A DNA stretch of 64,000 nt, taken from sequence record OM386661.1; one strand, given 5' to 3'. This document shows positions 1 through 64,000 of this stretch, piece after piece. Position 1 is the stretch's first letter; each line of letters starts with the position of its first letter. The notes below the pieces were generated by a model that made no database searches, had not been told where the DNA came from, and saw nothing but the letters and a program-made list of their open reading frames with translations. The stretch is from Escherichia phage vB_EcoM_ESCO45. The position numbers were made by a program, and so were the translations under genes.

Positions 1-10
1 AGTTGAGAAA

Positions 11-7958
<7,948 letters not shown>

Positions 7959-7960
7959 TA

Positions 7961-9109
7961 ATGGCAGTAGGTGAAATTCAAATTAGTGCCTTGCCTCAAG
8001 CAGCCTTACCGATTGACCTTAGTGATATCTTCCATCTTAAACAGGGTATCGAGGATAAGAGATGTACTCTTGAGCAATTACTTGCTCCACACTCAAGCCT
8101 AAGAAATAACCCTCATGGTGTTACTAAGACACAAATTGGTTTAGATAACGTTATTAATGCTCTCCAGTTAGTTGCTGAAAATAACTTATCAGACATTGTT
8201 AGTGTAGCTGAGGCAAGAGCAAATCTACAGATTATGTCTTCAGAAGAGGTTAATAATCTTATTCAACAGCATATTGATGATAAGAGTAACCCACACAACA
8301 CCACTAAGGCACAGGTTGGGTTAAGCAATGTTCAGAACTGGGTGACATCTAACCTTTATAATGAGGATGCAGATAAGTATGCTACAGCAAGAGCAGTAAA
8401 TAACTTGTACAAGGCTGTTCAGGCTTCTTATCCAGTAGGTACTATCCATCTCTCTATGAATCCTGCAAACCCTTCTACATATTTAATTTGTGGAGGTACT
8501 TGGGAGTTAGTTTCAAGAGGAAGAGCACTTGTAGGTTATGATAGTGCTTCTAGGCCAGTTGGTTCAACGTTTGGTTCGCAGACTACTGCACTGACAGTTA
8601 ACAACATTCCTGCACATACTCACTCAGTATACGTCACTGGTGGTGGTCACACACACGGTGCAACGGCATCTATCAGTGCTTTTGACTACGGTACTAAAGG
8701 GACTACAACGTTTGACTATGGAACAAAGACTGTATCTACTTATGACTATGGTAACAGAACAACCAGTGCTGCTGGTTTAACACAAACAACATTCATTAAT
8801 CGTGGTTATGCTGATGGTGGTTGGAGAGGTTTATCAGTTGAGGGGGCAAGCTATGACCCAAGAGCTACGCTGACAACAGCTAACAACCACACTCACTCTG
8901 TAGCAATTGGTGCGCATAATCACACAGTTGAGATTGGTGCTCACAGTCATTCTGTTGCAATTGGCTCCCACAACCACTCAGCAACAGTAACAGTAACCGG
9001 AGCAGGTGAGCATTCGCACTCTGGCACAACTGGCACAACTGGTTCTGGTCAAGCATTTAGCGTTGAACAGCCATCCTTCGTATTGTATGTATGGCAGAGA
9101 ACAGCTTAA
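7961..9109 (+). CDS. tail fibre protein with C-terminal His-x-His repeat tip
   Basis: 382 aa; C-terminal region contains repeated HTHS / AHNHT / AHSHS / SHNHS motifs and FDYGTK repeats, as in metal-binding receptor tips of T4 gp37-type fibres. Confidence 0.6.
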   Translation: MAVGEIQISALPQAALPIDLSDIFHLKQGIEDKRCTLEQLLAPHSSLRNNPHGVTKTQIGLDNVINALQLVAENNLSDIVSVAEARANLQIMSSEEVNNLIQQHIDDKSNPHNTTKAQVGLSNVQNWVTSNLYNEDADKYATARAVNNLYKAVQASYPVGTIHLSMNPANPSTYLICGGTWELVSRGRALVGYDSASRPVGSTFGSQTTALTVNNIPAHTHSVYVTGGGHTHGATASISAFDYGTKGTTTFDYGTKTVSTYDYGNRTTSAAGLTQTTFINRGYADGGWRGLSVEGASYDPRATLTTANNHTHSVAIGAHNHTVEIGAHSHSVAIGSHNHSATVTVTGAGEHSHSGTTGTTGSGQAFSVEQPSFVLYVWQRTA

Positions 9110-9117
9110 TTTCTTTA

Positions 9118-9140
9118 CAGGGGCTGTATAGCCCCTTTTA
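9118..9140 (+). terminator. rho-independent terminator between tail-fibre genes
   Basis: GGGGCT-gtat-AGCCCC followed by TTTTA. Confidence 0.5.
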
Positions 9141-9155
9141 AGAGGAAAATTTATA

Positions 9156-11510
9156 ATGGCAGATTACAAGTTGAGTGAATTAAACTCAATTGATACAATT
9201 CGTTCAGACGACCTTCTTCATGTCAGAGTTAAAAAGAGACCTGAAATGCTGGGTGATGAAGACCGTCGAATGACCTATCAAGACTTCTTAGCATCTTTTA
9301 AACTTGAAAGATTTGTTCAGATTGCTGGTAGCACTATGACGGGTGACTTAGGGATTGTTAAGTTACTTTATGGTGGTAAGGCAGTATTTGACCCAACAGG
9401 CTCTTCTGAGATTACTATTGGGGATGTTTTAAAGACTTTTAAAATTAACGCAAATGGTCTTAAACTAACTATTGCAGATGCTTCAAGGTCGGCAACTGTT
9501 TATCATACTTTGAATAAACCAAGTCCTAATGAACTTGGGATGAGAACTAATGAAGAAAATGATGCAAGATATGCAAGGCTTGCTGTAACAAACACATTCT
9601 CTGGGACTCAAAATATTCTCTCTGACAATGAAGCCCTTATTTTTAAGAATACCACACAAGGGATGCCACTCTATATTCGTGGTCAAGATGCAGATGGCAC
9701 TAACAGATGGTATCTAGGTAATGATAATAGAAACACAGACAACCTTGTTTTAAAAAACGTTAAATCTGGTGCATACGTAGCGATTTTAGCTAACCTAATC
9801 TCTGTGAATAAATCAATTCAAATCACTGGCCAAGTTCAACCTTCGGACTTCTCTAACTTAGATGCTAGATACTTCACTCAGACAGTAGCTAATCAGAGAT
9901 TTGCACAGTTAACTGCTGATAATACTTTTAGTGGCTCTAACACTTTCAACCAACTAAATGTTTTCAAAAAAGATGGTGAAGTAATTAGGCTACAGAATGC
10001 CAATGCTGCACAACCATTGTACATTAAAGCGATTGATAGCACAGGTGCCAACAGATGGTACATTGGTAATAATAATGGAGGTGATAACGTAGCTCTAGAA
10101 AACTACAAAACTAGTGGCAAAATTACTGTAGGGACAAGTGTTGATATCAATAAAACACTAACTGTAACTGGTCAAGTACAACCTTCCGATTGGGCTAACA
10201 TTGACTCTAGATACATTCCAGCAGCTACTTTGAGCAATCTTGCTAAGCTAAGCGATGTAAACACTTTCAGGTCTGCGCAAGTTATCAACCAGAATGGCTC
10301 ACTGTTACGGCTAAAGAACACCACACAAGATAATGAGCTATACATTGCTGGTCATAATGCTGATAATGCGAGAAGATGGTACATTGGTAGCGGGGAAAGA
10401 GACAACCCAACAAGGCTTATTATCCACAACGACAGAACTTTAACTACGATTTATATGCAAGATGATTTCTTGCTGAATAAAACTGTTAGAATTACTGGTC
10501 AAGTTCAACCATCTGATTGGTCTAACTTAGATGCTAGATACTTCACTCAGGCAGCAGCTAATCAGAGATTCATGGTTGCAGGTTCTACAGGAGAAGCTAC
10601 AGAGCAGAATGCAGATGGTGTGGCATGGAACGCTAAAACAGGCTTATATAATGTAACCTCAACAAATGCTGATTACACAGCACTTGTGTTTCAAATGTAT
10701 CAGGGGGTTAACTCTTCTACTGCCTGTGCGCAATTAAAGTTCCAGTATAAGAACGGTGGGATGTGGTACAGAACATCTGTAGATAGTAAAGGCTTTGAAG
10801 CTAAGTGGTCTAAGATTTACACAGAAGCACAGAAGCCAACACCTTCAGAGCTTGGTGCATACACTAAAGCAGAAACTGACCAGAAAATTGCACAGGCAGT
10901 AAGTGACTCTACAGACCTTAACAAAATCTATCCAGTAGGTATTGTAACGTGGTTTAACAGTAATGTTGACCCTAATACAGCACTGCCTGGTCTAACTTGG
11001 ACGTATCTGAACAACGGTGTTGGTAGAACTATCAGAATTGCAGCAGCAAACGGTTCAGATGTTGCTACAACAGGTGGTTCAGATTCTGTTACGTTAGCAG
11101 TTGGAAACTTACCTTCACACACTCATAGTTTCTCTGCGACTACCTCATCGTTTGACTACGGAACAAAAAACACTAACACGACTGGTGCTCACACCCACAC
11201 TGTAAGTGGTTCTGCTGCATCTGCTGGTAACCACAACCACGCTATCTCATGGATTGGTCAGAACTCTACACACTATTCTGGTGGTGGTGGTGGTAAAATC
11301 GGTACAGGACCGGGTTACACTGATTCTGCTGGTGCTCACACCCACACAATCTCTGGTACTGCTGCATCAAATGGTAACCATGCTCACAGTGTTGGTATTG
11401 GTGCTCACACCCATACAGTAAGCGGTAACACTGGCGGTACAGGTTCTGGTTCAGCATTTAGTGTTACTAACCAGTTCTATAAGTTAATGGCTTGGGTAAG
11501 AACTGCTTAA
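9156..11510 (+). CDS. long tail fibre protein with three internal ~115-aa repeats and His-x-His tip
   Basis: 784 aa; three copies of ITGQVQPSD(W/F)(S/A)N(L/I)D(A/S)RY...; C-terminal HTHS/AHTHT/NHNHA/NHAHS repeats homologous to tip of 7961-9109 product. Confidence 0.6.
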   Translation: MADYKLSELNSIDTIRSDDLLHVRVKKRPEMLGDEDRRMTYQDFLASFKLERFVQIAGSTMTGDLGIVKLLYGGKAVFDPTGSSEITIGDVLKTFKINANGLKLTIADASRSATVYHTLNKPSPNELGMRTNEENDARYARLAVTNTFSGTQNILSDNEALIFKNTTQGMPLYIRGQDADGTNRWYLGNDNRNTDNLVLKNVKSGAYVAILANLISVNKSIQITGQVQPSDFSNLDARYFTQTVANQRFAQLTADNTFSGSNTFNQLNVFKKDGEVIRLQNANAAQPLYIKAIDSTGANRWYIGNNNGGDNVALENYKTSGKITVGTSVDINKTLTVTGQVQPSDWANIDSRYIPAATLSNLAKLSDVNTFRSAQVINQNGSLLRLKNTTQDNELYIAGHNADNARRWYIGSGERDNPTRLIIHNDRTLTTIYMQDDFLLNKTVRITGQVQPSDWSNLDARYFTQAAANQRFMVAGSTGEATEQNADGVAWNAKTGLYNVTSTNADYTALVFQMYQGVNSSTACAQLKFQYKNGGMWYRTSVDSKGFEAKWSKIYTEAQKPTPSELGAYTKAETDQKIAQAVSDSTDLNKIYPVGIVTWFNSNVDPNTALPGLTWTYLNNGVGRTIRIAAANGSDVATTGGSDSVTLAVGNLPSHTHSFSATTSSFDYGTKNTNTTGAHTHTVSGSAASAGNHNHAISWIGQNSTHYSGGGGGKIGTGPGYTDSAGAHTHTISGTAASNGNHAHSVGIGAHTHTVSGNTGGTGSGSAFSVTNQFYKLMAWVRTA

Positions 11511-11515
11511 TCCCT

Positions 11516-11544
11516 TGTTGACTGATTGTTAAGATGGTGTTAAT
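11516..11544 (+). promoter_or_regulatory. sigma70-like promoter
   Basis: TTGACT-N17-TAATAT upstream of 11590 gene. Confidence 0.5.
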
Positions 11545-11589
11545 ATTCTTTATGGGTATTCTCACCATCTTGGCTGATGAGGTGATTAA

Positions 11590-11784
11590 ATGCCTACAAT
11601 CCTAGCAATTCTCCTAAAAAATCTAGGTAGCTTCTTCTGGAAGCTCATTTTATCCCTTCTAAGTGAATACATGATTGAGAAAGTGTTCTTTAAGCTTGCA
11701 AGATATCTTGCGAGTAAAACAGACACACCTATTGATGATGAGTTCGTAGACAACTTAGAAAAAGCTTTTAAGGGGGAGGAATAA
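11590..11784 (+). CDS. small hydrophobic protein (possible holin-like)
   Basis: 64 aa, hydrophobic N-terminal half, acidic C-terminus; preceded by sigma70-like promoter at 11516-11544 and RBS GAGGTGA. Confidence 0.35.
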   Translation: MPTILAILLKNLGSFFWKLILSLLSEYMIEKVFFKLARYLASKTDTPIDDEFVDNLEKAFKGEE

Positions 11785-12150
11785 ATGAAGTGGCTAGAGG
11801 AAGCTTTTAAAAACAATATTGGTGCAATTGTAGTTGGTATTTTTAGTGTTATCGGAATGTATACCACCATGCAAGTGTCAAGTGGTAAACAAGAGGTGTC
11901 TGTCAAAACAAAGTTACAACAGTTGGATAATTACACAAGTAGTAACTATTCAGCTATTCGTGATTTACAGTCTGACATGAGACTGCTTCAGTTAGGGATG
12001 GAGAACCAGAAAGTTCAGTTAGAGAATGTTAAGGGTGAAAACGCAAAACTTACCAAAACTCTTGATAAATTCTCTGACAGTGTGAATAATCTGGCTCAAT
12101 CAGTATCAGCCCTCCAAGCTATTACTGAGAAGAATACAGAAGAACACTGA
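11785..12150 (+). CDS. membrane-anchored coiled-coil protein (possible lysis/holin-related)
   Basis: 121 aa, one predicted TM segment (IGAIVVGIFSVIGMYTTMQV) then heptad-like region; strong terminator directly downstream. Confidence 0.3.
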   Translation: MKWLEEAFKNNIGAIVVGIFSVIGMYTTMQVSSGKQEVSVKTKLQQLDNYTSSNYSAIRDLQSDMRLLQLGMENQKVQLENVKGENAKLTKTLDKFSDSVNNLAQSVSALQAITEKNTEEH

Positions 12151-12162
12151 AAATAAAATTTT

Positions 12163-12192
12163 AAGGCTCCTTTTTACGGGAGCCTTTTTTGT
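12163..12192. terminator. bidirectional rho-independent terminator between convergent genes
   Basis: GGCTCC-loop-GGAGCC hairpin followed by TTTTTT on + strand and an A/T-rich run on - strand. Confidence 0.65.
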
Positions 12193-12193
12193 T

Positions 12194-13093
12194 TTACTTA
12201 CCTACTGACAAAGGTGCTTCAATCTTTCCTGCATGTTGGTAGTTGTTAATGCCACCAATAAAATCACTTGCAGTAAGGTGTTTTAGGTCACTTAGTGTGT
12301 TAAGCTGTACACCAATCTCAAAAGTAGGTGCATGAAACTCTTCATTGTTCATCAGTTCATAAACCTGTTTCATATGGTTCTGATAAATCTGAGTATCTCC
12401 GAAGACGCCTATCAAATATCGTGGAGTGTATCCAGTCATCTTACAAAGAACTTCCAGAATAAAACCATAAGATGCAATGTTAAATGGAAGTCCTAAAAAG
12501 GTGTCTACAGAACGTTGATACCATTGTAAGTCAACTTCACCTTCGTTAGTGATATAAATCTGAAACAGAACATGACAAGGTGCTAAAGCCATCGAGTTGG
12601 CTGCAATATCTGCTGCATTCCAAGCATTAACAAGCATGTAACGGTCTGTGATATCACCTTTCATCTTCGTTACTAAGGTCTCTAGTTGGTCTACAACACA
12701 ACCATTATGACCTTCGAAGTTTCTCCACTGAACCCCGTAGATTCTACCACCTGCATCTTCTAGCCAGTCTTGTTCAGAAGAATAGTTAGAGCTTAACCAG
12801 CGTTTAAAATCATCTGACCAGATAGTCCAGCGTTCCCCATCATTTTCACCCCAAGTACGATAACGGAGTTCACCAAGCTTATTCTCACCGTTCAGGAACC
12901 ATAAAGCTTCTCCAATAACTTGCCGTGTAAACACCTGTTTAGATGTTAAGAGTGGGAAACCAGTACGCATATCAAAACGAAATTGTGGTGGAGCAAATGC
13001 AGAGATAACGTCTCCAGTTCGTGTAGTACGCAGTTCGCCAACGGATAAAACATGGTTCAGGATATTTTTGTAACTCAAATCAGCTTGTGACAT
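12194..13093 (-). CDS. td: thymidylate synthase (ThyA family)
   Basis: 299 aa; YGVQWR, DQL, ALAPCH (catalytic Cys), WYQRSVDTFLGLPFNIASY, GDTQIYQNH motifs in ThyA order; Asn in FNIASY indicates dUMP substrate. Confidence 0.8.
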   Translation of the reverse strand: MSQADLSYKNILNHVLSVGELRTTRTGDVISAFAPPQFRFDMRTGFPLLTSKQVFTRQVIGEALWFLNGENKLGELRYRTWGENDGERWTIWSDDFKRWLSSNYSSEQDWLEDAGGRIYGVQWRNFEGHNGCVVDQLETLVTKMKGDITDRYMLVNAWNAADIAANSMALAPCHVLFQIYITNEGEVDLQWYQRSVDTFLGLPFNIASYGFILEVLCKMTGYTPRYLIGVFGDTQIYQNHMKQVYELMNNEEFHAPTFEIGVQLNTLSDLKHLTASDFIGGINNYQHAGKIEAPLSVGK

Positions 13094-13094
13094 A

Positions 13095-13640
13095 TCAAAA
13101 GTGTCCTTTTACTTGTGGAACATAAATCTCAAAGGTTGCTTTACCATCATCTGAGGGTCTTGACTGCACCTTTGCAAATACACGGCTATCATACAGTTTA
13201 TCGAAGAAGTTTTCAAAAGGTAAATGCACAGTGGCCTCTTCAGTAACTTTATGGAAAACTGTATGGAAAACTACATCAGCATACGGCAAAGCATCGACAA
13301 GAACACCTGCACCACCAATTACAAAGACGTCTTCATCAATAGAGCTATCAAGATACTTCAAAAATGCTCCAAAGGACTCTTTACTAGCCTTAGCATACAT
13401 TACATCGTCTTTGTCAAAGTCTATCCCAAAATATGGCACAGAGTTTGTTAAGATAAGATTTTCACGTTCTGGTAAAGGCTTACTACCTAGAGTCTTAAAA
13501 GTCTCATTACCCATAACTACCAAGTTGTCTTTAGTGAGTCTCTTAAACTCTTGCATATCTTGCTTATGTCGAGGCCACGGCATACCAGTTGGAGTACCAA
13601 ACTCCCCATTTTCACCACTTGCAAAGATTAATTTAATCAT
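13095..13640 (-). CDS. frd: dihydrofolate reductase
   Basis: 181 aa; N-terminal IKLIFA...GMPW and VVMGNETFKTLG pattern typical of DHFR; adjacent to td as in many phages. Confidence 0.7.
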   Translation of the reverse strand: MIKLIFASGENGEFGTPTGMPWPRHKQDMQEFKRLTKDNLVVMGNETFKTLGSKPLPERENLILTNSVPYFGIDFDKDDVMYAKASKESFGAFLKYLDSSIDEDVFVIGGAGVLVDALPYADVVFHTVFHKVTEEATVHLPFENFFDKLYDSRVFAKVQSRPSDDGKATFEIYVPQVKGHF

Positions 13641-13897
13641 TTTGTAAACCCTTTCTTAATAAACCAGTTGATAACATTCTTCACAGCTTTATTGCTATGG
13701 TAGATTAAGTGTGGTGTAGGTTGGTATAAACCATAAGCCCAGAAAGCAATGATTTCATTACATCCTGTACACCTTGTACTCTCTTCAGCAATATGACCGT
13801 TGACTATTTCACTTACCTCACCTTGTAAGTCTGTACACCCACAATGCGGACATCGGATAGGTGTTCCGTCAGACTCATAGCAGTGTTCAATTTTCAT
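13637..13897 (-). CDS. small zinc-ribbon protein
   Basis: 86 aa with CPHCGC ... CTGCNE (paired CxxC). Confidence 0.4.
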   Translation of the reverse strand: MKIEHCYESDGTPIRCPHCGCTDLQGEVSEIVNGHIAEESTRCTGCNEIIAFWAYGLYQPTPHLIYHSNKAVKNVINWFIKKGFTK

Positions 13898-14137
13898 CTA
13901 TTTAACCTCAAAAACTGGCTCAAGAACCAATATAAAGTCTACACAGTCATCTTCTTCATCCAGAATACCATCAAAGTTCTTAGGAACGAAGTCGAAGAGG
14001 CTCATAACAAAACCAGCTTCGTCGCCACATGTAACTATTTTAAAAGATGCTTCATTCTCATACTGTGAAGCCATAAGCTTTTTAAGCATCTCTTTAAGGA
14101 AATCTGCATGAGCATCTTGTAAGTAGACATCAATCAT
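13898..14137 (-). CDS. hypothetical acidic protein
   Basis: 79 aa ORF in co-directional array. Confidence 0.35.
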   Translation of the reverse strand: MIDVYLQDAHADFLKEMLKKLMASQYENEASFKIVTCGDEAGFVMSLFDFVPKNFDGILDEEDDCVDFILVLEPVFEVK

Positions 14138-14150
14138 AGTTAATCACCTA

Positions 14151-14510
14151 TTATGGGAACAGGCACTTAATGTCATCGTTTTTGAAAACAAAACTTGTGT
14201 AGTTATGACCGTCAACATCCAGCCAAACAGCCTGAACATCTACACCATCAAGATTCTGGTAAAGCTCTTTGATGAAGTGGTCTTTCACAATCTGACTGCT
14301 AGTGGTTTCCAGCTTAATGTTCGAGATTGCTGAACCTACAGCCATATAACCCATGACACGTTTCTTCTCAGTATGCTTAATCTTACCATCTTTGTAAGCC
14401 ATAATAAGATTGGAGAGAATCTTTACACCATAATACTTTTCAAGGTGAGTAGGCACACCATAAAAGCCTAATGCGAAGTTTTCAGAGTGGATAATGTTTT
14501 CACGTTTCAT
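14151..14510 (-). CDS. hypothetical protein
   Basis: 119 aa ORF. Confidence 0.4.
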   Translation of the reverse strand: MKRENIIHSENFALGFYGVPTHLEKYYGVKILSNLIMAYKDGKIKHTEKKRVMGYMAVGSAISNIKLETTSSQIVKDHFIKELYQNLDGVDVQAVWLDVDGHNYTSFVFKNDDIKCLFP

Positions 14511-14511
14511 A

Positions 14512-14841
14512 TTAGTCTGCCAACCTTAAATTGAAATTAACACCAAATTTTTCACACACTCCCAACATATACTCAAGGGAAACATTCCCAGTGAGGTGGA
14601 TTATGTTGGATACACGAGCCTGAGAGATACCACAAATTTTAGCAACTTGCTCTTGAGAAAGACCTCTGGATTTAATCTCTCTCTTAAAACGATGTGCAAC
14701 GAAATCTCTCATTTCGTCTACATCCATTGGACAAATATAACTCTCCATTTCAGCCTCTCTATCAGCCTCCCAATCATCTTGTGGGGCATAAGGGTCAAAA
14801 ACCTCATTCATCTTTCTTCTTCCGTTTGCGTGAAGTGTCAA
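14512..14841 (-). CDS. HTH (XRE-like) transcriptional regulator
   Basis: 109 aa; C-terminal LSQEQVAKICGISQARVSNI helix-turn-helix signature. Confidence 0.55.
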   Translation of the reverse strand: MTLHANGRRKMNEVFDPYAPQDDWEADREAEMESYICPMDVDEMRDFVAHRFKREIKSRGLSQEQVAKICGISQARVSNIIHLTGNVSLEYMLGVCEKFGVNFNLRLAD

Positions 14842-15016
14842 TTAATGAATCTATGTTTGTAGCCCTAACCTTTTCACGTTCATCGTTAAGATAATCATCA
14901 AGAGCCTTTTCAATCTGTGAATCATCTTGACAGATAACTGTAAAGACTGTAAAGCCGTCTGTATCATCAATTATCTTACCATAACCGCTTCTGGGATGTA
15001 ACTTTTTAAGAGCCAT
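14804..15016 (-). CDS. hypothetical protein
   Basis: 70 aa ORF between secreted-protein gene and HTH gene, overlaps HTH start. Confidence 0.3.
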   Translation of the reverse strand: MALKKLHPRSGYGKIIDDTDGFTVFTVICQDDSQIEKALDDYLNDEREKVRATNIDSLIDTSRKRKKKDE

Positions 15017-15017
15017 A

Positions 15018-15401
15018 TCAAATACCTGTGCAGCTTCTGTTTTCTAAGAAATACTCAACACCATACATAGCTTTTTGCATCAAATCTTCTTTAAACTGGA
15101 TACGGTGGTTGAGCATAGCCTGTACATCAATATCATCATGGTGTTTCTCTTTAATGTTTGCAGATTGCAGGAAATACTCTGCAAGAACACGATACTGGTA
15201 GTCAGTTACCTTATCAGTCATCTCTGTCAAAGACTCTTCAGAGATTGGTTTAAGCAGCTCACCTTTATATAGAGCAACACCTTTTACAATCTGGCAAGTG
15301 TCTTCTGGAACACCTGATAAGTCCACATTGGGAAGTTCTGTTGCATTGACTGGTAAATTCATTGCCATAACCGTTGCAGCAGCTAATAAAATCTTTTTCA
15401 T
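15018..15401 (-). CDS. secreted (periplasmic) protein, unknown function
   Basis: 127 aa; N-terminal Sec signal peptide MKKILLAAATVMAMNLPVNA followed by soluble domain. Confidence 0.5.
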   Translation of the reverse strand: MKKILLAAATVMAMNLPVNATELPNVDLSGVPEDTCQIVKGVALYKGELLKPISEESLTEMTDKVTDYQYRVLAEYFLQSANIKEKHHDDIDVQAMLNHRIQFKEDLMQKAMYGVEYFLENRSCTGI

Positions 15402-15901
15402 AATGACCTCAAAGTTATATTAAATTTTGTATTACGTTGAGTATAAAAATAAGCTATAACACCTGACTTGTCAACAGATTTTATAGCTTATTTGGCAGAT
15501 TTTTTATAAGGCTACTGCCATCCTTCCATACCAAACCTCACCTGACCTCGCCTAACCCTACCTTACCCCACCATACAGCACCTTATTAAAACACCCTGTT
15601 TAAAGACCTTTTAAAAAGGTAAGTCTCATTTTAATGTAGCTGAGACTAACTACCCATACCTCACCCTACCAGACCCTACCAGACCAGACCTTACCCTACC
15701 AGACCCTACCGAACATCACTTAAAAACCCTCTTAGAAGACTCTTAAGTGATGTAATCGAATTTTAATGTAGCTCCGATTAACTACCCATACCTCACCTCA
15801 CCCAACCATACCATGCCTTGCCAGACCGCACCTTACCTCATTAAAAGACCCTCTTAAAAGACCTTTTAAAAAGGAGCCTCCGAAGAGGCTACCTAGTCAA
15901 C
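15402..15901 (-). repeat. structured intergenic region 1: G-depleted C/A-rich tracts alternating with conserved hairpin modules
   Basis: ACCCTACCAGACCCTACC at 15663-15680 and 15693-15710; hairpin AGTCTCA-N12-TGAGACT at 15622-15647; variant hairpin with compensatory changes at 15754-15779; 10-bp inverted repeat CATCACTTAA/TTAAGTGATG at 15714-15752. Confidence 0.7.
15862..15892 (-). terminator. rho-independent terminator (minus strand) after gene 15902-16342
   Basis: AGCCTC-cgaa-GAGGCT hairpin with T5 run on minus strand. Confidence 0.55.
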
Positions 15902-16342
15902 TTAGAAAGGTTTTCTACGTTGCTTGTTAATGTTAGCTTTCATAGCAGCTAAATGGTTTTGCTGTTCAATCAGTCGTGAACGTTCTTGATGACTAAGCGC
16001 CATAGTGTTCACATTCTCAATTGCTTGAGTGGCTTGCTTTAAAGCTCGACCAATCTTACCAGACATTTTGCGTTTTGCAATAGTTGCTTGATGCTTAGGT
16101 TCAACCACACGATAACCAACACCCATTGAAGCAACCAGATAAATCTTCTCTTCTTTAAGAAGCTTTTCAATAAACTTCTCAAGTCGGTTTAGACGTGTAA
16201 GTGCATAAGCCTTCATTTCATCTTCGTACTTAACAATGTCACCTTGATAAGTTGGCTTCACAATACCTAAGAAGGTGTCCATCTCGGAATGTGATACAGT
16301 GTCGCCGTAACTAAACTTTGCTGCTAATGCTTTTGTATTCAT
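15902..16342 (-). CDS. hypothetical protein (cassette gene 2)
   Basis: 146 aa ORF; followed by hairpin-T5 terminator at 15862-15892. Confidence 0.45.
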   Translation of the reverse strand: MNTKALAAKFSYGDTVSHSEMDTFLGIVKPTYQGDIVKYEDEMKAYALTRLNRLEKFIEKLLKEEKIYLVASMGVGYRVVEPKHQATIAKRKMSGKIGRALKQATQAIENVNTMALSHQERSRLIEQQNHLAAMKANINKQRRKPF

Positions 16343-16344
16343 AA

Positions 16345-17351
<1,007 letters not shown>

Positions 17352-18452
17352 TTATTCATAATCTCGTATAACGAGACCAACAGGGAACTGTAAAGAACCC
17401 TTACGAGTCATCTTCTGGAACTGAACCGTTAAAGGCTTCCCGATAAACTCTTCAGGATGCTCAGCAAGATACTGTTTCTTCTCATGAGTAGTCTTCCATG
17501 AGACATCTACAAAGACGTTAGGAAGAGTCTCTACAACGAACTTACCGTGGCCACGTTTATCGGTCTTGACACCAGTCACTTTAAACTCTTCAGTGTGCAT
17601 CTTCTTATGCTTAATCAAGAAGTATGAACGGTGACCACACTCATAGAAGGAGTCTTCAGAGATTGAACGGTACATTGCACCTTCAAACTTAGCTTCAACC
17701 CACTTATCATGGGCTTCATCAAGCTCTTCCCAAGAATTTACACGGATAGTCTGTACAGGAACAACTCTACAGGTATCTCCAAGTTCAACAATGGGTGAGT
17801 TATCAATAACTTCACGACGCTCAGGCCAAGATTTTGAATTGTCACAGATATCATACCAGTAGAATTTAAGAAGGTGACGGTCTGGATTATCAGCATTCTT
17901 AATCATAGACACAATATCTTCTAAGTCCCAACCATGAGCATAAATCTCTCCATCAAAGTCTTCAACTTGTGGATGTAATTTAAGCAACAAAAGCAAATCT
18001 GGGATTAGTTCTGCTGGAACGTTGTAAACAGTATTCTCACGAGAATAAGCTGTGAAACTGACTGAATCAGCATCTCTTGAAATTCTACAACGTACACCAT
18101 CCAGTTTTGGTTGAGCATCAGCAGGGAACTTCAGATACTTTGCATGGCTAACCTTTGCAGCATCATGAGCAAGCTGTACACCTACCTTCTCAGTATTCTG
18201 TGCAGACTCTTTTGTGTAAGCATAACCTTTACGGTCAACTTGCTTTTTATACTTAGCAGCAACTTCAAAGAGAGCTTGCTGTTCAGCATTACGCTCATTC
18301 TTTTTACCGATATTTTTAGGTTCTGCTGTATACTCTTCAAACATCATCTTGCCATTTTCTTTACCGTAGGTTGTAATAACTTTGTCACCTACAGCAGCAC
18401 ATGACCAGACGTTGAAAGAACCATCTTTATTTTGTTTGTATAGTGTTGTCAT
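17352..18452 (-). CDS. ATP-dependent DNA ligase
   Basis: 366 aa; adenylation motif I PKLDGVRCRI (KxDG) and downstream nucleotidyltransferase-like motifs. Confidence 0.8.
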   Translation of the reverse strand: MTTLYKQNKDGSFNVWSCAAVGDKVITTYGKENGKMMFEEYTAEPKNIGKKNERNAEQQALFEVAAKYKKQVDRKGYAYTKESAQNTEKVGVQLAHDAAKVSHAKYLKFPADAQPKLDGVRCRISRDADSVSFTAYSRENTVYNVPAELIPDLLLLLKLHPQVEDFDGEIYAHGWDLEDIVSMIKNADNPDRHLLKFYWYDICDNSKSWPERREVIDNSPIVELGDTCRVVPVQTIRVNSWEELDEAHDKWVEAKFEGAMYRSISEDSFYECGHRSYFLIKHKKMHTEEFKVTGVKTDKRGHGKFVVETLPNVFVDVSWKTTHEKKQYLAEHPEEFIGKPLTVQFQKMTRKGSLQFPVGLVIRDYE

Positions 18453-18655
18453 TTTCTCTTACTACCAATTTCTACGTCGATAACTTGAACATCACCAGCA
18501 ACATCAAACTTATGAATGATGCTTTCCACAGTGTAAGTCCAACCCTCAATGCGAACAAACTCACCTTCTCGTGGGACGATTGGGTTACGTTGAGCTACGG
18601 TTGTAGTGGAGTGAACAACATCATAACGATAGGTATAGTTTACTAGGACTTCCAT
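18449..18655 (-). CDS. hypothetical protein
   Basis: 68 aa ORF, coupled to ligase start. Confidence 0.3.
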   Translation of the reverse strand: MEVLVNYTYRYDVVHSTTTVAQRNPIVPREGEFVRIEGWTYTVESIIHKFDVAGDVQVIDVEIGSKRK

Positions 18656-18664
18656 CGTTTTCCC

Positions 18665-18898
18665 TTAAAAGGATAAGTCAATATTAATACGTTCGCCCTT
18701 AAGGACTCCTGTACGGTCTCTTGCAATCTTGCCGTCAACAATAAGGATATGTGCAGACCTTAAAGCGTCACCATTAAAAGTTTTTACGAACTTACTAGGC
18801 ATCACTACAATGGGCATCTCCTGAATCATCTCTTGAGTATAGCAATTGTCGTGAAGTTGCTGAATAACGTCTGCAAGTGTCATTTTTGATGTCTCCAA
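18665..18898 (-). CDS. small protein, paralog A (shared GxKIAxDxTGxLKGER motif)
   Basis: 77 aa; ...ILIVDGKIARDRTGVLKGERINIDL...; paralogous to 19086-19304 product. Confidence 0.4.
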   Translation of the reverse strand: METSKMTLADVIQQLHDNCYTQEMIQEMPIVVMPSKFVKTFNGDALRSAHILIVDGKIARDRTGVLKGERINIDLSF

Positions 18899-19089
18899 TA
18901 TTCAATATCAATAAGTTCTTGTGCAATACTTTTCAGATTACCTTTCAAGAAAACCTTCTCAGAACCTGAAAGAGATGAATTGTCAATTAACCTGTTCATT
19001 CTCTCAAACAACTTCTGTTTACGGTTCTTGATAGTCTCCTTTGAAGCACCTTTCATCATCGCTGCATGGGTTCTTCCACGGTGGCTCAT
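18880..19089 (-). CDS. hypothetical basic protein
   Basis: 69 aa Lys/Arg-rich ORF between the two paralogs. Confidence 0.3.
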   Translation of the reverse strand: MSHRGRTHAAMMKGASKETIKNRKQKLFERMNRLIDNSSLSGSEKVFLKGNLKSIAQELIDIEYWRHQK

Positions 19090-19304
19090 AGCAAATTCTC
19101 GATGCCTACACGTTCACCTTTTAAGTACCCTGTCTTGTCTTTTGCAATTTTGCCTCCAGCAATAAAGATATCTACTCTACGCAGAAATTCAGGACTTACC
19201 TTCAAATTTCTGGAACCACTGCAAAGAACAATAAACATCCCTTCAATCTCTTTTTGAGAATAACCAGCACATTGCAACTGAACTTCAATCTCTGAAAGTG
19301 TCAT
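19086..19304 (-). CDS. small protein, paralog B (shared GxKIAxDxTGxLKGER motif)
   Basis: 72 aa; ...IFIAGGKIAKDKTGYLKGERVGIENL... Confidence 0.4.
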   Translation of the reverse strand: MTLSEIEVQLQCAGYSQKEIEGMFIVLCSGSRNLKVSPEFLRRVDIFIAGGKIAKDKTGYLKGERVGIENLL

Positions 19305-19355
19305 AAGTCCTCCTATACAAGATATAGTATAAGGTACTCTTCCCTGAGCACCTTG

Positions 19356-19859
19356 TCAACTTAGTTTTGCAAACTCTCCGTGGAGTTTAATAGCAGCTTC
19401 ACAGTAAGCTTTATGGGCTTCTTCAGGTGTGTCAAATAAACCAAGTGATGTCCTTTTACCTCTGCATGTTATAGCTGCCCTCCACTTATTGCAGTCTTTA
19501 AAGTAATATACACCCTTGTAACCTGATTTGTTAGTCGTCTGCTTTACTCTGTTTTGAGCGTTTCCATATTTATCGGCCTCTCTAAGATTAGAAATGTGGT
19601 TATTACTCCTATTACCATCAATGTGGTCTATCATCTTAGTAGGTTTGTAACCATGCTCAAACCACCAAACAAGGTGATGTACTTTTATTACAACACCTTT
19701 GAATTTAAGTACCCTGTAACCATAAGCATCACTTCCTCCGGCAACCTGACCAGCTTTAGCTTGCCTATTCCTGTCATACTTGTTGTAGAAGACCCCTTTG
19801 TCGGGGTCGTAAATAAAATTATCCTTGTAATCTTGAAGTGTTAGTGTACGGCGTACCAT
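19356..19859 (-). CDS. HNH homing endonuclease with AP2-type DNA-binding domain
   Basis: 167 aa; HHLVWWFEHGYKP...IDHIDGNRSNNHISNLR (HNH) followed by YKGVYY...WRAAI...LGLFDTPEEAHKAY (AP2-like). Confidence 0.8.
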   Translation of the reverse strand: MVRRTLTLQDYKDNFIYDPDKGVFYNKYDRNRQAKAGQVAGGSDAYGYRVLKFKGVVIKVHHLVWWFEHGYKPTKMIDHIDGNRSNNHISNLREADKYGNAQNRVKQTTNKSGYKGVYYFKDCNKWRAAITCRGKRTSLGLFDTPEEAHKAYCEAAIKLHGEFAKLS

Positions 19860-22540
19860 GTCTTACCTACCTTACCAGTGCCTGTAACAAGCGTCTTACT
19901 CTTTAATCCAAGATTTTTTGATGCTTGACCATACATTCTATCAATAATCTCCTTAACATCTGGTACATCTTTTGTTGGAACCTCTAAAGAAACTTCGTCG
20001 TGGTAACTACAGACCCATCTAGCACCAATAGCTGGTTTCCTACCATTTAGGACTGTAAGTTTTCGCTCTGTTAACTCTCTGTTAGCCAAGTTAATACCCT
20101 CATTCTGCACCTGCGCCTCACTGCCCATAAGTGTGTAATTCAATAACTTATGTGGAGATTTACACCATAACCACGCTCCAGCAACTTTGATATAACCACC
20201 TTTGGCAATTGCAGAAGTTTTTCCAAAAACCTCTTCAAGTGCTTTCTTAGTTGCTTTGAAGTCCTCCTCTAGTCTATCGAGCAGCTTTTTAATCTTAGGT
20301 AGACGCACAAAGTAAGTTTGTTTAGTCAATGCACCTTCTTCCGTAGATGATGCCTTGATAGTTTTCGCGAACTTCTCATCTCCGGCTCCAAATAACAGGG
20401 CGTAGATGCCATTTTTGCTCTTCTTACGGCCTTTTGTAATCTCGTGAAGAAGTTCCTCATCCTGTGTCTCCCTACAACGAACAATATCTTCTTCTTTGTT
20501 CAGACCAAAGTAAATACTGTTCAGTGTATGTGCATCAGTCCCTGTGTAGACTTCATAGAGGTCATTTTCAGCATCATAACGCAGATACTTGTCAGTTTCT
20601 GGGTTAAGATACTTGTCAAGATGCTTACAGTAGTATCTACCATCATCTTGCTTAGTGAACTCTACTGACTCTTTACCCTCAGTTACCGCTTTAGTGAAGT
20701 CTTCATCACCCATAAAGTTACAAAGAAGAACTAGCTGGGCTGAGTTTTGGTCTACGGAGATGATATCTGTACCATCTTCACAAGTCCACACCTCCCTCAT
20801 AGGTGCTCCATAAACAGCAGCACCAGACGGTACGTTTACAATACCATATTGTGTCATACGTCCAGTTGAAGTACCAAACACCATTGCACCAGCACTAAGG
20901 CGACCATCTGGACGAATCTGGTTCAACCAACCTTTTTCATCATCCTTTGAGTTCTCAATAGTTCTGCGTCGGTGCATCAAAGTATAGTATTTAGCAATCT
21001 TCTGTCCAAGTTCACCTTCAATCGTATCATAAGATGATTCAGTAAGTTTTGGTGAAGTACGGATTAAGCAAGGCTCAAGCAAATCTGTGTATTTCTTCAC
21101 AGACCAGTTATGCTCAATGTACTGGACACCTTCATGTTCAACATAACTCAAACCACACTGCTCAACCATTTCCTGCCACTTAGGATGTTTTGTAATCATC
21201 TTTTTATTGTCTTTGAAACGACAAACTTTGACAGGGCGACCGTCTGAGTCTTTCTTGTAGTTCCAGTCATCTGGAATCCAACCAACTGATTTCAAGTAGT
21301 CTTTAACAACTGCTACCTGAGTCATACGAGAAACTTCAAACTCAATTGGTGTATACGGTGCATCAATCAAACCTGTGTAGCGACTTGACTCAAGTTCAAA
21401 GTGGTTAACAACGTGGCTGTTATAATACTTCACAGTTTTGACTGTTTTTACTGGCTTCCAGTCTTTGCACTTCTTACCAATCTTTGCATTCAACTCGTTG
21501 CAAATTGCACGAGCATCCTTCATTGCTACAAAACCTTCCTTGTACTCTTCACCAGTTACAGAGTTGGTTGGTGTATAGCAATTCCTTTTTTCAATGTTAA
21601 AAATCTTTGTAGTTGGCTTACCAAATGGTTTGATTTCGTATGTCTGCACCTCACCATTACGTACCTGCTGACGATACTTTGTCTTAGGGTACTTGGTAAT
21701 TCTTTTCAGTCCATCTGCATGACCAAATGTTTCAACATACTCATTCCAAGCTTTTGCAAACTCTTCTCCAGTGACTTTACCTTTGGTCTTAATAGTTGGA
21801 GGAAGATGTGGTTCAACTTCTGAAGCAAGCTCATTAGTCAACTTGTCAAGTTCCTTTACATGGAACTCCATAAGCTCTTTATCAGCTTTCCAGCCATTGA
21901 TAGCTTGTTGACTCATCCAGAAAGATGTTTCTTTAGCTCGCATGTAGGTTTCATAAGTGTCTATGCCACACTTCTTAAGCTTGAGATACTCGTTATCAAG
22001 TGCCCGTTTAGTTTTGGCGTTAATACGGATATCATCTACAACACGAGTGAAGATTTCTGCATTCCACACACCCCAATGCTCAATCTCTGGCTTACGAACA
22101 CCAACACGAGCACCCCATGCAGCCAAACCATGAGCACCTTTATAACCCTTTGGAGTTGGCCTATCCATCCACTGAACACGAGACTGGATAAGAGAATCCT
22201 GAAAGAAATTACTCCACGGCTTACATTTTGGATTATCAAAGTTCCATAAATCAGGTGCAATGTGATTGAAAACCCACCAGTCATAACCGAGACCATTATG
22301 GATGCAAAGACGTTTCGCCTTTAACGCAAACTCAACACCTTCACGTAAACCACCTTTAAGGTACTTAGTGTACTTGTGACCGAGGATAGGCTCATCTGTA
22401 AAGACCCATACAGGTGGCTCTTCATCGTCAGATTTATAGTCTGCGAAAGCCATTACGTGCACTTTAGTGAACTCAAGGAGCAAACCATCAGTTTCTGTAT
22501 CGCCAACTAAATGTAAGTTTTTAAAATCTACGTTTTCCAT
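19841..22540 (-). CDS. DNA polymerase, family A, with 3'-5' exonuclease domain
   Basis: Exo I motif VGDTETDG near N-terminus; C-terminal motif C YHDE and ...GKTWYAVH terminus; start set at Met11 (22540) which has RBS GAGGGAG; longest ORF starts 22570. Confidence 0.85.
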   Translation of the reverse strand: MENVDFKNLHLVGDTETDGLLLEFTKVHVMAFADYKSDDEEPPVWVFTDEPILGHKYTKYLKGGLREGVEFALKAKRLCIHNGLGYDWWVFNHIAPDLWNFDNPKCKPWSNFFQDSLIQSRVQWMDRPTPKGYKGAHGLAAWGARVGVRKPEIEHWGVWNAEIFTRVVDDIRINAKTKRALDNEYLKLKKCGIDTYETYMRAKETSFWMSQQAINGWKADKELMEFHVKELDKLTNELASEVEPHLPPTIKTKGKVTGEEFAKAWNEYVETFGHADGLKRITKYPKTKYRQQVRNGEVQTYEIKPFGKPTTKIFNIEKRNCYTPTNSVTGEEYKEGFVAMKDARAICNELNAKIGKKCKDWKPVKTVKTVKYYNSHVVNHFELESSRYTGLIDAPYTPIEFEVSRMTQVAVVKDYLKSVGWIPDDWNYKKDSDGRPVKVCRFKDNKKMITKHPKWQEMVEQCGLSYVEHEGVQYIEHNWSVKKYTDLLEPCLIRTSPKLTESSYDTIEGELGQKIAKYYTLMHRRRTIENSKDDEKGWLNQIRPDGRLSAGAMVFGTSTGRMTQYGIVNVPSGAAVYGAPMREVWTCEDGTDIISVDQNSAQLVLLCNFMGDEDFTKAVTEGKESVEFTKQDDGRYYCKHLDKYLNPETDKYLRYDAENDLYEVYTGTDAHTLNSIYFGLNKEEDIVRCRETQDEELLHEITKGRKKSKNGIYALLFGAGDEKFAKTIKASSTEEGALTKQTYFVRLPKIKKLLDRLEEDFKATKKALEEVFGKTSAIAKGGYIKVAGAWLWCKSPHKLLNYTLMGSEAQVQNEGINLANRELTERKLTVLNGRKPAIGARWVCSYHDEVSLEVPTKDVPDVKEIIDRMYGQASKNLGLKSKTLVTGTGKVGKTWYAVH

Positions 22541-22600
22541 TTTTACTCCCTCTACAATCATTAACCTCATACATTACTGCAAAAAATTATAAAAAGCAAG

Positions 22601-22629
22601 TTGACAATGTACTTGACAAGGTGTTAATC
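22601..22629 (+). promoter_or_regulatory. candidate sigma70-like promoter in divergent control region
   Basis: Tandem TTGACA boxes (22601, 22614); TTGACA-N17-TTAATC; weak -10. Confidence 0.3.
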
Positions 22630-22797
22630 TTTGCGAAGTGGGTTTTTACTTAAAAGGTTACTTAACAGTTTAACTATACAGATACTTTAAAACTCTTAAA
22701 AGATTATTTAATAGCTTTTAAAAAGCTTTAAAGTATAACGTATAGAATACGTTAAGATAAAAGATTAAAACTTAATAGTTACTTAAAAGAGGCTTAC

Positions 22798-23220
22798 ATG
22801 CAGAAAATGTTTGTTCACCCAGACATAGCTGACTTTGTTAGAGCTTTGCAGAAGTTGGAAGAACTTGACATTGCTGCTCAACGGGAATATGCTCACCATC
22901 ACAGGAGAATGGTTGATATACAACATGAAATAGAGTTGTCTGAAAACTATGAAGATGACTTAAAATGCTCTGTATTTGAGCATATGAAAGATGTTGCTAC
23001 AGCGAGACGTAAAGCTAAAGACACAGTTGCTTTACTAGATTCTCTTAAAAAGAGGTTGCAAAGTGGTACAGACCTGTGTAATCTAGCGTCACTGATTAAT
23101 GATGTTGAAACTTCTTGGGATAGGCACTATTATCCACGTTCTGAAAAGACACTTGACTTTTCTTCATCCGAAAACTTAAAATGTTCTAGAAAGAAACTTA
23201 ACCAACTGAGAGAGAAATAA
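22798..23220 (+). CDS. hypothetical protein
   Basis: 140 aa ORF, first gene of + strand block after AT-rich divergent control region. Confidence 0.4.
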   Translation: MQKMFVHPDIADFVRALQKLEELDIAAQREYAHHHRRMVDIQHEIELSENYEDDLKCSVFEHMKDVATARRKAKDTVALLDSLKKRLQSGTDLCNLASLINDVETSWDRHYYPRSEKTLDFSSSENLKCSRKKLNQLREK

Positions 23221-23221
23221 T

Positions 23222-24022
23222 ATGAATATCAATGTAGAAAAGATGCTTGAAGAAAAGGGTATTGACGAAGCGTTCTTAATCAATGCCGTAGAAAGTATGG
23301 CTATGATTCTTCGTGGGAACAACTACACAGAACAGTTTATGCCTGCAAGCTACAATCTGCCTAAAGACAAGTCTGATAACGATGCTTTTGCAGAACAGGT
23401 TAACATGATGTTGACAGACACTACACTTGCTCTGGCATCTATTGCGGTTGGTGTTGATGCACTTGCTGAGTTCATTTTTTATGAAATGCAAAAGAATGAC
23501 TATATCAGGATGTCAGACGAAGATAAGGAACTGCTGCTGACTAAGGACACTGATTTCATTATTGATACGCTTATCTCATCAACGAGTGCTGTTATGGCTG
23601 TTCTTGAGAAGCGTATGGAAGAAAAGCTGTCACGATATGAAAAGCTTGATTGGGGTGTAGAAGAACTAAACCCACGAATCAAAGAGATTATCCAGCAAAC
23701 CAAAGAGTCTTTGGAAGAAGCTGTGGAGAATGACTTTGTAGCTGATATAGAGCCGCTTCAGGTGAAAGTTGCACTGATGATTCCAGCTATCTCTACAATG
23801 ATGAATATCGTTGCACTAATCCAACTTTCACAGGTGATGGGTGTGAGTATGGAGTTCATTGAGGAGATGACTGGTGGTGTTAGTATGCAAGCAATCAATG
23901 ATGTTTTGGTGAACATTGGTGCTTCAATCATTGAAGAGAAACTACGCATTAACTTCGGTGATGATTTTGTGAAGCAACTCTCAGCTATGGCTGAAAAAGA
24001 GTCTGCTGAGCAACTGCACTAA
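23222..24022 (+). CDS. hypothetical protein
   Basis: 266 aa acidic ORF; terminator-like hairpin at 24041-24066. Confidence 0.4.
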   Translation: MNINVEKMLEEKGIDEAFLINAVESMAMILRGNNYTEQFMPASYNLPKDKSDNDAFAEQVNMMLTDTTLALASIAVGVDALAEFIFYEMQKNDYIRMSDEDKELLLTKDTDFIIDTLISSTSAVMAVLEKRMEEKLSRYEKLDWGVEELNPRIKEIIQQTKESLEEAVENDFVADIEPLQVKVALMIPAISTMMNIVALIQLSQVMGVSMEFIEEMTGGVSMQAINDVLVNIGASIIEEKLRINFGDDFVKQLSAMAEKESAEQLH

Positions 24023-24040
24023 GTCTTTATAAATCTTACA

Positions 24041-24066
24041 AGCCTCCTTAGTTGGGGGCTTTTTAG
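24041..24066 (+). terminator. rho-independent terminator
   Basis: AGCCTCC-loop-GGGGGCT followed by TTTTT. Confidence 0.45.
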
Positions 24067-24083
24067 TAATTAAGGGAGATAAA

Positions 24084-24827
24084 ATGAGTAAAATCATTGC
24101 ATTTACTGGAAAGGCACGTTCTGGAAAAGACACCTCATGTTCTATTGTGAAGAACACCTTAGAGGATGAGTATGGCTACAATGTTGAAGTAATGGCCTTT
24201 GCAGACAACCTTAAACTATCTGCATCAAAGATATTTGACTTGACTTGGAATGACCTGTACGGTGAAACTAAAGAGACTCCACAGGTATTTGACTTATCAT
24301 ATCCTGAACTGATGTTTAAAGTTACGGAAGCTATGGAGTTTACCTTCAAAGGTGAACGTTATCACACGGACTTTAAACTTGTGTCGGAATTGACAGGACG
24401 CTTAATCATGGAGCTTAAGAAGGTTGCTAAACCGACTCTATTGACACGTCTGGGGTTTAGCAAAAAGTATAAATTCTCATCAAGACAAATTCAACAGATT
24501 TGGGGCACTGAAGTTATCCGTAAAGTTATGGGTGACAAGTTCTGGGCTAAAGACCTTGAAAAACGAATGGCTCGCTTCTTTGAATCTTGTTCACTTAGAA
24601 ATCAAGAAGGTGTTGTTTTAATCAGTGATTTAAGATTTGACTCTGAAGCTGAGTGGCTGAGTAGATTTGCACACCAAACTATTGAAGTAAAAAGAGACAA
24701 TGTGGGCAAAGTTTCATCACATGTTTCAGAAAATGGCATTTCTACAAAATATGAGCGTGACATTATTCATAATAATGGTACTATTGAAGACCTTGAGAGC
24801 AAGCTAAGAGCTATCCTGAAGATTTAA
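24084..24827 (+). CDS. deoxynucleoside monophosphate kinase
   Basis: 247 aa; N-terminal IIAFTGKARSGKDT P-loop as in T4 gp1 dNMP kinase (FLSGVKRSGKDT); RBS AGGGAG. Confidence 0.65.
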   Translation: MSKIIAFTGKARSGKDTSCSIVKNTLEDEYGYNVEVMAFADNLKLSASKIFDLTWNDLYGETKETPQVFDLSYPELMFKVTEAMEFTFKGERYHTDFKLVSELTGRLIMELKKVAKPTLLTRLGFSKKYKFSSRQIQQIWGTEVIRKVMGDKFWAKDLEKRMARFFESCSLRNQEGVVLISDLRFDSEAEWLSRFAHQTIEVKRDNVGKVSSHVSENGISTKYERDIIHNNGTIEDLESKLRAILKI

Positions 24828-24835
24828 AAGAGAGA

Positions 24836-25036
24836 ATGAAGATGAGAGTAAAAGACAATTTTAAAGTGATTGACCACCGTTTAGTGGAACTCTCATCTCT
24901 TTCCAATGAGGTAATGATTGAACGTCTTAAGAGAGTTGAATCACGAAGGAAAGAGATTGCAGATGAAATTCATGAACTGGACAAGATTGAAAATGGACTG
25001 AAGGTAGAACTACAACGAAGAGGTGCTAATGTCTAA
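24836..25036 (+). CDS. hypothetical small coiled-coil protein
   Basis: 66 aa ORF. Confidence 0.3.
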   Translation: MKMRVKDNFKVIDHRLVELSSLSNEVMIERLKRVESRRKEIADEIHELDKIENGLKVELQRRGANV

Positions 25037-27014
25037 AGGTCGTAAATTGAAAGAGGCTGGTCAGTTTATTGGTCATTGTGCATGTCCACGTTGTGGTTCA
25101 TCAGATGCTGGTTCAATCTATCATCATGATGATGATTCTTATTCGATGACTTGCTTTAGTTGTAACAAAGGTTTCCCAGAGTGGGATTTTGATAAAGGAC
25201 AAATCGTGAGCGCTTATTCTACTGGTTCAGACAATAAAAACCGTACTTTCCGTGGGATGGATTTAGACGATGTGAAAGAAAACCTTGAAGCAATGGACTT
25301 AAAGGACAGGAAGATTCCTGCAAAAGTCCTTGAACGCTTAGGTATCAAGGTTGACATTGACAGTGACGGTGAAATTGATGCGCACTTCTATCCGACTTAC
25401 AAACGTAATGAAGATGGCAAGCTAGAGCATGTTGGCTACCGTGTTCGTCACCGTTACCCAGAAGACCATCCAAAAGAGCACCTACGTGGTAAGTTAAAAG
25501 ACTTTTCAGGTGGTGTTGGAGACATTAAAGGTGAACTGGCAATGTTCGGTTCATGGATTGCTCCAGAAGGCGGTAACCGTCTATTCATCTGGGAAGGTGA
25601 GATGGAATGTGCGACAGCAATCTATATGACTTCTTTGGCGATTAAAGATAAGTCTCGTCGTAAGAATTACTGTCACGTATCTGTTCCATCAGGTGCAAAC
25701 ATTAAGTCTATCAAAGACAACTACCAGTACATCACATCATTTGATGAGATTTACTTGTGCTTTGATAACGATGAAGCAGGTGCTAAAGCCACTAAAGAGG
25801 CTGCTGGTATCCTACCCATTGAGAAGGTTCGTTTATTCCAGTATCCAGAAGGTGTAAAAGACCTTAACGAGTGGTGGACAAAGTTCTATAAAGAGAAAGA
25901 TACAGTTCTGGAAGGATTTAAGCAGCGTATCTACAATGCACCTCGTTACTGCCCTGCTGGTATCAAGAACTTCGCAGATGGTTTTGAGGCAATGAAGAAT
26001 CGTGGTCAGATTCCATTGATTCCTTTCCCAGAATCTTTCGGAGATTTGAACAGGCTGACTTATGGCGGTTATGGTTTAGGTGAGATTACAACTCTGGCAG
26101 CACCATCTTCAGTGGGTAAATCTGCATACACTCGTGAAATGATTTATACTGCTTGGAAAGATACCGATTACAACATTGGTGTAATTCCTGTAGAAGATAC
26201 CTATGAAGAGTTGATGGAGATGCTCTGTGCAATCCACCTGAGCAAGCAGATTTCTGAGATTCCTTATGACGAACGTGATTGGGATGAATTGAAGGAGGCA
26301 CACGCAGAACTGTCTAAAGGTCGTCGTATCCACATCGTTGACCATCAAGGGGCAATTGACCAAGATAACTTGCTGGAATTTGTTGACTATCTTGTTAACA
26401 GTTTAGACTGTAAGATTATTATTCTTGACCCTATTACGTTGGCTCTGTCACGTTCAGATACGGATGAAGAGGAAGTTTTGTCTGAGCTATTGCGTCGTTG
26501 CAAACGCTACCAGTATGCACAGGTAAACGTCTGTCACGTTCGTAAGAGTGCAGGTGGTCAGAAGGCTAACTCTGAAGGTGGAGATATCTCTGAAGAGGAT
26601 ATTAAAGGCTCTGGTGCGTATTTCCAGATTTCTATGAACAACATTCTGTTAATGCGTAACAAGGTTGACCCAGACCCTGTTAAGAAAAACTTGACAAAAA
26701 TCAAGTTAACTAAATGTCGTCGTCACGGTAAGTCAACGGGTATTGCTGGTCATACTTGGTACAATCCAGATACAGGGCGTCTTATCAAAGCATCTGGTTG
26801 CGGAGTTGACATTGACGGTGCAGCAGAAAATATTCGCCAACAGTTTGGCATTGGTGAAGCTGAAGACCATTACGATGACTCTTTGCCACATTATGAGGAT
26901 GAAGTGTTTGACCGTGATACTGGTGAAGTCTATACTGAAGAGCAGCGTCAAAGCTCAACGATTCCACCTGTATTAAGTGAGGATGCAGATGACTGCCCGT
27001 TCGAAACTGAGTGA
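25029..27014 (+). CDS. bifunctional DNA primase-helicase (T7 gp4-like)
   Basis: N-terminal Zn finger CACPRCG...CFSCNKG, TOPRIM-like FDNDEAGAKA, helicase Walker A APSSVGKSAYT and Walker B IIILDP; ATG 25029 preferred over GTG 25023. Confidence 0.8.
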   Translation: MSKGRKLKEAGQFIGHCACPRCGSSDAGSIYHHDDDSYSMTCFSCNKGFPEWDFDKGQIVSAYSTGSDNKNRTFRGMDLDDVKENLEAMDLKDRKIPAKVLERLGIKVDIDSDGEIDAHFYPTYKRNEDGKLEHVGYRVRHRYPEDHPKEHLRGKLKDFSGGVGDIKGELAMFGSWIAPEGGNRLFIWEGEMECATAIYMTSLAIKDKSRRKNYCHVSVPSGANIKSIKDNYQYITSFDEIYLCFDNDEAGAKATKEAAGILPIEKVRLFQYPEGVKDLNEWWTKFYKEKDTVLEGFKQRIYNAPRYCPAGIKNFADGFEAMKNRGQIPLIPFPESFGDLNRLTYGGYGLGEITTLAAPSSVGKSAYTREMIYTAWKDTDYNIGVIPVEDTYEELMEMLCAIHLSKQISEIPYDERDWDELKEAHAELSKGRRIHIVDHQGAIDQDNLLEFVDYLVNSLDCKIIILDPITLALSRSDTDEEEVLSELLRRCKRYQYAQVNVCHVRKSAGGQKANSEGGDISEEDIKGSGAYFQISMNNILLMRNKVDPDPVKKNLTKIKLTKCRRHGKSTGIAGHTWYNPDTGRLIKASGCGVDIDGAAENIRQQFGIGEAEDHYDDSLPHYEDEVFDRDTGEVYTEEQRQSSTIPPVLSEDADDCPFETE

Positions 27015-27084
27015 TAGTTATAAAAGAGAGGGGTTCACACCCTTCTTTGAAGAAAAAAGTTTAAATAAATTTCAGGAAGAGTGT

Positions 27085-27113
27085 TTGACAAAGCTTGATA
27101 GGTTCTATAGAAT
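27085..27113 (+). promoter_or_regulatory. sigma70-like promoter
   Basis: TTGACA-N17-TAGAAT. Confidence 0.55.
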
Positions 27114-27266
27114 GCTCCTCATGAAATGCGATGGGGAAGTTGAGGTAAAAGAAGATTTCCACCAAAGCATGATTACAGTCATTATTTCACTGCATCAGCA
27201 TAACATTAGCTGGCTGTTTATAATGAAAGAAAACGTGTTTGAATATCAAGTATATCGGAGAATATC

Positions 27267-27416
27267 ATGAAACACTCTAAAGCATTTGAAAAAGTTTTTG
27301 GGGATTCCTTAAAAGCCACTGCTGGAAAACCAGCAAAATACTATGAAGAAAAACGTGTAAGAACTGGAAAAACTGCACGTAAAGCAGCTTCTAAAGATAA
27401 GCACAACTTCCAGTAA
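27267..27416 (+). CDS. possible small basic protein (49 aa)
   Basis: Short ORF with RBS GGAG 8 nt upstream, between two consensus-like promoters; below ORF-track size cutoff. Confidence 0.2.
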   Translation: MKHSKAFEKVFGDSLKATAGKPAKYYEEKRVRTGKTARKAASKDKHNFQ

Positions 27417-27423
27417 TTAGTAT

Positions 27424-27452
27424 TTGACAATAGAGTATCAACAAACTAGAAT
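27424..27452 (+). promoter_or_regulatory. sigma70-like promoter upstream of SSB gene
   Basis: TTGACA-N17-TAGAAT, 37 nt upstream of ATG 27489. Confidence 0.6.
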
Positions 27453-27488
27453 TGGTACTCTTCATAAATTGAGATAGAGGTTTAAATA

Positions 27489-28343
27489 ATGTCTAAAGTT
27501 GTTAAAATGAAAGCTCCGGTAGAGAAGTACAACGGTACTGAACGTCAAACTCTGCGTTACCTGCTGAAAGATGTCTGGTTTTATTACTTGAATACTTCAC
27601 CACGTCCGGGGAAAGGTAAGTCTATTGATAAGAAATTCCCAGGCAAAGACTGTAACTACAGCGTATCAATTCTGGCAGAAGACGGTAACAAACTATTTAA
27701 AGAGTTTACTAAGTCTAAGAAGAACCCAGAAGGTTGGGATAAAGTTACTACTGAAGCAGTTGATGCAGATGACTTCGAAGAGAAGTTTGGTTGCAAACCA
27801 CCTTTTGAAGCAGACACTTACCACATCTTGAAAGTAAGTCGTGCAGCAGCTTATAAAGATGGTGCTGTATGGACAGCTAAACAGTCATTCCCTGTAATGC
27901 TGATTGAAGAAGTAAATGGTAAGCGTGTAGCTGTTAAACAGCCGATGAAGAAAATCAAAGCTCAAGCATCTGATAAACATGAAGATGACAAGAACTATGA
28001 TGTAATTCATCCAGATATTGCAGTTGGTAACGGTTCTTTTGGTAGTGTGATTCTTTCTACTCACTTCTACACTTTTGAGAACAATGTTCTGACAAAACCT
28101 ATTCAGGAACAGTTTATCATTGATACTCTTGTACCTTACGCTGGCGGTAACGGTGCTAATGGTGAACCTGAACTGGATGAAGATGAACTGGCTATGCTTG
28201 GTCTTGACGGTGTTGAAGATAACGGTGAAATCACTGAAGAAGACGCAACAGACCACAAACCTTCGAATGATTCTGATGATGATGAAGAAGATTTGCCAGA
28301 CCCAGATGACGAAGAAGATGAAGACTTCGATACAGAAGACTAA
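27489..28343 (+). CDS. single-stranded DNA-binding protein (T7 gp2.5-like, acidic C-terminal tail)
   Basis: 284 aa; strongly acidic C-terminus ...DEEDEDFDTED with terminal aromatic, hallmark of gp2.5-type SSBs; sits between helicase and exonuclease. Confidence 0.5.
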   Translation: MSKVVKMKAPVEKYNGTERQTLRYLLKDVWFYYLNTSPRPGKGKSIDKKFPGKDCNYSVSILAEDGNKLFKEFTKSKKNPEGWDKVTTEAVDADDFEEKFGCKPPFEADTYHILKVSRAAAYKDGAVWTAKQSFPVMLIEEVNGKRVAVKQPMKKIKAQASDKHEDDKNYDVIHPDIAVGNGSFGSVILSTHFYTFENNVLTKPIQEQFIIDTLVPYAGGNGANGEPELDEDELAMLGLDGVEDNGEITEEDATDHKPSNDSDDDEEDLPDPDDEEDEDFDTED

Positions 28344-28360
28344 TCTCTAAAAGTTACTTT

Positions 28361-28390
28361 AAAGCCCTGTACTCAGTATGGGGCTTTTTC
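28361..28390 (+). terminator. rho-independent terminator after SSB gene
   Basis: AAAGCCC-loop-GGGCTTT followed by TTTTC. Confidence 0.45.
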
Positions 28391-28405
28391 ATATGGAGAG
28401 CCATA

Positions 28406-29446
28406 ATGGAGAAGTACACATTAACAAAACTTCCCGATTCAGTTACACATGTTTTTATTGACTCTGACAGTATCGCCTATAAAGGTGCTTGTGTAGTTGA
28501 GAAAGCAAAGTATAAATACGTCAATAAACTCACAGCAGAAGAATCTGAGCCATTTGATAATGCGAAAGATGCTGCAAGATGGTTAGCAGACCAGAGAATC
28601 CTTGTGGAAGAACTTGGCCTGACATTTGATGAAGATGAATGGGAAAGACAGACTTGGAAAGAAGCTAAGAGCGAAAAAGAAGCTATCATGGCTACTCAAC
28701 AGGTTCTTCAGGAATGGCTTAAGGTTGTTGGTAAAGAGAGAACTTGGGTAGGCTATTTAACAGAGAAAGGTGTGCATAAACATAAAGACGTTAAAGGTCT
28801 TGAGCACCAATATCAAGGTAACCGCAAAGATGCTGTCACACCAACACACTTAGTTGCTTGTCGTGAATATCTTTTATCCAGACCAGAGTTCAAACTAATT
28901 CTTGATGGATTTGAAGCCGACTCTATCGTTATTGCTAAAGCTGAAAAGATGGGTAAAAAGGCTGCCTTAATGAGTATTGATAAAGACCTTCGCCAAGCTG
29001 AAGGAACTTACTGCATTGATATGACCTATGAAAAGTCACCTTTGATTTTCATTGCTGATAACAACGTTGGTGAAATTTGGGATTGCCCAATAAAATCAAC
29101 ACCAAAAGCTAAGAAGACAGTTGGTGTAGGTTTTAAATTCCTTTGTTACCAAGCTGTGGCTGGTGATAACGCGGATAATTATTTTGGTTTAAAGGGCGTT
29201 GGTAAGGCTACTGTAATGAAAGCACTTGAAGGTAAAACCACCTACAAAGAGTGTCTTGATGCAATTTATGAGCTTTATGCTAAGAAAGAGTCATACACTT
29301 ATGTCTCGTGGGATGGTCAAACAATCACCAGAACACCTTTAGAGTTAATGCAGCAACACTTTTTCTTAGCTTATCAGGAAAGAAACAAGAAAGACGATTT
29401 CACTTTTAAGAAATATAATTGGGAGCCGTGTATGAATGAAGATTAA
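28406..29446 (+). CDS. 5'-3' exonuclease (FEN / T7 gp6-like)
   Basis: 346 aa; N-terminal VFIDSDSIAY acidic cluster and SIDKDLRQ...WDCPIKS similar to T7 gene 6 exonuclease layout. Confidence 0.55.
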   Translation: MEKYTLTKLPDSVTHVFIDSDSIAYKGACVVEKAKYKYVNKLTAEESEPFDNAKDAARWLADQRILVEELGLTFDEDEWERQTWKEAKSEKEAIMATQQVLQEWLKVVGKERTWVGYLTEKGVHKHKDVKGLEHQYQGNRKDAVTPTHLVACREYLLSRPEFKLILDGFEADSIVIAKAEKMGKKAALMSIDKDLRQAEGTYCIDMTYEKSPLIFIADNNVGEIWDCPIKSTPKAKKTVGVGFKFLCYQAVAGDNADNYFGLKGVGKATVMKALEGKTTYKECLDAIYELYAKKESYTYVSWDGQTITRTPLELMQQHFFLAYQERNKKDDFTFKKYNWEPCMNED

Positions 29447-29933
29447 AGGATTTGGCAATTGCCCTACCTATGGTCATTGGGTATCTTTATGTGGGGAAGT
29501 TGACCCCACTAAACATTTTGGCTTTGTCTATTTAGTACACTGTAAGAAGACTGGACAATATTATATCGGAAAGAAACAGCTTAACAGTGTGACCAAAAGA
29601 AAAGTTGCTGGGAAGACTCGGAAGAAGGTAGTCACTAAGGAAAGTGATTGGCTGACTTACGAGACTTCTTCTGAGTATATTAAAAAAGATATTGAAAGCT
29701 TTGGAAAGGAATCTTTTGACTTTTACATTATTCAGACCTACTACACAAAAGGTGGCCTAGTCTATGGTGAAGCAAACCTTCAACATAAATTCGATGTAAT
29801 GACAAAAAGGATTGACTCTAAGCTCAGACTCTTCTACAATGCCAACATTGCAGCAATTAAGTTTATTACTAAAGAAACTTATGAAGATGCTGAAAAAAGA
29901 ATCCATAAGGTAATGAAAGCAAATTGTGCTTGA
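29436..29933 (+). CDS. GIY-YIG-like nuclease domain protein
   Basis: 165 aa; FGFVYLVHCKKTGQYYIGKK resembles GIY-(10-11 aa)-YIG spacing followed by basic segment. Confidence 0.35.
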   Translation: MKIKGFGNCPTYGHWVSLCGEVDPTKHFGFVYLVHCKKTGQYYIGKKQLNSVTKRKVAGKTRKKVVTKESDWLTYETSSEYIKKDIESFGKESFDFYIIQTYYTKGGLVYGEANLQHKFDVMTKRIDSKLRLFYNANIAAIKFITKETYEDAEKRIHKVMKANCA

Positions 29934-29939
29934 CAACTA

Positions 29940-30203
29940 TTGAGAGAGATTAAAATGTTTAACAAAAGTAAGGCTGTGAGTCATGTAGCGAAAGTTGACA
30001 GCAAGATTGAAGAACTTGAGCGCATCCTTGCAAATGCTAGAGAGTCAATAATTAAAGAAGTTGAAGCTGTTGAATCTCAAATGCAGCACCTAATTCTTAA
30101 ACGTCAAGAGTTACGTGAGCATCTAGAATATATTGAAACACGAGAGCTAAAGGTTAACAAATATTTTAAGGAGTCCAAATGTTTAACTCAAGAGAATCAG
30201 TAA
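29940..30203 (+). CDS. hypothetical coiled-coil protein
   Basis: 87 aa ORF; alternative start ATG at 29955. Confidence 0.35.
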   Translation: MREIKMFNKSKAVSHVAKVDSKIEELERILANARESIIKEVEAVESQMQHLILKRQELREHLEYIETRELKVNKYFKESKCLTQENQ

Positions 30204-30934
30204 AAAACTGGAACCTTCGTTGTGGAAACACTCAAAAGCAACCTTATAGTGATGAGTATTGGGAATCTTTAAAATCTCAATCTCTGTGTATGCTTGAAGA
30301 AGCAAAAGAGCTTGTAAAAGCAATTGAAGAGAAAGACCCCATTGAGACACTGGATGCTCAGGCAGATTTGCAATATGTTCTTGACGGTTTGATTTACCTG
30401 TCACAACATGACCATAGTGGTGCTATGAAAGCTGTTTGCCATAATAACGACCTGAAGTACACAGATGACTATGAAGAGGCTTTAAAACGTCTTGCAGACA
30501 TTGAAAAGCGTACTGGTCAAGAGTGTACTATCAGAATGTCAGTAGTTGATGGTAAAGAGTGGTATGCGATTGTTCGTGCAGCCGATGGGAAGATTATGAA
30601 GCAATCAAATCTCCCTAAAGTACAGCTTGGTGAATACATTGTAGAGCTTGAAAGCCAAGAACTTTTTGTGGTAGTATCTGAGACATGCGTTATCTGCAAA
30701 GGTCTTGTAGGTAGCTTAAAGGATTTGGGTGTAGATGGTTTTGTAGAAGTTAATCCAATTACCTCTAAAGCAGATAAAGACTTCTGTAAAGAGAATGGAC
30801 TATGGATTGCAGATATTGTCTACTATGATGGTGAACAGTTCCATGTAACCTCATACCCGAAACTGAATTATGATGCTAATAACCTGAAGTGCTGGTTAAA
30901 AGGGGTTGGTTATAATGGATTCACAGAACATTAA
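30179..30934 (+). CDS. hypothetical protein (N-terminal region weakly MazG-like)
   Basis: 251 aa; RBS AAGGAG; EEAKELVKAIEEKDPIETLDAQADLQYVLDGL loosely resembles all-alpha NTP pyrophosphohydrolase motif; weak. Confidence 0.35.
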   Translation: MFNSRESVKNWNLRCGNTQKQPYSDEYWESLKSQSLCMLEEAKELVKAIEEKDPIETLDAQADLQYVLDGLIYLSQHDHSGAMKAVCHNNDLKYTDDYEEALKRLADIEKRTGQECTIRMSVVDGKEWYAIVRAADGKIMKQSNLPKVQLGEYIVELESQELFVVVSETCVICKGLVGSLKDLGVDGFVEVNPITSKADKDFCKENGLWIADIVYYDGEQFHVTSYPKLNYDANNLKCWLKGVGYNGFTEH

Positions 30935-31238
30935 TAAAGAGGGTGTGGCTCAGAAGAGCCACTTCTCAAACTACAATATTTCTATGACGGTGTTTATGAA
31001 TGACCCGTTACTTGAAAAGTATGGTGAGACTCCAGATACACTTCTGGATAATGAACAAGTTTTAAAAGCAGTCCTGTACAAATACGGGATTGACATTGAG
31101 AAAGAGTATTCTTTTGAAATCTGCCAACACAGGAATACCTTTGGTAAAGTTGTGATGGCTCCGCTCTTTATGGGTGTAGAAAGGACTGACTATGGTTGGC
31201 TGTATCTGAAAAGAAACTTGGAGAGATACTGTGTCTAA
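30906..31238 (+). CDS. hypothetical protein
   Basis: 110 aa ORF. Confidence 0.3.
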   Translation: MVIMDSQNINKEGVAQKSHFSNYNISMTVFMNDPLLEKYGETPDTLLDNEQVLKAVLYKYGIDIEKEYSFEICQHRNTFGKVVMAPLFMGVERTDYGWLYLKRNLERYCV

Positions 31239-31569
31239 AACAAAAAAGCTATCTTATGATAATATTATCTCAGGTGCTAAGTTAGGTGTTGATAGTATCG
31301 GACAAGATGTTAAGCACGGAGACACAGTTATGTACTGTGATGACCGAAGAGGCAGAAGTGCAATCTTGTTTGGAAGAATTGTTTGCAAGATGCGAGGTAA
31401 TTACGTTGTTGCAGACATGGATGTGAACGCTACACAAAAACTTGAAACACTTAGGGATGATAATACATCATCATGGTTCTCCCTGAATTGTATGCACACC
31501 TCTTCAGTCACAAAAGTAAGTGATAAGTTTTACGATATGTGGCAGAATGAGCAAATTTTCAAGATTTAA
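31231..31569 (+). CDS. hypothetical protein
   Basis: 112 aa ORF followed by terminator 31574-31598. Confidence 0.35.
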   Translation: MSKTKKLSYDNIISGAKLGVDSIGQDVKHGDTVMYCDDRRGRSAILFGRIVCKMRGNYVVADMDVNATQKLETLRDDNTSSWFSLNCMHTSSVTKVSDKFYDMWQNEQIFKI

Positions 31570-31573
31570 ACTA

Positions 31574-31598
31574 GGGAGCCTCTTCGGAGGCTCTTTTC
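31574..31598 (+). terminator. rho-independent terminator upstream of nrdA
   Basis: GAGCCTC-ttcg-GAGGCTC followed by TTTTC. Confidence 0.6.
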
Positions 31599-31615
31599 AT
31601 CTGTAGGATTCGAAA

Positions 31616-33850
31616 ATGATTAAGACAATTAAAAAATCAAACGGTACAGTAGCAAGCTTTGACCCAGAAAGACTGAATAAGTGGGCATCATGGGCAGATA
31701 AACGTGGAATTATCTGGTCAGAAGTTACTATGGAAGCTATGAAACGCGTCTATGAAGGTTGCACTACAAAAGAGATGCACCAAGCCATGATTGATGTTTG
31801 TGTTGACAAACAAACTCAAGAATACTCAGATATGGCTGGGCGGCTACTTTTGGGTATCATCTACAAAGAAGCCTTTGGAGGCTTTACTAAGGTTCCTACG
31901 CTGGTTACCTTCGTTAAAAATATGGAAAGAGCAGGACTTTGGGAGAAGATGGATTATTCACAGGAAGAGCTTGAATACCTGCAAGGTTACATCGTGCACT
32001 CAAAAGATATCTCTTACGGTTATGCAGTCTTGAAACAGTTCAGAGACAAGTACGGTATCCGTGATATTAAAACTGGAAGACTTTTTGAGTCACCACAATT
32101 TATGTTTATAGGTATGGCTATGAAAGCCTTTGAGAAGCAACCAAAGCACCGTAGACTGCAAGATGTTATCAAGCTGTACACTTACCTATCTGACCTGAAG
32201 ATTAACGCTCCTACGCCTTATTTAAACGGTTTAAGAGCCACCAAGTCAGGCTATGCGTCATGCTGTTTGATTAAGGCAAATGATACTGCTGAATCACTTG
32301 GTATTGCTGCAAAGGTTGCTTATGATATGACTACAAAGCAAGCTGGTATCGGTATGCTGATGGAGACTCGCACTATTGGTGATGGTATCCGTCAAAACAC
32401 GATTGAGCACATGGGTAAGCTACCTTATTACAAGCTTGTACGTTCATCTGTAGAGGCAAACAAACAGAAGAGTCGTGGTGGTTCAGCTAATAACTTCTAC
32501 ACTGCTCTAGACCCGCAGATTGAAGATTTACTGCGTTTGAAGCACCCTACAACGGTTCCTTCTAAACGTATTAATGAGATGGACTACTCATTCGGCACAA
32601 ACGATTATTTCTGGCAGTGTGTTCAGTATGATACAGATTGGTTGCTATTCTCTTACAAAGATGCACCAAAACTCTATGACATGTTCTACACAGCATCTGC
32701 TGATGAGTTTGCTATGGCAGTTGGTCACGCAGTACATTCAGGAGTTAAGCACAGACGAGTAAAGGCTCGTGAAATTGCTAAGCTGTTTATTCAACAGCGT
32801 TATGCTACAGGTCGTGTGTATCCATTCTTCACTAACAATGCGAACACACATACACCATTTAAAGAGCCTTTGAAGATGTCAAATCTTTGTATGGAAATTG
32901 TGTTGCCAGTGTATGGTTTTGAGAAAGAGACAGACCTTTACAGAGACGACGCTGTGAAAGAGGATGGTGAGGTGGCTCTTTGCTTCCTAGCTAGTTTGGT
33001 TGCAGGGAGAATTTCAGAAGATGAATACGCTGACGTTGCTTATTATGCTCTTGCAATGGTTGACTCCGTTATTGACCTTATGGATTATCCGTATCCGTCG
33101 ATGCGTAACCATGTACAGAAGCGTCGTTCTGTTGGGATTGGCCTTACAAATGTGGCTCATTACCTTGCGAAGAACTACGTGAACTACTCTTCACGAGCAG
33201 GTAAAACGAAACTTCATGAACTTGCAGAGATGCACTCTTACTATCTGCATGAAGCCTCTCTGAGACTTGCTAAAGAGCGTGGTGTTCCAGAGTACATGAA
33301 GTTCACTAAGTATCCTGAAGGCTGGATTCCTCCAAAGACAGCTAACAAGAAGATTGATGAAAAGCATGATGCAAAACTACGATATGATTGGGATGACTTA
33401 GCACAACGTATCAAAGAGAATGGTGGAATCCGAAACTCTGTATTAGAAGCTTACATGCCTAATGAGAGTTCTTCACTAGCAACTAATACGACAAATGGCT
33501 TGTACCCAATTCGTGACTTTATTTTAACTAAAAAGTCTGCAACTGGTAACGTGCTGTTTATTGTTCCAGATTATGAAGAGTTGAAGTATGTATATGAAAT
33601 TGCTTGGGATATCGACACCTTTGATATGATTGACTGTTATGCAATTGTTCAAAAGTTCACTGGTCAAGCTATTTCTTCAGACTTCTATGTTGACTATGCA
33701 AAGTCTAAAAAGGTATCATTGGCTCAAGCTCTGAAGTACATGATTTATGCCAACTCGGTAGGTATGAAAACCATGTACTACCTTAACAGTCGCATTGGTG
33801 TAGGTAAATCTGCACTGCAAGATGCTTATTGCGAGGGTTGTGGTGTTTAG
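31616..33850 (+). CDS. nrdA: ribonucleotide reductase class Ia large subunit
   Basis: 744 aa; N-terminal ATP-cone, catalytic SNLCMEI motif, C-terminal Cys pair (YCEGCGV). Confidence 0.9.
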   Translation: MIKTIKKSNGTVASFDPERLNKWASWADKRGIIWSEVTMEAMKRVYEGCTTKEMHQAMIDVCVDKQTQEYSDMAGRLLLGIIYKEAFGGFTKVPTLVTFVKNMERAGLWEKMDYSQEELEYLQGYIVHSKDISYGYAVLKQFRDKYGIRDIKTGRLFESPQFMFIGMAMKAFEKQPKHRRLQDVIKLYTYLSDLKINAPTPYLNGLRATKSGYASCCLIKANDTAESLGIAAKVAYDMTTKQAGIGMLMETRTIGDGIRQNTIEHMGKLPYYKLVRSSVEANKQKSRGGSANNFYTALDPQIEDLLRLKHPTTVPSKRINEMDYSFGTNDYFWQCVQYDTDWLLFSYKDAPKLYDMFYTASADEFAMAVGHAVHSGVKHRRVKAREIAKLFIQQRYATGRVYPFFTNNANTHTPFKEPLKMSNLCMEIVLPVYGFEKETDLYRDDAVKEDGEVALCFLASLVAGRISEDEYADVAYYALAMVDSVIDLMDYPYPSMRNHVQKRRSVGIGLTNVAHYLAKNYVNYSSRAGKTKLHELAEMHSYYLHEASLRLAKERGVPEYMKFTKYPEGWIPPKTANKKIDEKHDAKLRYDWDDLAQRIKENGGIRNSVLEAYMPNESSSLATNTTNGLYPIRDFILTKKSATGNVLFIVPDYEELKYVYEIAWDIDTFDMIDCYAIVQKFTGQAISSDFYVDYAKSKKVSLAQALKYMIYANSVGMKTMYYLNSRIGVGKSALQDAYCEGCGV

Positions 33851-33905
33851 TTTTAACAACTATGAGGGTCGTAAAAGACCCTCTAAAAATAACTTTGGAG
33901 AGACC

Positions 33906-34163
33906 ATGAAAGACTTAATAGAAAAACATGAGCGACCTATATACTTGCTTCACAAGCCTCGGAAAACGATGTACTATGTGAGTAGCACAGATATGATGAT
34001 AAAACAAAAAGATGACTCATGGGTTACTGGTATCTCTTACATCTCTACAGCAGATGGTAAAATCTACGCAAGACCTTATGAGATGTTTAACAAAGAAAAT
34101 TGGGAAGTTTTAGACAGAAAACAAGCCTCAGAAATGATAAAGAAAGGAGAAATCACACTATGA
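33906..34163 (+). CDS. hypothetical protein between nrdA and nrdB
   Basis: 85 aa from ATG 33906 (RBS GGAGAG); stop overlaps nrdB start (ATGA). Confidence 0.35.
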   Translation: MKDLIEKHERPIYLLHKPRKTMYYVSSTDMMIKQKDDSWVTGISYISTADGKIYARPYEMFNKENWEVLDRKQASEMIKKGEITL

Positions 34164-35233
34164 TTAACCAGCACCCAATCTTTTTAGGTGGTGAGAGAAA
34201 AACTTTTGACTCACTTAATAAACACTACCCAAAAATCTTTGAACTTTATAAACAACAAAAAGCACAAGACTGGTCAGAAGATGAGTTCCCTTTTGAACAA
34301 TCACGTCTTGATTTTGAGAGTGTCCCAGCATCTATGTCAGGTGTAATGCTTGAGATTCTTAAGTGGCAATGGGAAGCAGACACTCAAGTTGCTAAGAGCT
34401 TGGCATTTGCCTTTGCACCCTTTATCTCTGACGACATCTATGCAACTGCAATTATGAAGCAGTCTGAGATTGAAAACCTACATGCTCTTACTTACTCAGA
34501 GATTGTAAGACAATGTATTAAAAACCCTGAAACAATCTTAGATGAGATTAACCAGAATGTTGCTGTACAAGACCGATTAAAAACTGTGAATCGTGTTCTT
34601 GAAGAATTACTGGATGAAGGTATAAACTATCGTCTGAGTTATGTGCGTGACTCACTTCTGGACAAAGACCCTTTACACTTCCATAAAGTGATTCTGAAAG
34701 GTCTATTTGCAGTGACTGCACTGGAAGGTATATCTTTTATGGCATCCTTTGCATGTACCTTTGCACTTGATGCTCAAGATAAATTTCAGGGTATTGCTCA
34801 AGCTGTCCAGAAAATTATGCTTGACGAAATCCTTCACACTAAAATTGATATTGAAGTTTTAAAAGAAACTTTAAGAGACGATGAGTGGCAGAAAGCTTTT
34901 CAACAAATTCTTCCAGAGATTAAAGTAATCTTAGATGAAGTAGTTGAAAGTGAAGAGAAATGGTCGTATTATATCTTCTCCGAAGGACGTGCTGTAGTTG
35001 GCTTAAATACAAAGCTTCTTCATGAGTGGGTTTACTATAATGCTGCCCCGCTGTATGATATGTTTGGTATTCAAAGAGATTTTGTAGCTCCTAAAGAACC
35101 ACCTTTGAAGTACATGATTAAGAAGATGGAAATTGATAAAGAGCAGAATGCTAATCAGGAGCAACAGAACGGTGCGTACCTATTGAATACTGTTGTAGAC
35201 GATTTGAATAGTGGATTTTTAGAGGTTCCTTAA
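34160..35233 (+). CDS. nrdB: ribonucleotide reductase class Ia small subunit
   Basis: Start at ATG 34160 with RBS AAAGGAGA; contains ferritin-like EGISFMASFA and MLDEILHTK motifs. Confidence 0.85.
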   Translation: MINQHPIFLGGERKTFDSLNKHYPKIFELYKQQKAQDWSEDEFPFEQSRLDFESVPASMSGVMLEILKWQWEADTQVAKSLAFAFAPFISDDIYATAIMKQSEIENLHALTYSEIVRQCIKNPETILDEINQNVAVQDRLKTVNRVLEELLDEGINYRLSYVRDSLLDKDPLHFHKVILKGLFAVTALEGISFMASFACTFALDAQDKFQGIAQAVQKIMLDEILHTKIDIEVLKETLRDDEWQKAFQQILPEIKVILDEVVESEEKWSYYIFSEGRAVVGLNTKLLHEWVYYNAAPLYDMFGIQRDFVAPKEPPLKYMIKKMEIDKEQNANQEQQNGAYLLNTVVDDLNSGFLEVP

Positions 35234-35475
35234 TGACTTATGTAATTTACTCCAAAACTGGATGCCCTCAGTGTGAGACTGCAAAGAATTTTGCAAAAGC
35301 CCGTGGTATTGACCATGTTGTGAGAATGTTAGGGCAGGATTATGAGCTATCAGAACTAATGGATATTGCACAGATGCCAGTTCGTCAGATGCCATTCATC
35401 ATGAAAACTGATGGACAAAACCTAAAACCTGTTGGGACGCTACAGAATTTTATGGCAGAGGTGAATAATGCTTAA
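35233..35475 (+). CDS. glutaredoxin-like protein (NrdH/Grx)
   Basis: 80 aa; redox motif CPQC near N-terminus (YSKTGCPQCETAK). Confidence 0.7.
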   Translation: MTYVIYSKTGCPQCETAKNFAKARGIDHVVRMLGQDYELSELMDIAQMPVRQMPFIMKTDGQNLKPVGTLQNFMAEVNNA

Positions 35476-35674
35476 ACACATTTGGGAAGGTTTGGTTGTT
35501 GATGCACCAGCTATTGTGATTGGTATACTTATTGTTAACCTATTTACTGACTTTGAACAAGGTTCGTTGTTTGGAGCCATGTTACTATGGGTTATCTTTG
35601 AAATATTAGAGATACAGTTAGGTATCACTGAAAAACTAAGAGAACTCTTTGCGAAGTTTTCTAAAAAGATTTAA
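35468..35674 (+). CDS. small membrane protein
   Basis: 68 aa with two hydrophobic helices; terminator at 35681-35704. Confidence 0.35.
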   Translation: MLKHIWEGLVVDAPAIVIGILIVNLFTDFEQGSLFGAMLLWVIFEILEIQLGITEKLRELFAKFSKKI

Positions 35675-35680
35675 AATGAA

Positions 35681-35704
35681 AGGGTCTCTTCGGAGACCTT
35701 TTTA
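35681..35704 (+). terminator. rho-independent terminator between nrd operons
   Basis: GGTCTC-ttcg-GAGACC followed by TTTTT. Confidence 0.6.
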
Positions 35705-35722
35705 GAATGTAAAGGGGCAATA

Positions 35723-37867
35723 ATGAACAAAGTACAGATTATTAAAAAGAATGGCTCACTCGAAGAACCTGATATCAAAAAAGTTTTAACAGCAGTCACA
35801 AAGTCAGCTAACAGAGTTGGTTATAAAGAGCTTCCACCAGATGTTACCCAAGCTCTTGAGTCAGCATTTATGAGGGTTCTGGTAAAATCCACTAAGCAGA
35901 ATAATTTACTCATTTCAGTAAATGATATTCACAGTATTGTTGAGGGTGCTTTGGCAGAAGTCAACCACGAGATTTATGAGTCTTACTCAACATATAGAAA
36001 TTACCGTAAAGAAGTTGCTCAAAATTGGGATGAACTTTACCAGAAGACCAAAGATACACTCTTCTTAGGTGACAGAGAGAATGCTAACTTTGACAGCAGT
36101 TTAATTTCTACAAAAGGCTCAATTATTCGTGGTTATCTGACTAAAGAAATCTTTAAACAGTACCATTTAACACCAGAGGAACTTGAAGCCATTGAAAAAG
36201 GGTTTATCTATATCCATGATTTAAGAGACCTAATTTTTGGTGGTATCAACTGTTGTCTGTTTGACATTGGTAAAGTCCTGAAAGGTGGCTTTGAAATGTC
36301 TGGCATTGAATATTGTGAACCGAAGTCTGTACTGTCAGCCTTACAGGTTATTGGTGACGTAGTTCTTTCAGCAACTGCACAGCAATTTGGTGGTTTTACT
36401 TTAGCAGAGATTGATAAGGTACTTGTGCCGTATGCTAAGAAGTCTCTACGCTATCATGCTGAGAAAGCAGCATCTTATGGTATTCCTAAAGAACATTACC
36501 ACAATTATGTCATGGAACAGCTACAGATTGAACTGACTCAAGGTTTCCAGTCACTTGAAATGAAACTAAATACTGTACCTTGTAGTCGTGGGGATTTTGC
36601 ATTCACAACTTTGACATTCGGGTTACTTGACTCAGATATGTCTAATGAAGATAACCGACTGCAATACATGATTGCGAGCACTCTCCTAGATGTTCGTATG
36701 AATGGACAAGGTAAGAGCAAGAAGCCTGTTGTATTTCCTAAACTGGTTTATATTTATGACCAGAAGAGACACGATGAGAATATCTGTCAAGGACACCTGT
36801 ACAGTAAAGCCATTGAGTGTTGCTCTAAAGCAATGTATCCAGATTTCTTAAGTGTATCTGGTCATGGTGCTGTAGCAGAGGCTTTTGAGCGTTCTGGTAA
36901 GGTTATTTCACCGATGGGTTGCAGAGCCTTCTTATCTCCATATTTTAACGAGAATGGGGAAGAGTTCTACGTTGGTCGTGCTAACATTGGTGCTGTCTCT
37001 TTGAACTTACCAATGATTTATCAGTACACCAAAGAGAATGGTTTAGATTTCTGGAAAGAGCTTGATAAGTACCTAGAGATGATTCGCAGCTTCCACAAGA
37101 AACGTTACGAAATGATTGCTAATATGCCAGCAAGTTCTAACCCTCTTGCATTTACACAAGGTGGTCTGTATAAAGGTACTAAGAAGCCTACTGACAAGGT
37201 TGGTTGGGATATCGTGAAATCTTTCACAGCCTCTTTTGGGGTTACTGCGCTTGATGAGCTATCTGTTCTTGCTGAGGGTAAACGACTCCATGAAGTTGGA
37301 AGCTGTAGTTTTGCATATGATGTTCTGGCATACATTAACATGAAAACTGAAGAGTTTAAGAACGAAGATGGCTTCTTGTATGCGGTATATGGCACTCCAG
37401 CAGAATCACTTTGTGGAACTCAGTTAAAACAGTTCAGAGATATGTTTGGCGTTATTAAAGGTGTCTCTGACAAGGAATACTTTACAAACAGTTTCCATAT
37501 GAATGTTGCAGCAGATATTACACCATTTGAGAAGCAGGACTTAGAAGAACCCTTCTTCCATATCTGTAGAGGCGGCAGAATCCAGTATGTAAGGGTAGCT
37601 AATCCAGAAAACTTATCAGCACTTAAAAGTTGTATTACAAGGGGGATGTTGAAAGGTTTCTATCAGGGACTTAACTTTGACTTAGCAATCTGTGAACATT
37701 GTGGTAACAGACCAAAGGCTGATGTTGAAGAATGTGAGGTTTGTCATTCACACGATATCTCTGTGATTAACAGGGTGTGCGGGTACTTGTCATTCACAAA
37801 AATTAAAGGTCAGTCTCGAATGAATGACGCTAAGATGGCAGAAATTAAGGATAGGGTTTCTATGTAA
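35723..37867 (+). CDS. nrdD: anaerobic ribonucleoside-triphosphate reductase (class III)
   Basis: 714 aa; N-terminal ATP-cone, C-terminal Zn site CEHCGN...CEVCHS and glycyl-radical motif RVCGYLS. Confidence 0.9.
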   Translation: MNKVQIIKKNGSLEEPDIKKVLTAVTKSANRVGYKELPPDVTQALESAFMRVLVKSTKQNNLLISVNDIHSIVEGALAEVNHEIYESYSTYRNYRKEVAQNWDELYQKTKDTLFLGDRENANFDSSLISTKGSIIRGYLTKEIFKQYHLTPEELEAIEKGFIYIHDLRDLIFGGINCCLFDIGKVLKGGFEMSGIEYCEPKSVLSALQVIGDVVLSATAQQFGGFTLAEIDKVLVPYAKKSLRYHAEKAASYGIPKEHYHNYVMEQLQIELTQGFQSLEMKLNTVPCSRGDFAFTTLTFGLLDSDMSNEDNRLQYMIASTLLDVRMNGQGKSKKPVVFPKLVYIYDQKRHDENICQGHLYSKAIECCSKAMYPDFLSVSGHGAVAEAFERSGKVISPMGCRAFLSPYFNENGEEFYVGRANIGAVSLNLPMIYQYTKENGLDFWKELDKYLEMIRSFHKKRYEMIANMPASSNPLAFTQGGLYKGTKKPTDKVGWDIVKSFTASFGVTALDELSVLAEGKRLHEVGSCSFAYDVLAYINMKTEEFKNEDGFLYAVYGTPAESLCGTQLKQFRDMFGVIKGVSDKEYFTNSFHMNVAADITPFEKQDLEEPFFHICRGGRIQYVRVANPENLSALKSCITRGMLKGFYQGLNFDLAICEHCGNRPKADVEECEVCHSHDISVINRVCGYLSFTKIKGQSRMNDAKMAEIKDRVSM

Positions 37868-37931
37868 AACTTGACAAGGTGGTGTGGGTTTTGATAGGCT
37901 TACATCACCTTTTTATTGGTGAGGTAACTAG

Positions 37932-38417
37932 ATGAATTACATGGATATTAGACCATTTGATACAGCTAATGGTGAAGGGGTTCGTGTAAGCCTCTTCGTA
38001 GCTGGTTGTAAGCATCACTGCGAAGGCTGCTTTAACAGGGAGTCTTGGAAGTTTAATGCTGGTAAAGAGTTTACTTATGCAAACCTCTACGGAATCATCC
38101 AACTAATGGGTGATAATGCTGTCAGTGGTTTGTCAATACTTGGTGGAGAACCTCTGGATGATAGAAATGTTCAAGAGGTTACCAATATATGTAAACGTAT
38201 TAAAACTATTTATCCAGAGAAGTCTATATGGCTTTGGACAGGTTTTCAACTACACGAAAAAATTCACCTTGATGTGATGAAATACATTGACGTGGTGATT
38301 GATGGCAAGTATGATTTATCTAAACCAACAACTAAACCATATCGTGGTTCTGATAACCAAATTCTCTGGAGAAAAGAGTATGGATGGCAAGGTGATTGTC
38401 AGTGGAGAGCAGAGTAA
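37932..38417 (+). CDS. nrdG: anaerobic RNR activating enzyme (radical SAM)
   Basis: 161 aa; CKHHCEGC (Cx3Cx2C) radical-SAM cluster motif. Confidence 0.8.
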   Translation: MNYMDIRPFDTANGEGVRVSLFVAGCKHHCEGCFNRESWKFNAGKEFTYANLYGIIQLMGDNAVSGLSILGGEPLDDRNVQEVTNICKRIKTIYPEKSIWLWTGFQLHEKIHLDVMKYIDVVIDGKYDLSKPTTKPYRGSDNQILWRKEYGWQGDCQWRAE

Positions 38418-38540
38418 ATCTCGTTGTAAAGTAGGTTATCGGTAAAGACCACTTTACAATGTTCTACAGAACAAACTTAACCATTGGTCTCACTGAAGGA
38501 GAACTTAAAACATTTGTGAAAAGATTGAGAGAGATATGAA

Positions 38541-38798
38541 ATGGGACTCTGGAATAGTTTTAAATCAAAAGTAAAAGCAGCACTAGCTTCATTAGGTATG
38601 CTCACTGGTGTTGATGTGACTCATCTTATGCAGAACTTTAAGATGGAGGAGAAGCTGGCTAATGAGGTTATGAAAAGTATCTATGTAGGCCGTGATAAAG
38701 GTGGTAAGAAACAAGCCCACCGTCCGTCTGGTGCAGCAGCTATTAAACGAGCAGCTAAGAAAGCTCGTAACCATAAACGTAATAAGAAGGCTAAATAA
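38541..38798 (+). CDS. hypothetical protein with highly basic C-terminus
   Basis: 85 aa; C-terminal KRAAKKARNHKRNKKAK. Confidence 0.3.
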   Translation: MGLWNSFKSKVKAALASLGMLTGVDVTHLMQNFKMEEKLANEVMKSIYVGRDKGGKKQAHRPSGAAAIKRAAKKARNHKRNKKAK

Positions 38799-38800
38799 TC

Positions 38801-39121
38801 ATGGGCAAAGTTTATAACACTCGCAAATTACAGATTTTCGTACTGTGTCAGTTTATGGCTAAAGAATACAATTTCTACTATTGTGGCACAGGTTTTATTA
38901 GCGATGATGATGGCTCATACCTCCCATTCAAAGAAGCTGTAAAGCTCTTTAATGAAGAGGAAAGCTCTAAGAAAGATATTGAAAAGGTTAAGCTAACCTA
39001 TAGCAAGAAAGATAAGAAGATTATCTGCCTAGATAACTTTGTAAAAGTTACTGGAGAAGCAAAAGAGTTTATGGATGAGAGTGAGATTTCATTCACAAGC
39101 ATCTTGAAAGTGGCTCAGTAA
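38801..39121 (+). CDS. hypothetical protein
   Basis: 106 aa ORF. Confidence 0.3.
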   Translation: MGKVYNTRKLQIFVLCQFMAKEYNFYYCGTGFISDDDGSYLPFKEAVKLFNEEESSKKDIEKVKLTYSKKDKKIICLDNFVKVTGEAKEFMDESEISFTSILKVAQ

Positions 39122-39165
39122 ACAGATAGTGGTGTTAAGAAATCTGCCGTTGGTGGTGTACACCT

Positions 39166-39333
39166 ATGTGGGATGGTGATAAGCTGAAAGCTGTAGATGG
39201 CTATGGACTCCAGAGTTTTGCAGATGTACTTGACCACCCAGCTTGTGCTTTACGTTTAGTCTTTAGTGACTCTGAGCAGTTTGGTTACACAACTCTTGGC
39301 GATATTCGAAACAATATTGACAAGCAGCTTTAA
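39166..39333 (+). CDS. possible small protein (55 aa)
   Basis: Short ORF ending 14 nt before terminator 39347-39370; weak RBS; below ORF-track cutoff. Confidence 0.25.
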   Translation: MWDGDKLKAVDGYGLQSFADVLDHPACALRLVFSDSEQFGYTTLGDIRNNIDKQL

Positions 39334-39346
39334 AAGTATATGATAA

Positions 39347-39370
39347 GAGGCTCCTACGGGAGCCTTTTTA
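39347..39370 (+). terminator. rho-independent terminator
   Basis: GGCTCC-tacg-GGAGCC followed by TTTTT. Confidence 0.6.
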
Positions 39371-39386
39371 ATTTCTGGAGAAGACT

Positions 39387-39722
39387 ATGAGAATCAAAGA
39401 AATGAACATTAGCGTTGTCCTAGAAGAACGTTGGGAAAACATTAAGAAGCCTGAAGATGGTAAAAAGTTTCTTAACAAAATTTTAGTAGCAGCTAAAGAA
39501 GAACTGACTGGCAAGATTGCAGCAGCAATCACAATAAAGGTTTGTGTAAAAGGTCTCCCAGACAATCACCAATTTGCTCTTGATGAGTTTAAAGAAAGCT
39601 TCTACAATCCAAACAAACAGATGCTTGAAAGTAACTTTGCAGTATCTACAAGTATCGTCCATGACAGAAGCTTTATCCTTTACAAAAATATGAGAGGTGA
39701 GTCATGCAAGCATATTGGATAG
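39387..39722 (+). CDS. hypothetical protein
   Basis: 111 aa ORF after terminator. Confidence 0.35.
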   Translation: MRIKEMNISVVLEERWENIKKPEDGKKFLNKILVAAKEELTGKIAAAITIKVCVKGLPDNHQFALDEFKESFYNPNKQMLESNFAVSTSIVHDRSFILYKNMRGESCKHIG

Positions 39723-39880
39723 AAATTTTGCTGTCACTTGGTAGCGTAGCAATCTTTGTTTACCTTCTTTGCAATTACTATGCAGAGCACAAGAAATGTT
39801 ACTACTGTAATGGAGAAGGCTATACAAGAGCAGGTTGTTGCCCTATGTGTGGCGGCTCTGGTAAAATGTTTAATAAGTAA
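39704..39880 (+). CDS. small membrane-anchored DnaJ-type zinc-finger protein (58 aa)
   Basis: Not in ORF track (<60 aa). RBS GAGGTGA; N-terminal TM helix WIEILLSLGSVAIFVYLL then CYYCNGEG and CPMCGGSG (two CxxCxGxG repeats). Confidence 0.4.
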   Translation: MQAYWIEILLSLGSVAIFVYLLCNYYAEHKKCYYCNGEGYTRAGCCPMCGGSGKMFNK

Positions 39881-39908
39881 TTTAACAGTAAACTAAGAGG
39901 GAAATATT

Positions 39909-42275
39909 ATGCGCATGGTAAACGACCACGCAGAAGTGATTAAGAGTTCAACTTCTTTGGAGACATCTCAAGCACAGATTATAATGACACCTGAAATGTT
40001 CAGTCTCCTGAGTTCTGATGTATATACCTTTAAAGAAAGAGCAGTGATTCGTGAACTATCGTGTAATGCAGTAGATGCTCAGAAAGAAGTTGGAAAAGAG
40101 AACATCCCATTCCATGTGCATTTACCTACTCGATTTGAGCCTTACTTTGAAGTCCGTGACTTTGGAACTGGTTTAACCCATGACAAAGTAATGAATTTGT
40201 ATCTGAACTATGGGGCTTCTACGAAGAATGATTCTAATGACTACATTGGTGCAATGGGTATCGGCTCAAAGTCACCGTTTGCGATTGCTCAGTCATTCAC
40301 AGTGTCTAGCTATGTTGATGGTGTTGTTAATAAATACTCTGTTTACCTTGAGAATGATATCCCTCAAGTAACTAAGCTTACTACTAACCAAACAAATGAA
40401 CCTAATGGATTAGCTGTACGTGTGGCTGTTGCTGACCATCGTATTTCAAAGTTCTTTGAAGAGGCTGGTCACGTATACTCATACTTTGCTGTAAAACCAG
40501 AAAGTAATATTGTATATGATGACGTGTTAGCAGATATGAACGTCATTGCCCGTGAAGAAGGTGTTTATGATGCCATGATTCATAAGCAAAGCTGGCGTTC
40601 CAGTATTAACAGAACAGGGTTTAATGTGGTGATGGGTAATATTGCCTATCCAGTTAATATGGAAGCATTACTTGGCGATGATTTCTTCAAGGTCTTGCCA
40701 GAATTTTTCCGTAGAAGTGTAGACCTTGTAAACATCTACATGCCTATTGGTTCAGTTGCTATTGCAGCTTCTCGTGAAGCATTGCAGATGAATGATACGA
40801 CAAAAAATGTTATCATTGAGGCTACTAAAAAGATAACTGAAGCAATTACAAGGGACGTTATTAAGGGGGTTAATAGCCAACCTACACTTATGGATGCTGC
40901 ACAGGCTTATGCAGAGCTACGCTTGAACTCACGAGAAATGTTTAATGCTGTGTGTCCAAAGCTAGAGTGGGGAGGTGTTAAGCTTGACTCTCTGGAAAAA
41001 GAATTGTTAAACATTCGTCGTGGAATTATCTACGCAGAAGATGGCTCAGTCATCTATGAACGTGACGGCAAAGGTAATATTAAGGTTGATAAGAACGGAA
41101 ACAACATCCCTAAAGTAGATTATCTTTATAGCCCAGTTGCTTATGTTAAGTTTAACTCTTTAGAGAGTAAGATTCGTGCAACAGCACTTTCCTACACTCA
41201 AGAGGCAAGTATGTTCAATATCTTTGGTGCAATGCGTAAAAGCCAAGTTGAACAGTTTTTGTTTGTTATTAATGACCGTCGCAATAAAAACGGTACTGAG
41301 AAGACTGTAGGACGCAATCAAATCTTGCGTGGTGCATGTCGAGACTACGCCAACGAGTCAAATCTGTTTCACAGATACAATGGTATTGTGTTTGTATTCT
41401 CGACTGAAAAAGAGTTAGATGATTTAATCAATCTACACAAACTTGATAAAAGCTTGTTAAAGATTGTGAAAATGTCTGATAAGGAACACCATTACCAGCG
41501 TAAAGAAGCTGTAAGAGGTGTTGTAAAACTCTGGAAAGCAGTTCCGGCAGAAGGTGTAGCCTCCTACAAAGAGGTGTCAGAAGACTTAGACACAATTGAG
41601 GAGCCTCAGCTTTACATTAAGGCAGTTGGTGACACAGTTGATGGTGAATGTTTTTGCTCATCTCCAGAAGATGTAGCTAAGTCAGTTGCTAATGTTACAG
41701 GGAAGACAGTCTATGTTTTCCGAAAAGCAAATTGGAAAAAGATACCAGAAGGCTGGATTGAAGTAGATGAGAAGCTCTTGAACGACAGCTTAACTGATGT
41801 TCATTGGATTAATCATAACAGGTATATGACACGCATCTACATGAATGGTGTTCTTGACCTTACAAGCAGTTGGATTATTGCCAGAAACTTTACATTCAAT
41901 AACAGGAAGATTTCTCGTGGTTATTGCTATTCACGAGATACTAACAAAACTATCTTCCTAGAAGGTAATGAGGATGCTGTAGAGGCAATTTTCGGTAAAA
42001 TCCAGTATGTTGCTGCACCATTTGCATACACTTACACTATTAGTGTCTTGCAAACTCTGAAAGGGTGTCTTGACAATAACACAAAGCTTTACAAGAAAAT
42101 CAGGAAAGCTGGTGACCGTATGGTTATTAAGGTGACAAACTACCTTTCAAAAAGAAAACAAGAAAATTTCTTGCTTTCCCATTTAGATTGGAATAAAGTG
42201 TCACCTATTGAAGTGAGTAAGCTCTTAGGCTTTGATGTGAAGTGTGTTCCAGAAGGTACAACACTTTACGATTAA
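39909..42275 (+). CDS. rIIA: rIIA-like protein (GHKL-type ATPase N-terminal domain)
   Basis: 788 aa; Bergerat-fold motifs IRELSCNAVDAQ (N box), DFGTGLT (G1), GAMGIGSKSPF (G2); size and pairing with downstream rIIB-like gene. Confidence 0.55.
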   Translation: MRMVNDHAEVIKSSTSLETSQAQIIMTPEMFSLLSSDVYTFKERAVIRELSCNAVDAQKEVGKENIPFHVHLPTRFEPYFEVRDFGTGLTHDKVMNLYLNYGASTKNDSNDYIGAMGIGSKSPFAIAQSFTVSSYVDGVVNKYSVYLENDIPQVTKLTTNQTNEPNGLAVRVAVADHRISKFFEEAGHVYSYFAVKPESNIVYDDVLADMNVIAREEGVYDAMIHKQSWRSSINRTGFNVVMGNIAYPVNMEALLGDDFFKVLPEFFRRSVDLVNIYMPIGSVAIAASREALQMNDTTKNVIIEATKKITEAITRDVIKGVNSQPTLMDAAQAYAELRLNSREMFNAVCPKLEWGGVKLDSLEKELLNIRRGIIYAEDGSVIYERDGKGNIKVDKNGNNIPKVDYLYSPVAYVKFNSLESKIRATALSYTQEASMFNIFGAMRKSQVEQFLFVINDRRNKNGTEKTVGRNQILRGACRDYANESNLFHRYNGIVFVFSTEKELDDLINLHKLDKSLLKIVKMSDKEHHYQRKEAVRGVVKLWKAVPAEGVASYKEVSEDLDTIEEPQLYIKAVGDTVDGECFCSSPEDVAKSVANVTGKTVYVFRKANWKKIPEGWIEVDEKLLNDSLTDVHWINHNRYMTRIYMNGVLDLTSSWIIARNFTFNNRKISRGYCYSRDTNKTIFLEGNEDAVEAIFGKIQYVAAPFAYTYTISVLQTLKGCLDNNTKLYKKIRKAGDRMVIKVTNYLSKRKQENFLLSHLDWNKVSPIEVSKLLGFDVKCVPEGTTLYD

Positions 42276-42280
42276 AGTGC

Positions 42281-42310
42281 TTGACAAGGGGCTTTGAAGC
42301 CCCTTAGAAT
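42281..42310 (+). promoter_or_regulatory. sigma70-like promoter with hairpin embedded in spacer (upstream of rIIB-like gene)
   Basis: TTGACA-N18-TAGAAT; spacer contains inverted repeat AAGGGGCTT/AAGCCCCTT. Confidence 0.45.
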
Positions 42311-42355
42311 AGCCTCACAAAATGAGTTATTAACTAAAAAAGAGAGAGTAATAAG

Positions 42356-43465
42356 ATGACTACTAAAACTAAAGCACAGATTGACGCAGAAATTTACAAA
42401 CTGGTTAAAGAGGGCAAGCTGACTAAAACAGCTATTGCACAGAAATTTAACACCTCAACCCGTTCAGTCGGTCGTGCTGTAGAGCGTCATGAAGCAACCT
42501 TAAAAGGGAATAAAAAGGCAACTTCTACACCAGCTACGAAGACTTTAAAGCAAGTTGCTAAGACCTTTAAAAAGAAAGCTGATAAGCCAGTTAAAAAGGC
42601 TGTTAAAGAGGATGTACAGAAAGCTCCGGTAAATAAACTGCATGAAGCTATGCAGAATGGCAACCAGATTGAGTACATGATTACCGGCGACTCTGTTATC
42701 ATGATTTTCGGTGCAGACTCTGAAATCGTTGAATCTACCCATCCGAACTACAAAGAAATCGTGATGGCTGTTATATCCGGTGAATATAAGAAAGCTTTCG
42801 AACTGATGAACATTCGTAAGTCTATCGAAAACTTCACTCAGGGTGCTATCACCATCAAAGGTGACAAGTTATTCTATGGTGCTGTTGAGATGCGTTCTAC
42901 TCTGGTTGACCGTATTCTTCACATGATGAAGACTGGAGATAAAGGTTTTGAACGACTTGTAATGTTCTTTGAAAAACTGATGGAAAACCCATCTAAAGAC
43001 TCTGTAGAACAACTTTGGGGCTTCGTATCCCACCTTGATGTTGAAATTGATGAAGAAGGTTACATCATTGGTTGGAAGAAAGTATCTACTCGTGAAGGTA
43101 AGCTGGTTGACTCCCGCACCTGCAAAGTACCTAATGATTTGGGTAACATTGTAGAAATGCCACGTTGGATGGTTGATAATGACCGTAACGTGACTTGCTC
43201 TCAAGGTCTTCACGTTGGTGCTTGGGATTATGTTCGTTACTTCTCAGGCGATACAATTCTGAAGGTTCGTGTCCATCCACGAGATGTTGTGTCCGTACCA
43301 ACTGATTACAACGATATGAAGATGCGTTCATCACGTTATGAAGTTGCAGCAATCGTTGATAATCAACGTAAAGTGCTGAAAGAATGGGATGGTAAGACTG
43401 AAGCTTTGCATGTCATCGTTGGCACTGCTGGTGAACTTATCTCTCAGCGTAAACGTGAAATCTAA
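42356..43465 (+). CDS. rIIB: rIIB-like protein
   Basis: 369 aa immediately after rIIA-like gene; C-terminal half resembles rIIB as recalled (GDKLFYGAVEMRS..., CSQGLHVG..., VHPRDVVSVPTDYNDMKMR); not database-verified. Confidence 0.45.
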   Translation: MTTKTKAQIDAEIYKLVKEGKLTKTAIAQKFNTSTRSVGRAVERHEATLKGNKKATSTPATKTLKQVAKTFKKKADKPVKKAVKEDVQKAPVNKLHEAMQNGNQIEYMITGDSVIMIFGADSEIVESTHPNYKEIVMAVISGEYKKAFELMNIRKSIENFTQGAITIKGDKLFYGAVEMRSTLVDRILHMMKTGDKGFERLVMFFEKLMENPSKDSVEQLWGFVSHLDVEIDEEGYIIGWKKVSTREGKLVDSRTCKVPNDLGNIVEMPRWMVDNDRNVTCSQGLHVGAWDYVRYFSGDTILKVRVHPRDVVSVPTDYNDMKMRSSRYEVAAIVDNQRKVLKEWDGKTEALHVIVGTAGELISQRKREI

Positions 43466-43480
43466 TAAGTAATTTCTTAA

Positions 43481-43507
43481 AAGGCTGCTTCGGCGGCCTT
43501 TTTTATT
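43481..43507 (+). terminator. rho-independent terminator after rIIB-like gene
   Basis: AAGGCTGC-ttcg-GCGGCCTT followed by TTTTTATTT. Confidence 0.55.
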
Positions 43508-43534
43508 TGTATTTTGTGCAGAGTGCTGTATAAT
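43506..43534 (+). promoter_or_regulatory. sigma70-like promoter upstream of SLT gene
   Basis: perfect -10 TATAAT at 43529-43534 with TG two nt upstream; weak -35 TTTGTA. Confidence 0.4.
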
Positions 43535-43565
43535 TGTTGTTACGATAAACTAAACAGGAGAACCA

Positions 43566-44114
43566 ATGAAGAAATTGATTCTAGGTTTGTGCTTAATGTT
43601 TATAGCACACTTATCTTATGCAGTTGACTGCCCAGAGCTATCAATTAGTCAAAAAGTAAACATGTTAAAAGCTTACCAGTATGGTGAGAATAACATGGGT
43701 AAAGGTTGGGGTATCACTCTAGCTGCTATAGCCTTACAAGAGTCAGAGTTAGGTCTGAAGGTAGAGAATAAAAAGACACACGATTATGGTATTTTCCAGA
43801 ATCACTTGAAGACTGTTGTAAAGCGTAACAAAATTAGTCCTAATGTGGCTAAAAAGAAACTTTTAAAAGACTTTAACTATGCTGCGAAGGAAACTCACAA
43901 AGAGCTTGAGTTTTGGACAAAGGTACATGGTCAGCCAAAGTCAAAGAAGACTTTACAAAAAGTTTTAGCATCTTATAATGCTGGTTATTCGTACAGAATC
44001 CCTAAAGCTAAGAAGTATTCTCAAGATGTCTATAACAATATGAGAGTTATTGCTCAATGTGAATTTGCAACAAACATTTCTAAGGTAAATCATGAAAAAA
44101 TTAAGAAAGTCTGA
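43566..44114 (+). CDS. secreted lytic transglycosylase (SLT domain) with signal peptide
   Basis: 182 aa; signal peptide MKKLILGLCLMFIAHLSYA; SLT motifs ALQESELG (catalytic Glu), YGIFQ, SYNAGYSY. Confidence 0.55.
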   Translation: MKKLILGLCLMFIAHLSYAVDCPELSISQKVNMLKAYQYGENNMGKGWGITLAAIALQESELGLKVENKKTHDYGIFQNHLKTVVKRNKISPNVAKKKLLKDFNYAAKETHKELEFWTKVHGQPKSKKTLQKVLASYNAGYSYRIPKAKKYSQDVYNNMRVIAQCEFATNISKVNHEKIKKV

Positions 44115-44787
44115 TGAAGTCTTGTGTCATGCTTATGACTTACATCCTCATGAGTTAGGTATTGATTCCTTTGCATGGACTCCAGAACAGTGCAGGGATT
44201 TTGAAGACACTGCGAGAGAAGTTGTATGTTCACTTGAAGAGTTCCACACATCAGAGCCAATTGTGAATGTTGTAGATAAAGAGACTGGACAAACTATAGG
44301 CGTAAGCCGTGATAGCTTAGTCATAGTCAATAAAGACCTTGTAGAAAAAGGGAATCTCATCTTAGCAGATATTGATGGTATTCTTACAAATTTTAATCAC
44401 GAAGATTGTTCAACGGAGTTGACTGATGGGTCATTTTCACAGTACACTAATCTTCTTGATTCTGTAAGAGCAAAACCAACGTATGTTTTCAATATCATTA
44501 ATGCAATTGCTAATCATGCTGCTGTTGGACTCTTGACAGCCAGAGGTGAATCTCAGAGAATACCTACTGAGATGTTTTTAAGGCATAACATAGAGCATGA
44601 CTACATGCTTTTTATGCGTGGTTTTGGGGCTAACTCTATAAGTGCAGAAAGTTTGAAAGTGAGGATGATTCAGTCTTGCATTCTGCCTTACTTTAATATA
44701 GTATGTTTTATAGAAGATACAGAGAAGAATGTGCAGAAGGTGAACAGAATCCTTCCACACATCAAAACCATGTTAGTTAAACATTGA
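44092..44787 (+). CDS. HAD-superfamily-like hydrolase (putative phosphatase)
   Basis: 231 aa; LILADIDGIL resembles HAD motif I (DxDG); later motifs uncertain. Confidence 0.3.
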   Translation: MKKLRKSDEVLCHAYDLHPHELGIDSFAWTPEQCRDFEDTAREVVCSLEEFHTSEPIVNVVDKETGQTIGVSRDSLVIVNKDLVEKGNLILADIDGILTNFNHEDCSTELTDGSFSQYTNLLDSVRAKPTYVFNIINAIANHAAVGLLTARGESQRIPTEMFLRHNIEHDYMLFMRGFGANSISAESLKVRMIQSCILPYFNIVCFIEDTEKNVQKVNRILPHIKTMLVKH

Positions 44788-44797
44788 GAGAAAACTT

Positions 44798-45262
44798 ATG
44801 AACAACATTATCACGGTAGCACTGGACGTTACGGCAAACAAATCTGAAGTGGTTCGTAACATTATCAAGAACAACTTTGAGGGTAAAATCTTCCGCGCTG
44901 TCAATGTAAAAGCAGACGGTAACATCCGGGAGTATCGTGCTCTCTTAAATGTTAAAAAACATGTAAAAGGTGCTGGTTCAACGACTGCACACAAAGAAAA
45001 CCTGATGACTATCTATGATATGGGTAAGGCTTCAGAGTTAGGTGCTGAAGGTATCGTTAAAGAAGGTGCTCCGTATCGCTCTTTCAATCTGGAAACTGCT
45101 CTTATGCTTTCCTTTACAAGTGGTTCTAAAACAATCACTTATCTCTTTACTGATGCTGCAACGGTATCTGCTATTAAGGATAGCACTGTCAAAGCTGGCG
45201 TAGTTGCTGCTGCAAAAGCTTCTTCGATGGCTGCAAATATCCTTGCTAAAGTCCTCGGTTAA
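44798..45262 (+). CDS. hypothetical protein
   Basis: 154 aa ORF followed by strong terminator 45273-45296. Confidence 0.4.
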   Translation: MNNIITVALDVTANKSEVVRNIIKNNFEGKIFRAVNVKADGNIREYRALLNVKKHVKGAGSTTAHKENLMTIYDMGKASELGAEGIVKEGAPYRSFNLETALMLSFTSGSKTITYLFTDAATVSAIKDSTVKAGVVAAAKASSMAANILAKVLG

Positions 45263-45272
45263 GGTTAAGATA

Positions 45273-45296
45273 CAGGCTCCTTCGGGAGCCTTTTTA
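45273..45296 (+). terminator. rho-independent terminator upstream of dam
   Basis: GGCTCC-ttcg-GGAGCC followed by TTTTT. Confidence 0.65.
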
Positions 45297-45312
45297 AATT
45301 CAAGGAGTGCTA

Positions 45313-46197
45313 ATGAAACCAATGTTTAAGTATCTTGGTGGTAAAACAAGAATACTGAAAGAATATGAGCGTTTAGGTGTCTTTCCAGACAACTGTGAAA
45401 ACTTCTATGACCTGTTTTCAGGTGGTGGCTCAGTAGCTATCTGGGCTTATGATAAGTACCCAGAGGCAAAAATATTTATTAATGAAATAAACAAACATAT
45501 CATAGAACTTTACATAACCTTCAGGGATGATTACGACAAATTCATGGAAGAATTTCGACACTTGGCAAAAAGGTACTTAGCATTACCTATGCAGGAAGAG
45601 TACACTATGAAGGGGCAACGCCATAACCGATTACGTTATAAGATGTACTACAGTGTAAGAGATGAGCTTCTCACTCTTGGTGAATCTGGTGTCTATGACT
45701 ACAGATACTATGCCAGACAGTTTTTCCTTCAGAAACTAAGTTTTGGTGGTGTATGGCAGACAACTAAAGAGATGAAAGGGCACTATGCAACACCTTGCGG
45801 CTATTTGATGGAAGAAGAAGTTTTCTTTACAAAGACTGAAGAAGCACTAAAGGAGTTCTATAACTTCATCACTGATGAGAGGGTTGTCCTTAGCAGTAAT
45901 TCTTATGATATGGTTGATATAAAGCATGGAGAAGGGACAGTCATTTACTGTGACCCACCATATATAAACACCAACCAGAAATATGGCGCAAAGTTTGACG
46001 TTTCAATGTCTGTGAAATTGTGCAAAGACATATCTGATTGGGGGGAGTTAGGCTCTAAGGTGCTGATGTCAAACTCTCAGTGGGACGGATGGTCAAACCT
46101 AATTCCTGAAAATTTTCACTTGACAGAGGTTAATCATTCATACACAATACACGCACAGGGAAGCAAAGGTATTAACGAAGTAATTATCCACAACTAA
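45313..46197 (+). CDS. dam: DNA N6-adenine methyltransferase (Dam-like)
   Basis: KYLGGK motif near N-terminus, FSGGGSV SAM-binding loop, catalytic DPPY; start at ATG 45313 with RBS AAGGAG (track start 45307 is GTG). Confidence 0.75.
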   Translation: MKPMFKYLGGKTRILKEYERLGVFPDNCENFYDLFSGGGSVAIWAYDKYPEAKIFINEINKHIIELYITFRDDYDKFMEEFRHLAKRYLALPMQEEYTMKGQRHNRLRYKMYYSVRDELLTLGESGVYDYRYYARQFFLQKLSFGGVWQTTKEMKGHYATPCGYLMEEEVFFTKTEEALKEFYNFITDERVVLSSNSYDMVDIKHGEGTVIYCDPPYINTNQKYGAKFDVSMSVKLCKDISDWGELGSKVLMSNSQWDGWSNLIPENFHLTEVNHSYTIHAQGSKGINEVIIHN

Positions 46198-46208
46198 GGT
46201 ATAAAGTT

Positions 46209-47021
46209 ATGTCAAGTAGCATCAATGTAGCACTGAACGGTAAAGTTGTTAAAATGCACACTAAGATTATCAGTGTTGAGGATTTCCTTAACGAGAGACG
46301 CTACAAAGAAAATCCTCGTCAGCGAAATACACTGAAACGTCTGAAGAGTAAGCACCTCAATGGTGCTGTATCACCAGACCAAACAGTAGTCCATGTAGCT
46401 AAGTTTGGCAGTTCACTGTTTATTATTGATGGACACTCACGCCGAGAGGCATGGAAGGTAGGCAACCTGACACGACCAGAGAACCTGATTGCAGTTATAT
46501 ACCATGTGAACTCTATATTGGATGTCACAGACTTGTATACCCATTTTGACTCTGAATTAGCAAGAGAGAAGCCTTCTGAAGTTTATTACGGGAATATGAA
46601 GATGATTTCTTTCAATCCAGAATCAGAACTGATGAAAGCATCTTGGGCTACTGCCATTAAGTATGTTGCTGCATACTATGGTGTGCAACAGGTATCTAAC
46701 ACCGAAACAGTTAAATACCTTAATGATTTTAAGAATGAGTTGGAACAAATTGATTCTCTTGAAGTACAGCTTAAAGGTGTAGTAAACGCAAAACGCAAAT
46801 ACTCTTCTGGTATCCGTGCAGCAATGCTAATAACATTACGCCTATATGGTGATGCTGCATTCTCCTTTTGGGAGGATTATAACGATTACTGTGAAGGTAT
46901 GTCTAACAAATATGTTACAGAGTTATACCAACTAGCATTACAAGCTGGTCGCGGAGCACAGGCTGATAAGCTGTTGATGAATCAAGCAATTTCACTTGTC
47001 AACTATTACAGTCAAGAGTAA
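46209..47021 (+). CDS. ParB-like nuclease domain protein
   Basis: 270 aa; FIIDGHSRREAW resembles ParB/DUF262 DGxxR catalytic loop; directly downstream of Dam gene. Confidence 0.4.
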   Translation: MSSSINVALNGKVVKMHTKIISVEDFLNERRYKENPRQRNTLKRLKSKHLNGAVSPDQTVVHVAKFGSSLFIIDGHSRREAWKVGNLTRPENLIAVIYHVNSILDVTDLYTHFDSELAREKPSEVYYGNMKMISFNPESELMKASWATAIKYVAAYYGVQQVSNTETVKYLNDFKNELEQIDSLEVQLKGVVNAKRKYSSGIRAAMLITLRLYGDAAFSFWEDYNDYCEGMSNKYVTELYQLALQAGRGAQADKLLMNQAISLVNYYSQE

Positions 47022-47040
47022 TATACAGGCTCCTTCTGGA
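47016..47040 (+). terminator. rho-independent terminator after ParB-like gene
   Basis: GGCTCC-ttct-GGAGCC followed by TTTTCC. Confidence 0.55.
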
Positions 47041-47067
47041 GCCTTTTCCATTTTAGGAGATTGTTAA

Positions 47068-47415
47068 ATGACATTTAAAGAGTTCTGTCAAGCTACTTTC
47101 ATAATTGTTTTCTTAGTTGGGGCAGGTGTCTGGGGAGGATACTCTTACAGAGACTATCAAGTTGCTGAAGCTGAGCTAAACAATGAAAAGCTCATAAGTG
47201 TTGCTAAAGATGCTTATCAGGAAGGGTTAGCCACACTGAGCACCAATTACAAAAATGATTTGAAAGATGTGCTTGCTAAGAATAAGCATACAAAAGAGGT
47301 ACTAACATATGAAAAAACTAAGCCAGAGTTTTATAATGTTTGTGTTACTGATAACTATGTCAGGGTGTTCAACGAACAAAGTGAGCAGTACATTCAAAAA
47401 CTCCCAAGTAAGTGA
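47068..47415 (+). CDS. i-spanin (inner-membrane spanin subunit)
   Basis: 115 aa type-II membrane topology: N-terminal TM (FIIVFLVGAGVWGGY) then coiled-coil periplasmic domain; o-spanin gene embedded in +1 frame at 3' end. Confidence 0.45.
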   Translation: MTFKEFCQATFIIVFLVGAGVWGGYSYRDYQVAEAELNNEKLISVAKDAYQEGLATLSTNYKNDLKDVLAKNKHTKEVLTYEKTKPEFYNVCVTDNYVRVFNEQSEQYIQKLPSK

Positions 47416-47578
47416 GAGTGATAAGTACACTCAAGAAGAATCACGGTATATCATCAAAGGTAACACAGGCAGTGATGTAGCAGCAGCACTTGAGTTCTAT
47501 CGTGACGGCTTTTACCAGTGCACAATCAAAGCTAACAACCTTATTGACATGATTTTATTAGGGAATAAGCAGCAATGA
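47309..47578 (+). CDS. o-spanin (outer-membrane lipoprotein spanin subunit)
   Basis: 89 aa; lipoprotein signal with lipobox ITMSGC; starts inside i-spanin gene in a different frame; RBS AAAGAGGT. Confidence 0.45.
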   Translation: MKKLSQSFIMFVLLITMSGCSTNKVSSTFKNSQVSESDKYTQEESRYIIKGNTGSDVAAALEFYRDGFYQCTIKANNLIDMILLGNKQQ

Positions 47579-47844
47579 CAGAGAATCAAGATACTTTCTA
47601 TGTAGAGGGTTACTTACTGTTACCACGACCAAAAGAAACTTATATGCGAATTGATTTCTCACCAACCATTATGGATAATGTGATGTGCCATATCTTTATG
47701 CAAGGTGTCACAGCACAGCTTAAGCATGTTGGTAAAGAGTGCAAAATAAAGGTTGACACTCATCCAGAAATCAAAGAAAATCACTACACATGGTTCTTAC
47801 CAGACTCTAAAGAAATCTTAGCAGTTCTTAAAACGAGGAAGTAA
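47575..47844 (+). CDS. hypothetical protein
   Basis: 89 aa ORF, ATGA overlap with upstream gene. Confidence 0.35.
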   Translation: MTENQDTFYVEGYLLLPRPKETYMRIDFSPTIMDNVMCHIFMQGVTAQLKHVGKECKIKVDTHPEIKENHYTWFLPDSKEILAVLKTRK

Positions 47845-47846
47845 CT

Positions 47847-48170
47847 ATGCAGATTAATGGAAGAGACTTTGTAGCCGTTTACTACGAGAAAGATAAAGAG
47901 GTTGGTGTAGCACAAGTAACTTATGGCAATGGTAAGTGGCTATATGGGACAATTGCAGTAGTCGGAACAAGAAGTGATACAAAAACCTTTAAAGATTGTG
48001 TTGACCTTCTTGAAGAATCCATCAAGAATCATTGGTGTCTGATATGGATGACTGCCAACGAAGTGATAGAACGTTTCAAAAAGATTGATATCAACATTGA
48101 CAGCATTGAGCATGTTGATTTATATGAACTAACCGAAAAGGTAAGCTATGAAAGCTCTAGAGGTAATTGA
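47847..48170 (+). CDS. hypothetical protein
   Basis: 107 aa ORF. Confidence 0.35.
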   Translation: MQINGRDFVAVYYEKDKEVGVAQVTYGNGKWLYGTIAVVGTRSDTKTFKDCVDLLEESIKNHWCLIWMTANEVIERFKKIDINIDSIEHVDLYELTEKVSYESSRGN

Positions 48171-48375
48171 TAAAGACACTGGAGAAGTCACGTCAGCATG
48201 TGTTTTCGTGAGTCACGACACAGTGATACCCTTTTACAGCCTTGACAGTTTTAGTTTTACAGGGACAACTCCAGAGGAATACTTTGAAGACCTCACCTTT
48301 GCCAGAATCTCTATAGACACATTCTATAAATGCTTCTATGATGAAGGTAAAGAGTTACGAGAAACCGAACTATAA
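48148..48375 (+). CDS. hypothetical protein
   Basis: 75 aa ORF. Confidence 0.3.
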   Translation: MKALEVIDKDTGEVTSACVFVSHDTVIPFYSLDSFSFTGTTPEEYFEDLTFARISIDTFYKCFYDEGKELRETEL

Positions 48376-48387
48376 GGTGTATATTAT

Positions 48388-48588
48388 ATGGCTGACTTCT
48401 GCAAAGACTGTTCTATCGAAATGTTTGGACGTGATACAGGTGACTTAAAAGGTCTTATCACTGAAGATGACTTTAAAGCTGGTTATGCAATGCCAGTAAT
48501 CTGTGAAGGCTGTGGGTGCATCTGGGTAGACCACGAAGGGCAACGTGTAAAGCCTTCAGAAGATAAAGAATCTTGGGAGAGGTGTTAA
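48388..48588 (+). CDS. small zinc-ribbon protein
   Basis: 66 aa; CKDC ... CEGCGC pairs. Confidence 0.35.
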   Translation: MADFCKDCSIEMFGRDTGDLKGLITEDDFKAGYAMPVICEGCGCIWVDHEGQRVKPSEDKESWERC

Positions 48589-49374
48589 ATGGGTATTGTA
48601 AAAATCATCAATGGTGATATCTTTGACGCCTTTGATAAAGGTAAGTTTGACATCATTGGTCACGGTTGCAACTGTATGAATTTAATGGGTGCAGGTATCG
48701 CTGACAAGATTTCTAAACTTTACCCAAAAGCATATGAGACCGATACAGAAGTTTACATCTATGCAGGTGGTACAGGTCACAAACCCTGTGAAAATTTACT
48801 GGGTAATTTCTCTGTAGCACGTTTAAAACAAGGTCGTATAGCTAACCTTTACACTCAGCTTAAGACTGGTAAAGACGCCCGATACAGTGCTTTAGAGTCA
48901 TCTTTGAAGCAACTTAACAGATACTGTGAAGTTAACCAGTTGAAGAAAGTTGGTTTACCTATGATTGGTGCAGGTATCGGTGGACTTGACCCTCAAGCTG
49001 TCACAGTTATCATCAATCAGGTTATGAAGAGCGTAGATGTTTATCTGTATGTCTACGAGACAGAGATGTGCAACAAGTTACACTCAGGTTGGAAAAACTA
49101 CTGTGAACCAGAATACTTTGCAGGTGTAGTTGTGTCCACAGATAATGCAGTTACCCTCTTCAGACGAAGAAAAGGTAAGATACATCAAAGTAACCCTCCG
49201 GTTGAAAAGATGTCTCTAAGTAACGCTCTAGTTACCCACCTGTCGAAGAGCAATCACAGAATTGCTGTGACATTTGGTAGTGATGCCGATGCTTACATTT
49301 ATGCAAGAACTGATGAGGATATCAAGACGGTTTTCTCTTCACCAGAAGTTACCTTCTTAGACGCAAAGAGCTAA
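48589..49374 (+). CDS. macro-domain-like (ADP-ribose binding/processing) protein
   Basis: 261 aa; N-terminal INGDIFDA...DIIGHGCNCMNLMGAGIADKI resembles macro-domain Gly-rich ADP-ribose binding loop; C-terminal ~100 aa extension of unknown function. Confidence 0.45.
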   Translation: MGIVKIINGDIFDAFDKGKFDIIGHGCNCMNLMGAGIADKISKLYPKAYETDTEVYIYAGGTGHKPCENLLGNFSVARLKQGRIANLYTQLKTGKDARYSALESSLKQLNRYCEVNQLKKVGLPMIGAGIGGLDPQAVTVIINQVMKSVDVYLYVYETEMCNKLHSGWKNYCEPEYFAGVVVSTDNAVTLFRRRKGKIHQSNPPVEKMSLSNALVTHLSKSNHRIAVTFGSDADAYIYARTDEDIKTVFSSPEVTFLDAKS

Positions 49375-49443
49375 GAAACTCTGTAGAATATTCACAATAG
49401 ACTAAGCCTTTCTTATCTGGTAAATTTTTCAGGTAAGGGGGCT

Positions 49444-49625
49444 TTTTCATTTCAGAATTGTGCAGGCATATTTCTATAGAGAAACCTGTAGAGAAAATCT
49501 TGAACTCCAAAGAGAAAATTCATTTTCAAACTGTGCAGGTAATCTCCAAAGAGCTTTTTCATTTTCAAAACGTGCAGAGAAAAATCAGGTCGGGCAAGAA
49601 AAATCATTTTAGAATTGTGCAGGTA
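49444..49625. repeat. iteron-like direct repeat array (4 copies of ~20-bp unit TTCATTTTCARAAYTGTGCAGG)
   Basis: Copies at ~49446, 49519, 49558, 49604; copies 2 and 3 are parts of a 39-bp tandem duplication beginning CTCCAAAGAG (49505-49543 / 49544-49582). Confidence 0.6.
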
Positions 49626-49801
49626 GGCGGGTCTAGGCGGGGATGTCGCCATTTCTCACAATGCTACCACATCCAAAAAGAAAAGTCAACAGAAAAATTT
49701 GTAGCGGATTGAAAAATAATTCTTGACTATAGTTCTGTTTTGTGGTATTCGCGTGCGCCCGTTTCATTACATTTTTGCCAAAAATATTTTTAAAATTTTT
49801 A

Positions 49802-49830
49802 TTGACTATTTGAACGGGGTTATCTAGTAT
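49802..49830 (+). promoter_or_regulatory. sigma70-like promoter upstream of small-gene cluster
   Basis: TTGACT-N17-TAGTAT; second candidate TTGACT at 49723. Confidence 0.5.
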
Positions 49831-49883
49831 TTGCATCAGACAGGGCGACAAGCCCAATAGCCTTAAACTAGGAGAATCTAAAA

Positions 49884-50090
49884 ATGCTATACGGTCGTGA
49901 ATTGATGGTCACAACTAACGTCAACACAAATGCAAAACGTTTTTACATGCAAATTTGCGGCGCATGGTCTAGAATATCAGAATCTGACTATTGCAATTAT
50001 GTAGAAACGGCTATAGACTCTAATTGCTACCTTACAAGAAACACAAGAAAGCACATAAGACAGACAGCAGTTTACTACTACGAAATCTAA
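49884..50090 (+). CDS. hypothetical small protein
   Basis: 68 aa; preceded by promoter 49802-49830 and conserved RBS context CTAGGAGA. Confidence 0.4.
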   Translation: MLYGRELMVTTNVNTNAKRFYMQICGAWSRISESDYCNYVETAIDSNCYLTRNTRKHIRQTAVYYYEI

Positions 50091-50092
50091 TA

Positions 50093-50178
50093 AAGTGCTT
50101 TACAAGGTGCTTATAGTTCGATAAAGTAAGCACCAGATAAAGAGCTTTATCACTAAACCTAAACTGGAGAACTTAAAA
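50093..50178 (+). promoter_or_regulatory. repeated promoter/stem-loop/RBS cassette, family A copy 1
   Basis: AAAGTGCTTTACAAGGTGCTTATAGTTCGATAAAGTAAGCACCAGATAAAGAGCTTTATCAC...GGAGA...ATG; contains TTTACA-N17-TAAAGT, hairpin GGTGCTTA/TAAGCACC and palindrome GATAAAGAGCTTTATC. Confidence 0.55.
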
Positions 50179-50559
50179 ATGGCATATCGTGCACCTAAAT
50201 TCATCAATAAAGAAAATTTCCGTAATGCACTGGAGAAGTCACTTGGTGAGAATTTTACAGGTCAGATTATTGTTGTTCACGCATACAATTTCAAGTATGA
50301 TATCAACGGGAACAGAATCAATCATTACACGGCAACAATGTTAGATGGCGCGCTTTCAAGTGAAAAAGCCGTACTAAATGCACTTGCAGGACGTGGTAAA
50401 AATCTGATAAGATGCGACAAAAGACGCTATCAGGGCGGCGCATATGGTTATGATGATGCTGTTTATCATCTTGAAAATATGGGCTATCAAGTAGAAAAAG
50501 CTGGAGTCTCTCAAATCATCGGGAGCGATGGCTATGTAACTATCTTCAAAAATAACTGA
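50179..50559 (+). CDS. hypothetical small protein
   Basis: 126 aa; preceded by family-A cassette. Confidence 0.45.
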   Translation: MAYRAPKFINKENFRNALEKSLGENFTGQIIVVHAYNFKYDINGNRINHYTATMLDGALSSEKAVLNALAGRGKNLIRCDKRRYQGGAYGYDDAVYHLENMGYQVEKAGVSQIIGSDGYVTIFKNN

Positions 50560-50561
50560 TA

Positions 50562-50647
50562 AAGTGCTTTACAAGGTGCTTATAGTTCGATATAGTAAGC
50601 ACCAGATAAAGAGCTTTATCACTAAACCCTAGACTGGAGATTCAAAA
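50562..50647 (+). promoter_or_regulatory. family A cassette copy 2
   Basis: Near-identical to copy 1 (one substitution ATAAAG to ATATAG). Confidence 0.55.
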
Positions 50648-51160
50648 ATGAAAACTATAGACGCAACCTTTGAAGTTGTAAAAGAAAAATTTTCAATCAT
50701 TTATGAAGCTGTTACTTGGTATGAACCAAGTCATGCCCTTGAAAATTGGGAGTTTACAGATGACCATCAAGGCGGTGTGACTATTAAAAATCCTAACTAT
50801 CGAGGCAATGAATTTAAATATGCAATCCCTTTACATTACAGCTTGAAACAGCTTTCAAGTGACTATGCAAAACAAGGCCGGGAAAATCCATCCCGTGAGG
50901 CTTACATGAGCTTACAGGAAGAGCTAAAAAGGGATTTAGAGGCTTCAGATTATTACCTATCTGCAAAAGTTGTAGACGCAAACGGGAAAACGGTTTTAGA
51001 TAGTTTTTCTATTGGTTACGCTTTCGATTGGAGCTATAGCGACGGCGTTGATTTAGAAGATAGACTAAAAGAGGAGGTGAGCAATTCAGGCGCAGAATCT
51101 GAAGTTATGGAACAACTAGAAGCCTTAAAAGATTCAGTGATGAATATCTTTAAAAATTAA
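50648..51160 (+). CDS. hypothetical small protein
   Basis: 170 aa; preceded by family-A cassette. Confidence 0.45.
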   Translation: MKTIDATFEVVKEKFSIIYEAVTWYEPSHALENWEFTDDHQGGVTIKNPNYRGNEFKYAIPLHYSLKQLSSDYAKQGRENPSREAYMSLQEELKRDLEASDYYLSAKVVDANGKTVLDSFSIGYAFDWSYSDGVDLEDRLKEEVSNSGAESEVMEQLEALKDSVMNIFKN

Positions 51161-51176
51161 ATTAAGAGGAAACACC

Positions 51177-51509
51177 ATGTTAATGATGGGAATCACTGCA
51201 ATCATCGCCATTATAGCACTTTATAAGGCTTACAGCGCCTATAATTTAGCAGATAAGGCAATTACACAACAGGTTAATAATAGCCTTGTAGAAAGCTTTC
51301 TGGAGCGTTTAAGCGATGAGCAAATAAAGAGGCTAGAGATGAGTTTCAGATTTAAAGCGAAAACTTATCAGATTAGTGACATTTTCAAAGATGACTATCA
51401 ACTGATTGATGATTATAACTCTCTACTAAATGCTTTGAATATCAGTGACTTAAAAGACTACTACGCTGTAATTGCTCAAGAAATGAGCAAACGAAAAAAT
51501 TTCTCTTGA
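51177..51509 (+). CDS. hypothetical membrane-anchored protein
   Basis: 110 aa; N-terminal TM MLMMGITAIIAIIALY. Confidence 0.4.
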   Translation: MLMMGITAIIAIIALYKAYSAYNLADKAITQQVNNSLVESFLERLSDEQIKRLEMSFRFKAKTYQISDIFKDDYQLIDDYNSLLNALNISDLKDYYAVIAQEMSKRKNFS

Positions 51510-51598
51510 ATTTGGTTTTTAAAACAAGTAAATTACTAATCAACGGGGAGGGCATGACCTCCCCACTAAATAAAACCCTTAAACTAGGAGATTCAAAA
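51510..51598 (+). promoter_or_regulatory. repeated promoter/stem-loop/RBS cassette, family B copy 1
   Basis: TTGAAT-N17-TAAATT then CAACGGGGAGGGCATGACCTCCCCACTAAATAAAACCCTTAAACTAGGAGATTCAAAAATG; hairpin GGGGAGG/CCTCCCC. Confidence 0.55.
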
Positions 51599-51871
51599 AT
51601 GTATACTACTAACAACGGGCGAACCCTAAATGTAACCCTACGCCACTATGTGAACGGCATAATGCACTTTGAGGATTTACAAGCGGAACAACATATTCTG
51701 GATTGGCAAGTAGCAGGACTGCAAAAAACTACTACCGGATATGGGAAAAAGATACCAACGAGCTGGAAAGTACACTATAAAGGACGTTTGCGCAGAATTT
51801 ATCAGGATGTATATAGCAATAGCGCATCAAGTTACATCATGGTGAAAGGTAAAAAGCTGCATTTAGTGTAA
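51599..51871 (+). CDS. hypothetical small protein
   Basis: Start moved to ATG 51599 after family-B cassette RBS; track ORF 51506 begins with TTG inside the repeat. Confidence 0.4.
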   Translation: MYTTNNGRTLNVTLRHYVNGIMHFEDLQAEQHILDWQVAGLQKTTTGYGKKIPTSWKVHYKGRLRRIYQDVYSNSASSYIMVKGKKLHLV

Positions 51872-51957
51872 AGTGCTTTACAAGGTGCTTACAGTTCGAT
51901 AAAGTAAGCACCAGATAAAGAGCTTTATCAAATAACCCTAAACTGGAGAACTTAAAA
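51871..51957 (+). promoter_or_regulatory. family A cassette copy 3
   Basis: Same module, CTTACAGTTCG variant. Confidence 0.55.
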
Positions 51958-52362
51958 ATGGCTATTAATAACCGTGAGTTATTAATCTTAAAAGCACGTT
52001 TGACCATTAATCGAATTAATGTGATGACATCAGCAGCACCAGATGAAACCTTATATAATATTATTGGGAAGATTCAAAGTGCTATCTTAGACGTTGAAAG
52101 CGTAAAAACCTCACTGATTGACGTTGCAGCGGGTATCACGCTAGACGGCGCACAATATGAAATGGCTGACATGTTGGGCAAATCTAAGGTAATGAATAAA
52201 GAACTTGATTTAAAAATATTCAGATTCGCCGTGAAAGTATGGTTATCCATCGAGTATGATGCCAATTATGCAATCGCTGATTTTTTCGCCACTTGGTTAC
52301 AACGTAATTTAACAAGTCATGTTTTTCGTGATGTATGTGATGCAATTTATGCAGAACTATAA
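51958..52362 (+). CDS. hypothetical small protein
   Basis: 134 aa; preceded by family-A cassette. Confidence 0.45.
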   Translation: MAINNRELLILKARLTINRINVMTSAAPDETLYNIIGKIQSAILDVESVKTSLIDVAAGITLDGAQYEMADMLGKSKVMNKELDLKIFRFAVKVWLSIEYDANYAIADFFATWLQRNLTSHVFRDVCDAIYAEL

Positions 52363-52368
52363 AAAAAT

Positions 52369-52464
52369 TTGTTGACACCGGTTTTTAAAACAAGTAAATT
52401 ACTAATCAACGGGGAGGGCATGACCTCCCCACTAAATAAAACCCTTAAACTAGGAGATTCAAAA
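52369..52464 (+). promoter_or_regulatory. family B cassette copy 2
   Basis: TTGACA-N17-TAAATT + GGGGAGGGCATGACCTCCCC hairpin + RBS. Confidence 0.55.
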
Positions 52465-52662
52465 ATGGCTATTATTAACGGTTTAAACATTGAGACTACT
52501 CACATCAAAGACATTAAAGCCGGTGATATAGTCCTTTCCCACGGCGTAGAAAAAACCGTCACCGAAAAAGATATCAAGGAGGATTCATTCATGGGTCGGA
52601 CCCTCTTTGGTGATTCCTATTGCTTAGGCTATCTTGCTGTTTTAAAAGTTGTAAAAAAATAA
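52465..52662 (+). CDS. hypothetical small protein
   Basis: 65 aa from ATG 52465 after family-B cassette; track start 52369 is TTG inside the repeat. Confidence 0.35.
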   Translation: MAIINGLNIETTHIKDIKAGDIVLSHGVEKTVTEKDIKEDSFMGRTLFGDSYCLGYLAVLKVVKK

Positions 52663-52667
52663 CTGAT

Positions 52668-52756
52668 AAAGTGCTTTACAAGGTGCTTATAGTTCGATAA
52701 AGTAAGCACCAGATAAAGAGCTTTATCACTCAATCCTTAAACTAGGAGATTCAAAA
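52668..52756 (+). promoter_or_regulatory. family A cassette copy 4
   Basis: Same module as copy 1. Confidence 0.55.
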
Positions 52757-53299
52757 ATGAAATGCTTTCACGGTACTACTCAAGAAAATTTTATCAACCT
52801 GATTAATAACGGCGATAAGCCATCAGGTGCATGGAATTGCTCGGACATGGACGGCAATTTTTACGTGTATCCAGAAAATAAAATCTATGGCGACGATGAG
52901 CAAGAAATAATATCTGAAGGTATCCATCAGGCGTTAGGCAATGCCGCTATAACCGCAGCTTTCCAGATGAAAACCCAAAATCTTGTTATCTTGGAACTCG
53001 ATATTCCAGAAGATGACCTAAATGATGATTATTCTTGCGATAATATGTCTGGCGCAGCAAGTTTTACAGAGTATTTTGATATAAGCTGGATTAAAAAAGT
53101 TTACATCACTGAATTTAATGCTATGTTTTCACCTTTTTGTCTTCCTTCACTGGATAACCCGAATTTAAACTATATTGAGGAGCCTCTTGAACTTCTCGCT
53201 AAAAGTATTCAGCAGGCGGACAGTATTCAGGTTTTTTGTGACATCATGGACACACTGACAGAAAACATTGTAGAAAGAGATTTAAAGAGCTTTTTCTAG
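52757..53299 (+). CDS. hypothetical acidic protein
   Basis: 180 aa; preceded by family-A cassette. Confidence 0.45.
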   Translation: MKCFHGTTQENFINLINNGDKPSGAWNCSDMDGNFYVYPENKIYGDDEQEIISEGIHQALGNAAITAAFQMKTQNLVILELDIPEDDLNDDYSCDNMSGAASFTEYFDISWIKKVYITEFNAMFSPFCLPSLDNPNLNYIEEPLELLAKSIQQADSIQVFCDIMDTLTENIVERDLKSFF

Positions 53300-53467
53300 A
53301 AACCTATACAATCACCTTATAAACACTATTTAGCACCTTGTAGGTGCTTCTAGAGTGCTTTAATTATGCTTACAACCGTTTACCTCATCCTTTCCACCTG
53401 TAATGGGGGGGGTATTTATGTGACTTTAAGATAAAATCATCATTAAAAAAGACTAGACAAGCCAGAT

Positions 53468-53548
53468 AAAAATCTGTAAATTATCAATCAACGGGGAGGG
53501 TATAACCTCCCCACTAAATAAAACCCTTAAACTAGGAGATTCAAAAAA
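53468..53548 (+). promoter_or_regulatory. family B cassette copy 3
   Basis: TAGACA-N17-TAAATT + GGGGAGGGTATAACCTCCCC hairpin + RBS. Confidence 0.5.
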
Positions 53549-53890
53549 ATGGCTTATGTAACCGTAGTTACCGATAAAGAGGATTCATCTTGGTCAACTC
53601 AAGTAAGTGACAAGATGACACCTATGCAGTGCCTAAAATACTTTGAGCAATGGAATAAAGGCGAGGATGTAAGTCCCTTCCAAGTAATGCAAATTATACA
53701 TGTGGACAATGAAGGCAATAAAACGGTTTTAAATAGTGAGTACTATGCAAACCGATTTGAAACGAGATGTAAAACGATGAAGCTTCTACGTGAATCCGGC
53801 TATTCTCATATCGCCGCGTTAATTTGGGATGACTTGCTAAAAAGTCAACGTATCAGCTACGTAAAACCTGAAAAAATATTTATAAGCTAA
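53549..53890 (+). CDS. hypothetical small protein
   Basis: 113 aa; preceded by family-B cassette. Confidence 0.45.
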   Translation: MAYVTVVTDKEDSSWSTQVSDKMTPMQCLKYFEQWNKGEDVSPFQVMQIIHVDNEGNKTVLNSEYYANRFETRCKTMKLLRESGYSHIAALIWDDLLKSQRISYVKPEKIFIS

Positions 53891-53923
53891 TCAATAACTT
53901 ACAAAAAACTTTCAAAAAAGTAT

Positions 53924-53952
53924 TGACAACGCCCCTTGACATTGATAATGTT
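53924..53952 (+). promoter_or_regulatory. sigma70-like promoter
   Basis: TTGACA-N17-TAATGT; second TTGACA 7 nt downstream. Confidence 0.4.
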
Positions 53953-54019
53953 GTTCGAGGGGGTTTATCTAAAAGGGATTAACTTAAAAGATTTCTTTAT
54001 AGATAAACTTAAAAAATTA

Positions 54020-54111
54020 CTTGCAATCAGATATCAAACCAAGTAAATTACTAACCAACGGGAGGGATGACCTCCCCACTACATAAAACCCTTAAACTAG
54101 GAGATTCAAAA
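54020..54111 (+). promoter_or_regulatory. family B cassette copy 4
   Basis: TTGCAA-N17-TAAATT + GGGAGGGATGACCTCCCC hairpin + RBS. Confidence 0.5.
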
Positions 54112-54642
54112 ATGAATAAATTCAAAGCTATCAATTATATTCGTTCAAATGCTGTAATGTCTAAACCTGTCAAAGATACATATGAATTTCGCTGCAATGG
54201 TGTACATTTTGCAACTATCACTAAATCAGGAAAAGGTGCTTATTATGTCCATCGTCGTAATGTTGCAACCGTTGTAGTCTCTCATTTCATGCAAGCTGTC
54301 GCAAAATTATTACCGTTATTCTTAGGGATTTACTTAGATGAGTGCAAAAACGTTCGCAACCACGTTAAAAACCTTCTAAACGGTTATAAAATGGCTTACG
54401 AACGTTCAATCAAGTCATTGAACAAATTTTATAAAGCACCTGTAAATACTGTTTCAATGGCTTACAATGTAAATGGTGAGCTGGTTAGTCTCTTTGAAGT
54501 GGAAGAAATTGAACTATATAACTCACGCCCTAAAGGTTACTCTAAAACATTGGGAGAGGGTTTATCTTTCAATATCAAGAATTTAGAAAAAACTTTAAAA
54601 GATATTGAAAAGGATATCGATGAGATAATCAAAAATCTGTAA
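54112..54642 (+). CDS. hypothetical protein
   Basis: 176 aa from ATG 54112 after family-B cassette (track start 54067 lies in the stem-loop). Confidence 0.45.
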   Translation: MNKFKAINYIRSNAVMSKPVKDTYEFRCNGVHFATITKSGKGAYYVHRRNVATVVVSHFMQAVAKLLPLFLGIYLDECKNVRNHVKNLLNGYKMAYERSIKSLNKFYKAPVNTVSMAYNVNGELVSLFEVEEIELYNSRPKGYSKTLGEGLSFNIKNLEKTLKDIEKDIDEIIKNL

Positions 54643-54695
54643 ATTGTCAATCAACGGGGAGGGTATGACCTCCCCACTAAATAAAACCCTATTGA
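54633..54695 (+). promoter_or_regulatory. orphan family B stem-loop copy (no downstream gene)
   Basis: TAAATTGTCAATCAACGGGGAGGGTATGACCTCCCCACTAAATAAAACCCT without following RBS/ATG. Confidence 0.5.
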
Positions 54696-56400
54696 TTCGA
54701 TAGAGTCTATCCCATAGGTGCTTTTTTACGTCTATCAAATCCTTATGCAATCCCTTTCCCTCACCTTTCTAGAATCTCCCCACTGATTCAATAGAGTTTA
54801 TCTCATACCTTAAAAAGCAATAACTCTATAGCTTACCCTATAGCCTTTTATCAAATCAACTTAAATATAAGCCCATAACCCGAGAGGGAAGGGCAACCCT
54901 TTAAACGCCCTATAACGCCCTATAACAGCATTATCAATATAACTTAAGGGATTGCATTACCTCACCTTAAAAAGCACTTTATAAGGCTTTACAGAGCCTT
55001 AAAAGAATCTTTTAAGGGTATAAGCTTATAGGCTGACTAGTATCATGTGAACTGCTAAAAAGTGCTTGATAGTGTCTTAAAAGTATGTTATAGGTGCTAT
55101 AAAGTTACTCAAAAGCTACTCAAAAGTTACTCAAAAGTTACGTAAATGCTAGCCCCCTTAACATTTTCTTAACAATTTCTTAACAAATCCTACATAGTTA
55201 TACTTTCAAGACACTTGTTAACAACTTGTTAGACCCTTGTTAAATCTCTGTTAAGACCACGTAAAAGCTATGTAAAAGCCTTTGGCATAGCCTTAAAAGC
55301 ACTGTAAAGCACTATAAAGAGCTATTCATACATTTGAGGGGCAAATACTAGGGAGAGACTAAAAAGAGCCTATACAGAGCTATAGAGAGCTTTTAAAAGG
55401 TATGTTTAAGGTATCACTAAGAAAGGAAAGGGAACGATAAGAAAAGAGTAGTGACCATGTTAATAGCTTGTTAAAAAGGTTAAATACTTGTTAGGAACTT
55501 GTTAATTATCTAATTGGTATTGTTACCAATCCCTAACAAAATAACCCTTTAAAATTAACTTGTTAGCTCTTGTTAATCATCTGTTAAACCTCTGTAAAGC
55601 CTATGTATCACTTGTTAGAGACTTGTTACCCTCTTGTTAAAACTATTAAGAATCTGTTAAGACCTTTGGAGAGATGTTAAGAGCTTGAGAGAGTTGTTAA
55701 GAGTTTGTTAATGATATTTTAAAATTTTGCAAAGGGGATGTTACAGAGCTGTTAAGGGCTACCAAACAGATATACATCCTAATCAGATATTTTTCAGTTC
55801 CTTCAAAGACCCTAAAAAATGACTTGACAGTCCTATTTTATAAAAAAATTAAAATTCTGAATAATTACCTATACAGTCTTTCTAAAATACAGGCATAAAC
55901 AGGCTTATAAGATACCTTGTTAGTACCGTGTTAGGCCTTGTGAGATAAGGTCTGTAAAGATATTCCTGTTAAGTTTGTTAAAACAGTCTATATAGAGGCT
56001 TAGTAGTGCCTAGTGAACACCTATAGAGAGTGTCATAGCTAACATAGAGATTAAGAGGTGTATAGGAGCTTCTAAGAGGGTATAGAGGGATGGTTAAGGT
56101 GATTGTATAGGTTATTAAGAAGGCTTGTTAGAAGAGTGTTTAGAGGGCTTGTTAGAGGGCTTGTTAGAAGGGTTATACAGAGGGGCTACTAAGACCACTA
56201 GATAGTTACTAAGATACTATATAATACTATATAACTATATAGAGAGTAAGATTAAGAAGGTTGTTAAGAAGGATAGATATTTTATTCACATATGATGGTG
56301 ACCCAGAGGTTGGGACAACCGATAAAATTTTATAAAAATTATAAATTTCGTAAATTTTACTCAATAAAAAGCCCCCAATTAAGGAGGCTCTTAAGATATT
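54643..56400. repeat. 1.75-kb ORF-free repeat-dense region (TTGTTA-core degenerate repeats and short tandem repeats)
   Basis: No ORF of 60 aa or more in any frame; many CTTGTTA(A/G), TGTTAAG copies (55200-55700); tandem CTCAAAAGYTAC x3 (~55096-55135), GGGCTTGTTAGA x3 (~56108-56160), CGCCCTATAA x2 (54907-54925), ACTATATA x3 (~56205-56235). Confidence 0.7.
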
Positions 56401-57006
56401 TTAAATCAGACTTTCTAAAACTGTCTTCAATGATGACTTGGTTGTCTGATAAAAATGAGTAAATCCACCATTGATATCGAATATCTGCATCATAACAGCA
56501 TCTCCCTTGATTGGATACACTCGGATATCATAGTGAAACCCATTAAAGACAGCAGAACCATTACAGAGTGCACTAAAATCATCAATTGAGATATACTCTT
56601 CATGCCCTGTGATTTTTATACAGACACCCTTACTTGGTCTCTTAGGATTGATATCTTCCATCACAGACATACTCTGTCCACCAAGAGACACCATAGTGAC
56701 CACTTTACGGTTCTTCTGTTTAAAGTACATTTTAACTTTCTGTAAAGTGTCTTCATAGAACGGATAAGACTTCTCTACAAAGATTCCTTCAAGTGGCTCT
56801 TTACCATTCCTAACTTCTCTGATATGTCGTACTGAGAAGATAAGCTGCTCTAGTATGTCAAGGCTTTCTTTGGATAATGCTTCTCGAATATCACTCCAGT
56901 CAAGGACTAGGTAGTTACCTTCAACTTCTTTTAAGTTATCTTTTTCCATAGCTATCACACCATTATCGTAAAACTTGGTAGTCTGGTACTGCAAACTTGT
57001 TGTCAT
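56401..57006 (-). CDS. hypothetical protein
   Basis: 201 aa; last gene of minus block before repeat-dense non-coding region. Confidence 0.4.
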   Translation of the reverse strand: MTTSLQYQTTKFYDNGVIAMEKDNLKEVEGNYLVLDWSDIREALSKESLDILEQLIFSVRHIREVRNGKEPLEGIFVEKSYPFYEDTLQKVKMYFKQKNRKVVTMVSLGGQSMSVMEDINPKRPSKGVCIKITGHEEYISIDDFSALCNGSAVFNGFHYDIRVYPIKGDAVMMQIFDINGGFTHFYQTTKSSLKTVLESLI

Positions 57007-57373
57007 TGTTTTTAATGAGGTCTTCTTCTGTTACTAAGAATGTAAGACCGCACAAGTGTGTATAGCGGCTATCATATTCAAATATTTTAAGTAAGTATTT
57101 ACCATCATGATAGACAGACTCTACTACACCTTTTGCAACAATCTTTCCAGTCTTGAAGTCTTTAAGACGGTATACATTACCAACTTTAGGGACTGTTTTC
57201 ACTTCAGGTTCTTTTAGATTCTCACCAGCTTCTGAGCATTCCCAAATAAAACAATGTACAAGAACCTTAGCAGCATGTCTTGAGCAATTCAGCTTATCAC
57301 AAATGTCATTGTACATTTCATCTTTAGTTGAGTTGTCAAGCATTGCTTTTTGAACGACTTCATGAATCTTCAT
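56963..57373 (-). CDS. hypothetical protein
   Basis: 136 aa ORF. Confidence 0.35.
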   Translation of the reverse strand: MKIHEVVQKAMLDNSTKDEMYNDICDKLNCSRHAAKVLVHCFIWECSEAGENLKEPEVKTVPKVGNVYRLKDFKTGKIVAKGVVESVYHDGKYLLKIFEYDSRYTHLCGLTFLVTEEDLIKNNDNKFAVPDYQVLR

Positions 57374-57426
57374 ATTCGCTACCTTCTAAGTTTCTACAAA
57401 GGGGCTATCAAGTAACCCCTAAGTTA

Positions 57427-57651
57427 TTACTCAGACTTTTCAGTCTTCTTATCGGATTTCTTACTAGTCTTCTTCTCAGCTTTCTGTTCAGGTTCCTTCT
57501 CAGGAGTTGCCTTGATAACCATATCAAGAAGCTCTGATAAGTCACTCTTCAGCAAAGTAACAGGCTGCTCATTGTAGAAGTTTTTGTCAAGATAAACTTT
57601 AAACTCTTCTATAGAAGGAAATCCAAAAATTGGTACAGGTGTCTTAATCAT
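57427..57651 (-). CDS. hypothetical protein with Lys-rich C-terminal tail
   Basis: 74 aa ORF. Confidence 0.3.
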   Translation of the reverse strand: MIKTPVPIFGFPSIEEFKVYLDKNFYNEQPVTLLKSDLSELLDMVIKATPEKEPEQKAEKKTSKKSDKKTEKSE

Positions 57652-57727
57652 TACTTAGTCTCTCCATAGGCATCTTTTAAGATTGCCTTGTTAATCATTT
57701 CAGCGATTGCAAAACGAACATATAAAG

Positions 57728-58261
57728 CTATAATTGTAGGTTGCATTCTTTACTTACCTCTTCAAGTTTAACCTCAGAGTCCTTAAGTCGTTTCTTATGA
57801 ACTCTGAACCTCATTAGTGAGATGATGATACCAGCTAAAGGAACAACATACAAGTACCAGATATCATGTAGCTTTGCAGTAATCTGTGTAATTGTCAAAT
57901 CTTGAGCTATGCAGCTAATTACTGATACTGTCAGTAACATTGCTAAGAAGAACGCCAGTACCATAACAATACTTAGGCAACCTCTGGCACGGTGTTCATG
58001 CTTAATGCACTTATTCTTTTCGTCAACAAGCCTGTTGTAGTCATTTGTAAAGTCTCTGTAGAAAGCTTTCAGGTATTCTTGAGTGTAGCCTTCAAAGCAA
58101 CCTGTACCATACCAATAATCACCACCAAAATGTGCTATGATACCGGTATCTCCATTCGGTTTTGTTACTCTTAGGGAGACATGATGACCAGTCTTCTGGT
58201 AATCTATTTTGTATCTTTCTTCGTAAATCATTTTCCAAACCCTCTCAATCGTTTGTTCCAT
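57728..58261 (-). CDS. membrane protein (soluble N-domain, two C-terminal TM helices)
   Basis: 177 aa; TM segments LSIVMVLAFFLAMLLTVSVISCI and YLYVVPLAGIIISLM. Confidence 0.4.
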   Translation of the reverse strand: MEQTIERVWKMIYEERYKIDYQKTGHHVSLRVTKPNGDTGIIAHFGGDYWYGTGCFEGYTQEYLKAFYRDFTNDYNRLVDEKNKCIKHEHRARGCLSIVMVLAFFLAMLLTVSVISCIAQDLTITQITAKLHDIWYLYVVPLAGIIISLMRFRVHKKRLKDSEVKLEEVSKECNLQL

Positions 58262-58446
58262 TCAAGGTCAACAAGCCTATGTAGGACTTTACCTCTAGGT
58301 GTTACACCTTTTAAATCTGCATCATAGCAATGGTAAAAGTCACATTCAGCGTGTCTACCATAGCATTTTCTGATATTCTGGCTTCTGCGATACTGTTCTA
58401 ACAAGGACAGTTTGTAGTAATCTTCAACTGTAGTTAATTTTTTCAT
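58228..58446 (-). CDS. hypothetical protein
   Basis: 72 aa Cys/His-containing ORF. Confidence 0.3.
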   Translation of the reverse strand: MKKLTTVEDYYKLSLLEQYRRSQNIRKCYGRHAECDFYHCYDADLKGVTPRGKVLHRLVDLEWNKRLRGFGK

Positions 58447-59027
58447 TCTTTCACCATAGCATTTCTGAACTGGCGTTGTGTTTCTCTTGTAATTTCGTTT
58501 GGGGTAAACCCTGCTTTTAGCATATCTCTGAAAAGAACTTCTAAGTGGTTCCTCTCAATGATGTAAATGGCATTCTGAATAGCTGTTTTACGCTCCTTCA
58601 GGTCACTACTAAGCTCTTCGCACTTGCTTGTAAGTTCTGTGTCAACTTTCTTATAGACTGGCATAACATGTGCGTAACAACCTTTATTGGTCTCTATGAA
58701 GAATTTAAAAGATTCCTCAGAGTCCTTTAAAGCAATCCCTATAAAGTTTTTGTAAGCACCTGTGAAAGATAAGGACTCAATCTCAGCGGTTGAGTATACA
58801 ATCCCTGCACACAGTCTTGCAGGAGAACTGAATGTGTGGTTTGGTGTTGTGTCAAAGTCTAAGTTCTTCAGTGGTCGAAAATAAACTGTTCCATTGTGTG
58901 AGATGTGTGTTACAACAGCCTCAACACTCTTTGAAGGATTCTGTTTAACATACAAAATAATTTTATCGTGTTCTTTCACTTTAGCCATATCTATTCTCCA
59001 GAAACTAAAAAGGGAACTATCTCTCAA
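58443..59027 (-). CDS. hypothetical protein
   Basis: 194 aa ORF. Confidence 0.4.
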   Translation of the reverse strand: MRDSSLFSFWRIDMAKVKEHDKIILYVKQNPSKSVEAVVTHISHNGTVYFRPLKNLDFDTTPNHTFSSPARLCAGIVYSTAEIESLSFTGAYKNFIGIALKDSEESFKFFIETNKGCYAHVMPVYKKVDTELTSKCEELSSDLKERKTAIQNAIYIIERNHLEVLFRDMLKAGFTPNEITRETQRQFRNAMVKE

Positions 59028-59060
59028 TAGCTCCCATCATAATCAGTTTTGTATACTCGG

Positions 59061-59642
59061 TCAAGAGTATTTTTTAGGCAGTAATGCACTGCGCTTGTTA
59101 CTCTCTTCACTCAATAGTGCAATGAAATCGTCACTTTTACCCTTCCACGGACTAAATGTGGGGATGTGTTCTCTGATAGCATCAATCACTGTTTTAAGTG
59201 CTGTGTTCTTCATCCACCAATCAGAATCTGCTGATGCTACCACGTAGTATCCACCGTCATCAGTTAAAATTGGCTCTGAAATACATGGTGAAATCAAAGT
59301 GGTGATGATTGAACCGTTATTCATGTAATATGTGCGTTTCATAACCTTTTCAAGAAGCTTGTGAAGGTCACCAAATAGTGTTACAAGTTCTTTGTGGTCA
59401 ATATCTTTTTCGAGGCTTGCTCGATACTTCAATAGTGCAGCATCAACCTCTCTGTCATTAAACTTGAAATATTGAACTTCTTCCACAAGGCAAACACTGA
59501 TATTGTTAACATTCATAGTCAACTTGCAAACTTTTGCAGGAGAGTTGATACTTGGTTGAAAAAGTGCAATACACCCTTCAATATTTCCAAAATGTTGTAC
59601 CAGTGTTACTTGTGGAATGATATCCTGTTGCTCTTCGGACAT
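59061..59642 (-). CDS. hypothetical protein
   Basis: 193 aa ORF. Confidence 0.4.
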   Translation of the reverse strand: MSEEQQDIIPQVTLVQHFGNIEGCIALFQPSINSPAKVCKLTMNVNNISVCLVEEVQYFKFNDREVDAALLKYRASLEKDIDHKELVTLFGDLHKLLEKVMKRTYYMNNGSIITTLISPCISEPILTDDGGYYVVASADSDWWMKNTALKTVIDAIREHIPTFSPWKGKSDDFIALLSEESNKRSALLPKKYS

Positions 59643-59986
59643 TACAGTTTCCTCATTAAATACTTTTTAAGTTGTGTGTTAGGTTTCTCAAAAACTTCTA
59701 TAGAAGATATCTTAACAGATTCACCACGCATACCAGTATGTTTGAATATGTAATACTCTAACATTCCTATGTCCTTTGCTGGTAAGTCATGCTTGACATA
59801 CACCGTCACAGAGTCTTCAAATTCAACAACCTTTGTACCACCTTTGTAGTTAAACTCTTTAGGGTGTTCGTAGTTGTCTATGTCATACATTAAAAAGAGC
59901 CTTTTACGTTGTAAGTCAAGCTTATTTGTTAAAGACTCTTTGATATCTGAGAAGTTTTTGTACACTGTGACATGGAGCTTACTCAT
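59642..59986 (-). CDS. hypothetical protein
   Basis: 114 aa ORF. Confidence 0.4.
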   Translation of the reverse strand: MSKLHVTVYKNFSDIKESLTNKLDLQRKRLFLMYDIDNYEHPKEFNYKGGTKVVEFEDSVTVYVKHDLPAKDIGMLEYYIFKHTGMRGESVKISSIEVFEKPNTQLKKYLMRKL

Positions 59987-60272
59987 CGTTAAACTCTCTG
60001 ACGAAGAAATAGTTGACTTTGTTATTACCTACCATAAGGTCAAAGCAGGTATTCTCAAAAGGTTTGTTGTAGGCATCGTATGAAACATATGGGTCAGCTA
60101 CTTGCTTAGTGCTTAACTTCTTACTTGATGGGTTTAAGAGGCCACCATATAGCTTCTTGATAGCCTCTTCTACAACAGACCAGATAATTTCGTCAGTAAT
60201 TTCTTCGTACAGGTCAAGTTCACGCTCTAGTGAGAAGTCACAAATAGGGAAAATAACCTGTACTTTACTCAT
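59979..60272 (-). CDS. hypothetical protein
   Basis: 97 aa ORF. Confidence 0.35.
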   Translation of the reverse strand: MSKVQVIFPICDFSLERELDLYEEITDEIIWSVVEEAIKKLYGGLLNPSSKKLSTKQVADPYVSYDAYNKPFENTCFDLMVGNNKVNYFFVREFNDE

Positions 60273-60667
60273 TAGCGAATGACCTGTGTGACTTGAATTG
60301 CTTCAGTTACAGACAAATCCCCTACTTTATCTTCTGTGATAAAGGTGAAGGTGAGTTCAACAGGTTCTTGCTCTTCTTGCTCAACTGGAACACCATTAAG
60401 CTCATCAAAGATTGATTGAGTAGTCCAGTCTTCTCCACCATCTGGGTAGTGGATTGCGTAAAGAGGGAACTCTAAATTATACCAAGCAAAAACAGGGCAA
60501 CCATCTGCATCATCTCGACATCTGTGGAGATATGTGTTTGTACCTTCGAAGTGCAGATGGAGATTACCATTCTTCTCAAATAGAATAGCATCTCGCAGGT
60601 CTAATTCTTCATTTTCGCTGTAACGGCTAACATCGACTTTAACTTTAATCTGACTGATATTATTCAT
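60272..60667 (-). CDS. hypothetical protein
   Basis: 131 aa ORF. Confidence 0.4.
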   Translation of the reverse strand: MNNISQIKVKVDVSRYSENEELDLRDAILFEKNGNLHLHFEGTNTYLHRCRDDADGCPVFAWYNLEFPLYAIHYPDGGEDWTTQSIFDELNGVPVEQEEQEPVELTFTFITEDKVGDLSVTEAIQVTQVIR

Positions 60668-61058
60668 AAAAACCTCTCTCTGCTAGTTTTATCTTTTCTT
60701 TGAGTGTTTCACAACGCTCTATGTGATATTTTGCTTCACACTCGTGGGTTGCTAACTCTCTTTCAAGTAGAGTTTTATAATAACCTGACAATTGCTCTGC
60801 TGTCAATGGGTGTTCAGAAATAATATCTAATCCACTCTCTCCAAGAGGGTTGAACCGACCGTACTCATCTACTTTGTAAATCTCGAACCTGAAAAACCCA
60901 TTTTTAGCACGGGTAATAGGTGATAGTTCAGCTAACTCTACAGTGAACTTTGTACAAACCTCATCACCACTTACTACAATCTGGCTGCCAATAATCCTCA
61001 CCATTGAACCATCACGAGTGTACTTAAAAGTTCCAAAGTCACTAGCCCAAAGTTTCAT
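60660..61058 (-). CDS. hypothetical protein
   Basis: 132 aa ORF. Confidence 0.4.
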   Translation of the reverse strand: MKLWASDFGTFKYTRDGSMVRIIGSQIVVSGDEVCTKFTVELAELSPITRAKNGFFRFEIYKVDEYGRFNPLGESGLDIISEHPLTAEQLSGYYKTLLERELATHECEAKYHIERCETLKEKIKLAERGFYE

Positions 61059-61075
61059 AGTTTTCTCCTTAGAAA

Positions 61076-61098
61076 ATAAAAAGGCTCCCGAAGGAGCC
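61076..61098 (-). terminator. rho-independent terminator (minus strand) after endolysin gene
   Basis: GGCTCC-ttcg-GGAGCC on minus strand followed by TTTTATTTT. Confidence 0.55.
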
Positions 61099-61108
61099 TA
61101 TGAAGATA

Positions 61109-61573
61109 TTACTTTGGGTATACACTGTCAAGATAAATGTCAGCTTCCATTCTACGTCTGTTTTTCAGTCCGTTTGAAGTGACCTTCTTACCTTTGACTG
61201 TAACCTTGTTCCACCACTGCATAGCTTCTGCACAACCGACCTTATTACCAGCATTGTGGCGCTTGATAAACGTAGAGTCCTGCATAGCCGTGATACCAAT
61301 GTTGTATGTTTCACTTACAAGTGCGTCAAACTCATTCTGAGAAGTTGGAACCTTGATGGCTTTGTTAACTGCTGCAACGAACTTTTCAACATCTTCGAGA
61401 AGATACTGTTCAGCTTGTCCAGCGGTAATCTTCATACCCATCTTAACAGGTTTGCCAGAAATACGGATTGTTCCGTACCCAATTGTGGGGATTCCAGCAG
61501 AATCTTCGTAAGCCTCTAGCTTAAGACCTTCAAAGAACTTAATAGCTTCTAAGCCTTTTCTTGAGAGTTGCAT
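61109..61573 (-). CDS. endolysin, T4-lysozyme-like muramidase (GH24)
   Basis: 154 aa; FEGLKLEAYEDSAGIPTIGYG matches GH24 lysozyme catalytic region; minus-strand terminator at 61076-61098. Confidence 0.75.
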   Translation of the reverse strand: MQLSRKGLEAIKFFEGLKLEAYEDSAGIPTIGYGTIRISGKPVKMGMKITAGQAEQYLLEDVEKFVAAVNKAIKVPTSQNEFDALVSETYNIGITAMQDSTFIKRHNAGNKVGCAEAMQWWNKVTVKGKKVTSNGLKNRRRMEADIYLDSVYPK

Positions 61574-62706
61574 TATGCCTCCCCTGCTGGGTTAACTGTA
61601 ACTGCTGCTGCATCAGATGTTACAGAGCCACCTGCACCAGTAACTACACAGGTGTAGCTTCCTGTATCAGCAGCGGTTGCATCTTCTTTGGTGTAAGTTG
61701 CAGCAGTTGCATCGAGGATGTCTTCCTCACCTTTCTTCCACTGGTAGCCTGTTGCACCAGTTGCCACAACACTCAGCGTTAAGGTATCACCTTCAGTGAT
61801 TTCTTGATTGGTTGGCTGCTGAGTGATTACCGGAAGTGCATTCACAGTAACTGTTGCAGCATCAGATTCCACAGAACCACCTGCACCTGTTACAACGCAA
61901 GTGTATGAACCTGCATCTGCTGGAAGCGCACCAGACTTGCTATAGGTAGCCTCTGTAGCCGAAGGAATGTCAGAGCCATCTTTCTTCCACTGATAGCCTG
62001 TTGCACCTGTTGCAGTCACTTCCAAGTTAATGTTTCCACCCTCATTGATGGTCTGGCTAGAAGGTTGCTGTGTAATCACAGGCAGTGCGTTGACAGTAAC
62101 TGTTGCCGCATCTGAGGTAACACTTGTACCAGCCTCTCCAGACACAACACAAGTATAAGAACCAGCATCAGCAGTGGTTGCACTTTCTTTGGTGTAAGTT
62201 GCAGATGTGGCACTAGTGATATCCTCACCATCCTTTTTCCATTGATATCCAGTGGCATTCGTTGCAACAACACTTAGGGTAAGCGTACCACCTTCATTTA
62301 CTGTTTGATTGGTTGGCTGCTGAGTGATTACTGGTGGCTTGATAGCATCCTTCAACTTAGCATTCAGCATTGAGAATGGTTTAACTCTTGCCAACCATTC
62401 ACAATAAACCGTATCAACATCTTTATCATTGATAATTGCATATTGTAGGTCCATGAAGAAGTCAGAAGTCCTCATTTGAGCACCGATGCTGTAAAGTAAC
62501 TCATCACTAAATGGAACTTTGTAGTCTGGCTCGTAGTCAAACTCCTCAACTTCTGCAATATCAGCTTCAGGCCAATATGAGCTATAGGTAAGCGGTAAAA
62601 TAGCCTCCTGATATGTTCTAAAATCATATCTCTTACCAGCCTTTACATTTGCAACGAAGCCATTCACAAACTCTTTGAAGTCTGGGTAAGTCTTTGCTTT
62701 AATCAT
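61573..62706 (-). CDS. Ig-like domain repeat protein (three tandem Ig-like modules)
   Basis: 377 aa; three ~85-aa repeats (PVITQQP(T/S)NQ...GATGYQWKKDG...GSYTCVV...TVTVNALPVITQQP) typical of Ig-like/Big modules; N-terminal ~120 aa paralogous to 62699-63073 product. Confidence 0.6.
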   Translation of the reverse strand: MIKAKTYPDFKEFVNGFVANVKAGKRYDFRTYQEAILPLTYSSYWPEADIAEVEEFDYEPDYKVPFSDELLYSIGAQMRTSDFFMDLQYAIINDKDVDTVYCEWLARVKPFSMLNAKLKDAIKPPVITQQPTNQTVNEGGTLTLSVVATNATGYQWKKDGEDITSATSATYTKESATTADAGSYTCVVSGEAGTSVTSDAATVTVNALPVITQQPSSQTINEGGNINLEVTATGATGYQWKKDGSDIPSATEATYSKSGALPADAGSYTCVVTGAGGSVESDAATVTVNALPVITQQPTNQEITEGDTLTLSVVATGATGYQWKKGEEDILDATAATYTKEDATAADTGSYTCVVTGAGGSVTSDAAAVTVNPAGEA

Positions 62707-63073
62707 TTCTTTCAGCCTCTAAATGTGCGTTTAGTCTAAAATAACCTTTGTGATGCGGAGATACATCACCAACAACAATACCTTTAACCTCATAACCTTC
62801 ACCAATTACATACTGGATATCCATAAGAAATCTTCCAAGACCAACAATATGGAACATTGGATATAATAGATTCTCAGAGTCTGGAATATTGATTTCAGGA
62901 TTGTAGGTACACTGTTCGCTTGTTGGTGTGATTTCTTCTTCAGGCCATTTATCGAGCCTCCATGTCAAAGGTGTTGGGATAACATCATTAAGGTTGTACC
63001 TTTCACCATTTTTCACGGAATTGATATAGGTTTGTAGGAAGCAATAAAAGTCTTTTGCACTCTTAGCTTTCAT
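62699..63073 (-). CDS. hypothetical protein, paralog of N-domain of Ig-like protein
   Basis: 124 aa; shared pattern AK(S/T)xxDFxxFxxxxxxxVKxGxRY...FMDLQY(A/V)I. Confidence 0.45.
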   Translation of the reverse strand: MKAKSAKDFYCFLQTYINSVKNGERYNLNDVIPTPLTWRLDKWPEEEITPTSEQCTYNPEINIPDSENLLYPMFHIVGLGRFLMDIQYVIGEGYEVKGIVVGDVSPHHKGYFRLNAHLEAERND

Positions 63074-63120
63074 TAAATACCCTTATAAATAGTTAAAGGG
63101 GCATTAGCCCCTATTCACAC

Positions 63121-63711
63121 TTAAGTTTTGGTCTTAAGTAGGTTCTTAAGTTTTTTAAGATTCATACTCTCATCAAACTTAAAACCAAATCCATTGACAT
63201 AATCAATGAACTCGGATTTCTTACTGAGTGACAATGCGTAACTCATATCAAAGTTCTTACTTGTTTCTGCGTCTGGACTAGAGTTCACATCAAATGAAAT
63301 TTTTGTAGGTTCTTGCTTACTTTTTCTCATATTATCAACCAACAAACATGTATAGTTTGCTGGATAGAAGTTTACACTACCATCAACGTAGCTGTACTTA
63401 TTATTATGGATAAGGTTGGAAAATACCTTAAGAAATGTTTCTGAGTCGTGGCAAACAAGTTTGAATTGGCTGCTCTCTCCAAGCGCAACTAATGAGTACG
63501 GACTTTCACTATCAAAGTTATAATTTGGATTCGATGTCGTCACTGTTATACGCATCAAGTTATTAGCAATAGTCTTCTGTTTAAAAGAAGTTGGAACATA
63601 GTGAAGACCTCTACAGCACTGATTAACTAACTCTTTCAATAGGTCATTTGCATACGGTGAATTAATTGATACAGAGCCATCACTATTGTAATTAAAACTT
63701 ACTGTTAACAT
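63121..63711 (-). CDS. hypothetical protein
   Basis: 196 aa ORF. Confidence 0.4.
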   Translation of the reverse strand: MLTVSFNYNSDGSVSINSPYANDLLKELVNQCCRGLHYVPTSFKQKTIANNLMRITVTTSNPNYNFDSESPYSLVALGESSQFKLVCHDSETFLKVFSNLIHNNKYSYVDGSVNFYPANYTCLLVDNMRKSKQEPTKISFDVNSSPDAETSKNFDMSYALSLSKKSEFIDYVNGFGFKFDESMNLKKLKNLLKTKT

Positions 63712-63938
63712 TTTTCAGTTCTCCTGCGGTTTATAATTTTGCTGCAATAGAGAAACGAAGTAAACTCACTGGAAGAAACCATTAAGTGTTGTTCACTAGA
63801 TTGAGCCATTGCCCTGAAATACATTCCAGTCAAAGCATCATAGTGACTATTCTTTCCAATTGAGGTTATATAGCCATGACTCTTTGCAGTTTGATATAAA
63901 TCTATAATATCTGCGATTTCTAATTGGGAACTACACAT
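63705..63938 (-). CDS. hypothetical protein
   Basis: 77 aa ORF. Confidence 0.3.
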   Translation of the reverse strand: MCSSQLEIADIIDLYQTAKSHGYITSIGKNSHYDALTGMYFRAMAQSSEQHLMVSSSEFTSFLYCSKIINRRRTEKC

Positions 63939-64000
63939 AGATAATCCTCTTGTCTTCTGTAATTTTGAAAGAACAGGTACAGACCAATTTCAGAGGATGA

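Follow-up and report, generated by a model that had tools for sequence, protein, structure and literature searches.

Candidate divergent promoters and a putative base-paired leader between the polymerase and replication operons of a Felix O1-like phage

The AT-rich gap between the DNA polymerase gene and the replication-gene operon of this phage is best explained as the principal divergent control region in phages of the Felix O1 type. The two palindromes located in the gap are best read as parts of a base-paired, possibly two-state, leader RNA behind a strong promoter pair, a reading that we hold with about even confidence. Positions refer to the window, which is the whole 64-kb stretch of DNA that was analysed.

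The window phage was Felix O1-like (Felixounavirus), with 99% identity to Escherichia phage ESCO56 and 98% to Felix O1, and the gap corresponded to that between genes 96 and 97 of Felix O1. It is bounded by the following features:

22540 to 22538, minus strand: probable start codon (ATG) of the DNA polymerase gene, as annotated in Suspvirus and Mooglevirus records
22546-22552, minus strand: polymerase Shine-Dalgarno sequence GAGGGAG (CTCCCTC on the plus strand)
22788-92 and 22798, plus strand: Shine-Dalgarno sequence AGAGG and ATG of the first plus-strand gene, encoding a 140-aa gp97-like protein (phrog_4039)

In the alignment, indels separated ATG 22540 from the upstream in-frame ATGs at 22561 and 22570, and ATG 22540 is most likely the true polymerase start; with this start, the gap extends over 22541-22797 (257 bp). 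The first-pass annotation had described an AT-rich control region between divergent genes, which was borne out by a GC content of 0.24, with the polymerase on the minus strand and gp97 on the plus strand. Gap identity to SUSP2, Sf13, and Moogle, from three genera, was 82-87%, compared to 53-64% for third codon positions in the genes on either side, and this conservation indicates selection. The gp97 protein had no Pfam match, and its AlphaFold model (pLDDT 72) had no PDB fold match at E < 0.1; gp97 was rejected as a possible regulator, since the model shows a simple helical hairpin without informative structural matches. The Felix O1 genome paper assumed divergent promoters at this locus, recognised none, and stated temporal control of the phage as unknown (Whichard et al. 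2010, PMC3185647). A full-text literature search on the Ounavirinae revealed no promoter, transcription start site (TSS), RNA-seq/transcriptome or cleavage study beyond the 2010 genome paper. By RT-PCR, Felix O1 ORFs 96-99 and 101 peaked at 25 min. Replication-gene mRNA is maximal in mid-infection.

Predicted back-to-back sigma-70 promoters are conserved across the subfamily. In the window, this arrangement comprised:

22601-22630, plus strand: rightward promoter P_R1, with -35 TTGACA (22601-06), an 18-bp spacer and an extended -10 TGtTAATCT (22622-30)
22581-22600, plus strand: A-rich, UP-element-like stretch AAAAAATTATAAAAAGCAAG upstream of the P_R1 -35
22571-22599, minus strand: P_L, candidate leftward promoter of the polymerase operon, with -35 TTGCTT (22599 to 22594), a 17-bp spacer and -10 TAATGT (22576 to 22571)

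P_R1, whose spacer contained a second TTGACA (22613-18), scored 11.1 bits, making it the top sigma-70 site in the region, and was the best sigma-70 match in nine of nine lineages scanned, including Yersinia, Pectobacterium, and Erwinia phages (11-14 bits). A simple promoter scanner had missed it because TAATCT agrees with TATAAT at only three of six positions. Within the A-rich stretch (22581-22600), AAAAAGCAAG was invariant in the close clade, and the same A-tract was found upstream of all three double-TTGACA modules. The other two are paralogous promoter-plus-leader modules present in each genome (at window 53923 and Felix O1 21515), which sit before tRNA/structural genes and small early genes, not before replication genes. 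P_L scored weakly, at 4.5 bits. A leftward -35/-10 pair with its -35 abutting the rightward -35 recurred in all nine lineages scanned, with the -10 variants TAGTGT, TAGGGT, and TAAGGT in relatives and counterparts such as TTGTGT-17-TAGACT in Yersinia and TTGACC-17-CATACT, at 10.6 bits, in Arno162. Other promoter candidates were rejected: a phage-wide 'TATAGAATA' class had no further intergenic instance, and the T4-late-like TATAAATA gave only scattered matches, one of them directly behind the gene 40/41 promoter -10 in Felix O1.

Transcription from P_R1 is predicted to start at ~22637, which would place the following leader ahead of the first gene:

22637-22797, plus strand: untranslated leader (~160 nt) of the gp97 / dNMP kinase / primase-helicase operon

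The leader carried 10 WWAHAG units (CTTAAAAG, CTTAACAG, CTATACAG, CTTTAAAG, and TTTAATAG) spaced by 11-13 nt. These were strand-specific (10 vs 1.9 expected, with 3 on the opposite strand), short, self-complementary and A/U-rich, of the CUUAAAAG type. In the window, CTTAAAA occurred 17 times in 5.3 kb of non-coding DNA vs 18 times in 58 kb of coding DNA, and the unit also formed perfect palindromes elsewhere, e.g., CCTTAAAAGAATCTTTTAAGG at 54997. Iteron-type repeats were not found, the units being heterogeneous 8-mers instead of near-identical 17-22-bp direct repeats, and TRF, which reported just 2.2 copies in Arno162, detected no array in the gap of the window phage. The gap contained no intrinsic terminator, both palindromes having 2 G/C per arm and lacking a T run, and Rfam 15 gave no match to it at E <= 1.

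The units are predicted to pair with one another, forming an extended, imperfect hairpin whose internal loops follow one another at intervals of about one helical turn:

22661-22756, plus strand: long imperfect hairpin of 96 nt with four 6-7-bp helices
22661-22666 with 22751-22756, plus strand: helix H1, CTTAAC (repeat unit 2) as 5' strand, 100% paired
22674-22679 with 22740-22745, plus strand: helix H2, CTATAC (repeat unit 3) as 5' strand, invariant in the close clade
22685-22691 with 22727-22733, plus strand: helix H3, CTTTAAA with TTTAAAG, extended to 22682-91 / 22727-36 in the MFE structure
22696-22702 with 22715-22721, plus strand: helix H4, TTAAAAG as 5' strand
22703-22714, plus strand: apical region ATTATTTAATAG, the site of indels and sequence replacement

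RNAalifold recovered H1-H4, and 98.5% of the cells in these helices were paired vs at most 58% in slid controls. Substitutions were concentrated at predicted unpaired positions, with 8 of 52 paired columns variable compared to 20 of 45 unpaired columns (Fisher p = 0.003). Indels fell in the apical loop, where phages outside Felixounavirus had a 1-2-nt deletion and the L092 clade a different, longer sequence. Two of the six H1 pairs were changed on both sides (A-U to U-A; C-G to U-A), and in the L092 clade both strands of H2 differed yet still paired in the model-fitted alignment. H3 and H4 never varied and are therefore uninformative for or against the structure. A covariance model detected the element in the L092 clade (E 1e-5 to 3e-6), with H3 and H4 kept, and gave no significant match in distant lineages (E 0.3-3). 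Relative to composition-matched shuffles, the window leader had a fold z-score of -2.8, a value that, like those that follow, is inflated, because the units are self-complementary by nature and some pairing and negative z-scores follow from this. Eleven of 13 leaders had z-scores of -1.5 to -5.1, with -1.8 to -5.1 in close-clade phages and L092 and -1.5 to -3.2 in leaders of the distant Yersinia, Pectobacterium, L087, and L089 lineages; the two paralogous leaders reached -2.9 to -3.9, and the two Kolesnikvirus (+0.2, +0.5) and L096 (0.0) leaders folded no better than shuffles. The MFE structure had ~37 pairs over 96 nt, broken every 6-10 bp, with A/U-rich and weak helices. Rejected pairings were a single 27-nt-arm hairpin (22682-22708/22710-22736), whose covariation was not beyond that of shuffles, and the MFE pairing of 22638-47 with the ribosome-binding site at 22788-97, which was broken in non-Felix lineages and showed no covariation.

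Both palindromes would be pieces of the 3' half of this hairpin:

22713-22727: palindrome 1, AGCTTTT-A-AAAAGCT, with perfect 7-bp arms and a 1-nt centre
22736-22754: palindrome 2, TAACGTAT-AGA-ATACGTTA, with perfect 8-bp arms, also read as 22737-22753, AACGTAT-AGA-ATACGTT
22743-22758, plus strand: deeply conserved core TAGAAT-N4-TAAGAT, in which 22753-58 is an inverted repeat unit

Their presence at 22713-22727 and 22737-22753, as first described, was confirmed, the arms being perfect. Among 5000 dinucleotide-preserving shuffles of 22541-22797, the probability of finding at least one perfect inverted repeat (arms of at least 7, spacer of at most 4) was 0.285, and that of at least two was 0.097, or 0.022 when at least 2 G/C per arm were required. 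Neither full palindrome recurred within the 64-kb window. The palindromes are weakly significant on composition, and the real evidence for them is conservation. Within palindrome 1, 22715-21 would form the 3' strand of H4 and the remainder would belong to the internal loop that precedes the H3 3' strand. Its arms showed no covariation, its register shifted in Sf13-type and L086-type phages, one Felixounavirus contig had a 1-nt insertion in it, and as a local RNA hairpin it reached -3.5 kcal/mol (z = -0.3). On these comparative grounds palindrome 1 is an instance of the self-complementary repeat unit and no element of its own, and its proposed role as an operator was not borne out.

Palindrome 2 may either fold on itself (conformer A) or supply the 3' strands of H2 (22740-45) and H1 (22751-56; conformer B). 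In the local helix, two of seven pairs were changed on both sides by the same two events as in H1; conservation in relatives had been suggested as a check on the palindromes, and this dyad is indeed maintained by compensatory substitutions. The right arm covaried both with its own left arm and with the unit at 22661-66, 90 nt upstream, and the linked states CTTAAC/AAC/GTT, CTTTAC/TAC/GTA, and CTTTAT/TAT/ATA had no exception in 50 sequences (22 distinct). Two events account for this covariation, each consisting of three coordinated substitutions. In a random-substitution simulation, the probability per branch that the arms were hit yet fully paired was 0.009 and 0.007 for one helix, and 1e-4 and 5.5e-5 for both helices. 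Judged from these substitutions, the symmetry of palindrome 2 is selected; the apparent covariation rests on the two evolutionary events in the close clade plus the model-fitted H2 alignment. Because 22751-53 is shared by H1 and the local hairpin, it has two mutually exclusive predicted partners, both kept by compensation. Conformers A and B were predicted to lie within ~5 kcal/mol of each other, with B favoured in Felix/Susp types and A in Moogle types, and in Felixounavirus the local hairpin was predicted at <2% occupancy. The -10-like hexamer TAGAAT reported within palindrome 2 was likewise found, at 22743-22748. It appeared as TAGAAT, TATAAT, TAGATT or TAGTAT across Yersinia, Pectobacterium, Erwinia, and metagenomic lineages, as TAACAT in Moogle, and as TATATAAAA in the L092 clade, which has no TAnnnT there. 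In this phage the hexamer had no -35 at 16-18 bp, the -35-like TTAAAA being 19 bp upstream; the distance was 17 bp in Sf13 and 18 bp in Arno162.

Under the preferred reading, the weak-looking leftward promoter would serve the polymerase operon, and the very strong P_R1, with its UP-like A-tract, consensus -35 and extended -10, would drive the replication-gene operon through transcripts that begin with the structured leader. The pairing would act in RNA, and pairing in single-stranded DNA would give the same signal. The structure may influence how the replication-gene mRNA is processed (e.g., by RNase III), how stable it is or how it is translated. In a more specific form, which we regard as improbable, the leader would be a two-state RNA switch in which 22751-53 pairs with the unit at 22661-66 or with 22737-39, as reflected in three-way compensatory evolution, and which sets the timing or level of the replication operon. 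Selection between the states would fall to a phage or host factor, to RNase III cleavage or to co-transcriptional folding, and the same unit vocabulary would act alike at the two other major promoters.

The alternative of a protein-binding site concerns palindrome 2 and a regulator encoded to the left of the gap:

14512-14811, minus strand: Xre-type HTH_3 regulator, 99 aa counted from MNEVFDP, tested as a binder of the palindromes and unsupported

The gene, originally listed at 14512-14841, does encode a genuine Xre-type HTH_3 protein. It is unlikely, in our judgement, that palindrome 2 is a duplex operator for a dimeric protein, whether a phage factor other than or besides the HTH protein or a host factor, whose binding over the -10 of a secondary, -35-poor promoter would shut that promoter, block read-through from P_R1 and give timing. 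The dyad, with 7-8-bp arms and a 3-bp centre, is of operator size (14-20 bp), has a typical 7-3-7 form with symmetric changes in both half-sites, and overlaps a -10-like hexamer whose conservation reaches well past that of the dyad and which gains a usable -35 in Sf13 (TTAAAA-17, 6.7 bits) and Arno162 (TTAACA-18, 8.5 bits). The HTH gene and the dyad are both missing from Kolesnikvirus, Yersinia, and Pectobacterium relatives, the other abundant palindrome GATAAAGAGCTTTATC is found in the HTH-less phiEa104 and is thus not the clade-specific target of the HTH protein, and ORF96 and ORF97 are maximal in mid-infection. However, the L092/L086 lineage has an HTH protein with the same recognition helix, ISQ(A/G)(R/Q)VSNI, without palindrome 2 (ERZ1027012 NODE_34 and four Logan contigs), leaving the HTH-operator reading unsupported. 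In Moogle the half-site changed without a matching change in the recognition helix, which differs from that of Felix O1 only by A to S, a variant shared by SUSP2 with its half-site core unchanged. The site is single-copy; a look-alike at 53847-63 (1 mismatch in 12), ~60 bp upstream of the paralogous -35, is absent from Felix O1 and therefore probably due to chance. In Felixounavirus the -35-like TTAAAA is at a poor 19-bp spacing, and the L092 clade lacks TAnnnT at the hexamer position. The same substitutions also occur in the unit at 22661-66, 90 bp off, so that an operator would need repeated specificity changes; covariation of the right arm with this unit is more readily understood as nucleic-acid base pairing than as a protein operator. 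An EMSA of the HTH regulator on the palindromes would likely be negative. Of the initial interpretation as a whole, the divergent control region, the TAGAAT hexamer, the HTH gene and the palindrome 2 dyad stand, and palindrome 1 and the link to the HTH protein do not.

It is also improbable that the dyads are functionless and that the region is kept for its promoters, for A/T DNA that is UP-like or curved and for a translational leader, rich in A/U, of CTTAAAAG-type units, with palindromes arising from self-complementary units and the arm-to-arm 'covariation' from quasipalindrome template switching in replication. Palindromes of this size occurred in 29% of shuffles; palindrome 1 drifts, tolerates an insertion and does not surpass shuffles as a hairpin; non-coding DNA throughout the window is enriched in the unit, which also forms other perfect palindromes (such as that at 54997); and Kolesnikvirus leaders keep the units without a fold signal. 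Template switching, however, cannot easily account for the matched change in a unit lying 90 nt off and leaves the both-sided H2 changes of the L092 clade unexplained, and substitutions and indels avoid the predicted helices, with joint random-substitution probabilities of ~1e-4 per branch. We consider it very unlikely that the region serves as an origin of replication that combines a promoter with an unwinding element, as do T4 ori(uvsY)/ori(34) and the T7 primary origin. On this view, transcription from P_R1 would open the A/T-rich array, the displaced plus strand or an R-loop would fold through the same helices, and an initiator or the primase-helicase might be bound by the repeat units. 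Such an origin would suit a strong promoter followed by 160 bp of non-coding DNA at 24% GC between the polymerase and primase-helicase genes, as well as the directional repeat units; the base-pairing evidence is equally valid for single-stranded DNA, and T4, with its multiple origins, would be a parallel for the three modules per genome. Cumulative GC skew is lowest at 22-23 kb, but this switch coincides with the switch in gene orientation and is therefore uninformative. Against an origin, the units lack the near-identity of iterons, no initiator was identified (the gp97 model offering a plain helical hairpin), and the other two modules are not before replication genes.

The preferred reading of a paired leader has parallels in other phages. 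T7 R0.3, upstream of gene 0.3, and the lambda N-leader hairpin are RNase III processing hairpins in early leaders. Like these, the element of the window phage would be a long imperfect hairpin with internal loops, in a leader between strong host-type early promoters and the first gene of an early or middle operon, and it shares with them maintenance by compensatory change. Unlike them, it has shorter helices (6-10 bp) that are nearly all A/U, a competing local hairpin and no sequence similarity. A 17-19-bp dyad over a -10-like hexamer, divergent promoters and a phage-encoded HTH_3 protein recall the Cro/CI (Xre) operators; in contrast to those, the site is single-copy, the HTH gene lies 8 kb away inside the polymerase operon, the HTH protein occurs without the dyad and with its recognition helix unchanged, and the dyad covaries with a distant unit. 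The phi29 A2c/A2b-A3 switch region has sites for protein p4 and a -35-less late promoter beside consensus early promoters. By analogy, compact A/T-rich divergent promoters, repeated A/T motifs and a -35-poor promoter are common to both regions, whereas the motifs differ and no p4 or p6 homologues are known for the window phage.

A lambda nut reading was considered for ACTCTTAAAAGATTA (22691-22705), which resembles the lambda nutL boxA, GCTCTTAAAAATTAA, and which is followed after 7 nt by a 15-nt palindrome of boxB size. It was rejected, as the 'CTC' that defines boxA, within the 'GCTC' of its core GCTCTT(T)A, varies in the clade (ACTC, ACCC, AGAC, AGTC, ATTC, TCTC, GCTC) and only CTTAAAAG is fixed; unlike boxB, the palindrome has a loop that is not GNRA-like and is not conserved as such. 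T4 middle promoters consist of a MotA box TGCTTtA, 12 bp and TAnnnT. A similar arrangement is formed by AAAAGCTTTA (22721-30), 12 bp and TAGAAT (22743-48), with 11-12 bp in SUSP2, Sf13, and Moogle. This reading was rejected because GCTTTA is lost in Yersinia, Pectobacterium, and Erwinia relatives that retain TAGAAT; wherever else 'TGCTT' occurs in this phage, it simply belongs to the surroundings of an ordinary -35 box. No MotA/AsiA-type factors were reported in the Felix O1 genome paper (PMC3185647).

These results provide testable coordinates for the divergent promoters of the polymerase and replication-gene operons, and a conserved, putatively structured leader with a related form at two other major promoters. 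Felix O1 is a classical phage for Salmonella typing and biocontrol. RNA-end mapping and structure probing of the leader would be more informative than EMSA of the HTH protein on the palindromes. If the two-state pairing were true, the leader would be a compact riboregulator in a lytic phage without known transcription-modifying factors.

The sequenced region was 99% identical to that of Escherichia phage vB_EcoM_ESCO56 and about 98% identical to that of Salmonella phage Felix O1, and the ∼258 matching records belonged to Felixounavirus, Suspvirus and Mooglevirus. An additional Ounavirinae-like lineage (the NODE_34 lineage, L086 and L092–L096) was recovered from ENA ERZ1027012 NODE_34 and the Logan assemblies SRR22802239, SRR30543553, SRR12736308 and SRR27912342; no GenBank relative exceeded about 70% nucleotide identity to it in this region. 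It has a Felix O1-like gene order and encodes an HTH homologue, and in L096 the polymerase gene is split by an Endonuclease_7 insertion. The gap lies between two divergent gene blocks:

Left operon, minus strand: DNA polymerase first, then HNH endonuclease, small ORFs, DNA ligase, HTH protein, DHFR and thymidylate synthase
Right genes, plus strand: 140-aa function-unassigned protein (phrog_4039; gp97-like), 266-aa 'minor tail protein', dNMP kinase, primase-helicase and more genes

The 'minor tail protein' label (PHROG 4251; 23222–24022) looks doubtful, because the protein had no Pfam match and its gene sits between gp97 and the dNMP kinase, within a replication/nucleotide-metabolism operon. 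The gap corresponds to that between genes 96 and 97 of Felix O1, where divergent early promoters were presumed and none was reported found, temporal control being described as unknown (PMC3185647). GenBank records place the polymerase start at different in-frame ATGs, 22570, 22561 or 22540 (window 22538–22570), of which only 22540 has a Shine-Dalgarno sequence (GAGGGAG) and cross-genus conservation. The gene most likely starts there, as other genera annotate, so that the gap would span 22541–22797.

A position-weight promoter scan covering nine lineages on both strands found a single standout sigma-70 site in each (11–14 bits), with a leftward -35/-10 pair immediately back to back with the rightward -35 in every lineage scanned:

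22601–22630, plus strand: promoter P_R1, TTGACA (22601–22606), 18-bp spacer, TGtTAATCT (22622–22630)
22599 to 22571, minus strand: candidate promoter P_L, TTGCTT, 17-bp spacer, TAATGT

The leftward pair was weak in the window phage and reached 10.6 bits in Arno162; its predicted transcript start lies downstream of the polymerase ATGs at 22570 and 22561. Yersinia, Pectobacterium and Erwinia relatives carry a counterpart of P_R1 (TTGACA-N17/18-TAnnnT, with TG ahead of TAnnnT in the Yersinia and Pectobacterium phages), and the A-tract upstream is invariant. Transcription from P_R1 is predicted to start at about 22637, leaving a leader of ∼160 nt before the first plus-strand gene.

The module of A-tract, TTGACA, six bases, CTTGACA and -10 was found twice more per genome, at window 53923 and in the divergent gap between genes 40 and 41 of Felix O1, where the promoter is P41 of the genome paper (PMC3185647). 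These extra modules (window 53923–54066; Felix O1 21515–21664 and 11269–11458) continue into a leader of CTTAAAAG units, and the one in the gene 40/41 gap heads the tRNA/structural block. A second perfect TTGACA (22613–22618) is kept within the spacer of all three strong promoters, in a context (CTTGACAAGG) typical of ordinary -35 boxes in the window phage; no -10 at a usable distance was found for it or its equivalents in the other two modules. Comparison with the related sequence L087 suggests that the -10 was moved by an 11–12-bp deletion, a new -35 having arisen upstream. Directly after the -10 of the gene 40/41 gap promoter, which heads the late/structural block, TATAAATA (Felix O1 21544–21551) equals the T4 late-promoter consensus; this may be a coincidence, and Felix O1 has no gp55-like factor according to its genome paper (PMC3185647).

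The first-pass annotation had described two palindromes in the gap, the second containing a TAGAAT hexamer, and both were confirmed, palindrome 1 at 22713–22727 (AGCTTTT-A-AAAAGCT) and palindrome 2, the dyad, at 22737–22753 ((T)AACGTAT-AGA-ATACGTT(A)), as was the hexamer. Such palindromes are not rare in shuffled A/T-rich DNA: at least one occurred in 28.5% of dinucleotide shuffles of the gap and at least two in 9.7%, or in 2.2% when two G/C per arm were required, so composition alone makes no case for function. Gap identity between the window phage and SUSP2, Sf13 and Moogle was 82–87%, compared with 53–64% at third codon positions in the flanking polymerase and gp97 genes, and therefore nearly the whole gap, not the palindromes alone, is under purifying selection. 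Palindrome 2 had all seven pairs intact in every close-clade sequence, with both-sided changes in two of them (one from A-T to T-A, the other from C-G to T-A). Palindrome 1 shifts register with no both-sided change among the relatives compared: Sf13-type sequences have a mismatch in it, the palindrome having moved half a base to CTTTTAAAAG, and it lies in another register again in the NODE_34 lineage (ATCTT-TT-AAGAT), and contains a 1-nt insertion in one Felixounavirus contig. As a local hairpin, palindrome 1 was not better than shuffles.

The phage HTH regulator, put forward as a possible binder of both palindromes, is a genuine HTH_3 protein (14512–14811). By tblastn it occurred in essentially the same 258 records as the dyad, which at first looked supportive of an operator; none was found in Erwinia, Pectobacterium or Yersinia relatives, nor any HTH domain among the small proteins that the polymerase operon of phiEa104 encodes. 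The recognition helix is SQ(A/S)RVSNI throughout the dyad-bearing clade, and the A/S variant does not track the half-site, S being present in both Moogle (ATGTAT) and SUSP2 (ACGTAT). A fixed helix should mean a target common to all HTH-bearing phages, and by these comparisons palindrome 2 does not fit that role: the NODE_34 lineage has a homologue (58–62% identity) with the same recognition helix, and keeps the double-TTGACA promoter, but is without palindrome 2. Operators for this regulator are thus not supported. The other conspicuous palindrome, GATAAAGAGCTTTATC, downstream of four repeated early promoters, was ruled out as its clade-specific target by its occurrence in the HTH-less phiEa104.

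Further repeats were observed elsewhere. The GATAAAGAGCTTTATC palindrome is part of a ∼88-nt unit in four to five copies (50091–50178, 50560–50647, 51872–51957, 52663–52756, degenerate near 53300), each preceding a small early gene and consisting of a promoter (GTGCTTTACAAGG...N17...TAAAGT) with a hairpin in its spacer, followed by the perfect palindrome; conservation of unit and palindrome extends to Erwinia phage phiEa104. At 53847–53863, where an ORF has its 3' end, AACGTATCAGCTACGTA looks like palindrome 2, with one mismatch among the 12 arm positions; from there it is ∼60 bp downstream to the -35 (53923) of the second double-TTGACA promoter, and Felix O1 lacks the look-alike. Downstream of that promoter module, convergent gene blocks are separated by 1584 bp free of ORFs (54643–56226; Felix O1 12305–13928), where short same-strand repeats are dense: CTTGTTA is present 16 times (none on the opposite strand). 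Tandem repeats of TTACTCAAAAG, CTTAAAAG, TTCTTAACAA and GTAAAAGC also occur there, as does a perfect palindrome of 21 bp, CCTTAAAAGAATCTTTTAAGG (54997–55017). The stretch might be transcribed as a long non-coding RNA, or might serve in replication or packaging. Inside the minus-strand operon, a non-coding unit of ∼250 nt is present in about three copies (15402–15901 and 17100–17351), each with a run of 5–6-nt periodic 'NNACC' repeats (CCTCACC, CCCTACC, CCAGACC, CCATACC), flanked by CTCTTAAAAGACCTTTTAAAAAGG and the hairpin AGTCTCATTTTAATGTAGCTGAGACT.

The leader (22637–22797) contains ten plus-strand WWAHAG units (CTTAAAAG, CTTAACAG, CTATACAG, CTTTAAAG, TTTAATAG and similar), against 1.9 expected from shuffles and three on the opposite strand, spaced 11–13 nt apart, with similar arrays in every relative. 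CTTAAAA is among the most over-represented 7-mers of the phage's non-coding DNA and is strand-specific (17 in 5.3 kb non-coding vs 18 in 58 kb coding). The units are nearly self-complementary and so able to pair with each other, and RNAalifold applied to 15 distinct close-clade leaders predicted four nested helices, together a 96-nt imperfect hairpin (22661–22756):

H1: 5' strand 22661–22666, 3' strand 22751–22756
H2: 5' strand 22674–22679, 3' strand 22740–22745
H3: 5' strand 22685–22691, 3' strand 22727–22733
H4: 5' strand 22696–22702, 3' strand 22715–22721

In H1–H4, 98.5% of cells were paired, compared with at most 58% when partners were slid. Variable columns were fewer inside helices (8/52) than outside (20/45; p = 0.003), and indels lay in the apical loop. 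Unit 2 and the left and right arms of palindrome 2 occurred in only three linked states, with no exception in 50 sequences (22 distinct):

CTTAAC / AAC / GTT: Felixounavirus
CTTTAC / TAC / GTA: Suspvirus, L029, Sf13, L034
CTTTAT / TAT / ATA: Moogle, Sf14, Sf17, Maleficent, HP1, KMM2, L036, L085

H1 shares the two both-sided changes of palindrome 2, because columns 22751 and 22753 sit in both pairings. With observed substitution numbers placed randomly, the simulated chance of one helix being hit yet fully paired was 0.009 and 0.007 on two branches, and that for both helices together 1e-4 and 5.5e-5, probabilities that are rough as exact values because uniform rates were assumed. A covariance model of H1–H4 matched the NODE_34 lineage (E 1e-5 to 3e-6), in which H3 and H4 are unchanged and the loop is replaced; both strands of H2 differ there and still pair (AUAUAA:UUAUAU and (C)UUUAU:AUAAA(A)), in a model-fitted alignment biased towards the model. 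The fold z was -2.8 for the window leader, -1.5 to -5.1 in 11 of 13 leaders, about 0 in L096 and two Kolesnikvirus leaders, and -2.9 to -3.9 for the two paralogous leaders. In the module at 53923 (Felix O1 11269), an A-to-G difference between the window phage and Felix O1 converts a U-A pair to U.G, compatible with plus-strand RNA.

In this picture, palindrome 1 would consist of H4's 3' strand and the internal loop that follows it, and palindrome 2 would contain the 3' strands of H2 and H1. In predicted folds, a local hairpin of palindrome 2 is an alternative that competes with the helices H1 and H2, the long-range form being favoured by 2–5 kcal/mol in Felix-/Susp-type sequences and the local form by 4–8 kcal/mol in Moogle-type sequences. 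The best-supported reading, to which we give about an even chance, makes the palindromes parts of a leader that is conserved, base-paired and possibly two-state, and that follows two conserved sigma-70 promoters set back to back.

Alternatively, palindrome 2 could be a DNA operator for some dimer, over a secondary promoter. TAGAAT-N4-TAAGAT is conserved well beyond the dyad-bearing phages; among Yersinia, Pectobacterium, Erwinia and metagenomic lineages the hexamer takes the forms TAGAAT, TATAAT, TAGATT or TAGTAT, whereas Moogle has TAACAT and the NODE_34 lineage TATATAAAA. A -35-like hexamer stands 17–18 bp away only in Sf13 and Arno162, and at 19 bp, within palindrome 1, in the window phage. 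A secondary, factor-dependent promoter may exist here and would fit the mid-infection maximum of ORFs 96–99 and 101, although in several lineages a predicted helix has the hexamer bases as one of its strands; the operator is unlikely. That the palindromes are by-products of the repeat units, which can pair among themselves, seems somewhat less probable still in view of the linked states, and a promoter-linked replication origin in the gap is the most doubtful of these readings.

For the base-paired leader, the nearest parallels are the hairpins for RNase III and translation control in T7 and lambda early leaders, cleavage and effect being putative here. It belongs to no curated RNA family, and no description was found in the literature searched. 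In kind the element is ordinary, consisting of promoters and a structured 5' leader; that the three-way covariation points to an actual RNA switch is a minority possibility.

Follow-up and report, generated by a model that had tools for sequence, protein, structure and literature searches.

The SSB gene of this Felix O1-like phage has its own widely conserved promoter of predicted sigma-70 type (P2) and is followed directly by an intrinsic terminator. Of the two small frames that precede it, one encodes 93 and the other 49 amino acids, and both are real genes; an equally close promoter match (P1) within the first of them is probably an active internal promoter. We regard this account as a whole, with a P2-SSB-terminator cassette, two real and coupled small genes and a likely internal promoter at P1, as the probable explanation of the locus. 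The arrangement is routine phage gene organization, with no new regulatory RNA or peptide, because P2 is an ordinary conserved SSB promoter and P1 sits within a real small gene.

Two promoter matches in the replication module

The window, which is the whole 64,000-nucleotide stretch of DNA analysed, comes from a Felix O1-like phage (Felixounavirus) with 98% identity to Escherichia phage ESCO50. Its replication module runs in the order primase/helicase, gp102 (93 aa), gp103 (49 aa), P2, gp2.5-like SSB, terminator, exonuclease:

25023-27014, + strand: primase/helicase gene (Felix O1 ORF101), from the ORF list, with Pfam Toprim_2 and DnaB_C; annotated DNA primase/helicase in relatives
26989-27270, + strand: gp102, the 93-aa gene (Felix O1 ORF102, phrog_4982), with a full-length PHROG match at 1e-49; annotated in all relatives
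27085-27113, + strand: P1, TTGACA-N17-TAGAAT, with -35 at 27085-27090, -10 at 27108-27113 and a predicted +1 at 27120/27121
27267-27416, + strand: gp103, the gene of a 49-aa basic protein (Felix O1 ORF103, phrog_4424), from the ORF list, a PHROG match and dN/dS
27424-27452, + strand: P2, TTGACA-N17-TAGAAT, with -35 at 27424-27429, -10 at 27447-27452 and a predicted +1 at about 27457-27460
27489-28343, + strand: gene of a T7 gp2.5-like SSB (Felix O1 ORF104), 284 aa, from Foldseek matches and an acidic C-terminal tail
28364-28389, + strand: intrinsic terminator after the SSB gene, gccctgtactcagtatggggc followed by ttttt, read from the sequence; t104 of Felix O1
28406-29446, + strand: 5'-3' exonuclease gene (Felix O1 ORF105), phrog_107 exonuclease at 5e-66; annotated in relatives

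The preliminary description had drawn attention to P1 and P2 as two consensus-like sites lying before the SSB and exonuclease genes, and in this it was right. Both are on the + strand, 339 bp apart, both match the sigma-70 consensus closely (11/12 each, with a 17-nt spacer), and both point toward those genes, the 284-aa product of the first being a gp2.5-like SSB by fold. When both strands are scanned, TTGACA-N17-TAGAAT occurs in exact form twice in the 64 kb, as P1 and P2; dinucleotide shuffles give a chance expectation with a mean of 0.02, and at least two copies arose in 0/100 shuffles. Nine 11/12 consensus matches are present over the whole window, P1 and P2 being the only ones within 20-36 kb. 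According to the Felix O1 genome paper, that phage encodes no RNA polymerase and depends on host-like promoters, and similar sites are listed there (PMC3185647). The replication module would be transcribed by host sigma-70 RNA polymerase.

The analysis shows the two sequence matches and their conservation, the coding status of both small genes, the SSB fold and the terminator. The annotated promoters of Felix O1-like phages are predictions, and the same is true of P2; we infer initiation in vivo at P1 or P2, and the start positions, from sequence. A literature search for start-site mapping or RNA-seq in Felix O1-like phages found none.

P2 and the SSB cassette

P2 occupies the 72-nt gap ahead of the SSB gene, facing it, 36 nt upstream of its start. 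Its -35, 17-nt spacing and TAnnnT are kept across 9 lineages of the subfamily Ounavirinae, among them Felixounavirus, Mooglevirus, Suspvirus, Arno162, P778, Kolesnikvirus and Hafnia phages, the -35 reading TTGACA, TTGCAA or TTGACT. Conservation is limited to the hexamers and the 17-nt spacing, while the flanks diverge between lineages. The site has already been annotated 'promoter', independently, in NC_028825.1 (vB_EcoM_AYO145A) and MZ726791.1 (ASO1A); it is the same site as the predicted host-type promoter of Felix O1-like phages described there as 'similar to TTGACA(N15-18)TATAAT with 1 bp mismatch'. We conclude that P2, by its sequence a predicted sigma-70 promoter, is dedicated to the SSB gene.

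At the other end of the gene, the terminator is listed as t104, gccctgtacttagtatggggcttttt, in Table 2 of the Felix O1 genome paper (PMC3185647), and terminators are annotated at the corresponding place in AYO145A, ASO1A and Michonne. Because P2 precedes the SSB gene and the terminator directly follows it, we take P2, the gene and the terminator to be one transcription unit. RT-PCR in Felix O1 showed that ORF104 is transcribed, with a maximum at 25 min (PMC3185647). Between them, P2 and the terminator at 28364-28389 would make the gene a cassette complete in itself, expressing a protein that is required in stoichiometric amounts. P2 is kept in every Ounavirinae lineage examined, even those in which the SSB gene comes straight after that of the helicase.

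What identifies the 284-aa protein? Its top Foldseek matches are DUF2815 4klk (1.4e-4), the phage Enc34 SSB 5odk (6e-4) and 5odl, and T7 gp2.5 1je5 (1e-2), with probabilities of 0.66-1.0 but low TM-scores (0.24-0.48) for a query model of pLDDT 61. With T7 gp2.5, the Enc34 SSB and DUF2815 it shares, besides this fold, an acidic C-terminal tail, ...DEEDEDFDTED (DDDEEDLPDPDDEEDEDFDTED), with an aromatic residue near its end; this phenylalanine, F280, is invariant in 12 homologues, and amino-acid identity between genera is 84-91%. As in T7, the gene lies in the replication module beside a gp4-like primase/helicase and a 5'-3' exonuclease. Unlike in T7, it stands behind a predicted host-type promoter rather than a phage RNA polymerase promoter. 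The protein also differs from the T7 gp2.5 family in having no detectable sequence similarity to it: no Pfam profile matched at E <= 0.1, and a PDB sequence search returned nothing meaningful. On the strength of a structural model of moderate confidence, we assign it by fold as a T7 gp2.5-like SSB.

Stem-loops around the promoters

Two stem-loops follow stop codons in this region, one upstream of P1 and one around the -10 of P2:

27025-27048, + strand: stem-loop AGAGAGGGGU-ucac-ACCCUUCUUU, 11 nt after the helicase stop, over codons 13-20 of gp102 and 37 nt upstream of P1
27432-27461, + strand: stem-loop wrapping the P2 -10, with left arm AGAGUAUCAA after the -35 and right arm UUGGUACUCU after the -10

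The first has an MFE of -13 kcal/mol (z -2.6), and its equivalents in Mooglevirus, Suspvirus and L037 give z of -2.6 to -3.5. The second (MFE -9.8 kcal/mol, z -3.0) has a 10-bp A/U-rich stem and a 10-nt loop holding most of the -10, whose last T pairs in the 3' arm, and is followed by UCAUAAAUU. It was assessed by per-lineage folding z-scores and by comparison of sense with antisense strands instead of column-wise covariation, since MAFFT misregisters the distant arms. An equivalent hairpin with other arm sequences is present in 9/9 lineages folded (z -1.8 to -4.4), its non-Watson-Crick pairs are all G.U when read on the sense strand, which is more stable than the antisense in 9/11.

In lying 11-16 nt after stop codons, both structures resemble Rho-independent terminators or gene-end hairpins. 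The stem-loop at P2 was nevertheless not called by the terminator scan, and it fails the usual definition because its 10-nt loop holds most of the -10 and most lineages lack a U-tract; the true terminator of the region is the one at 28364-28389. A terminator-like site on the minus strand (27336-27319) was treated as chance because the corresponding + strand hairpin is not kept in Mooglevirus.

Enclosure of a promoter in a hairpin is not general, being found among the promoter-like sites of the window only at 27424 (P2), 42281 and 50568. That these -10-enclosing hairpins are functional devices and not by-products seems to us unlikely. On such a reading a hairpin that arises only in read-through RNA from the gene upstream, or in sense-strand DNA, would mark or stabilize the 3' end of that gene's message, or modulate the passage of polymerase, just where a new transcript begins, a role that we think equally doubtful; if true, the hairpins would tie the finish of each transcription unit to the promoter of its successor.

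Two small genes upstream of the SSB gene

The preliminary description observed that P1 lies inside the reading frame 26977-27270, which overlaps the 3' end of the helicase gene, and took this as an argument against its being a gene from end to end. The overlap is there: the helicase gene, which stops at 27014, shares 26 nt with the 93-aa gene. The doubt about the frame is contradicted by the comparison with relatives. The frame stays open in every genus, with conservation seen in five lineages, and the protein is most strongly conserved in the portion encoded ahead of P1. The annotators' start, ATG 26989, and its Shine-Dalgarno sequence (GAGG at 26979-26982) are conserved. Homologues with the same hydrophobic pattern occur in phages of Pectobacterium and Yersinia in which P1 is missing (Arno162, in which the gene is unannotated, and P778), with F16, F19, F28, F39, V51, F77 and Y86 invariant down to 18-20% identity. 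Moreover, the AlphaFold (AF2) model (pLDDT 74) is one alpha+beta domain that spans P1, with helix 27-47 across the site and a four-strand sheet. A fold search of the PDB with this model gave no match below E 0.1, and Pfam matched none of the three small or uncharacterized proteins. Between genera the pN/pS of gp102 is 0.5-0.6, weakly below 1. gp102 is a real gene over its full length.

One part of the gene varies far more than the rest:

27120-27199, + strand: hypervariable segment of gp102, codons about 45-71, beginning at the predicted +1 of P1

In 20-nt windows from 26900 to 27519, nucleotide diversity among 25 Felixounavirus sequences is 0.13-0.24 in this segment and 0.00-0.06 elsewhere. 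Codons 47-93 have a pS of 0.36-0.55 and a pN/pS of 0.31.

The frame of gp102 ends in an ATGA overlap with the start of gp103, whose Shine-Dalgarno sequence (GGAG, 27257-27260) lies 6 nt before its ATG. Between genera gp103 has a dN/dS of about 0.1 (0.05-0.24 at a dS of 0.75-1.8), with purifying selection along its whole length. Its homologues include Arno162 orf116 and P778 ORF080, and its database clusters number only 16, all from the same phage group. It is a real, strongly constrained gene. Through the 26-nt overlap and then the ATGA overlap, gp102 and gp103 would be translationally coupled to the helicase gene.

Thus, of the two candidate ORFs of about 49 aa proposed between the promoters, 27267-27416 is a gene, whereas 27121-27270 is the C-terminal half of gp102, read from an in-frame ATG (Met45) that has no Shine-Dalgarno sequence and is absent outside Felixounavirus.

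P1, a promoter match inside gp102

P1 spans codons L33-T34 ... Y40-R41-M42 of gp102. It is identical in 28/28 Felixounavirus loci, Felix O1 included, weakened to 9/12 in the two sister genera Mooglevirus and Suspvirus (where, as in L037 and L038, it reads TTGACT or TTGACG with TAAAGT), and absent in Arno162 and P778. P1 is unnecessary for the gene arrangement, since Arno162 and P778 have both small genes without it. Like the intragenic sigma-70 promoters known from bacteria and phages, it is a strong match on the coding sense strand upstream of an operon's next genes; in comparison with them it is a predicted site, and its conservation is confounded with coding constraint. It lies downstream of a conserved gene-end hairpin, in a hairpin-then-promoter layout as at P2, and its own region is unstructured (no hairpin, folding z +1.6).

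None of the records consulted annotates P1, and the annotators who did list promoters (NC_028825.1, MZ726791.1) marked P2 only. The promoter list for Felix O1 took intergenic sites only (PMC3185647). It gives a different site nearby, P102, TTGACC(N17)TATACT, which corresponds to a weaker third site in the window:

26908-26936, + strand: promoter-like TTGACC-N17-TATACT, 10/12, in the helicase 3' end

The -10 of this site is not kept in Mooglevirus, where it reads TACACA.

In general, RNA polymerase would be expected to bind an 11/12 sigma-70 match with a spacer of 17 nt at any location. Could P1 still be a fortuitous consensus match, arising from the codons of gp102 (E-C-L-T-K ... F-Y-R-M), with no selected role? 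Initiation there would then be noise, and only P2 and the upstream helicase-operon promoter would matter. We hold this to be possible but the less credible reading. It fits the position of P1 wholly within conserved coding sequence, its decay to 9/12 in Mooglevirus and Suspvirus and loss from Arno162 and P778, the lack of the stem-loop architecture seen at P2, 42281 and 50568, and the several other 10-11/12 matches within long ORFs of this AT-rich genome. Codons of gp102 at conserved amino acids are 71-80% identical between genera, so retention of the TTG at P1 is not unusual. Against it stand the rarity of the exact pattern, expected 0.02 times per window, and the finding that only 0.7% of synonymous recodings of gp102 reach an 11/12 site, although this figure is post hoc, and a genome of roughly 130-150 genes should hold about one such case by chance. 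Further evidence against chance comes from the -10 itself. Along with TTGAC, the -10 bases T-12, A-11 and T-7 are present in 35/35 unique sequences, the latter three outlasting three different amino-acid replacements (Y to G/C/A, R to K, M to V), and a gp102 allele, R41I, would improve the -10 to TATAAT.

We therefore favor P1 as probably an active internal promoter, while comparative data alone do not separate activity from coding constraint. The role that we assign to it is a putative one: it would fire internally near 27120/27121, its transcripts covering gp103 and reading on through P2 into the SSB gene, and it would be a lineage-specific addition of Felixounavirus and the closest genera.

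If P1 started exactly at A27121, the first base of the Met45 codon, the mRNA would be leaderless and would encode a C-terminal gp102 isoform of 49 aa, consisting of the hypervariable beta-sheet half. The spacing suits this idea (A27121 lies 8 nt past the -10, position -1 being C and +1 A), as do the missing Shine-Dalgarno sequence upstream of ATG 27121, the onset of hypervariability right there, and the retention of the ATG in 25/25 unique Felixounavirus DNA sequences. We nevertheless find it very improbable: Mooglevirus, Suspvirus, L037 and L038 have AAC in place of the ATG, one protein cluster of Felixounavirus (P0086) has Ile instead of Met, the AF2 model shows helix 27-47 and, after it, the four-strand beta-sheet as parts of a single domain, and the start at 27121 is predicted from sequence only.

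The suggestion of the preliminary description that the tandem promoters frame a leader RNA or small regulatory (leader) peptide controlling SSB and exonuclease expression draws on the two strong matches in tandem upstream of the SSB gene, the 49-aa ORF between them and the conserved stem-loop between that ORF and the SSB gene, but it can be set aside as the least plausible of all, since the 49-aa protein is under purifying selection throughout, like a functional protein and unlike a leader peptide, P2 and the stem-loop are kept in Kolesnikvirus and Hafnia phages, which have no small ORFs, the stem-loop lacks a U-tract and showed no alternative fold in competition with it, what separates P1 from the 49-aa ORF is coding sequence, namely the hypervariable half of gp102, the region around P1 is unstructured, and an Rfam scan of 26500-28600 at E <= 1 gave three chance-level matches (best E 0.4-0.7), far below gathering scores.

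Meaning for Felix O1-type phages

These results carry little weight for general biology; they also set right a tempting misreading of gp102 and gp103. For annotation, ORF104 can now be named a gp2.5-like SSB, and ORF102 and ORF103 can be treated as real genes. If P1 is active, it would be a clean example of a within-gene promoter at the edge of a hypervariable module. For Felix O1-type phages, which are in wide use for Salmonella and E. coli typing and for biocontrol, the analysis points to a gp2.5-like SSB expressed from a conserved cassette of predicted host-type promoter and terminator.

Two promoter-like sites and the genes around them

The region at 26000-29500 matches 258 phage records, nearly all of them from Felix O1-like phages of E. 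coli, Salmonella, Shigella and Citrobacter; a database search gives 98% identity to Escherichia phage vB_EcoM_ESCO50. Its local gene order is common to the public annotations of relatives, and the reading frames are those given in the preliminary description. The features discussed are as follows.

up to 27014, + strand, end of the primase/helicase gene (Felix O1 ORF101; public annotations)
26989 (ATG) to 27270, + strand, 93-aa hypothetical protein (ORF102; public annotations)
27085-27113, + strand, P1, TTGACA-N17-TAGAAT (exact pattern match)
27267-27416, + strand, 49-aa hypothetical protein (ORF103; public annotations)
27424-27452, + strand, P2, TTGACA-N17-TAGAAT (exact pattern match)
27489-28343, + strand, 284-aa hypothetical protein (ORF104; public annotations)
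28364-28389, + strand, terminator after ORF104, gccctgtactcagtatggggc-ttttt (sequence read; equals t104 of Felix O1, PMC3185647)
28406-29446, + strand, 5'-3' exonuclease (ORF105; public annotations)

P1 and P2, 339 bp apart, lie where they had first been reported and exceed chance: the 64 kb contain no further exact match to TTGACA-N17-TAGAAT, whereas shuffled sequences have a mean of 0.02, and none of 100 shuffles contained two. They are also the sole 11/12 consensus matches within 20-36 kb, nine such sites being present over the whole window.

Two records assigned to phages of Gram-positive hosts carry this enterobacterial Ounavirinae region. That of Staphylococcus phage SA1 (GU169904.1) has 93% identity over 26950-27520, and that of Listeria phage LPML1 (OK283618.1) is practically the same as the Hafnia phage across the promoter region read. 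Both are probably mis-assigned or contaminated.

P2 as the predicted promoter of a probable SSB-type gene

A gap of 72 nt separates ORF103 from ORF104, and P2 sits in it, the end of its -10 lying 36 nt before the ORF104 ATG. We aligned 35 unique sequences from Felixounavirus, Mooglevirus, Suspvirus and two further IMG/VR lineages, and also read the region in Pectobacterium phage Arno162, Yersinia phage P778, Erwinia Kolesnikvirus phages and Hafnia phage Zyzzx. All lineages examined retain a -35, a spacer of 17 nt and a TAnnnT -10, while the flanks diverge; the -35 is TTGCAA in the Erwinia phages, TTGACT in the Hafnia phages and otherwise TTGACA. In the Kolesnikvirus and Hafnia phages the small ORFs are absent, and the helicase gene is followed directly by P2 and the 284-aa gene. 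Two GenBank records mark P2 as a predicted promoter, and both also mark a terminator after the 284-aa gene. P2 is a conserved predicted SSB promoter, and one already annotated. Felix O1 itself encodes neither an RNA polymerase nor anything obvious that would modify the specificity of the host enzyme, and both its early and late genes are preceded by host-like promoters; RT-PCR maxima fall at 25 min for ORF101 and ORF104 and at 5 min for ORF105, with no entry for ORF102 or ORF103 in Table 3 (PMC3185647).

Is the 284-aa protein an SSB? Pfam and PDB sequence searches gave no match. The top Foldseek matches of an AlphaFold model (12 homologues; pLDDT 61, pTM 0.61) are the phage DUF2815 protein 4klk, the phage Enc34 SSB (5odk/5odl/5odj) and T7 gp2.5 (1je5), with E-values of 1e-4 to 1e-2 and no other match close. 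At its C-terminus the protein carries an acidic tail (...DEEDEDFDTED) whose Phe is invariant, and its gene is flanked by a T7 gp4-like primase/helicase on one side and the 5'-3' exonuclease on the other. Because of these fold matches, the tail and the gene neighborhood, the SSB label of the preliminary description is supported with moderate confidence. A dedicated promoter and terminator around such a gene are unsurprising.

Two real genes between the helicase and P2

The presence of P1 had been taken to argue that ORF102 is not a gene over its full length. This objection is not supported, since the frame and start signals are kept and the residue pattern holds over the whole length. ORF102 shares 26 nt with the helicase gene, has GAGG 6 nt 5' of its ATG, is uninterrupted in all lineages and has a full-length PHROG match. 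Its homologues at 18-20% identity, an unannotated ORF in Arno162 and ORF079 in P778, retain an invariant hydrophobic pattern along the full length (F16, F19, F28, F39, V51, F77, Y86). AlphaFold models the ORF102 product as a single alpha+beta domain (pLDDT 74), and the stretch of DNA containing P1 also codes for the long helix of that domain (residues 27-47); a PDB fold search with the model found no match. By itself the substitution pattern argues only weakly for coding, with a pN/pS of just 0.5-0.6 between genera; the preserved frame, the start signals, indels that stay in frame and the residue pattern argue more strongly. The Arno162 homologue (MK290737.1, 2466-2759), missed in the GenBank annotation, has 97 codons and likewise overlaps the helicase 3' end.

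Of the two small ORFs proposed between the promoters, 27121-27270 is just the C-terminal half of ORF102; no Shine-Dalgarno sequence precedes it, and the ATG does not occur beyond Felixounavirus. The other, ORF103, genuinely encodes a small basic protein, with GGAG 6 nt 5' of an ATG that overlaps the ORF102 stop in ATGA, dN/dS of 0.05-0.24 between genera (dS about 0.75-1.8) and clear homologues in Arno162 (orf116) and P778 (ORF080). Its homologues form 16 clusters, in this phage group only.

P1 within ORF102

P1 is written in ORF102 codons L33-T34 (TTG ACA) and Y40-R41-M42 (taT AGA ATg), and may be a promoter with a selected role. It is identical in 28 of 28 Felixounavirus loci, Felix O1 among them, and sister genera have TTGACT (TTGACG in a further lineage, L037), a 17-nt spacer and TAAAGT. 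All 35 unique sequences retain TTGAC, T-12, A-11 and T-7 although the residues encoded at the -10 vary (Y to G/C/A, R to K, M to V), and in a post hoc test only 0.7% of synonymous recodings of ORF102 with the phage's own codon usage yield an 11/12 site. P1 also lies 37 nt downstream of a conserved gene-end stem-loop, the same hairpin-then-promoter layout as at P2. However, where ORF102 residues are conserved, 71-80% of their codons agree between genera in any case, the recoding test's post hoc nature counts against it, and P1 is degraded in sister genera, absent from Arno162 and P778 despite the same genes, and without a stem-loop of the P2 kind (z +1.6). A literature search for start-site mapping in Felix O1-like phages found none.

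Sigma-70 promoters with an 11/12 match and optimal spacing are intrinsically strong, and for this reason P1 is judged more likely than not to fire. It is probably an internal promoter, specific to its lineage, within the genuine gene ORF102. Transcription from an active P1 would begin at about 27120/27121 and run through ORF103 and on past P2 into the SSB gene; only in this limited sense would the two sites be the tandem promoters first proposed, one of them lying within a gene. For the leader RNA or regulatory peptide suggested from that arrangement no support was found: an Rfam scan gave no match near any family's threshold, the P1 region folds as unstructured, coding sequence fills the stretch from P1 to ORF103, the latter has the behavior of a protein and not of a leader peptide, and in the Kolesnikvirus and Hafnia phages, which have no small ORFs, P2 appears to work in an unchanged context.

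In protein cluster P0096, an ORF102 homologue, one allele has Arg41 changed to Ile; were this AGA to ATA, the P1 -10 would become a perfect TATAAT. A third promoter-like site, TTGACC-N17-TATACT (10/12; 26908-26936), within the helicase 3' end, is the 'P102' predicted for Felix O1 (PMC3185647); its -10 is not kept in Mooglevirus.

The segment 27120-27199 of ORF102 is hypervariable and sharply bounded, with nucleotide diversity of 0.13-0.24 among 25 Felixounavirus sequences and 0.00-0.06 in the remaining 20-nt windows of the alignment (26900-27519). Purifying selection nevertheless acts on it (codons 47-93: pS 0.36-0.55, pN/pS 0.31). The first base of the segment coincides with the predicted +1 of P1, suggesting either a rapidly evolving domain or a boundary left by recombination or mosaicism.

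Hairpins at promoters and gene ends

Folding places the P2 -10 in a stem-loop.

27432-27441 and 27452-27461, + strand, arms AGAGUAUCAA and UUGGUACUCU of the stem-loop around the P2 -10

Every lineage folded has an equivalent (nine Ounavirinae lineages; loci L005, L006, L037, L041-L044 and L046 beside the window; z -1.8 to -4.4) with differing arms, such as GGAGUAC/GUACUCC, GUGAGGGUA/UACUCUCAC and AGGUGGGU/ACUCACCU. Wherever a pair departs from Watson-Crick it is G.U on the sense strand, and folding favors the sense over the antisense strand in 9 of the 11 sequences. Because the left arm lies upstream of P2's own start, the hairpin can exist only in read-through RNA or in DNA. With the U-tract missing in most lineages, it is not a standard terminator. 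Two more promoters in the window share the theme, at 42281 (hairpin 42287-42304, wholly within the spacer and conserved across genera) and 50568 (hairpin 50578-50607), neither hairpin with a U-tract.

The gene-end stem-loop at 27025-27048 (-13 kcal/mol, z -2.6; orthologues z -2.6 to -3.5) lies 11 nt past the helicase stop, in ORF102 codons 13-20, flanked by A-rich and U-rich runs. It could be a weak terminator or a 3'-end hairpin for the helicase message. Elsewhere, promoter-like sites at 39317-39344 (+, 11/12) and 61131-61103 (-, 10/12) have strong terminator hairpins, GGCTCC-nnnn-GGAGCC-TTTTT, within a few bases 3'; either these are false promoter matches, or here again a terminator overlaps a promoter.

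The preliminary description was thus correct in what it observed and partly right in how it read it. Taken together, P1 and P2 represent ordinary phage transcription architecture, in which only the promoter-embedded hairpins and the hypervariable module boundary are mildly novel.

Follow-up and report, generated by a model that had tools for sequence, protein, structure and literature searches.

A conserved 58-residue phage protein with a predicted membrane helix and DnaJ-type zinc knuckle, encoded next to rIIA in Felix O1-like phages

Introduction

The cysteine-rich domain of DnaJ (PF00684; PDB 1EXK) contains four CxxCxGxG repeats, which form two zinc centers. The same kind of repeat is found in much smaller proteins. 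Anti-TRAP (RtpA) of Bacillus, with only 53 amino acids, has a single zinc center made from two CxxCxGxG repeats (PDB 2BX9, 3LCZ, and 3LD0); it is soluble, carries a C-terminal oligomerization helix, and binds Bacillus TRAP. In Arabidopsis, the FtsH5-interacting protein FIP (At5g02160) consists, once the transit peptide is removed, of a transmembrane anchor and a C4 finger of two CxxCxGxG repeats (PMC5915565). The N terminus of FIP lies in the lumen and the finger in the stroma, there is no J-domain, and the protein binds FtsH5 (PMC5915565).

Here, we analyze a gene for a phage protein that has two such repeats and a predicted membrane helix, located in a stretch of 64,000 nucleotides from Escherichia phage vB_EcoM_ESCO45 (OM386661.1), a Felixounavirus genome; this whole stretch is called the window below. 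The gene is already known: it entered GenBank with the Felix O1 genome, belongs to a PHROG family, and carries a DnaJ-like label. In 2010 it was proposed as a possible holin, and a genome-wide knockdown screen of 2025 covered it. Beyond the Felix O1 genome paper (PMC3185647) and the CRISPRi-ART screen (PMC11879866), we found no literature on this protein.

Results and discussion

Reading frame and identity of the gene

The gene reads as an open reading frame on the + strand (positions 39704 to 39880 of the window, stop codon included) that starts with ATG, ends with TAA, and codes for 58 amino acids, with the translation MQAYWIEILLSLGSVAIFVYLLCNYYAEHKKCYYCNGEGYTRAGCCPMCGGSGKMFNK. The features of the locus are as follows.

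39317-39344, + strand: sigma-70-like promoter TTGACA-16-TATGAT, 11 of 12 matches (consensus scan only)
39345-39368, + strand: terminator-like hairpin directly 3' of the promoter (consensus scan only)
39387-39722, + strand: upstream ORF of 111 aa, homolog of Felix O1 ORF130, phrog_4262 (profile match)
39694-39700, + strand: Shine-Dalgarno sequence GAGGTGA, 3 nt 5' of the ATG (read from sequence)
39704-39880, + strand: 58-aa zinc-finger CDS (phrog_3931 match, pN/pS, and orthologs)
39716-39772, + strand: predicted transmembrane helix, codons 5 to 23 (hydropathy, AlphaFold2 helix, and invariant columns)
39797-39862, + strand: predicted zinc-knuckle hairpin CYYCNGEG-x6-CPMCGGSG, codons 32 to 53 (motifs, profile and structure matches)
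39909-42275, + strand: rIIA, 788 aa (phrog_612 match, E = 1e-184)
42356-43465, + strand: rIIB, 369 aa (phrog_609 match, E = 1.8e-88)
43479-43502, + strand: terminator-like hairpin after rIIB (consensus scan)

A previous reading of the window, made from the sequence only, had proposed a 58-aa ORF with a good ribosome-binding site, and both were borne out, with exact coordinates and the GAGGTGA 3 nt from the start. This Shine-Dalgarno sequence falls within the 3' end of the upstream ORF, and a ribosome-binding site is annotated at the equivalent position in phage Mushroom. Among 23 distinct Felixounavirus DNA sequences, pN/pS was 0.097 in the frame of the gene versus 2.0 and 0.99 in the two other frames, and 31 of the 46 variable sites were third codon positions. 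Strong purifying selection acts on the reading frame, and, judged from sequence, 39704-39880 is a genuine conserved gene of the Felix O1-like phages and the Ounavirinae.

The protein matches phrog_3931 along its whole length (E = 5.8e-32, residues 1 to 58 against profile positions 1 to 59 of 59), and the orthologous gene in Felix O1 is ORF131 (Felix01p243, NP_945023.1), annotated as a "hypothetical membrane protein." Other annotated orthologs, all of them phrog_3931, are SUSP1 AVU07_agp080, Sf17 gp109, phiEa21-4 gp117, and RB49 ORF046c, while gp002 of Mushroom is labeled [quoted passage not shown] The sequence-only reading had called the gene unannotated, which is correct for the ORF track it used and for the closest relative, ESCO56, but not for Felix O1, Mushroom, Tribble, SUSP1, Sf17, and many more phages. 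The gene had escaped that reader through the ORF length cutoff, and it was also missed in the annotation of ESCO56. Felixounavirus orthologs show 88 to 95% identity and have the same length, transmembrane helix, and two CxxCxGxG repeats; the window copy carries Y33 and N24 in place of the D33 and K24 of most relatives. We found approximately 213 phage records with a copy at an identity of at least 80%, and a few public genomes contain frameshifted copies.

Gene neighborhood

The phrog_4262 ORF runs 19 nt into the zinc-finger gene, and the identical overlap was found in Mushroom, Tribble, Sf17, PC79-13, SUSP1, and Felix O1, an arrangement that is compatible with translational coupling. No Pfam match was obtained for this upstream ORF, and its AlphaFold2 model is of low confidence (pLDDT of 62); an IF3-C-like fold, to which weak matches on this model pointed, was discarded as not trustworthy. 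On the other side, rIIA starts at 39909, 28 nt past the stop codon of the zinc-finger gene, and is followed by rIIB. The predicted elements at 39317-39368 and 43479-43502 appear to mark the bounds of a unit formed by the ORF130-like gene, the zinc-finger gene, rIIA, and rIIB, and the annotations of Tribble and phiEa21-4 place terminators at the site equivalent to the first of them, after nadV. The ORFs on either side of Felix O1 ORF131, namely ORF130 and ORF1 (rIIA), both peak at 25 min (PMC3185647); the RT-PCR set of that study did not include ORF131 itself. The best reading is that the zinc-finger gene would be coexpressed with rIIA and rIIB.

Family and distribution

The order ORF130-like gene, zinc-finger gene, and rIIA is shared by Felix O1, Mushroom, Tribble, Sf17, PC79-13, SUSP1, and phiEa21-4, and the gene lies directly 5' of rIIA in four genera of the Ounavirinae (Felixounavirus, Mooglevirus, Suspvirus, and Kolesnikvirus). 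A homolog, P0114, encoded in a divergent metagenomic contig, also adjoins rIIA on its upstream side. The architecture of the protein is kept down to approximately 45% identity in these four genera and in the RB49-like Krischvirus. The RB49-like homologs overlap the end of a short upstream ORF in all four contexts examined, annotated or Pfam-matched as an NrdH glutaredoxin in three of them; they precede 55.2 in three of the four and are near rII in none. T4, in which rII is present, has no homolog, and we were unable to find one between T4 nrdH and 55.6. T4 rIIA.1, which occupies the equivalent place upstream of T4 rIIA, was considered as a homolog and rejected, as it is an unrelated soluble protein. 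The placement beside rIIA and rIIB had been regarded as suggestive, and the adjacency does hold in the Ounavirinae, but the RB49-like homologs are far from rII and T4 lacks the gene altogether. The link to rII is not general and concerns only the Ounavirinae, because the RB49-like homologs sit after nrdH instead.

Word-indexed protein searches returned relatives in the Ounavirinae and the RB49-like phages only. The exhaustive HMM search added a few phage copies, the remaining matches being generic CxxCxGxG repeat proteins: of 1186 profile matches at an E value of ≤0.001, most were DnaJ-type repeat proteins, with a predominance of multirepeat CxxCxGxG proteins and of sequences about as long as DnaJ that were matched in two stretches, and the few long matches examined had J-domain-like N termini. 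The architecture had been described as unusual, a description that does not stand, as the sample of profile matches examined also contained other small proteins with an anchor and CxxCxGxG repeats. A scan of 185,579 bacterial and archaeal genomes yielded no relative, and the search of bacterial genomes and metagenome contigs gave none beyond the Ounavirinae and RB49-like lineages. The weaker genome and metagenome matches were either unrelated ORFs or sequences with nothing in common but a CCPxCGGSGK-like stretch, and weak tblastn matches in Vibrio phage K251, Synechococcus S-RIM2, and Xylella Xfas53 turned out to be different proteins. In these searches, the zinc-finger gene is restricted to phages.

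Zinc-finger domain

The motifs CYYCNGEG (residues 32 to 39) and CPMCGGSG (residues 46 to 53) are the only two occurrences of C..C.G.G in the six-frame translation of the window, compared to a mean of 0.11 occurrences in base-shuffled windows. Both repeats are present as the sequence-only reading had described them and would be enough for one predicted zinc center. That reading had set conservation in related phages as a check, and we found the frame, the four motif cysteines, and the four motif glycines to be invariant in an alignment of 12 sequences (Felixounavirus, Mooglevirus, Suspvirus, and RB49-like members); more widely, both motifs were found in all 15 family members scanned and in phiEa21-4 gp117. 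The predicted zinc ligands are C32, C35, C46, and C49. An additional cysteine, C45, is near-invariant, being replaced in the family members P0010, P0059, and P0114.

The family profile matches the cysteine-rich domain of Escherichia coli DnaJ (1EXK) with an E value of 4.6e-10, with similarity to each half of the domain, and also DNAJA3 (2CTT; E = 1.6e-6) and Anti-TRAP (E = 1.8e-3). Anti-TRAP chains are the best PDB structural matches to the AlphaFold2 model, which Foldseek superposes on them with an rmsd of 1.1 to 1.2 Å over 23 to 27 residues at 35 to 40% identity. Scans with the single sequence remained below threshold, both for the DnaJ domain in Pfam (E = 0.034, 14.8 bits versus a cutoff of 32.7) and for the Anti-TRAP family (Pfam, E = 2.9; NCBIfam, 12.2 bits versus a cutoff of 65), and a PADLOC scan gave no match to a defense system. 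No J-domain was matched in Pfam or NCBIfam, and the N-terminal half of the protein is a hydrophobic helix; a protein without a J-domain is not a DnaJ cochaperone, so we discarded a DnaJ/Hsp40 reading.

Membrane helix and topology

The N-terminal membrane helix proposed from the sequence is supported by hydropathy and by the predicted structure. The most hydrophobic window of 19 residues spans residues 5 to 23, with a mean Kyte-Doolittle value of 2.12, and the AlphaFold2 model (pLDDT of 75.7) has a helix across residues 3 to 26. Within this region, the 12-sequence alignment shows no variation at Glu7 and Ser11. A lipoprotein or signal peptide was ruled out, as there is neither a lipobox nor a positive n-region, and C23, which follows a Leu, varies within the family.

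In all 15 family members, Lys and Arg are absent on the N-terminal side of the helix, and the C-terminal part carries from one to six of them. The Felix O1-like and RB49-like copies have KK or KxK straight after the helix, while in the Mooglevirus and Suspvirus copies the segment after the helix is acidic. The positive-inside rule alone would place the predicted finger in the cytoplasm and the N terminus in the periplasm. Some bacterial CxxCxGxG repeat proteins among the profile results carry signal peptides or lipoboxes and are therefore exported, and a periplasmic finger domain is also conceivable for the phage protein.

Proposed role and alternatives

In SUSP1, knockdown of the ortholog AVU07_agp080 by CRISPRi-ART with 7 guides gave a fitness of 1.05 (KS p = 0.11), classified as "Not Fit" (PMC11879866 supplement), and fitness in the laboratory host was not significantly affected (PMC11879866). 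The gene is best explained as an accessory gene of Ounavirinae phages, because this knockdown was "Not Fit" and frameshifted copies occur in public genomes. On balance, we lean toward an accessory, membrane-tethered, protein-binding zinc knuckle that would be expressed with rIIA and rIIB. The helix would insert in the inner membrane so that the short N terminus faces the periplasm and the last 35 residues lie in the cytoplasm, where the four predicted ligands would bind one Zn2+ and fold a small hairpin like that of Anti-TRAP or of one center of the DnaJ cysteine-rich domain. This hairpin could act as a protein-binding knob at the membrane surface, docking on a membrane-associated partner and modulating it while RIIA and RIIB are being produced, and the face of the helix with Glu7 and Ser11 may give an additional contact within the membrane. 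Precedents for DnaJ-type zinc-finger proteins without a J-domain are Anti-TRAP, which binds TRAP, and FIP of plant thylakoids, which binds FtsH5. A "protein-binding adaptor" would be a generic statement of the role, derived by analogy. A more definite version, in which the protein would be a tethered regulator of a specific inner-membrane machine, either as a tether or switch of RIIA/RIIB in the Ounavirinae or as a phage counterpart of FIP that binds FtsH, with the knuckle as a portable targeting module moved between Ounavirinae and RB49-like phages, seems to us unlikely.

The genomic context raises the alternative that the protein is a third partner dedicated to the rII module, with an anchor that would recruit or regulate the peripheral membrane proteins RIIA and RIIB and aid resistance to Rex-like exclusion. 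The gene shares a putative terminator-bounded unit with rIIA and rIIB and lies directly 5' of rIIA in four genera and in the contig encoding P0114; moreover, SUSP1 rIIA and rIIB have been shown to counter lambda RexAB (PMC11879866), and the score of the SUSP1 ortholog is raised like that of rIIA (1.83, "Semi-Fit"), though not significantly (PMC11879866). However, the genomes of the Ounavirinae are collinear, and adjacency to rIIA therefore carries little weight, while the raised score could reflect a polar effect on rIIA. The location of the RB49-like homologs away from rII in the four contexts also argues against such a component, as does T4, which has a working rII system with no homolog, its rIIA.1 being unrelated. 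The proposed link to rIIA/rIIB is weakly supported, and we doubt that the protein is a dedicated rII component. The likeness to FIP raises another alternative, a modulator of the host FtsH protease, or of the HflKC/YidC quality-control complex, that would stabilize phage or host proteins during infection, for which lambda CIII, an inhibitor of FtsH, offers an analogy. The architecture and predicted topology are as in FIP, and the finger would be on the side of the FtsH ATPase and protease domains. A 2026 paper (PMC13039401) reportedly describes a charged residue within a hydrophobic helix as an FtsH recognition signal, and Glu7, conserved in the helix, would be a feature of this kind. This is, nevertheless, an argument from analogy alone, in which FIP is likened to the phage protein in architecture by description; fingers of the DnaJ type are protein-binding modules of a generic kind, and no genetic or contextual tie to FtsH was found, so we consider an FtsH modulator quite unlikely.

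Were the topology reversed, with the N terminus inside and the C terminus outside, the cysteine-rich domain could be a periplasmic thiol-disulfide oxidoreductase or isomerase. Thiol-disulfide activity has been reported for plant membrane DnaJ-like zinc-finger proteins and for the DnaJ zinc-finger domain itself. The near-invariant C45 beside the second CxxC, the overlap of the RB49-like copies with a glutaredoxin-like gene, the acidic segment in Mooglevirus and Suspvirus, and the existence of exported bacterial CxxCxGxG repeat proteins all fit such a role. Nonetheless, a signal anchor needs a positive n-region, and none of the 15 members has an N-terminal Lys or Arg; KK or KxK directly past the helix in the RB49-like and Felix O1-like copies and the replacement of C45 in three members speak against it too, and glutaredoxin is cytoplasmic, so the adjacency, if meaningful, favors a cytoplasmic domain. 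We regard a periplasmic redox protein as improbable, even somewhat more so than an FtsH modulator. A role as the missing Felix O1 holin, or as another lysis-timing protein, would suit a small protein with one transmembrane helix and a mildly basic C terminus, the gene of which adjoins genes labeled "lysis inhibitor" in databases. On the other hand, the gene does not lie beside the endolysin, homologs are present in RB49-like phages, which are related to T4 and presumably carry a T-type holin, and we know of no holin with a zinc finger, as predicted here. Whichard et al. (2010) had included gp131, the product of ORF131 and thus of this gene, among five Felix O1 holin candidates (PMC3185647), and the holin of the Ounavirinae is described as yet to be identified (PMC11879866 supplement). 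Against this, the gene belongs to the rII unit, and the genes on either side of it peak at 25 min and not with the 60-min late genes (PMC3185647), and the SUSP1 knockdown was "Not Fit," whereas that of T4 holin t was "Semi-Fit" by the same method (PMC11879866). A holin is, in our opinion, very unlikely.

As a discovery, the gene carries little weight, and its value is that of a pointer. A strongly conserved 58-residue protein with a predicted anchored knuckle, encoded in the rIIA/rIIB unit and also present in RB49-like phages, offers a cheap and clearly delimited way to study the action of the poorly understood rII proteins at the membrane or, alternatively, to look for a new point of contact between phage and host at the inner membrane.

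Comparison with known small zinc-finger systems

What the phage protein and Anti-TRAP have in common is a single knuckle of two DnaJ-type repeats without a J-domain. Unlike Anti-TRAP, the phage protein has a predicted N-terminal transmembrane helix, and its AlphaFold2 model has no C-terminal helix; the enterobacterial hosts, to our knowledge, have no TRAP. The DnaJ cysteine-rich domain has the same repeat motif, but in the phage protein there are only two repeats and one predicted center instead of four and two. The phage protein also differs from DnaJ in the absence of the J-domain, the G/F region, and the C-terminal substrate-binding domains and in its predicted membrane anchor. The best reading is that FIP, compared here by its published description, would be the closest characterized architecture, its lumen and stroma being the topological equivalents of the periplasm and cytoplasm predicted for the phage protein. 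FIP has been reported from land plants only (PMC5915565), whereas the protein described here comes from phages.

A known gene immediately upstream of rIIA

The 58-aa ORF lies exactly where the sequence-only reading had placed it (39704-39880, + strand), with an ATG start, a TAA stop, and the proposed ribosome-binding site, GAGGTGA, at 39694-39700, 3 nt ahead of the ATG. The N-terminal transmembrane helix claimed for it coincides with the hydrophobicity peak (19-residue window, residues 5 to 23; Kyte-Doolittle mean, 2.12), and in the AlphaFold2 model (mean pLDDT, 75.7) residues 3 to 26 are helical and lead into a small hairpin. Both CxxCxGxG repeats that had been read from it, CYYCNGEG and CPMCGGSG, are present and are the only C..C.G.G matches in the six frames of the 64-kb window, versus a mean of 0.11 in shuffled windows. 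Among 26 Felixounavirus copies (23 distinct DNA sequences), third codon positions account for 31 of the 46 variable sites, and pN/pS is 0.097 in the gene's own frame versus 2.0 and 0.99 in the two others. Judging by the ORF features, the rarity of the motif, and the in-frame pN/pS, this is a selected, presumably translated gene and not a chance ORF.

The 2-kb stretch around the gene matches 251 phage records, the best being Escherichia phage vB_EcoM_ESCO56 (98.1%, full length) and nearly all the others Felix O1-like phages of Escherichia, Salmonella, and Shigella, so the window belongs to a Felixounavirus genome (subfamily Ounavirinae). The gene had been taken as unannotated, but it is known and catalogued: the protein is a full-length match to phrog_3931 (E = 5.8e-32), and the gene is annotated in Felix O1 (ORF131, Felix01p243, NP_945023.1) as a "hypothetical membrane protein," in Mushroom with a DnaJ-like, cysteine-rich domain label, and in Tribble and others as a membrane protein. 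The closest relative, ESCO56, carries it without annotation, and this may explain its apparent novelty. The annotators of phiEa21-4 had earlier recorded the likeness of gp117 to RB49 ORF046.

Distribution and conservation

Copies with at least 80% identity occur in about 213 phage records. More divergent ones (42 to 53%) are found in the Ounavirinae phages Sf17 (Mooglevirus, gp109), PC79-13 and SUSP1 (Suspvirus, agp080 in SUSP1), and phiEa21-4 (Kolesnikvirus, gp117), and RB49-like T4-type phages (Krischvirus) also carry a distant copy, ORF046c (52 aa). When 1.84 billion representatives were searched exhaustively with a profile, a few more small phage copies came up (proteins P0019, P0038, P0059, P0066, P0114, and P0138), and the remaining matches were DnaJ-type proteins and generic proteins with multiple CxxCxGxG repeats; no relatives beyond these phage lineages were found in 185,579 bacterial and archaeal genomes plus metagenome contigs. 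Conservation of the frame and of its cysteines, the check that had been proposed, is borne out by a 12-sequence alignment, in which M1, E7, S11, C32, C35, G37, G39, C46, C49, G51, and G53 are invariant and C45 and K54 nearly so.

C45, just before the second CxxC ("GCCPxC," window 39836-39841, codons 45-46), is kept from Felix O1-like to RB49-like copies and is missing in P0010, P0059, and P0114; phiEa21-4 gp117 (L085 4839-5003) carries "SCCKHC" and "CVCPFC" in place of "GCCPxC." C45 could serve as an extra ligand or as a thiol sensitive to redox state. A few public genomes have a frameshifted or truncated copy: in several Felixounavirus genomes, a 63-aa product has the gene's start and then the +1 frame (window 39756-39896; proteins P0003-P0006 and P0015), the NJ12 form is truncated to 41 aa, and the phiWec172 match is split into two pieces. 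Such copies may reflect either errors in sequencing or genuine loss of a gene that is dispensable.

Gene neighborhood

Around the gene, the window carries nrdD and nrdG, then two small ORFs, the remnant of nadV, the 111-aa ORF (a homolog of Felix O1 ORF130), the 58-aa ORF, rIIA, and rIIB, with the following features around the zinc-finger gene.

38541-38798, small ORF, phrog_4425, in place of prs/nadV
38801-39121, small ORF, phrog_4462/DUF7390, in place of prs/nadV ("HNH endonuclease" in ESCO56)
39166-39333, nadV remnant ORF (C-terminal 55 aa), all that is left of nadV
39317-39368, promoter-like site and terminator-like hairpin, bracketing the ORF130-like, zinc-finger, rIIA, and rIIB genes on the 5' side
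43479-43502, terminator-like hairpin, bracketing the same four genes on the 3' side

Felix O1, SUSP1, Sf17, and phiEa21-4 have prs and nadV, genes of NAD+ salvage, ahead of the ORF130-like gene; both are missing here. A tblastn search with a prs protein gives no match in the 64-kb window, and Felix O1 homology restarts at ~39120, within the last ~215 nt of nadV. The layout of ESCO56 is identical, and FG1m, FM4b, and FO1a, which match much of 38541-39333, may share it. The window nrdD is a single intact 714-aa ORF (35723-37867); that of ESCO56 (L001 8-2468) is annotated as two CDS ~400 nt apart, which could reflect an insertion, intron, or frameshift there. The ORF130-like gene (39387-39722, phrog_4262) has no Pfam, NCBIfam, or PADLOC match and a low-confidence AlphaFold2 model (pLDDT, 62; beta-alpha-beta-alpha-beta); the database homolog P0169 is identical to it in the C-terminal half but has another N-terminal half, a pattern suggestive of intragenic recombination. 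Just 3' of the rIIB terminator, a 182-aa ORF (43566-44114) has a signal-peptide-like N-terminal segment, MKKLILGLCLMFIAHLSYA, and a weak, below-threshold match to SLT transglycosylase (E = 0.001).

The zinc-finger gene is immediately 5' of rIIA in all four Ounavirinae genera covered, and in Felixounavirus, Mooglevirus, and Suspvirus its first 19 nt also lie within the 3' end of the ORF130-like gene; the divergent metagenomic copy P0114 likewise lies ahead of a rIIA homolog. Felix O1 ORF130 and ORF1 (rIIA) are 25-min peak genes by RT-PCR, in a list that does not include ORF131 (PMC3185647). RB49 and three divergent RB49-like contigs show a different arrangement, with the homolog overlapping the stop of a short ORF that precedes it:

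L006 3236-3653
L049 4742-5177
L052 125-554
L051 255-699

In three of these four contexts, annotation or a Pfam match identifies the preceding ORF as the glutaredoxin-like nrdH. What follows the homolog is 55.2 in three contexts and, on the fourth contig, which is short, a fragment that resembles 55.2. The overlap is possibly a second, independent translational coupling, with a partner other than that in Ounavirinae. T4 has rIIA and rIIB and no homolog of the zinc-finger gene: its rIIA.1 protein is soluble and unrelated, and its nrdH is followed by a non-coding gap. The RB49-like placement and the absence from T4 therefore tie rII adjacency to the Ounavirinae genomes, which are collinear, rather than to the protein family.

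Zinc finger and predicted membrane topology

The single-sequence Pfam match to DnaJ_CXXCXGXG is sub-threshold (E = 0.034), but the family profile matches the cysteine-rich domain of E. coli DnaJ (1EXK) with both halves aligned (E = 4.6e-10) and human DNAJA3 (E = 1.6e-6). The domain reading, a membrane-anchored DnaJ-type zinc finger, was right. This small architecture, which had been considered unusual, is not rare. Pfam and NCBIfam find no J-domain in the protein, and we therefore rejected its identity as a DnaJ co-chaperone.

Lys and Arg are absent ahead of the helix in all 15 family members and number one to six after it in every one, which by the positive-inside rule predicts an N-out/C-in topology. 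This would put the finger in the cytoplasm, a compartment in which a Cys4 zinc site is stable; the prediction is weaker for Mooglevirus and Suspvirus because of an acidic post-helix segment. Glu7 and Ser11, one helical turn apart, show no variation from Felix O1-like to RB49-like phages but are not kept in phiEa21-4; their conservation may point to a specific contact where the helix has its outer end.

Possible function

A CRISPRi-ART study screened all SUSP1 genes (PMC11879866). AVU07_agp080 (listed as phrog_3931/Felix01p243) was "Not Fit" (7 guides; fitness, 1.05; KS P = 0.11), and rIIA (agp081) was "Semi-Fit" at 1.83 (PMC11879866 supplements), so the zinc-finger gene is accessory under standard conditions. 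On RexAB-expressing cells, SUSP1 rIIA and rIIB proved necessary in that study (PMC11879866). The operon and the synteny would fit the rII connection that had been suggested, in the form of a dedicated component of the rII module, a possibility that RB49 and T4 contradict. In 2010, the paper on the Felix O1 genome named gp131 as one of five possible holins because of its transmembrane segment (PMC3185647); that role is contradicted by when its neighbors are expressed, by the outcome of the knockdown, and by its location away from the endolysin. A periplasmic thiol-disulfide oxidoreductase of reverse topology would account for the extra cysteine and the glutaredoxin neighbor in RB49 but is contradicted by the charge distribution.

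Most likely, the protein is a zinc knuckle that is tethered to the membrane and binds another protein. Its helix would anchor it in the inner membrane, one zinc would be held by the four motif cysteines, and the hairpin may dock on a membrane-associated partner in the middle phase, while rIIA and rIIB are made. The analysis establishes the gene, its conservation, its architecture, and its dispensability, and from there topology, zinc binding, and an adaptor role are inferred. The closest characterized architecture, a transmembrane anchor plus two CxxCxGxG repeats, is that of Arabidopsis FIP, whose N terminus is lumenal and whose stromal finger binds the membrane protease FtsH5 (PMC5915565); modulation of FtsH by the phage protein is conceivable purely by this analogy. 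Anti-TRAP of Bacillus, matched by the family profile (E = 1.8e-3), provides the top PDB structural matches (rmsd 1.1 to 1.2 Å over 23 to 27 residues, 35 to 40% identity), with 1EXK alongside, and is a precedent for a single zinc center built from two such repeats.

Follow-up and report, generated by a model that had tools for sequence, protein, structure and literature searches.

The window, a 64,000-nucleotide stretch of DNA from Escherichia phage vB_EcoM_ESCO45 (OM386661.1), is ~96% identical at the DNA level to Felix O1-like phages and falls within Felixounavirus. Immediately downstream of an rIIB homologue it carries a gene for a 182-aa precursor, predicted to be an exported murein glycosidase of the SLT/GH23 type and referred to here as the enzyme. 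The open reading frame proposed in the first-pass annotation was recovered at exactly the same coordinates, on the + strand, and is preceded by a ribosome-binding site (RBS). The genes and signals of the region are as follows:

39909-42275: rIIA (context)
42356..43465, + strand: rIIB homologue, immediately upstream of the enzyme gene (phrog_609, E=2e-88)
43479..43502, + strand: intrinsic terminator 3' of rIIB, with a 10-bp GC-rich stem, a TTCG loop and a T-run (scan and sequence)
43507..43534, + strand: candidate weak sigma-70-like promoter, TTGTAT-16 nt-TATAAT, 9/12 match (inferred from sequence)
43556..43560, + strand: RBS AGGAG, with the ATG 5 nt further on (sequence; an RBS is also annotated at the equivalent site in phage Meda)
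43566..44114, + strand: coding sequence of the enzyme, ATG start, stop included
44092..44787, + strand: polynucleotide kinase, pseT homologue (phrog_3970, E=5e-133)

The terminator marks the boundary between the rII genes and the enzyme gene; it is identical in ESCO56 and Felix O1, and the annotation of Salmonella phage Meda has a terminator at the corresponding site. The candidate promoter that follows lies under the per-hexamer threshold of the promoter scan, its -35 hexamer matching at 3/6 positions. The whole module from terminator to ATG is 100% conserved among the window, ESCO56 and Felix O1, with ESCO56 carrying three extra genes upstream. At the distal end, the enzyme gene shares its final 23 nt with the start of the pseT homologue, which places both in one transcription unit.

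Catalytic motifs, fold and chemistry

Three segments of the coding sequence hold the residues expected of an SLT-type active site:

43740..43745, + strand: codons of the catalytic Glu59 and of Ser60, motif I (ES), aligning with the catalytic-Glu region of EtgA and SLT
43782..43799, + strand: D73-Y-G75-I-F-Q78, comprising motif II (G-x-x-Q; G75-I-F-Q78 at 43788-43799) and an Asp at the position of EtgA D60/HEWL D52
43974..44018, + strand: from Y137-N-A-G140 (motif III, 43974-43985) to Y151 (motif IV)

Family 1 of the Blackburn and Clarke classification reportedly combines E-S, G-[LIV]-[MF]-Q and [AS]-Y-N-[AG]-G with a conserved Tyr further on, and all four are present in the enzyme as E59-S60, G75-I-F-Q78, S136-Y-N-A-G140 and Y151, at positions that are invariant or nearly so in the family. 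The same motifs are common to Slt70, MltC, MltE, MltF and the goose-type lysozymes (GH23). In an alignment of 169 diverged relatives, taken from 1166 metagenome clusters at 50% identity, E59, Y137, G140 and Y151 are invariant (169/169) and the S60 position is Ser or Thr throughout, against a column identity of otherwise only 21-40%. The ES, GIFQ and YNAG motifs noted at first pass are therefore not a chance resemblance. The AF2 model of the enzyme (pLDDT 85.4, pTM 0.79) retrieves exclusively GH23 proteins as its top Foldseek matches, in keeping with a lysozyme-like α-helical GH23 fold.

Sequence searches place the enzyme near the limit of detection when it is used alone and well within it at the family level. 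The Pfam SLT profile (PF01464) scores the enzyme at 19.1 bits (E=0.001), 2.2 bits short of the gathering cut-off of 21.3, and matches 59/83 relatives at E<=0.01, with a best value of E=2.8e-12. Family profiles searched against the PDB find EtgA (E=4.5e-5 for profile A1 and 1.7e-6 for A3) as the sole sequence below 0.01; the corresponding single-sequence search with the enzyme returned only a spurious match to BvgS (E=0.53), and a search of NCBIfam with the enzyme gave no match. Similarity to the host family-1 lytic transglycosylases likewise lies under the detection limit of single-sequence searches. Compared with Slt70, MltC or MltF, the enzyme is far smaller, has no accessory domains and is not a lipoprotein.

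The score under the Pfam cut-off would suit a protein that has retained the lysozyme fold but not catalysis and acts by binding murein or as a decoy; nevertheless, the catalytic Glu and the three substrate-groove motifs are invariant in 169 sequences, leaving this reading with the faintest of prospects.

The first-pass label of lytic transglycosylase is not secure, since D73, aligned with EtgA D60/HEWL D52, makes hydrolytic (muramidase) chemistry conceivable. Among the 169 relatives this position is occupied by Asp in 54, Ser in 96 and Ala in 14. As judged from the sequence, 1,6-anhydroMurNAc is the most likely product, with lysozyme-like hydrolysis through Asp73 as a possible alternative.

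Export signal and paired cysteines

The N-terminus of the precursor shows the features of a cleavable Sec signal:

43566..43622, + strand: predicted signal peptide, aa 1-19, MKKLILGLCLMFIAHLSYA, with the signal peptidase I (SPase I) cut expected at A19/V20, followed by VD (feature-based prediction)

The call relies on hand-made feature rules, not on a trained predictor. The segment starts with MKK and carries a net charge of +2 ahead of a Leu-rich core of 13 residues, with small residues at positions -3 and -1 (S-Y-A); the predicted mature enzyme would have 163 aa, a mass of 18.7 kDa and a pI of 9.8. There is no lipobox, since Leu occupies position -1 of C9. An N-terminal hydrophobic core is present in 151/169 relatives (~90%), the remainder being mostly apparent N-terminal truncations or proteins with the core placed further in, so that the Sec signal peptide of the first-pass annotation is upheld by its sequence features and by its conservation throughout the family.

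Two cysteines, C22 and C165 in the enzyme, show a coupled distribution across the relatives: both are present in 81, neither in 75, the N-terminal one only in 9 and the C-terminal one only in 0 (counts uncorrected for phylogeny). The number of Cys in the mature protein is even in 138/169 relatives. Joint retention or loss of the two positions is the pattern expected of a periplasmic disulfide, and these co-occurrence statistics suggest a C22-C165 bond. The invariant catalytic Glu, the family-wide export signal and the paired Cys together point to an active periplasmic enzyme; the earlier description as an exported murein-degrading protein thus gains support in silico from the export signal, the joint Cys pair and the invariant catalytic residues.

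An uncleaved N-terminus would make the protein a SAR (signal-arrest-release) endolysin, held by a weakly hydrophobic tether and inactive until pinholin depolarisation. The hydrophobic segment is indeed preceded by two Lys, and C9 lies within it and recurs in several relatives, recalling P1 Lyz, in which a Cys of the SAR domain drives disulfide isomerisation. However, SAR segments are Gly/Ala/Ser-rich and span ~18 or more residues, whereas the core of the enzyme is ~13 residues long and rich in Leu, Ile and Phe, not Gly/Ala, hence both too short and too hydrophobic, and the uncharged runs of the family peak at 14-17 residues. Furthermore, a polar c-region follows the core and obeys the -3/-1 rule (S-Y-A/V), T4 Vs.1 and many relatives are devoid of Cys, and the catalytic residue is Glu rather than Cys. 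A SAR endolysin is accordingly regarded as highly improbable.

Export also bears on the suggestion that the enzyme acts at entry, as a virion-associated murein hydrolase aiding tail penetration. SLT domains are frequent in phage tail and internal proteins, and among the BFVD matches are tape-measure proteins, internal-core proteins, PRD1 P7 and proteins of the T7 gp16 type; the enzyme is, by contrast, a stand-alone secreted protein and not a domain of such a tail or internal protein. A cleavable Sec signal would remove it from the compartment where virions are assembled, which makes an entry role unlikely, and the gene belongs to the early region around rII and pseT, at a distance from the structural modules. 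In T4, the virion is not known to contain Vs.1. In Felix O1, a 95.5%-identical relative and not ESCO45 itself, mass spectrometry of the virion identified 17 structural proteins, gp3 being absent (PMC3185647). The entry role put forward at first pass is thus not sustained, and a virion hydrolase retains only a minute share of our confidence.

The T4 Vs.1/Felix O1 ORF3 family

By sequence comparison, the enzyme is a member of the known T4 Vs.1/Felix O1 ORF3 family, already annotated in public genomes, an affiliation that the first-pass annotation did not recognise. It is 100% identical to ESCO56_00079, annotated as 'putative lysin', and matches phrog_600 with E=7.2e-57, residues 1-170 aligning with positions 1-176 of the 178-position profile. 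A tblastn search of T4-type genomes identified T4 Vs.1 (31.6% identity over residues 1-155, 85% of the length, E=2e-9), the match being the coding sequence flanked by regB and vs; homology to the 'vs-regB intergenic' protein is already mentioned in the record of Felix O1 ORF3. The enzyme has the family's architecture of an export signal and one lysozyme-like domain, the relatives being mostly 160-200 aa long. Members occur in ~1,900 genomes out of a set of 50,697 deposited phages, T4, Felix O1 and Vi1-like phages among them, and the PHROG 600 relatives span Straboviridae, Ackermannviridae and Ounavirinae. The Campylobacter coli protein P0020 is also a member; it was considered as a Fletchervirus endolysin and rejected as such, all its phage matches being of the Vs.1 type and below 60% identity.

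T4 Vs.1 (P13311, 'hypothetical 20.7 kDa protein in vs-regB intergenic region') resembles the enzyme in its length of 181-182 aa, signal peptide, single SLT-like domain, invariant motifs and pre-late gene neighbourhood. It differs in having zero cysteines and an Ala at the position of Asp73, where the enzyme has C22/C165 and Asp73, and in its genomic position: T4 vs.1 lies between regB and the gene of a secreted Cys-rich protein, 'Vs', whereas the enzyme gene lies between rIIB and pseT. A homologue of T4 'Vs' was sought in the window and none was found (best E=0.05). A 2006 comparative-genomics study remarked that vs.1 is marginally SLT-like (PMC1524935); when the searchable literature was screened for functional studies of vs.1 or Felix O1 ORF3, this remark and genome notes were all that emerged, and no biochemical or genetic characterisation of any homologue. 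Taken together, the gene product is very probably a Vs.1-family SLT/GH23 enzyme that is exported and serves neither as a virion enzyme nor as the main endolysin.

Other lysis genes and the question of a second endolysin

The window encodes further components of a lysis system at dispersed sites:

47068..47415, + strand: i-spanin with an N-terminal TMD (context, lysis system)
47309..47578, + strand: o-spanin, a lipoprotein with lipobox MSGC, overlapping the i-spanin (O-spanin annotated in Meda and ESCO56)
61109..61573, - strand: GH24 (T4-lysozyme-type) endolysin, homologue of Felix O1 gp35 (PF00959, E=1.3e-40; PMC3185647)

Both of these assignments agree with the first-pass annotation. The GH24 protein, encoded on the minus strand, shows in addition to the PF00959 match the E15-8aa-D24-5aa-T30 catalytic triad and no N-terminal hydrophobic segment; it is the cytoplasmic, main endolysin. 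A canonical endolysin has no export signal and builds up in the cytoplasm until the membrane is opened by the holin, and the enzyme, with its signal peptide, differs from the GH24 protein in this respect. The spanin pair at 47068-47578, with its TMD-bearing i-spanin and lipobox-bearing o-spanin, is the sole match of a feature-based spanin detector in the whole window. A search of the window for a holin identified none, the small membrane-protein ORFs matching only PHROGs of unknown function.

The coexistence of two murein-acting enzymes raises the possibility of a true second endolysin, one that carries a signal peptide, needs no holin for its export, is held latent by the energised membrane, could lyse the cell unaided after holin triggering and would thus be redundant with the GH24 enzyme. 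Public records name the protein 'putative lysin' or 'lysin', and Felix O1 ORF3 falls in the same RT-PCR class as the lysin gp35. Precedents are also available. The Lys protein of the Campylobacter Fletchervirus F352 requires Sec for export and holin co-expression for lysis of E. coli (PMC7692668), illustrating that SP-type, holin-activated SLT endolysins exist in phages of Gram-negative bacteria. F352 Lys (188 aa, from a Gram-negative myovirus) combines a cleavable-type signal peptide with an SLT domain, and its phage, like that of the enzyme, has dispersed lysis genes; nevertheless, it is the designated endolysin of F352, whereas the phage of the enzyme has a GH24 endolysin as well. Membership of F352 Lys in the Vs.1 family was rejected (BLASTP E=5, hhalign probability 0.4%); it offers, as an analogue only, a working model for an exported SLT enzyme that is tolerated until triggering. 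Kayvirus Tgl, proposed as an additional endolysin, is a second such case: it is expressed from an early promoter, secreted and able to lyse cells after nisin treatment, with evidence from zymograms, E. coli lysis and nisin triggering, and is proposed to act with the endolysin (PMC7150955). The Tgl of this Staphylococcus phage K group shares with the enzyme Sec-dependent secretion (predicted in the enzyme), lytic-transglycosylase motifs and a position supplementary to the major endolysin, and its promoter is of the host-RNA-polymerase (early) type; it differs in its Gram-positive host and IsaA/SceD-like lineage.

Against redundancy with the endolysin, a canonical endolysin is also retained in every sampled lineage that carries the gene, F352 Lys is not detectably homologous, and T4 Vs.1 protein builds up from middle times without lysis. 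In addition, T4 endolysin (e) mutants fail to lyse despite carrying vs.1, so any contribution of a vs.1-type enzyme to lysis must be auxiliary. The first-pass notion of a second endolysin holds in so far as the enzyme exists beside the GH24 endolysin, and is weakly supported where sufficiency for lysis is concerned; we judge a true second endolysin improbable.

Expression timing and gene neighbourhood

In T4, vs.1 RNA is early and the protein appears at middle times, a class common to rIIB, pseT and the i-spanin gene pseT.3. Felix O1 ORF3 reaches its maximum at 25 min by end-point RT-PCR, where it is grouped with ORFs 1, 4, 6 and 35; timing by this approach is coarse, and the main lysin gp35 falls in the class of ORF3. 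By analogy, synthesis of the enzyme most likely starts before the late phase, in the early or middle period, together with that of the rII, pseT and spanin products.

Neighbourhoods were compared in 40 de-duplicated loci. The homologue lies directly downstream of rIIA/rIIB in 8/40, from diverged lineages, with a spanin pair within 4 kb in 6/40 and a polynucleotide kinase within 3 kb in 7/40. In Cronobacter phage S13 the stop of the homologue overlaps the i-spanin start, and in Aeh1 the homologue is located between pseT.2 and pseT; in T4 proper, vs.1 is beside regB and distant from the spanins. Linkage to spanins is lineage-specific (6/40 loci) and may merely reflect ancestral linkage to pseT. 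Clustering of the ORFs within 4 kb of the 40 loci yielded no universal neighbour, partner or inhibitor, the recurrent neighbours being lineage-specific only.

EtgA and a possible remodelling unrelated to lysis

The PDB relative found by the family profiles is EtgA, the peptidoglycan glycosidase of the EPEC type III secretion system (PDB codes 8URN and 4XP8), with its IpgF/IagB-type relatives. EtgA and the enzyme share a common architecture comprising a Sec signal, one ~150-aa domain and a disulfide (predicted in the enzyme), and their active sites pair as E42/E59, D60/D73, Q65/Q78 and Y116-N-x-G119/Y137-N-A-G140. The ambiguity between lytic transglycosylase and muramidase likewise applies to both. 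On the other hand, identity is only ~21%, and the D60-type Asp of EtgA occurs in just 54/169 Vs.1 relatives. EtgA is moreover directed to EscI, the inner-rod protein of the T3SS, which also activates it, whereas the enzyme has no secretion-system context or partner: its setting, the phage early genes rIIB and pseT, is not that of a secretion, conjugation or flagellar apparatus. A tblastn search of a plasmid collection found no homologue at E<=1, which argues against a close tie to the transglycosylases of conjugation or T4SS.

In the most serious alternative, the enzyme remodels periplasmic peptidoglycan for purposes unrelated to lysis, including (i) a passage through the murein for assembly of an envelope-spanning phage structure, a service that EtgA/VirB1-type enzymes render to secretion systems, (ii) an envelope change that keeps out superinfecting phages, or (iii) interference with the wall metabolism or signalling of the host during take-over. 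In its favour, EtgA is the sole sequence relative with a solved structure, shares the signal peptide, small domain and disulfide, and is dedicated to a secretion system; T4 vs.1 is expressed at early or middle times; the gene recurs 3' of rIIA/rIIB, whose products are membrane-associated, in the 8/40 loci mentioned above; and the non-lysing phenotype of T4 e mutants is compatible with a function outside lysis. Set against this, no partner gene is conserved across lineages in the 40 loci, homologues were found neither in the plasmid collection (E<=1) nor in secretion-system contexts, and nothing ties the Vs.1 family to superinfection phenotypes. We also know of no phage envelope-spanning machine that requires a murein hole after infection, and spanins pass through the murein mesh unaided. 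Such lysis-unrelated remodelling is considered unlikely, though appreciably less so than the other rivals.

A proposed accessory periplasmic enzyme

The explanation favoured here, by a narrow balance, is that of an exported Vs.1-family glycosidase with an accessory role in lysis. In this view the gene encodes the orthologue of T4 Vs.1 in Felix O1-type phages, a murein glycosidase that is small and basic and consists of one domain with the SLT/GH23 fold. Its gene and the pseT homologue would be transcribed pre-late from their own unit just 3' of rIIA/rIIB; the precursor would be exported by Sec and cut by signal peptidase I after Ala19, and the Cys22-Cys165 disulfide would stabilise the product in the periplasm. 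There it would cut the MurNAc-(β-1,4)-GlcNAc bond, with Glu59 as general acid. Pre-positioned in the periplasm and tolerated as long as the cell is energised and wall synthesis continues, the enzyme would nick or thin the sacculus, which might allow the endolysin released by the holin to destroy it, and the spanins to act in turn, faster and more fully. The accessory, pre-positioned muralytic role, taken by itself, is tentative, and we place it somewhat short of an even chance. Among the options listed at first pass, 'cell-wall remodelling rather than canonical lysis' appears to fit best.

A broader and distinctly more speculative proposal, which we rate as unlikely, would see the Vs.1-family enzymes as a conserved third murein-acting component of the envelope/lysis programme of large virulent myoviruses, exported early, restrained and coupled to the spanins. 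It draws on the translational coupling in S13, the linkage to pseT/spanin and rIIA/rIIB genes that recurs in separate lineages, and the timing class of the T4 spanin gene. The coupling may consist in licensing or accelerating outer-membrane disruption or in setting the timing of lysis, and in T4-like phages the co-translated, secreted, Cys-rich 'Vs' protein might exert the periplasmic restraint on Vs.1.

Significance

The gene was already known as an annotation, and to that the finding in the window adds nothing. The family is nonetheless of interest in several respects: it might furnish a basic muralytic enzyme of small size that is secreted by nature, and the Vi1-like phages that carry it are used in typing and therapy. 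A conserved, periplasm-exported murein cutter made long before lysis fits poorly with the textbook holin-endolysin-spanin scheme, and the role of the Vs.1 family, once worked out, would supply a missing piece of a lysis system that ranks among the most thoroughly studied.

Gene and Transcription Unit

The putative exported murein glycosidase is encoded exactly where the first-pass annotation had placed it, preceded by a terminator and a ribosome-binding site:

43479-43502: strong intrinsic terminator, closing the rIIB gene (terminator scan)
Five bases 5' of the enzyme ATG, + strand: ribosome-binding site AGGAG (sequence inspection)
43566..44114, + strand: enzyme ORF, ATG start, 182 aa

The sole promoter-like match in the terminator-to-RBS interval is a weak sigma-70-like element, TTGTAT-16-TATAAT, read by eye from the sequence and scoring below the promoter-scan threshold. 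The start of the next gene, for a polynucleotide kinase (phrog_3970, E=5e-133), lies 23 nt ahead of the enzyme stop, which makes co-transcription of both genes very probable and translational coupling possible. In the Salmonella phage Meda (L004:1783-2478), the kinase downstream of an intact enzyme gene comprises two CDSs, a split confirmed by the depositors on re-sequencing, so at least one Felixounavirus carries a pseT homologue that it can dispense with or that is frameshifted.

DNA identity of the region with Felix O1-like members of Felixounavirus (Ounavirinae) is 95-96%, and of 256 matching records 227 have ≥80% query coverage. The enzyme is 100% identical to ESCO56_00079, labelled 'putative lysin', and its Felix O1 counterpart is ORF3, whose RefSeq note, 'hypothetical 20.7 KD protein in vs-regB intergenic region', uses an earlier designation of T4 Vs.1. 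Public annotation and a 2006 paper already cover the gene, its SLT similarity and the T4 homology; the signal peptide is at most implicit in the annotation of relatives. The first-pass finding is correct but ordinary for the window. Window, Felix O1 and ESCO56 have the same sequence from the terminator to the ATG, although ESCO56 has three additional genes between rIIB and the terminator; the terminator-to-enzyme unit therefore travels as a module.

Further downstream, two genes are inserted relative to Felix O1, bounded by terminators at 45274-45291 and 47027-47044:

45307-46197: DNA adenine-methyltransferase-like gene (phrog_56, E=1e-49)
46209-47021: 270-aa ORF (phrog_2615, unknown function)

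In Felix O1 the spanins directly follow ORF5 with no intervening cargo, and ESCO56 carries the methyltransferase alone at this site, besides the three additional genes that separate rIIB from the enzyme gene in that phage; 45307-47021 is a variable-cargo hot spot. Records labelled as phages of Staphylococcus or Campylobacter (for example GU169904.1, 'Staphylococcus phage SA1', and two 'Campylobacter' records) contain a near-identical Felix O1-type locus, which points to chimeric or mislabelled deposits rather than true host range.

Family Membership and Catalytic Motifs

Taken alone, the protein falls short of the Pfam SLT cut-off (19.1 against 21.3 bits; E=0.001), and single-sequence searches of PDB and NCBIfam returned no matches. 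The evidence at the level of the family is strong. Profile search assigns the protein to PHROG 600 (E=7e-57), the Vs.1 family, and 1,929 phage records contain relatives by tblastn, including (i) T4-type Vs.1 (31.6% identity over 85%), (ii) Ackermannviridae 'Vs.1', and (iii) T4-like phages of Aeromonas, Vibrio, and Acinetobacter. Searched by profile, 1.84 billion representatives yielded 1,166 clusters at E≤0.001, nearly all single-domain proteins of 160-200 aa. Pfam SLT is matched by 59 of 83 family members (best E-value 2.8e-12), the BFVD matches are phage 'Transglycosylase SLT domain-containing' proteins, and the one solved protein matched by the family profiles is EtgA, the peptidoglycan glycosidase of the EPEC type III system (E=4.5e-5 and 1.7e-6).

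The SLT motifs reported by the first-pass annotation are genuine: E59, Y137, G140, and Y151 are identical in all 169 aligned relatives, and position 60 (Ser in the enzyme) is invariably Ser or Thr. The motifs are thus under strong selection and an inactive decoy is unlikely; an inert binder is correspondingly given very little credence. We are highly confident that the enzyme belongs to the T4 Vs.1 family and is a periplasmic murein glycosidase of SLT/GH23 type.

Asp73, two residues N-terminal of G75, aligns with EtgA Asp60, the equivalent of HEWL Asp52 and a residue that matters for EtgA activity; in the paper describing the EtgA fusion structure, the authors say that muramidase and lytic transglycosylase cannot yet be told apart for that enzyme (PMC10880428). 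Among the 169 relatives, 54 have Asp here, 96 Ser, and 14 Ala; T4 Vs.1 has Ala, whereas the enzyme in the window has Asp. For Felix O1-type proteins, the name lytic transglycosylase is no more than probable.

Predicted Export and Cysteine Pattern

The N-terminus comprises MKK, LILGLCLMFIAHL, and SYA/VD, in which a positively charged n-region leads into a short core of strong hydrophobicity and then a c-region fitting the -3/-1 rule. The layout is shared by T4 Vs.1 and 151 of 169 relatives, the other 18 being mostly apparent start-codon miscalls or proteins with the core further in. The claimed Sec signal peptide is thereby upheld as a prediction, and feature rules strongly argue for export of a mature protein of 163 aa, 18.7 kDa, and pI 9.8. 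A lipoprotein was rejected for want of a lipobox, and a SAR domain since the segment is too short and too Leu-rich; a SAR endolysin is accordingly most improbable.

A cysteine just after the predicted cleavage site (C22) co-occurs with one in the last helix (C165): both are present in 81 relatives, neither in 75, only the N-terminal one in 9, and only the C-terminal one in none (Fisher's test p=4e-37, treating relatives as independent and ignoring kinship). The mature cysteine count is even in 138 of 169, a pattern that would be expected of a structural disulfide formed in the periplasm.

A further cysteine, C9, noted in the enzyme (43566-43622) and in relatives P0001, P0003, P0010, and P0017, lies mid-core of the signal peptide (LGLC9LMF) in Felix O1-type proteins and some T4-type relatives. 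Leu or Ile at -1 means that it is not part of a lipobox, and it may simply be a hydrophobic residue.

Other Lysis Genes in the Window

The GH24 lysozyme and the spanin pair named by the first-pass annotation both stand. No holin is recognisable by annotation or profile in the window, and small ORFs with one or two predicted TM segments match only PHROGs of unknown function:

61109-61573, - strand: GH24 enzyme (PF00959, E=1.3e-40; E-8-D-5-T triad), without hydrophobic N-terminus
Spanin pair: i-spanin with N-terminal TMD and overlapping o-spanin with lipobox MSGC, the single match of a feature-based spanin detector in 64 kb
35468-35674: small membrane-protein ORF, 68 aa, two TMDs
11785-12150: small membrane-protein ORF
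39704-39880: small membrane-protein ORF
57728-58261: small membrane-protein ORF

The GH24 enzyme has its Felix O1 homologue in gp35, which the genome paper of that phage names as the lysin; the same paper also left the holin open (PMC3185647). By size and topology, the 35468-35674 product is the most holin-like.

Genomic Neighbourhoods in Other Lineages

From 79 viral loci fetched, 40 de-duplicated loci were examined, among which no neighbour is conserved in all lineages. The homologue follows rIIA-rIIB in 8 loci and regB in 7, as in T4 proper, where vs.1 adjoins regB; a pseT homologue lies within 3 kb in 7 and a spanin pair within 4 kb in 6.

Three T4-like lineages place the Vs.1 homologue directly beside spanin genes and pseT: Cronobacter phage S13, locus L041:10001-12341, and Aeromonas phage Aeh1. 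In S13 (NC_028773.1, L086:1019-2201), the order is alc, homologue, i-spanin, o-spanin, and pseT, with the homologue stop and i-spanin start overlapping by 4 nt; in Aeh1 (L006:2044-5025), it is pseT.3, pseT.2, a small ORF, vs.1, an ORF, and pseT. The linkage to spanins and pseT hints at a function in the envelope or in lysis, but may be inherited synteny; a regulated periplasmic enzyme functionally coupled to the spanins is a rather doubtful reading.

T4 Vs, annotated 'Vs valyl-tRNA synthetase modifier' and encoded directly 3' of vs.1 (L001:3039-3386 in the T4-type genome LR597657.1), displays a textbook signal peptide (N-terminus MTKILVLCIGLISFSASASA/DT) and four Cys in its mature part; the vs.1 stop and the vs start overlap by 8 nt. 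A secreted Cys-rich protein weakly similar to Vs (E=4e-4) follows vs.1 at L046:10556-10870 and five further T4-like loci. A periplasmic Vs is hard to square with modification of a cytoplasmic tRNA synthetase; Vs could instead partner or inhibit Vs.1. The window contains no Vs homologue.

Timing and Proposed Role

Within the library searched, the literature search returned no reported experiment on any Vs.1-family member. In T4 time-resolved omics, vs.1 falls in the early RNA/middle protein class, as do rIIB, pseT, and pseT.3, which encodes the i-spanin; pseT.2, for the o-spanin, is early/early (PMC9697503 supplements). In Felix O1, coarse end-point RT-PCR places the ORF3 maximum at 25 min, a class shared with ORFs 1, 4, 6, and 35 (PMC3185647 Table 3). 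Virion mass spectrometry of Felix O1 identified 17 structural proteins without gp3 (PMC3185647), and Sec export would keep the protein apart from cytoplasmic virion assembly; the entry role suggested by the first-pass annotation is therefore unlikely, and a virion enzyme scarcely credible.

Peptidoglycan remodelling independent of lysis, also raised by the first-pass annotation, comes first among the rivals, with perhaps one chance in four; the kinship with EtgA, the linkage to rII genes, and the failure of T4 e mutants to lyse despite carrying vs.1 speak for it. A self-sufficient second endolysin, the remaining suggestion, is placed second and is improbable.

Two experimentally studied phage enzymes, analogues only, act in the manner proposed here. 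The Lys protein of Campylobacter phage F352 combines a signal peptide with an SLT domain, with no detectable homology to the Vs.1 family; it needs Sec for export and lysed E. coli only with holin co-expression (PMC7692668). Kayvirus Tgl, secreted and bearing lytic-transglycosylase motifs, has an early-type promoter and is the proposed assistant of the main endolysin LysK (PMC7150955). We tentatively favour an accessory lysis helper, itself rather less than an even bet, in which the enzyme would be made ahead of late times, would be tolerated as long as the cell is energised, and would weaken the sacculus such that endolysin and spanins may complete its destruction fast.
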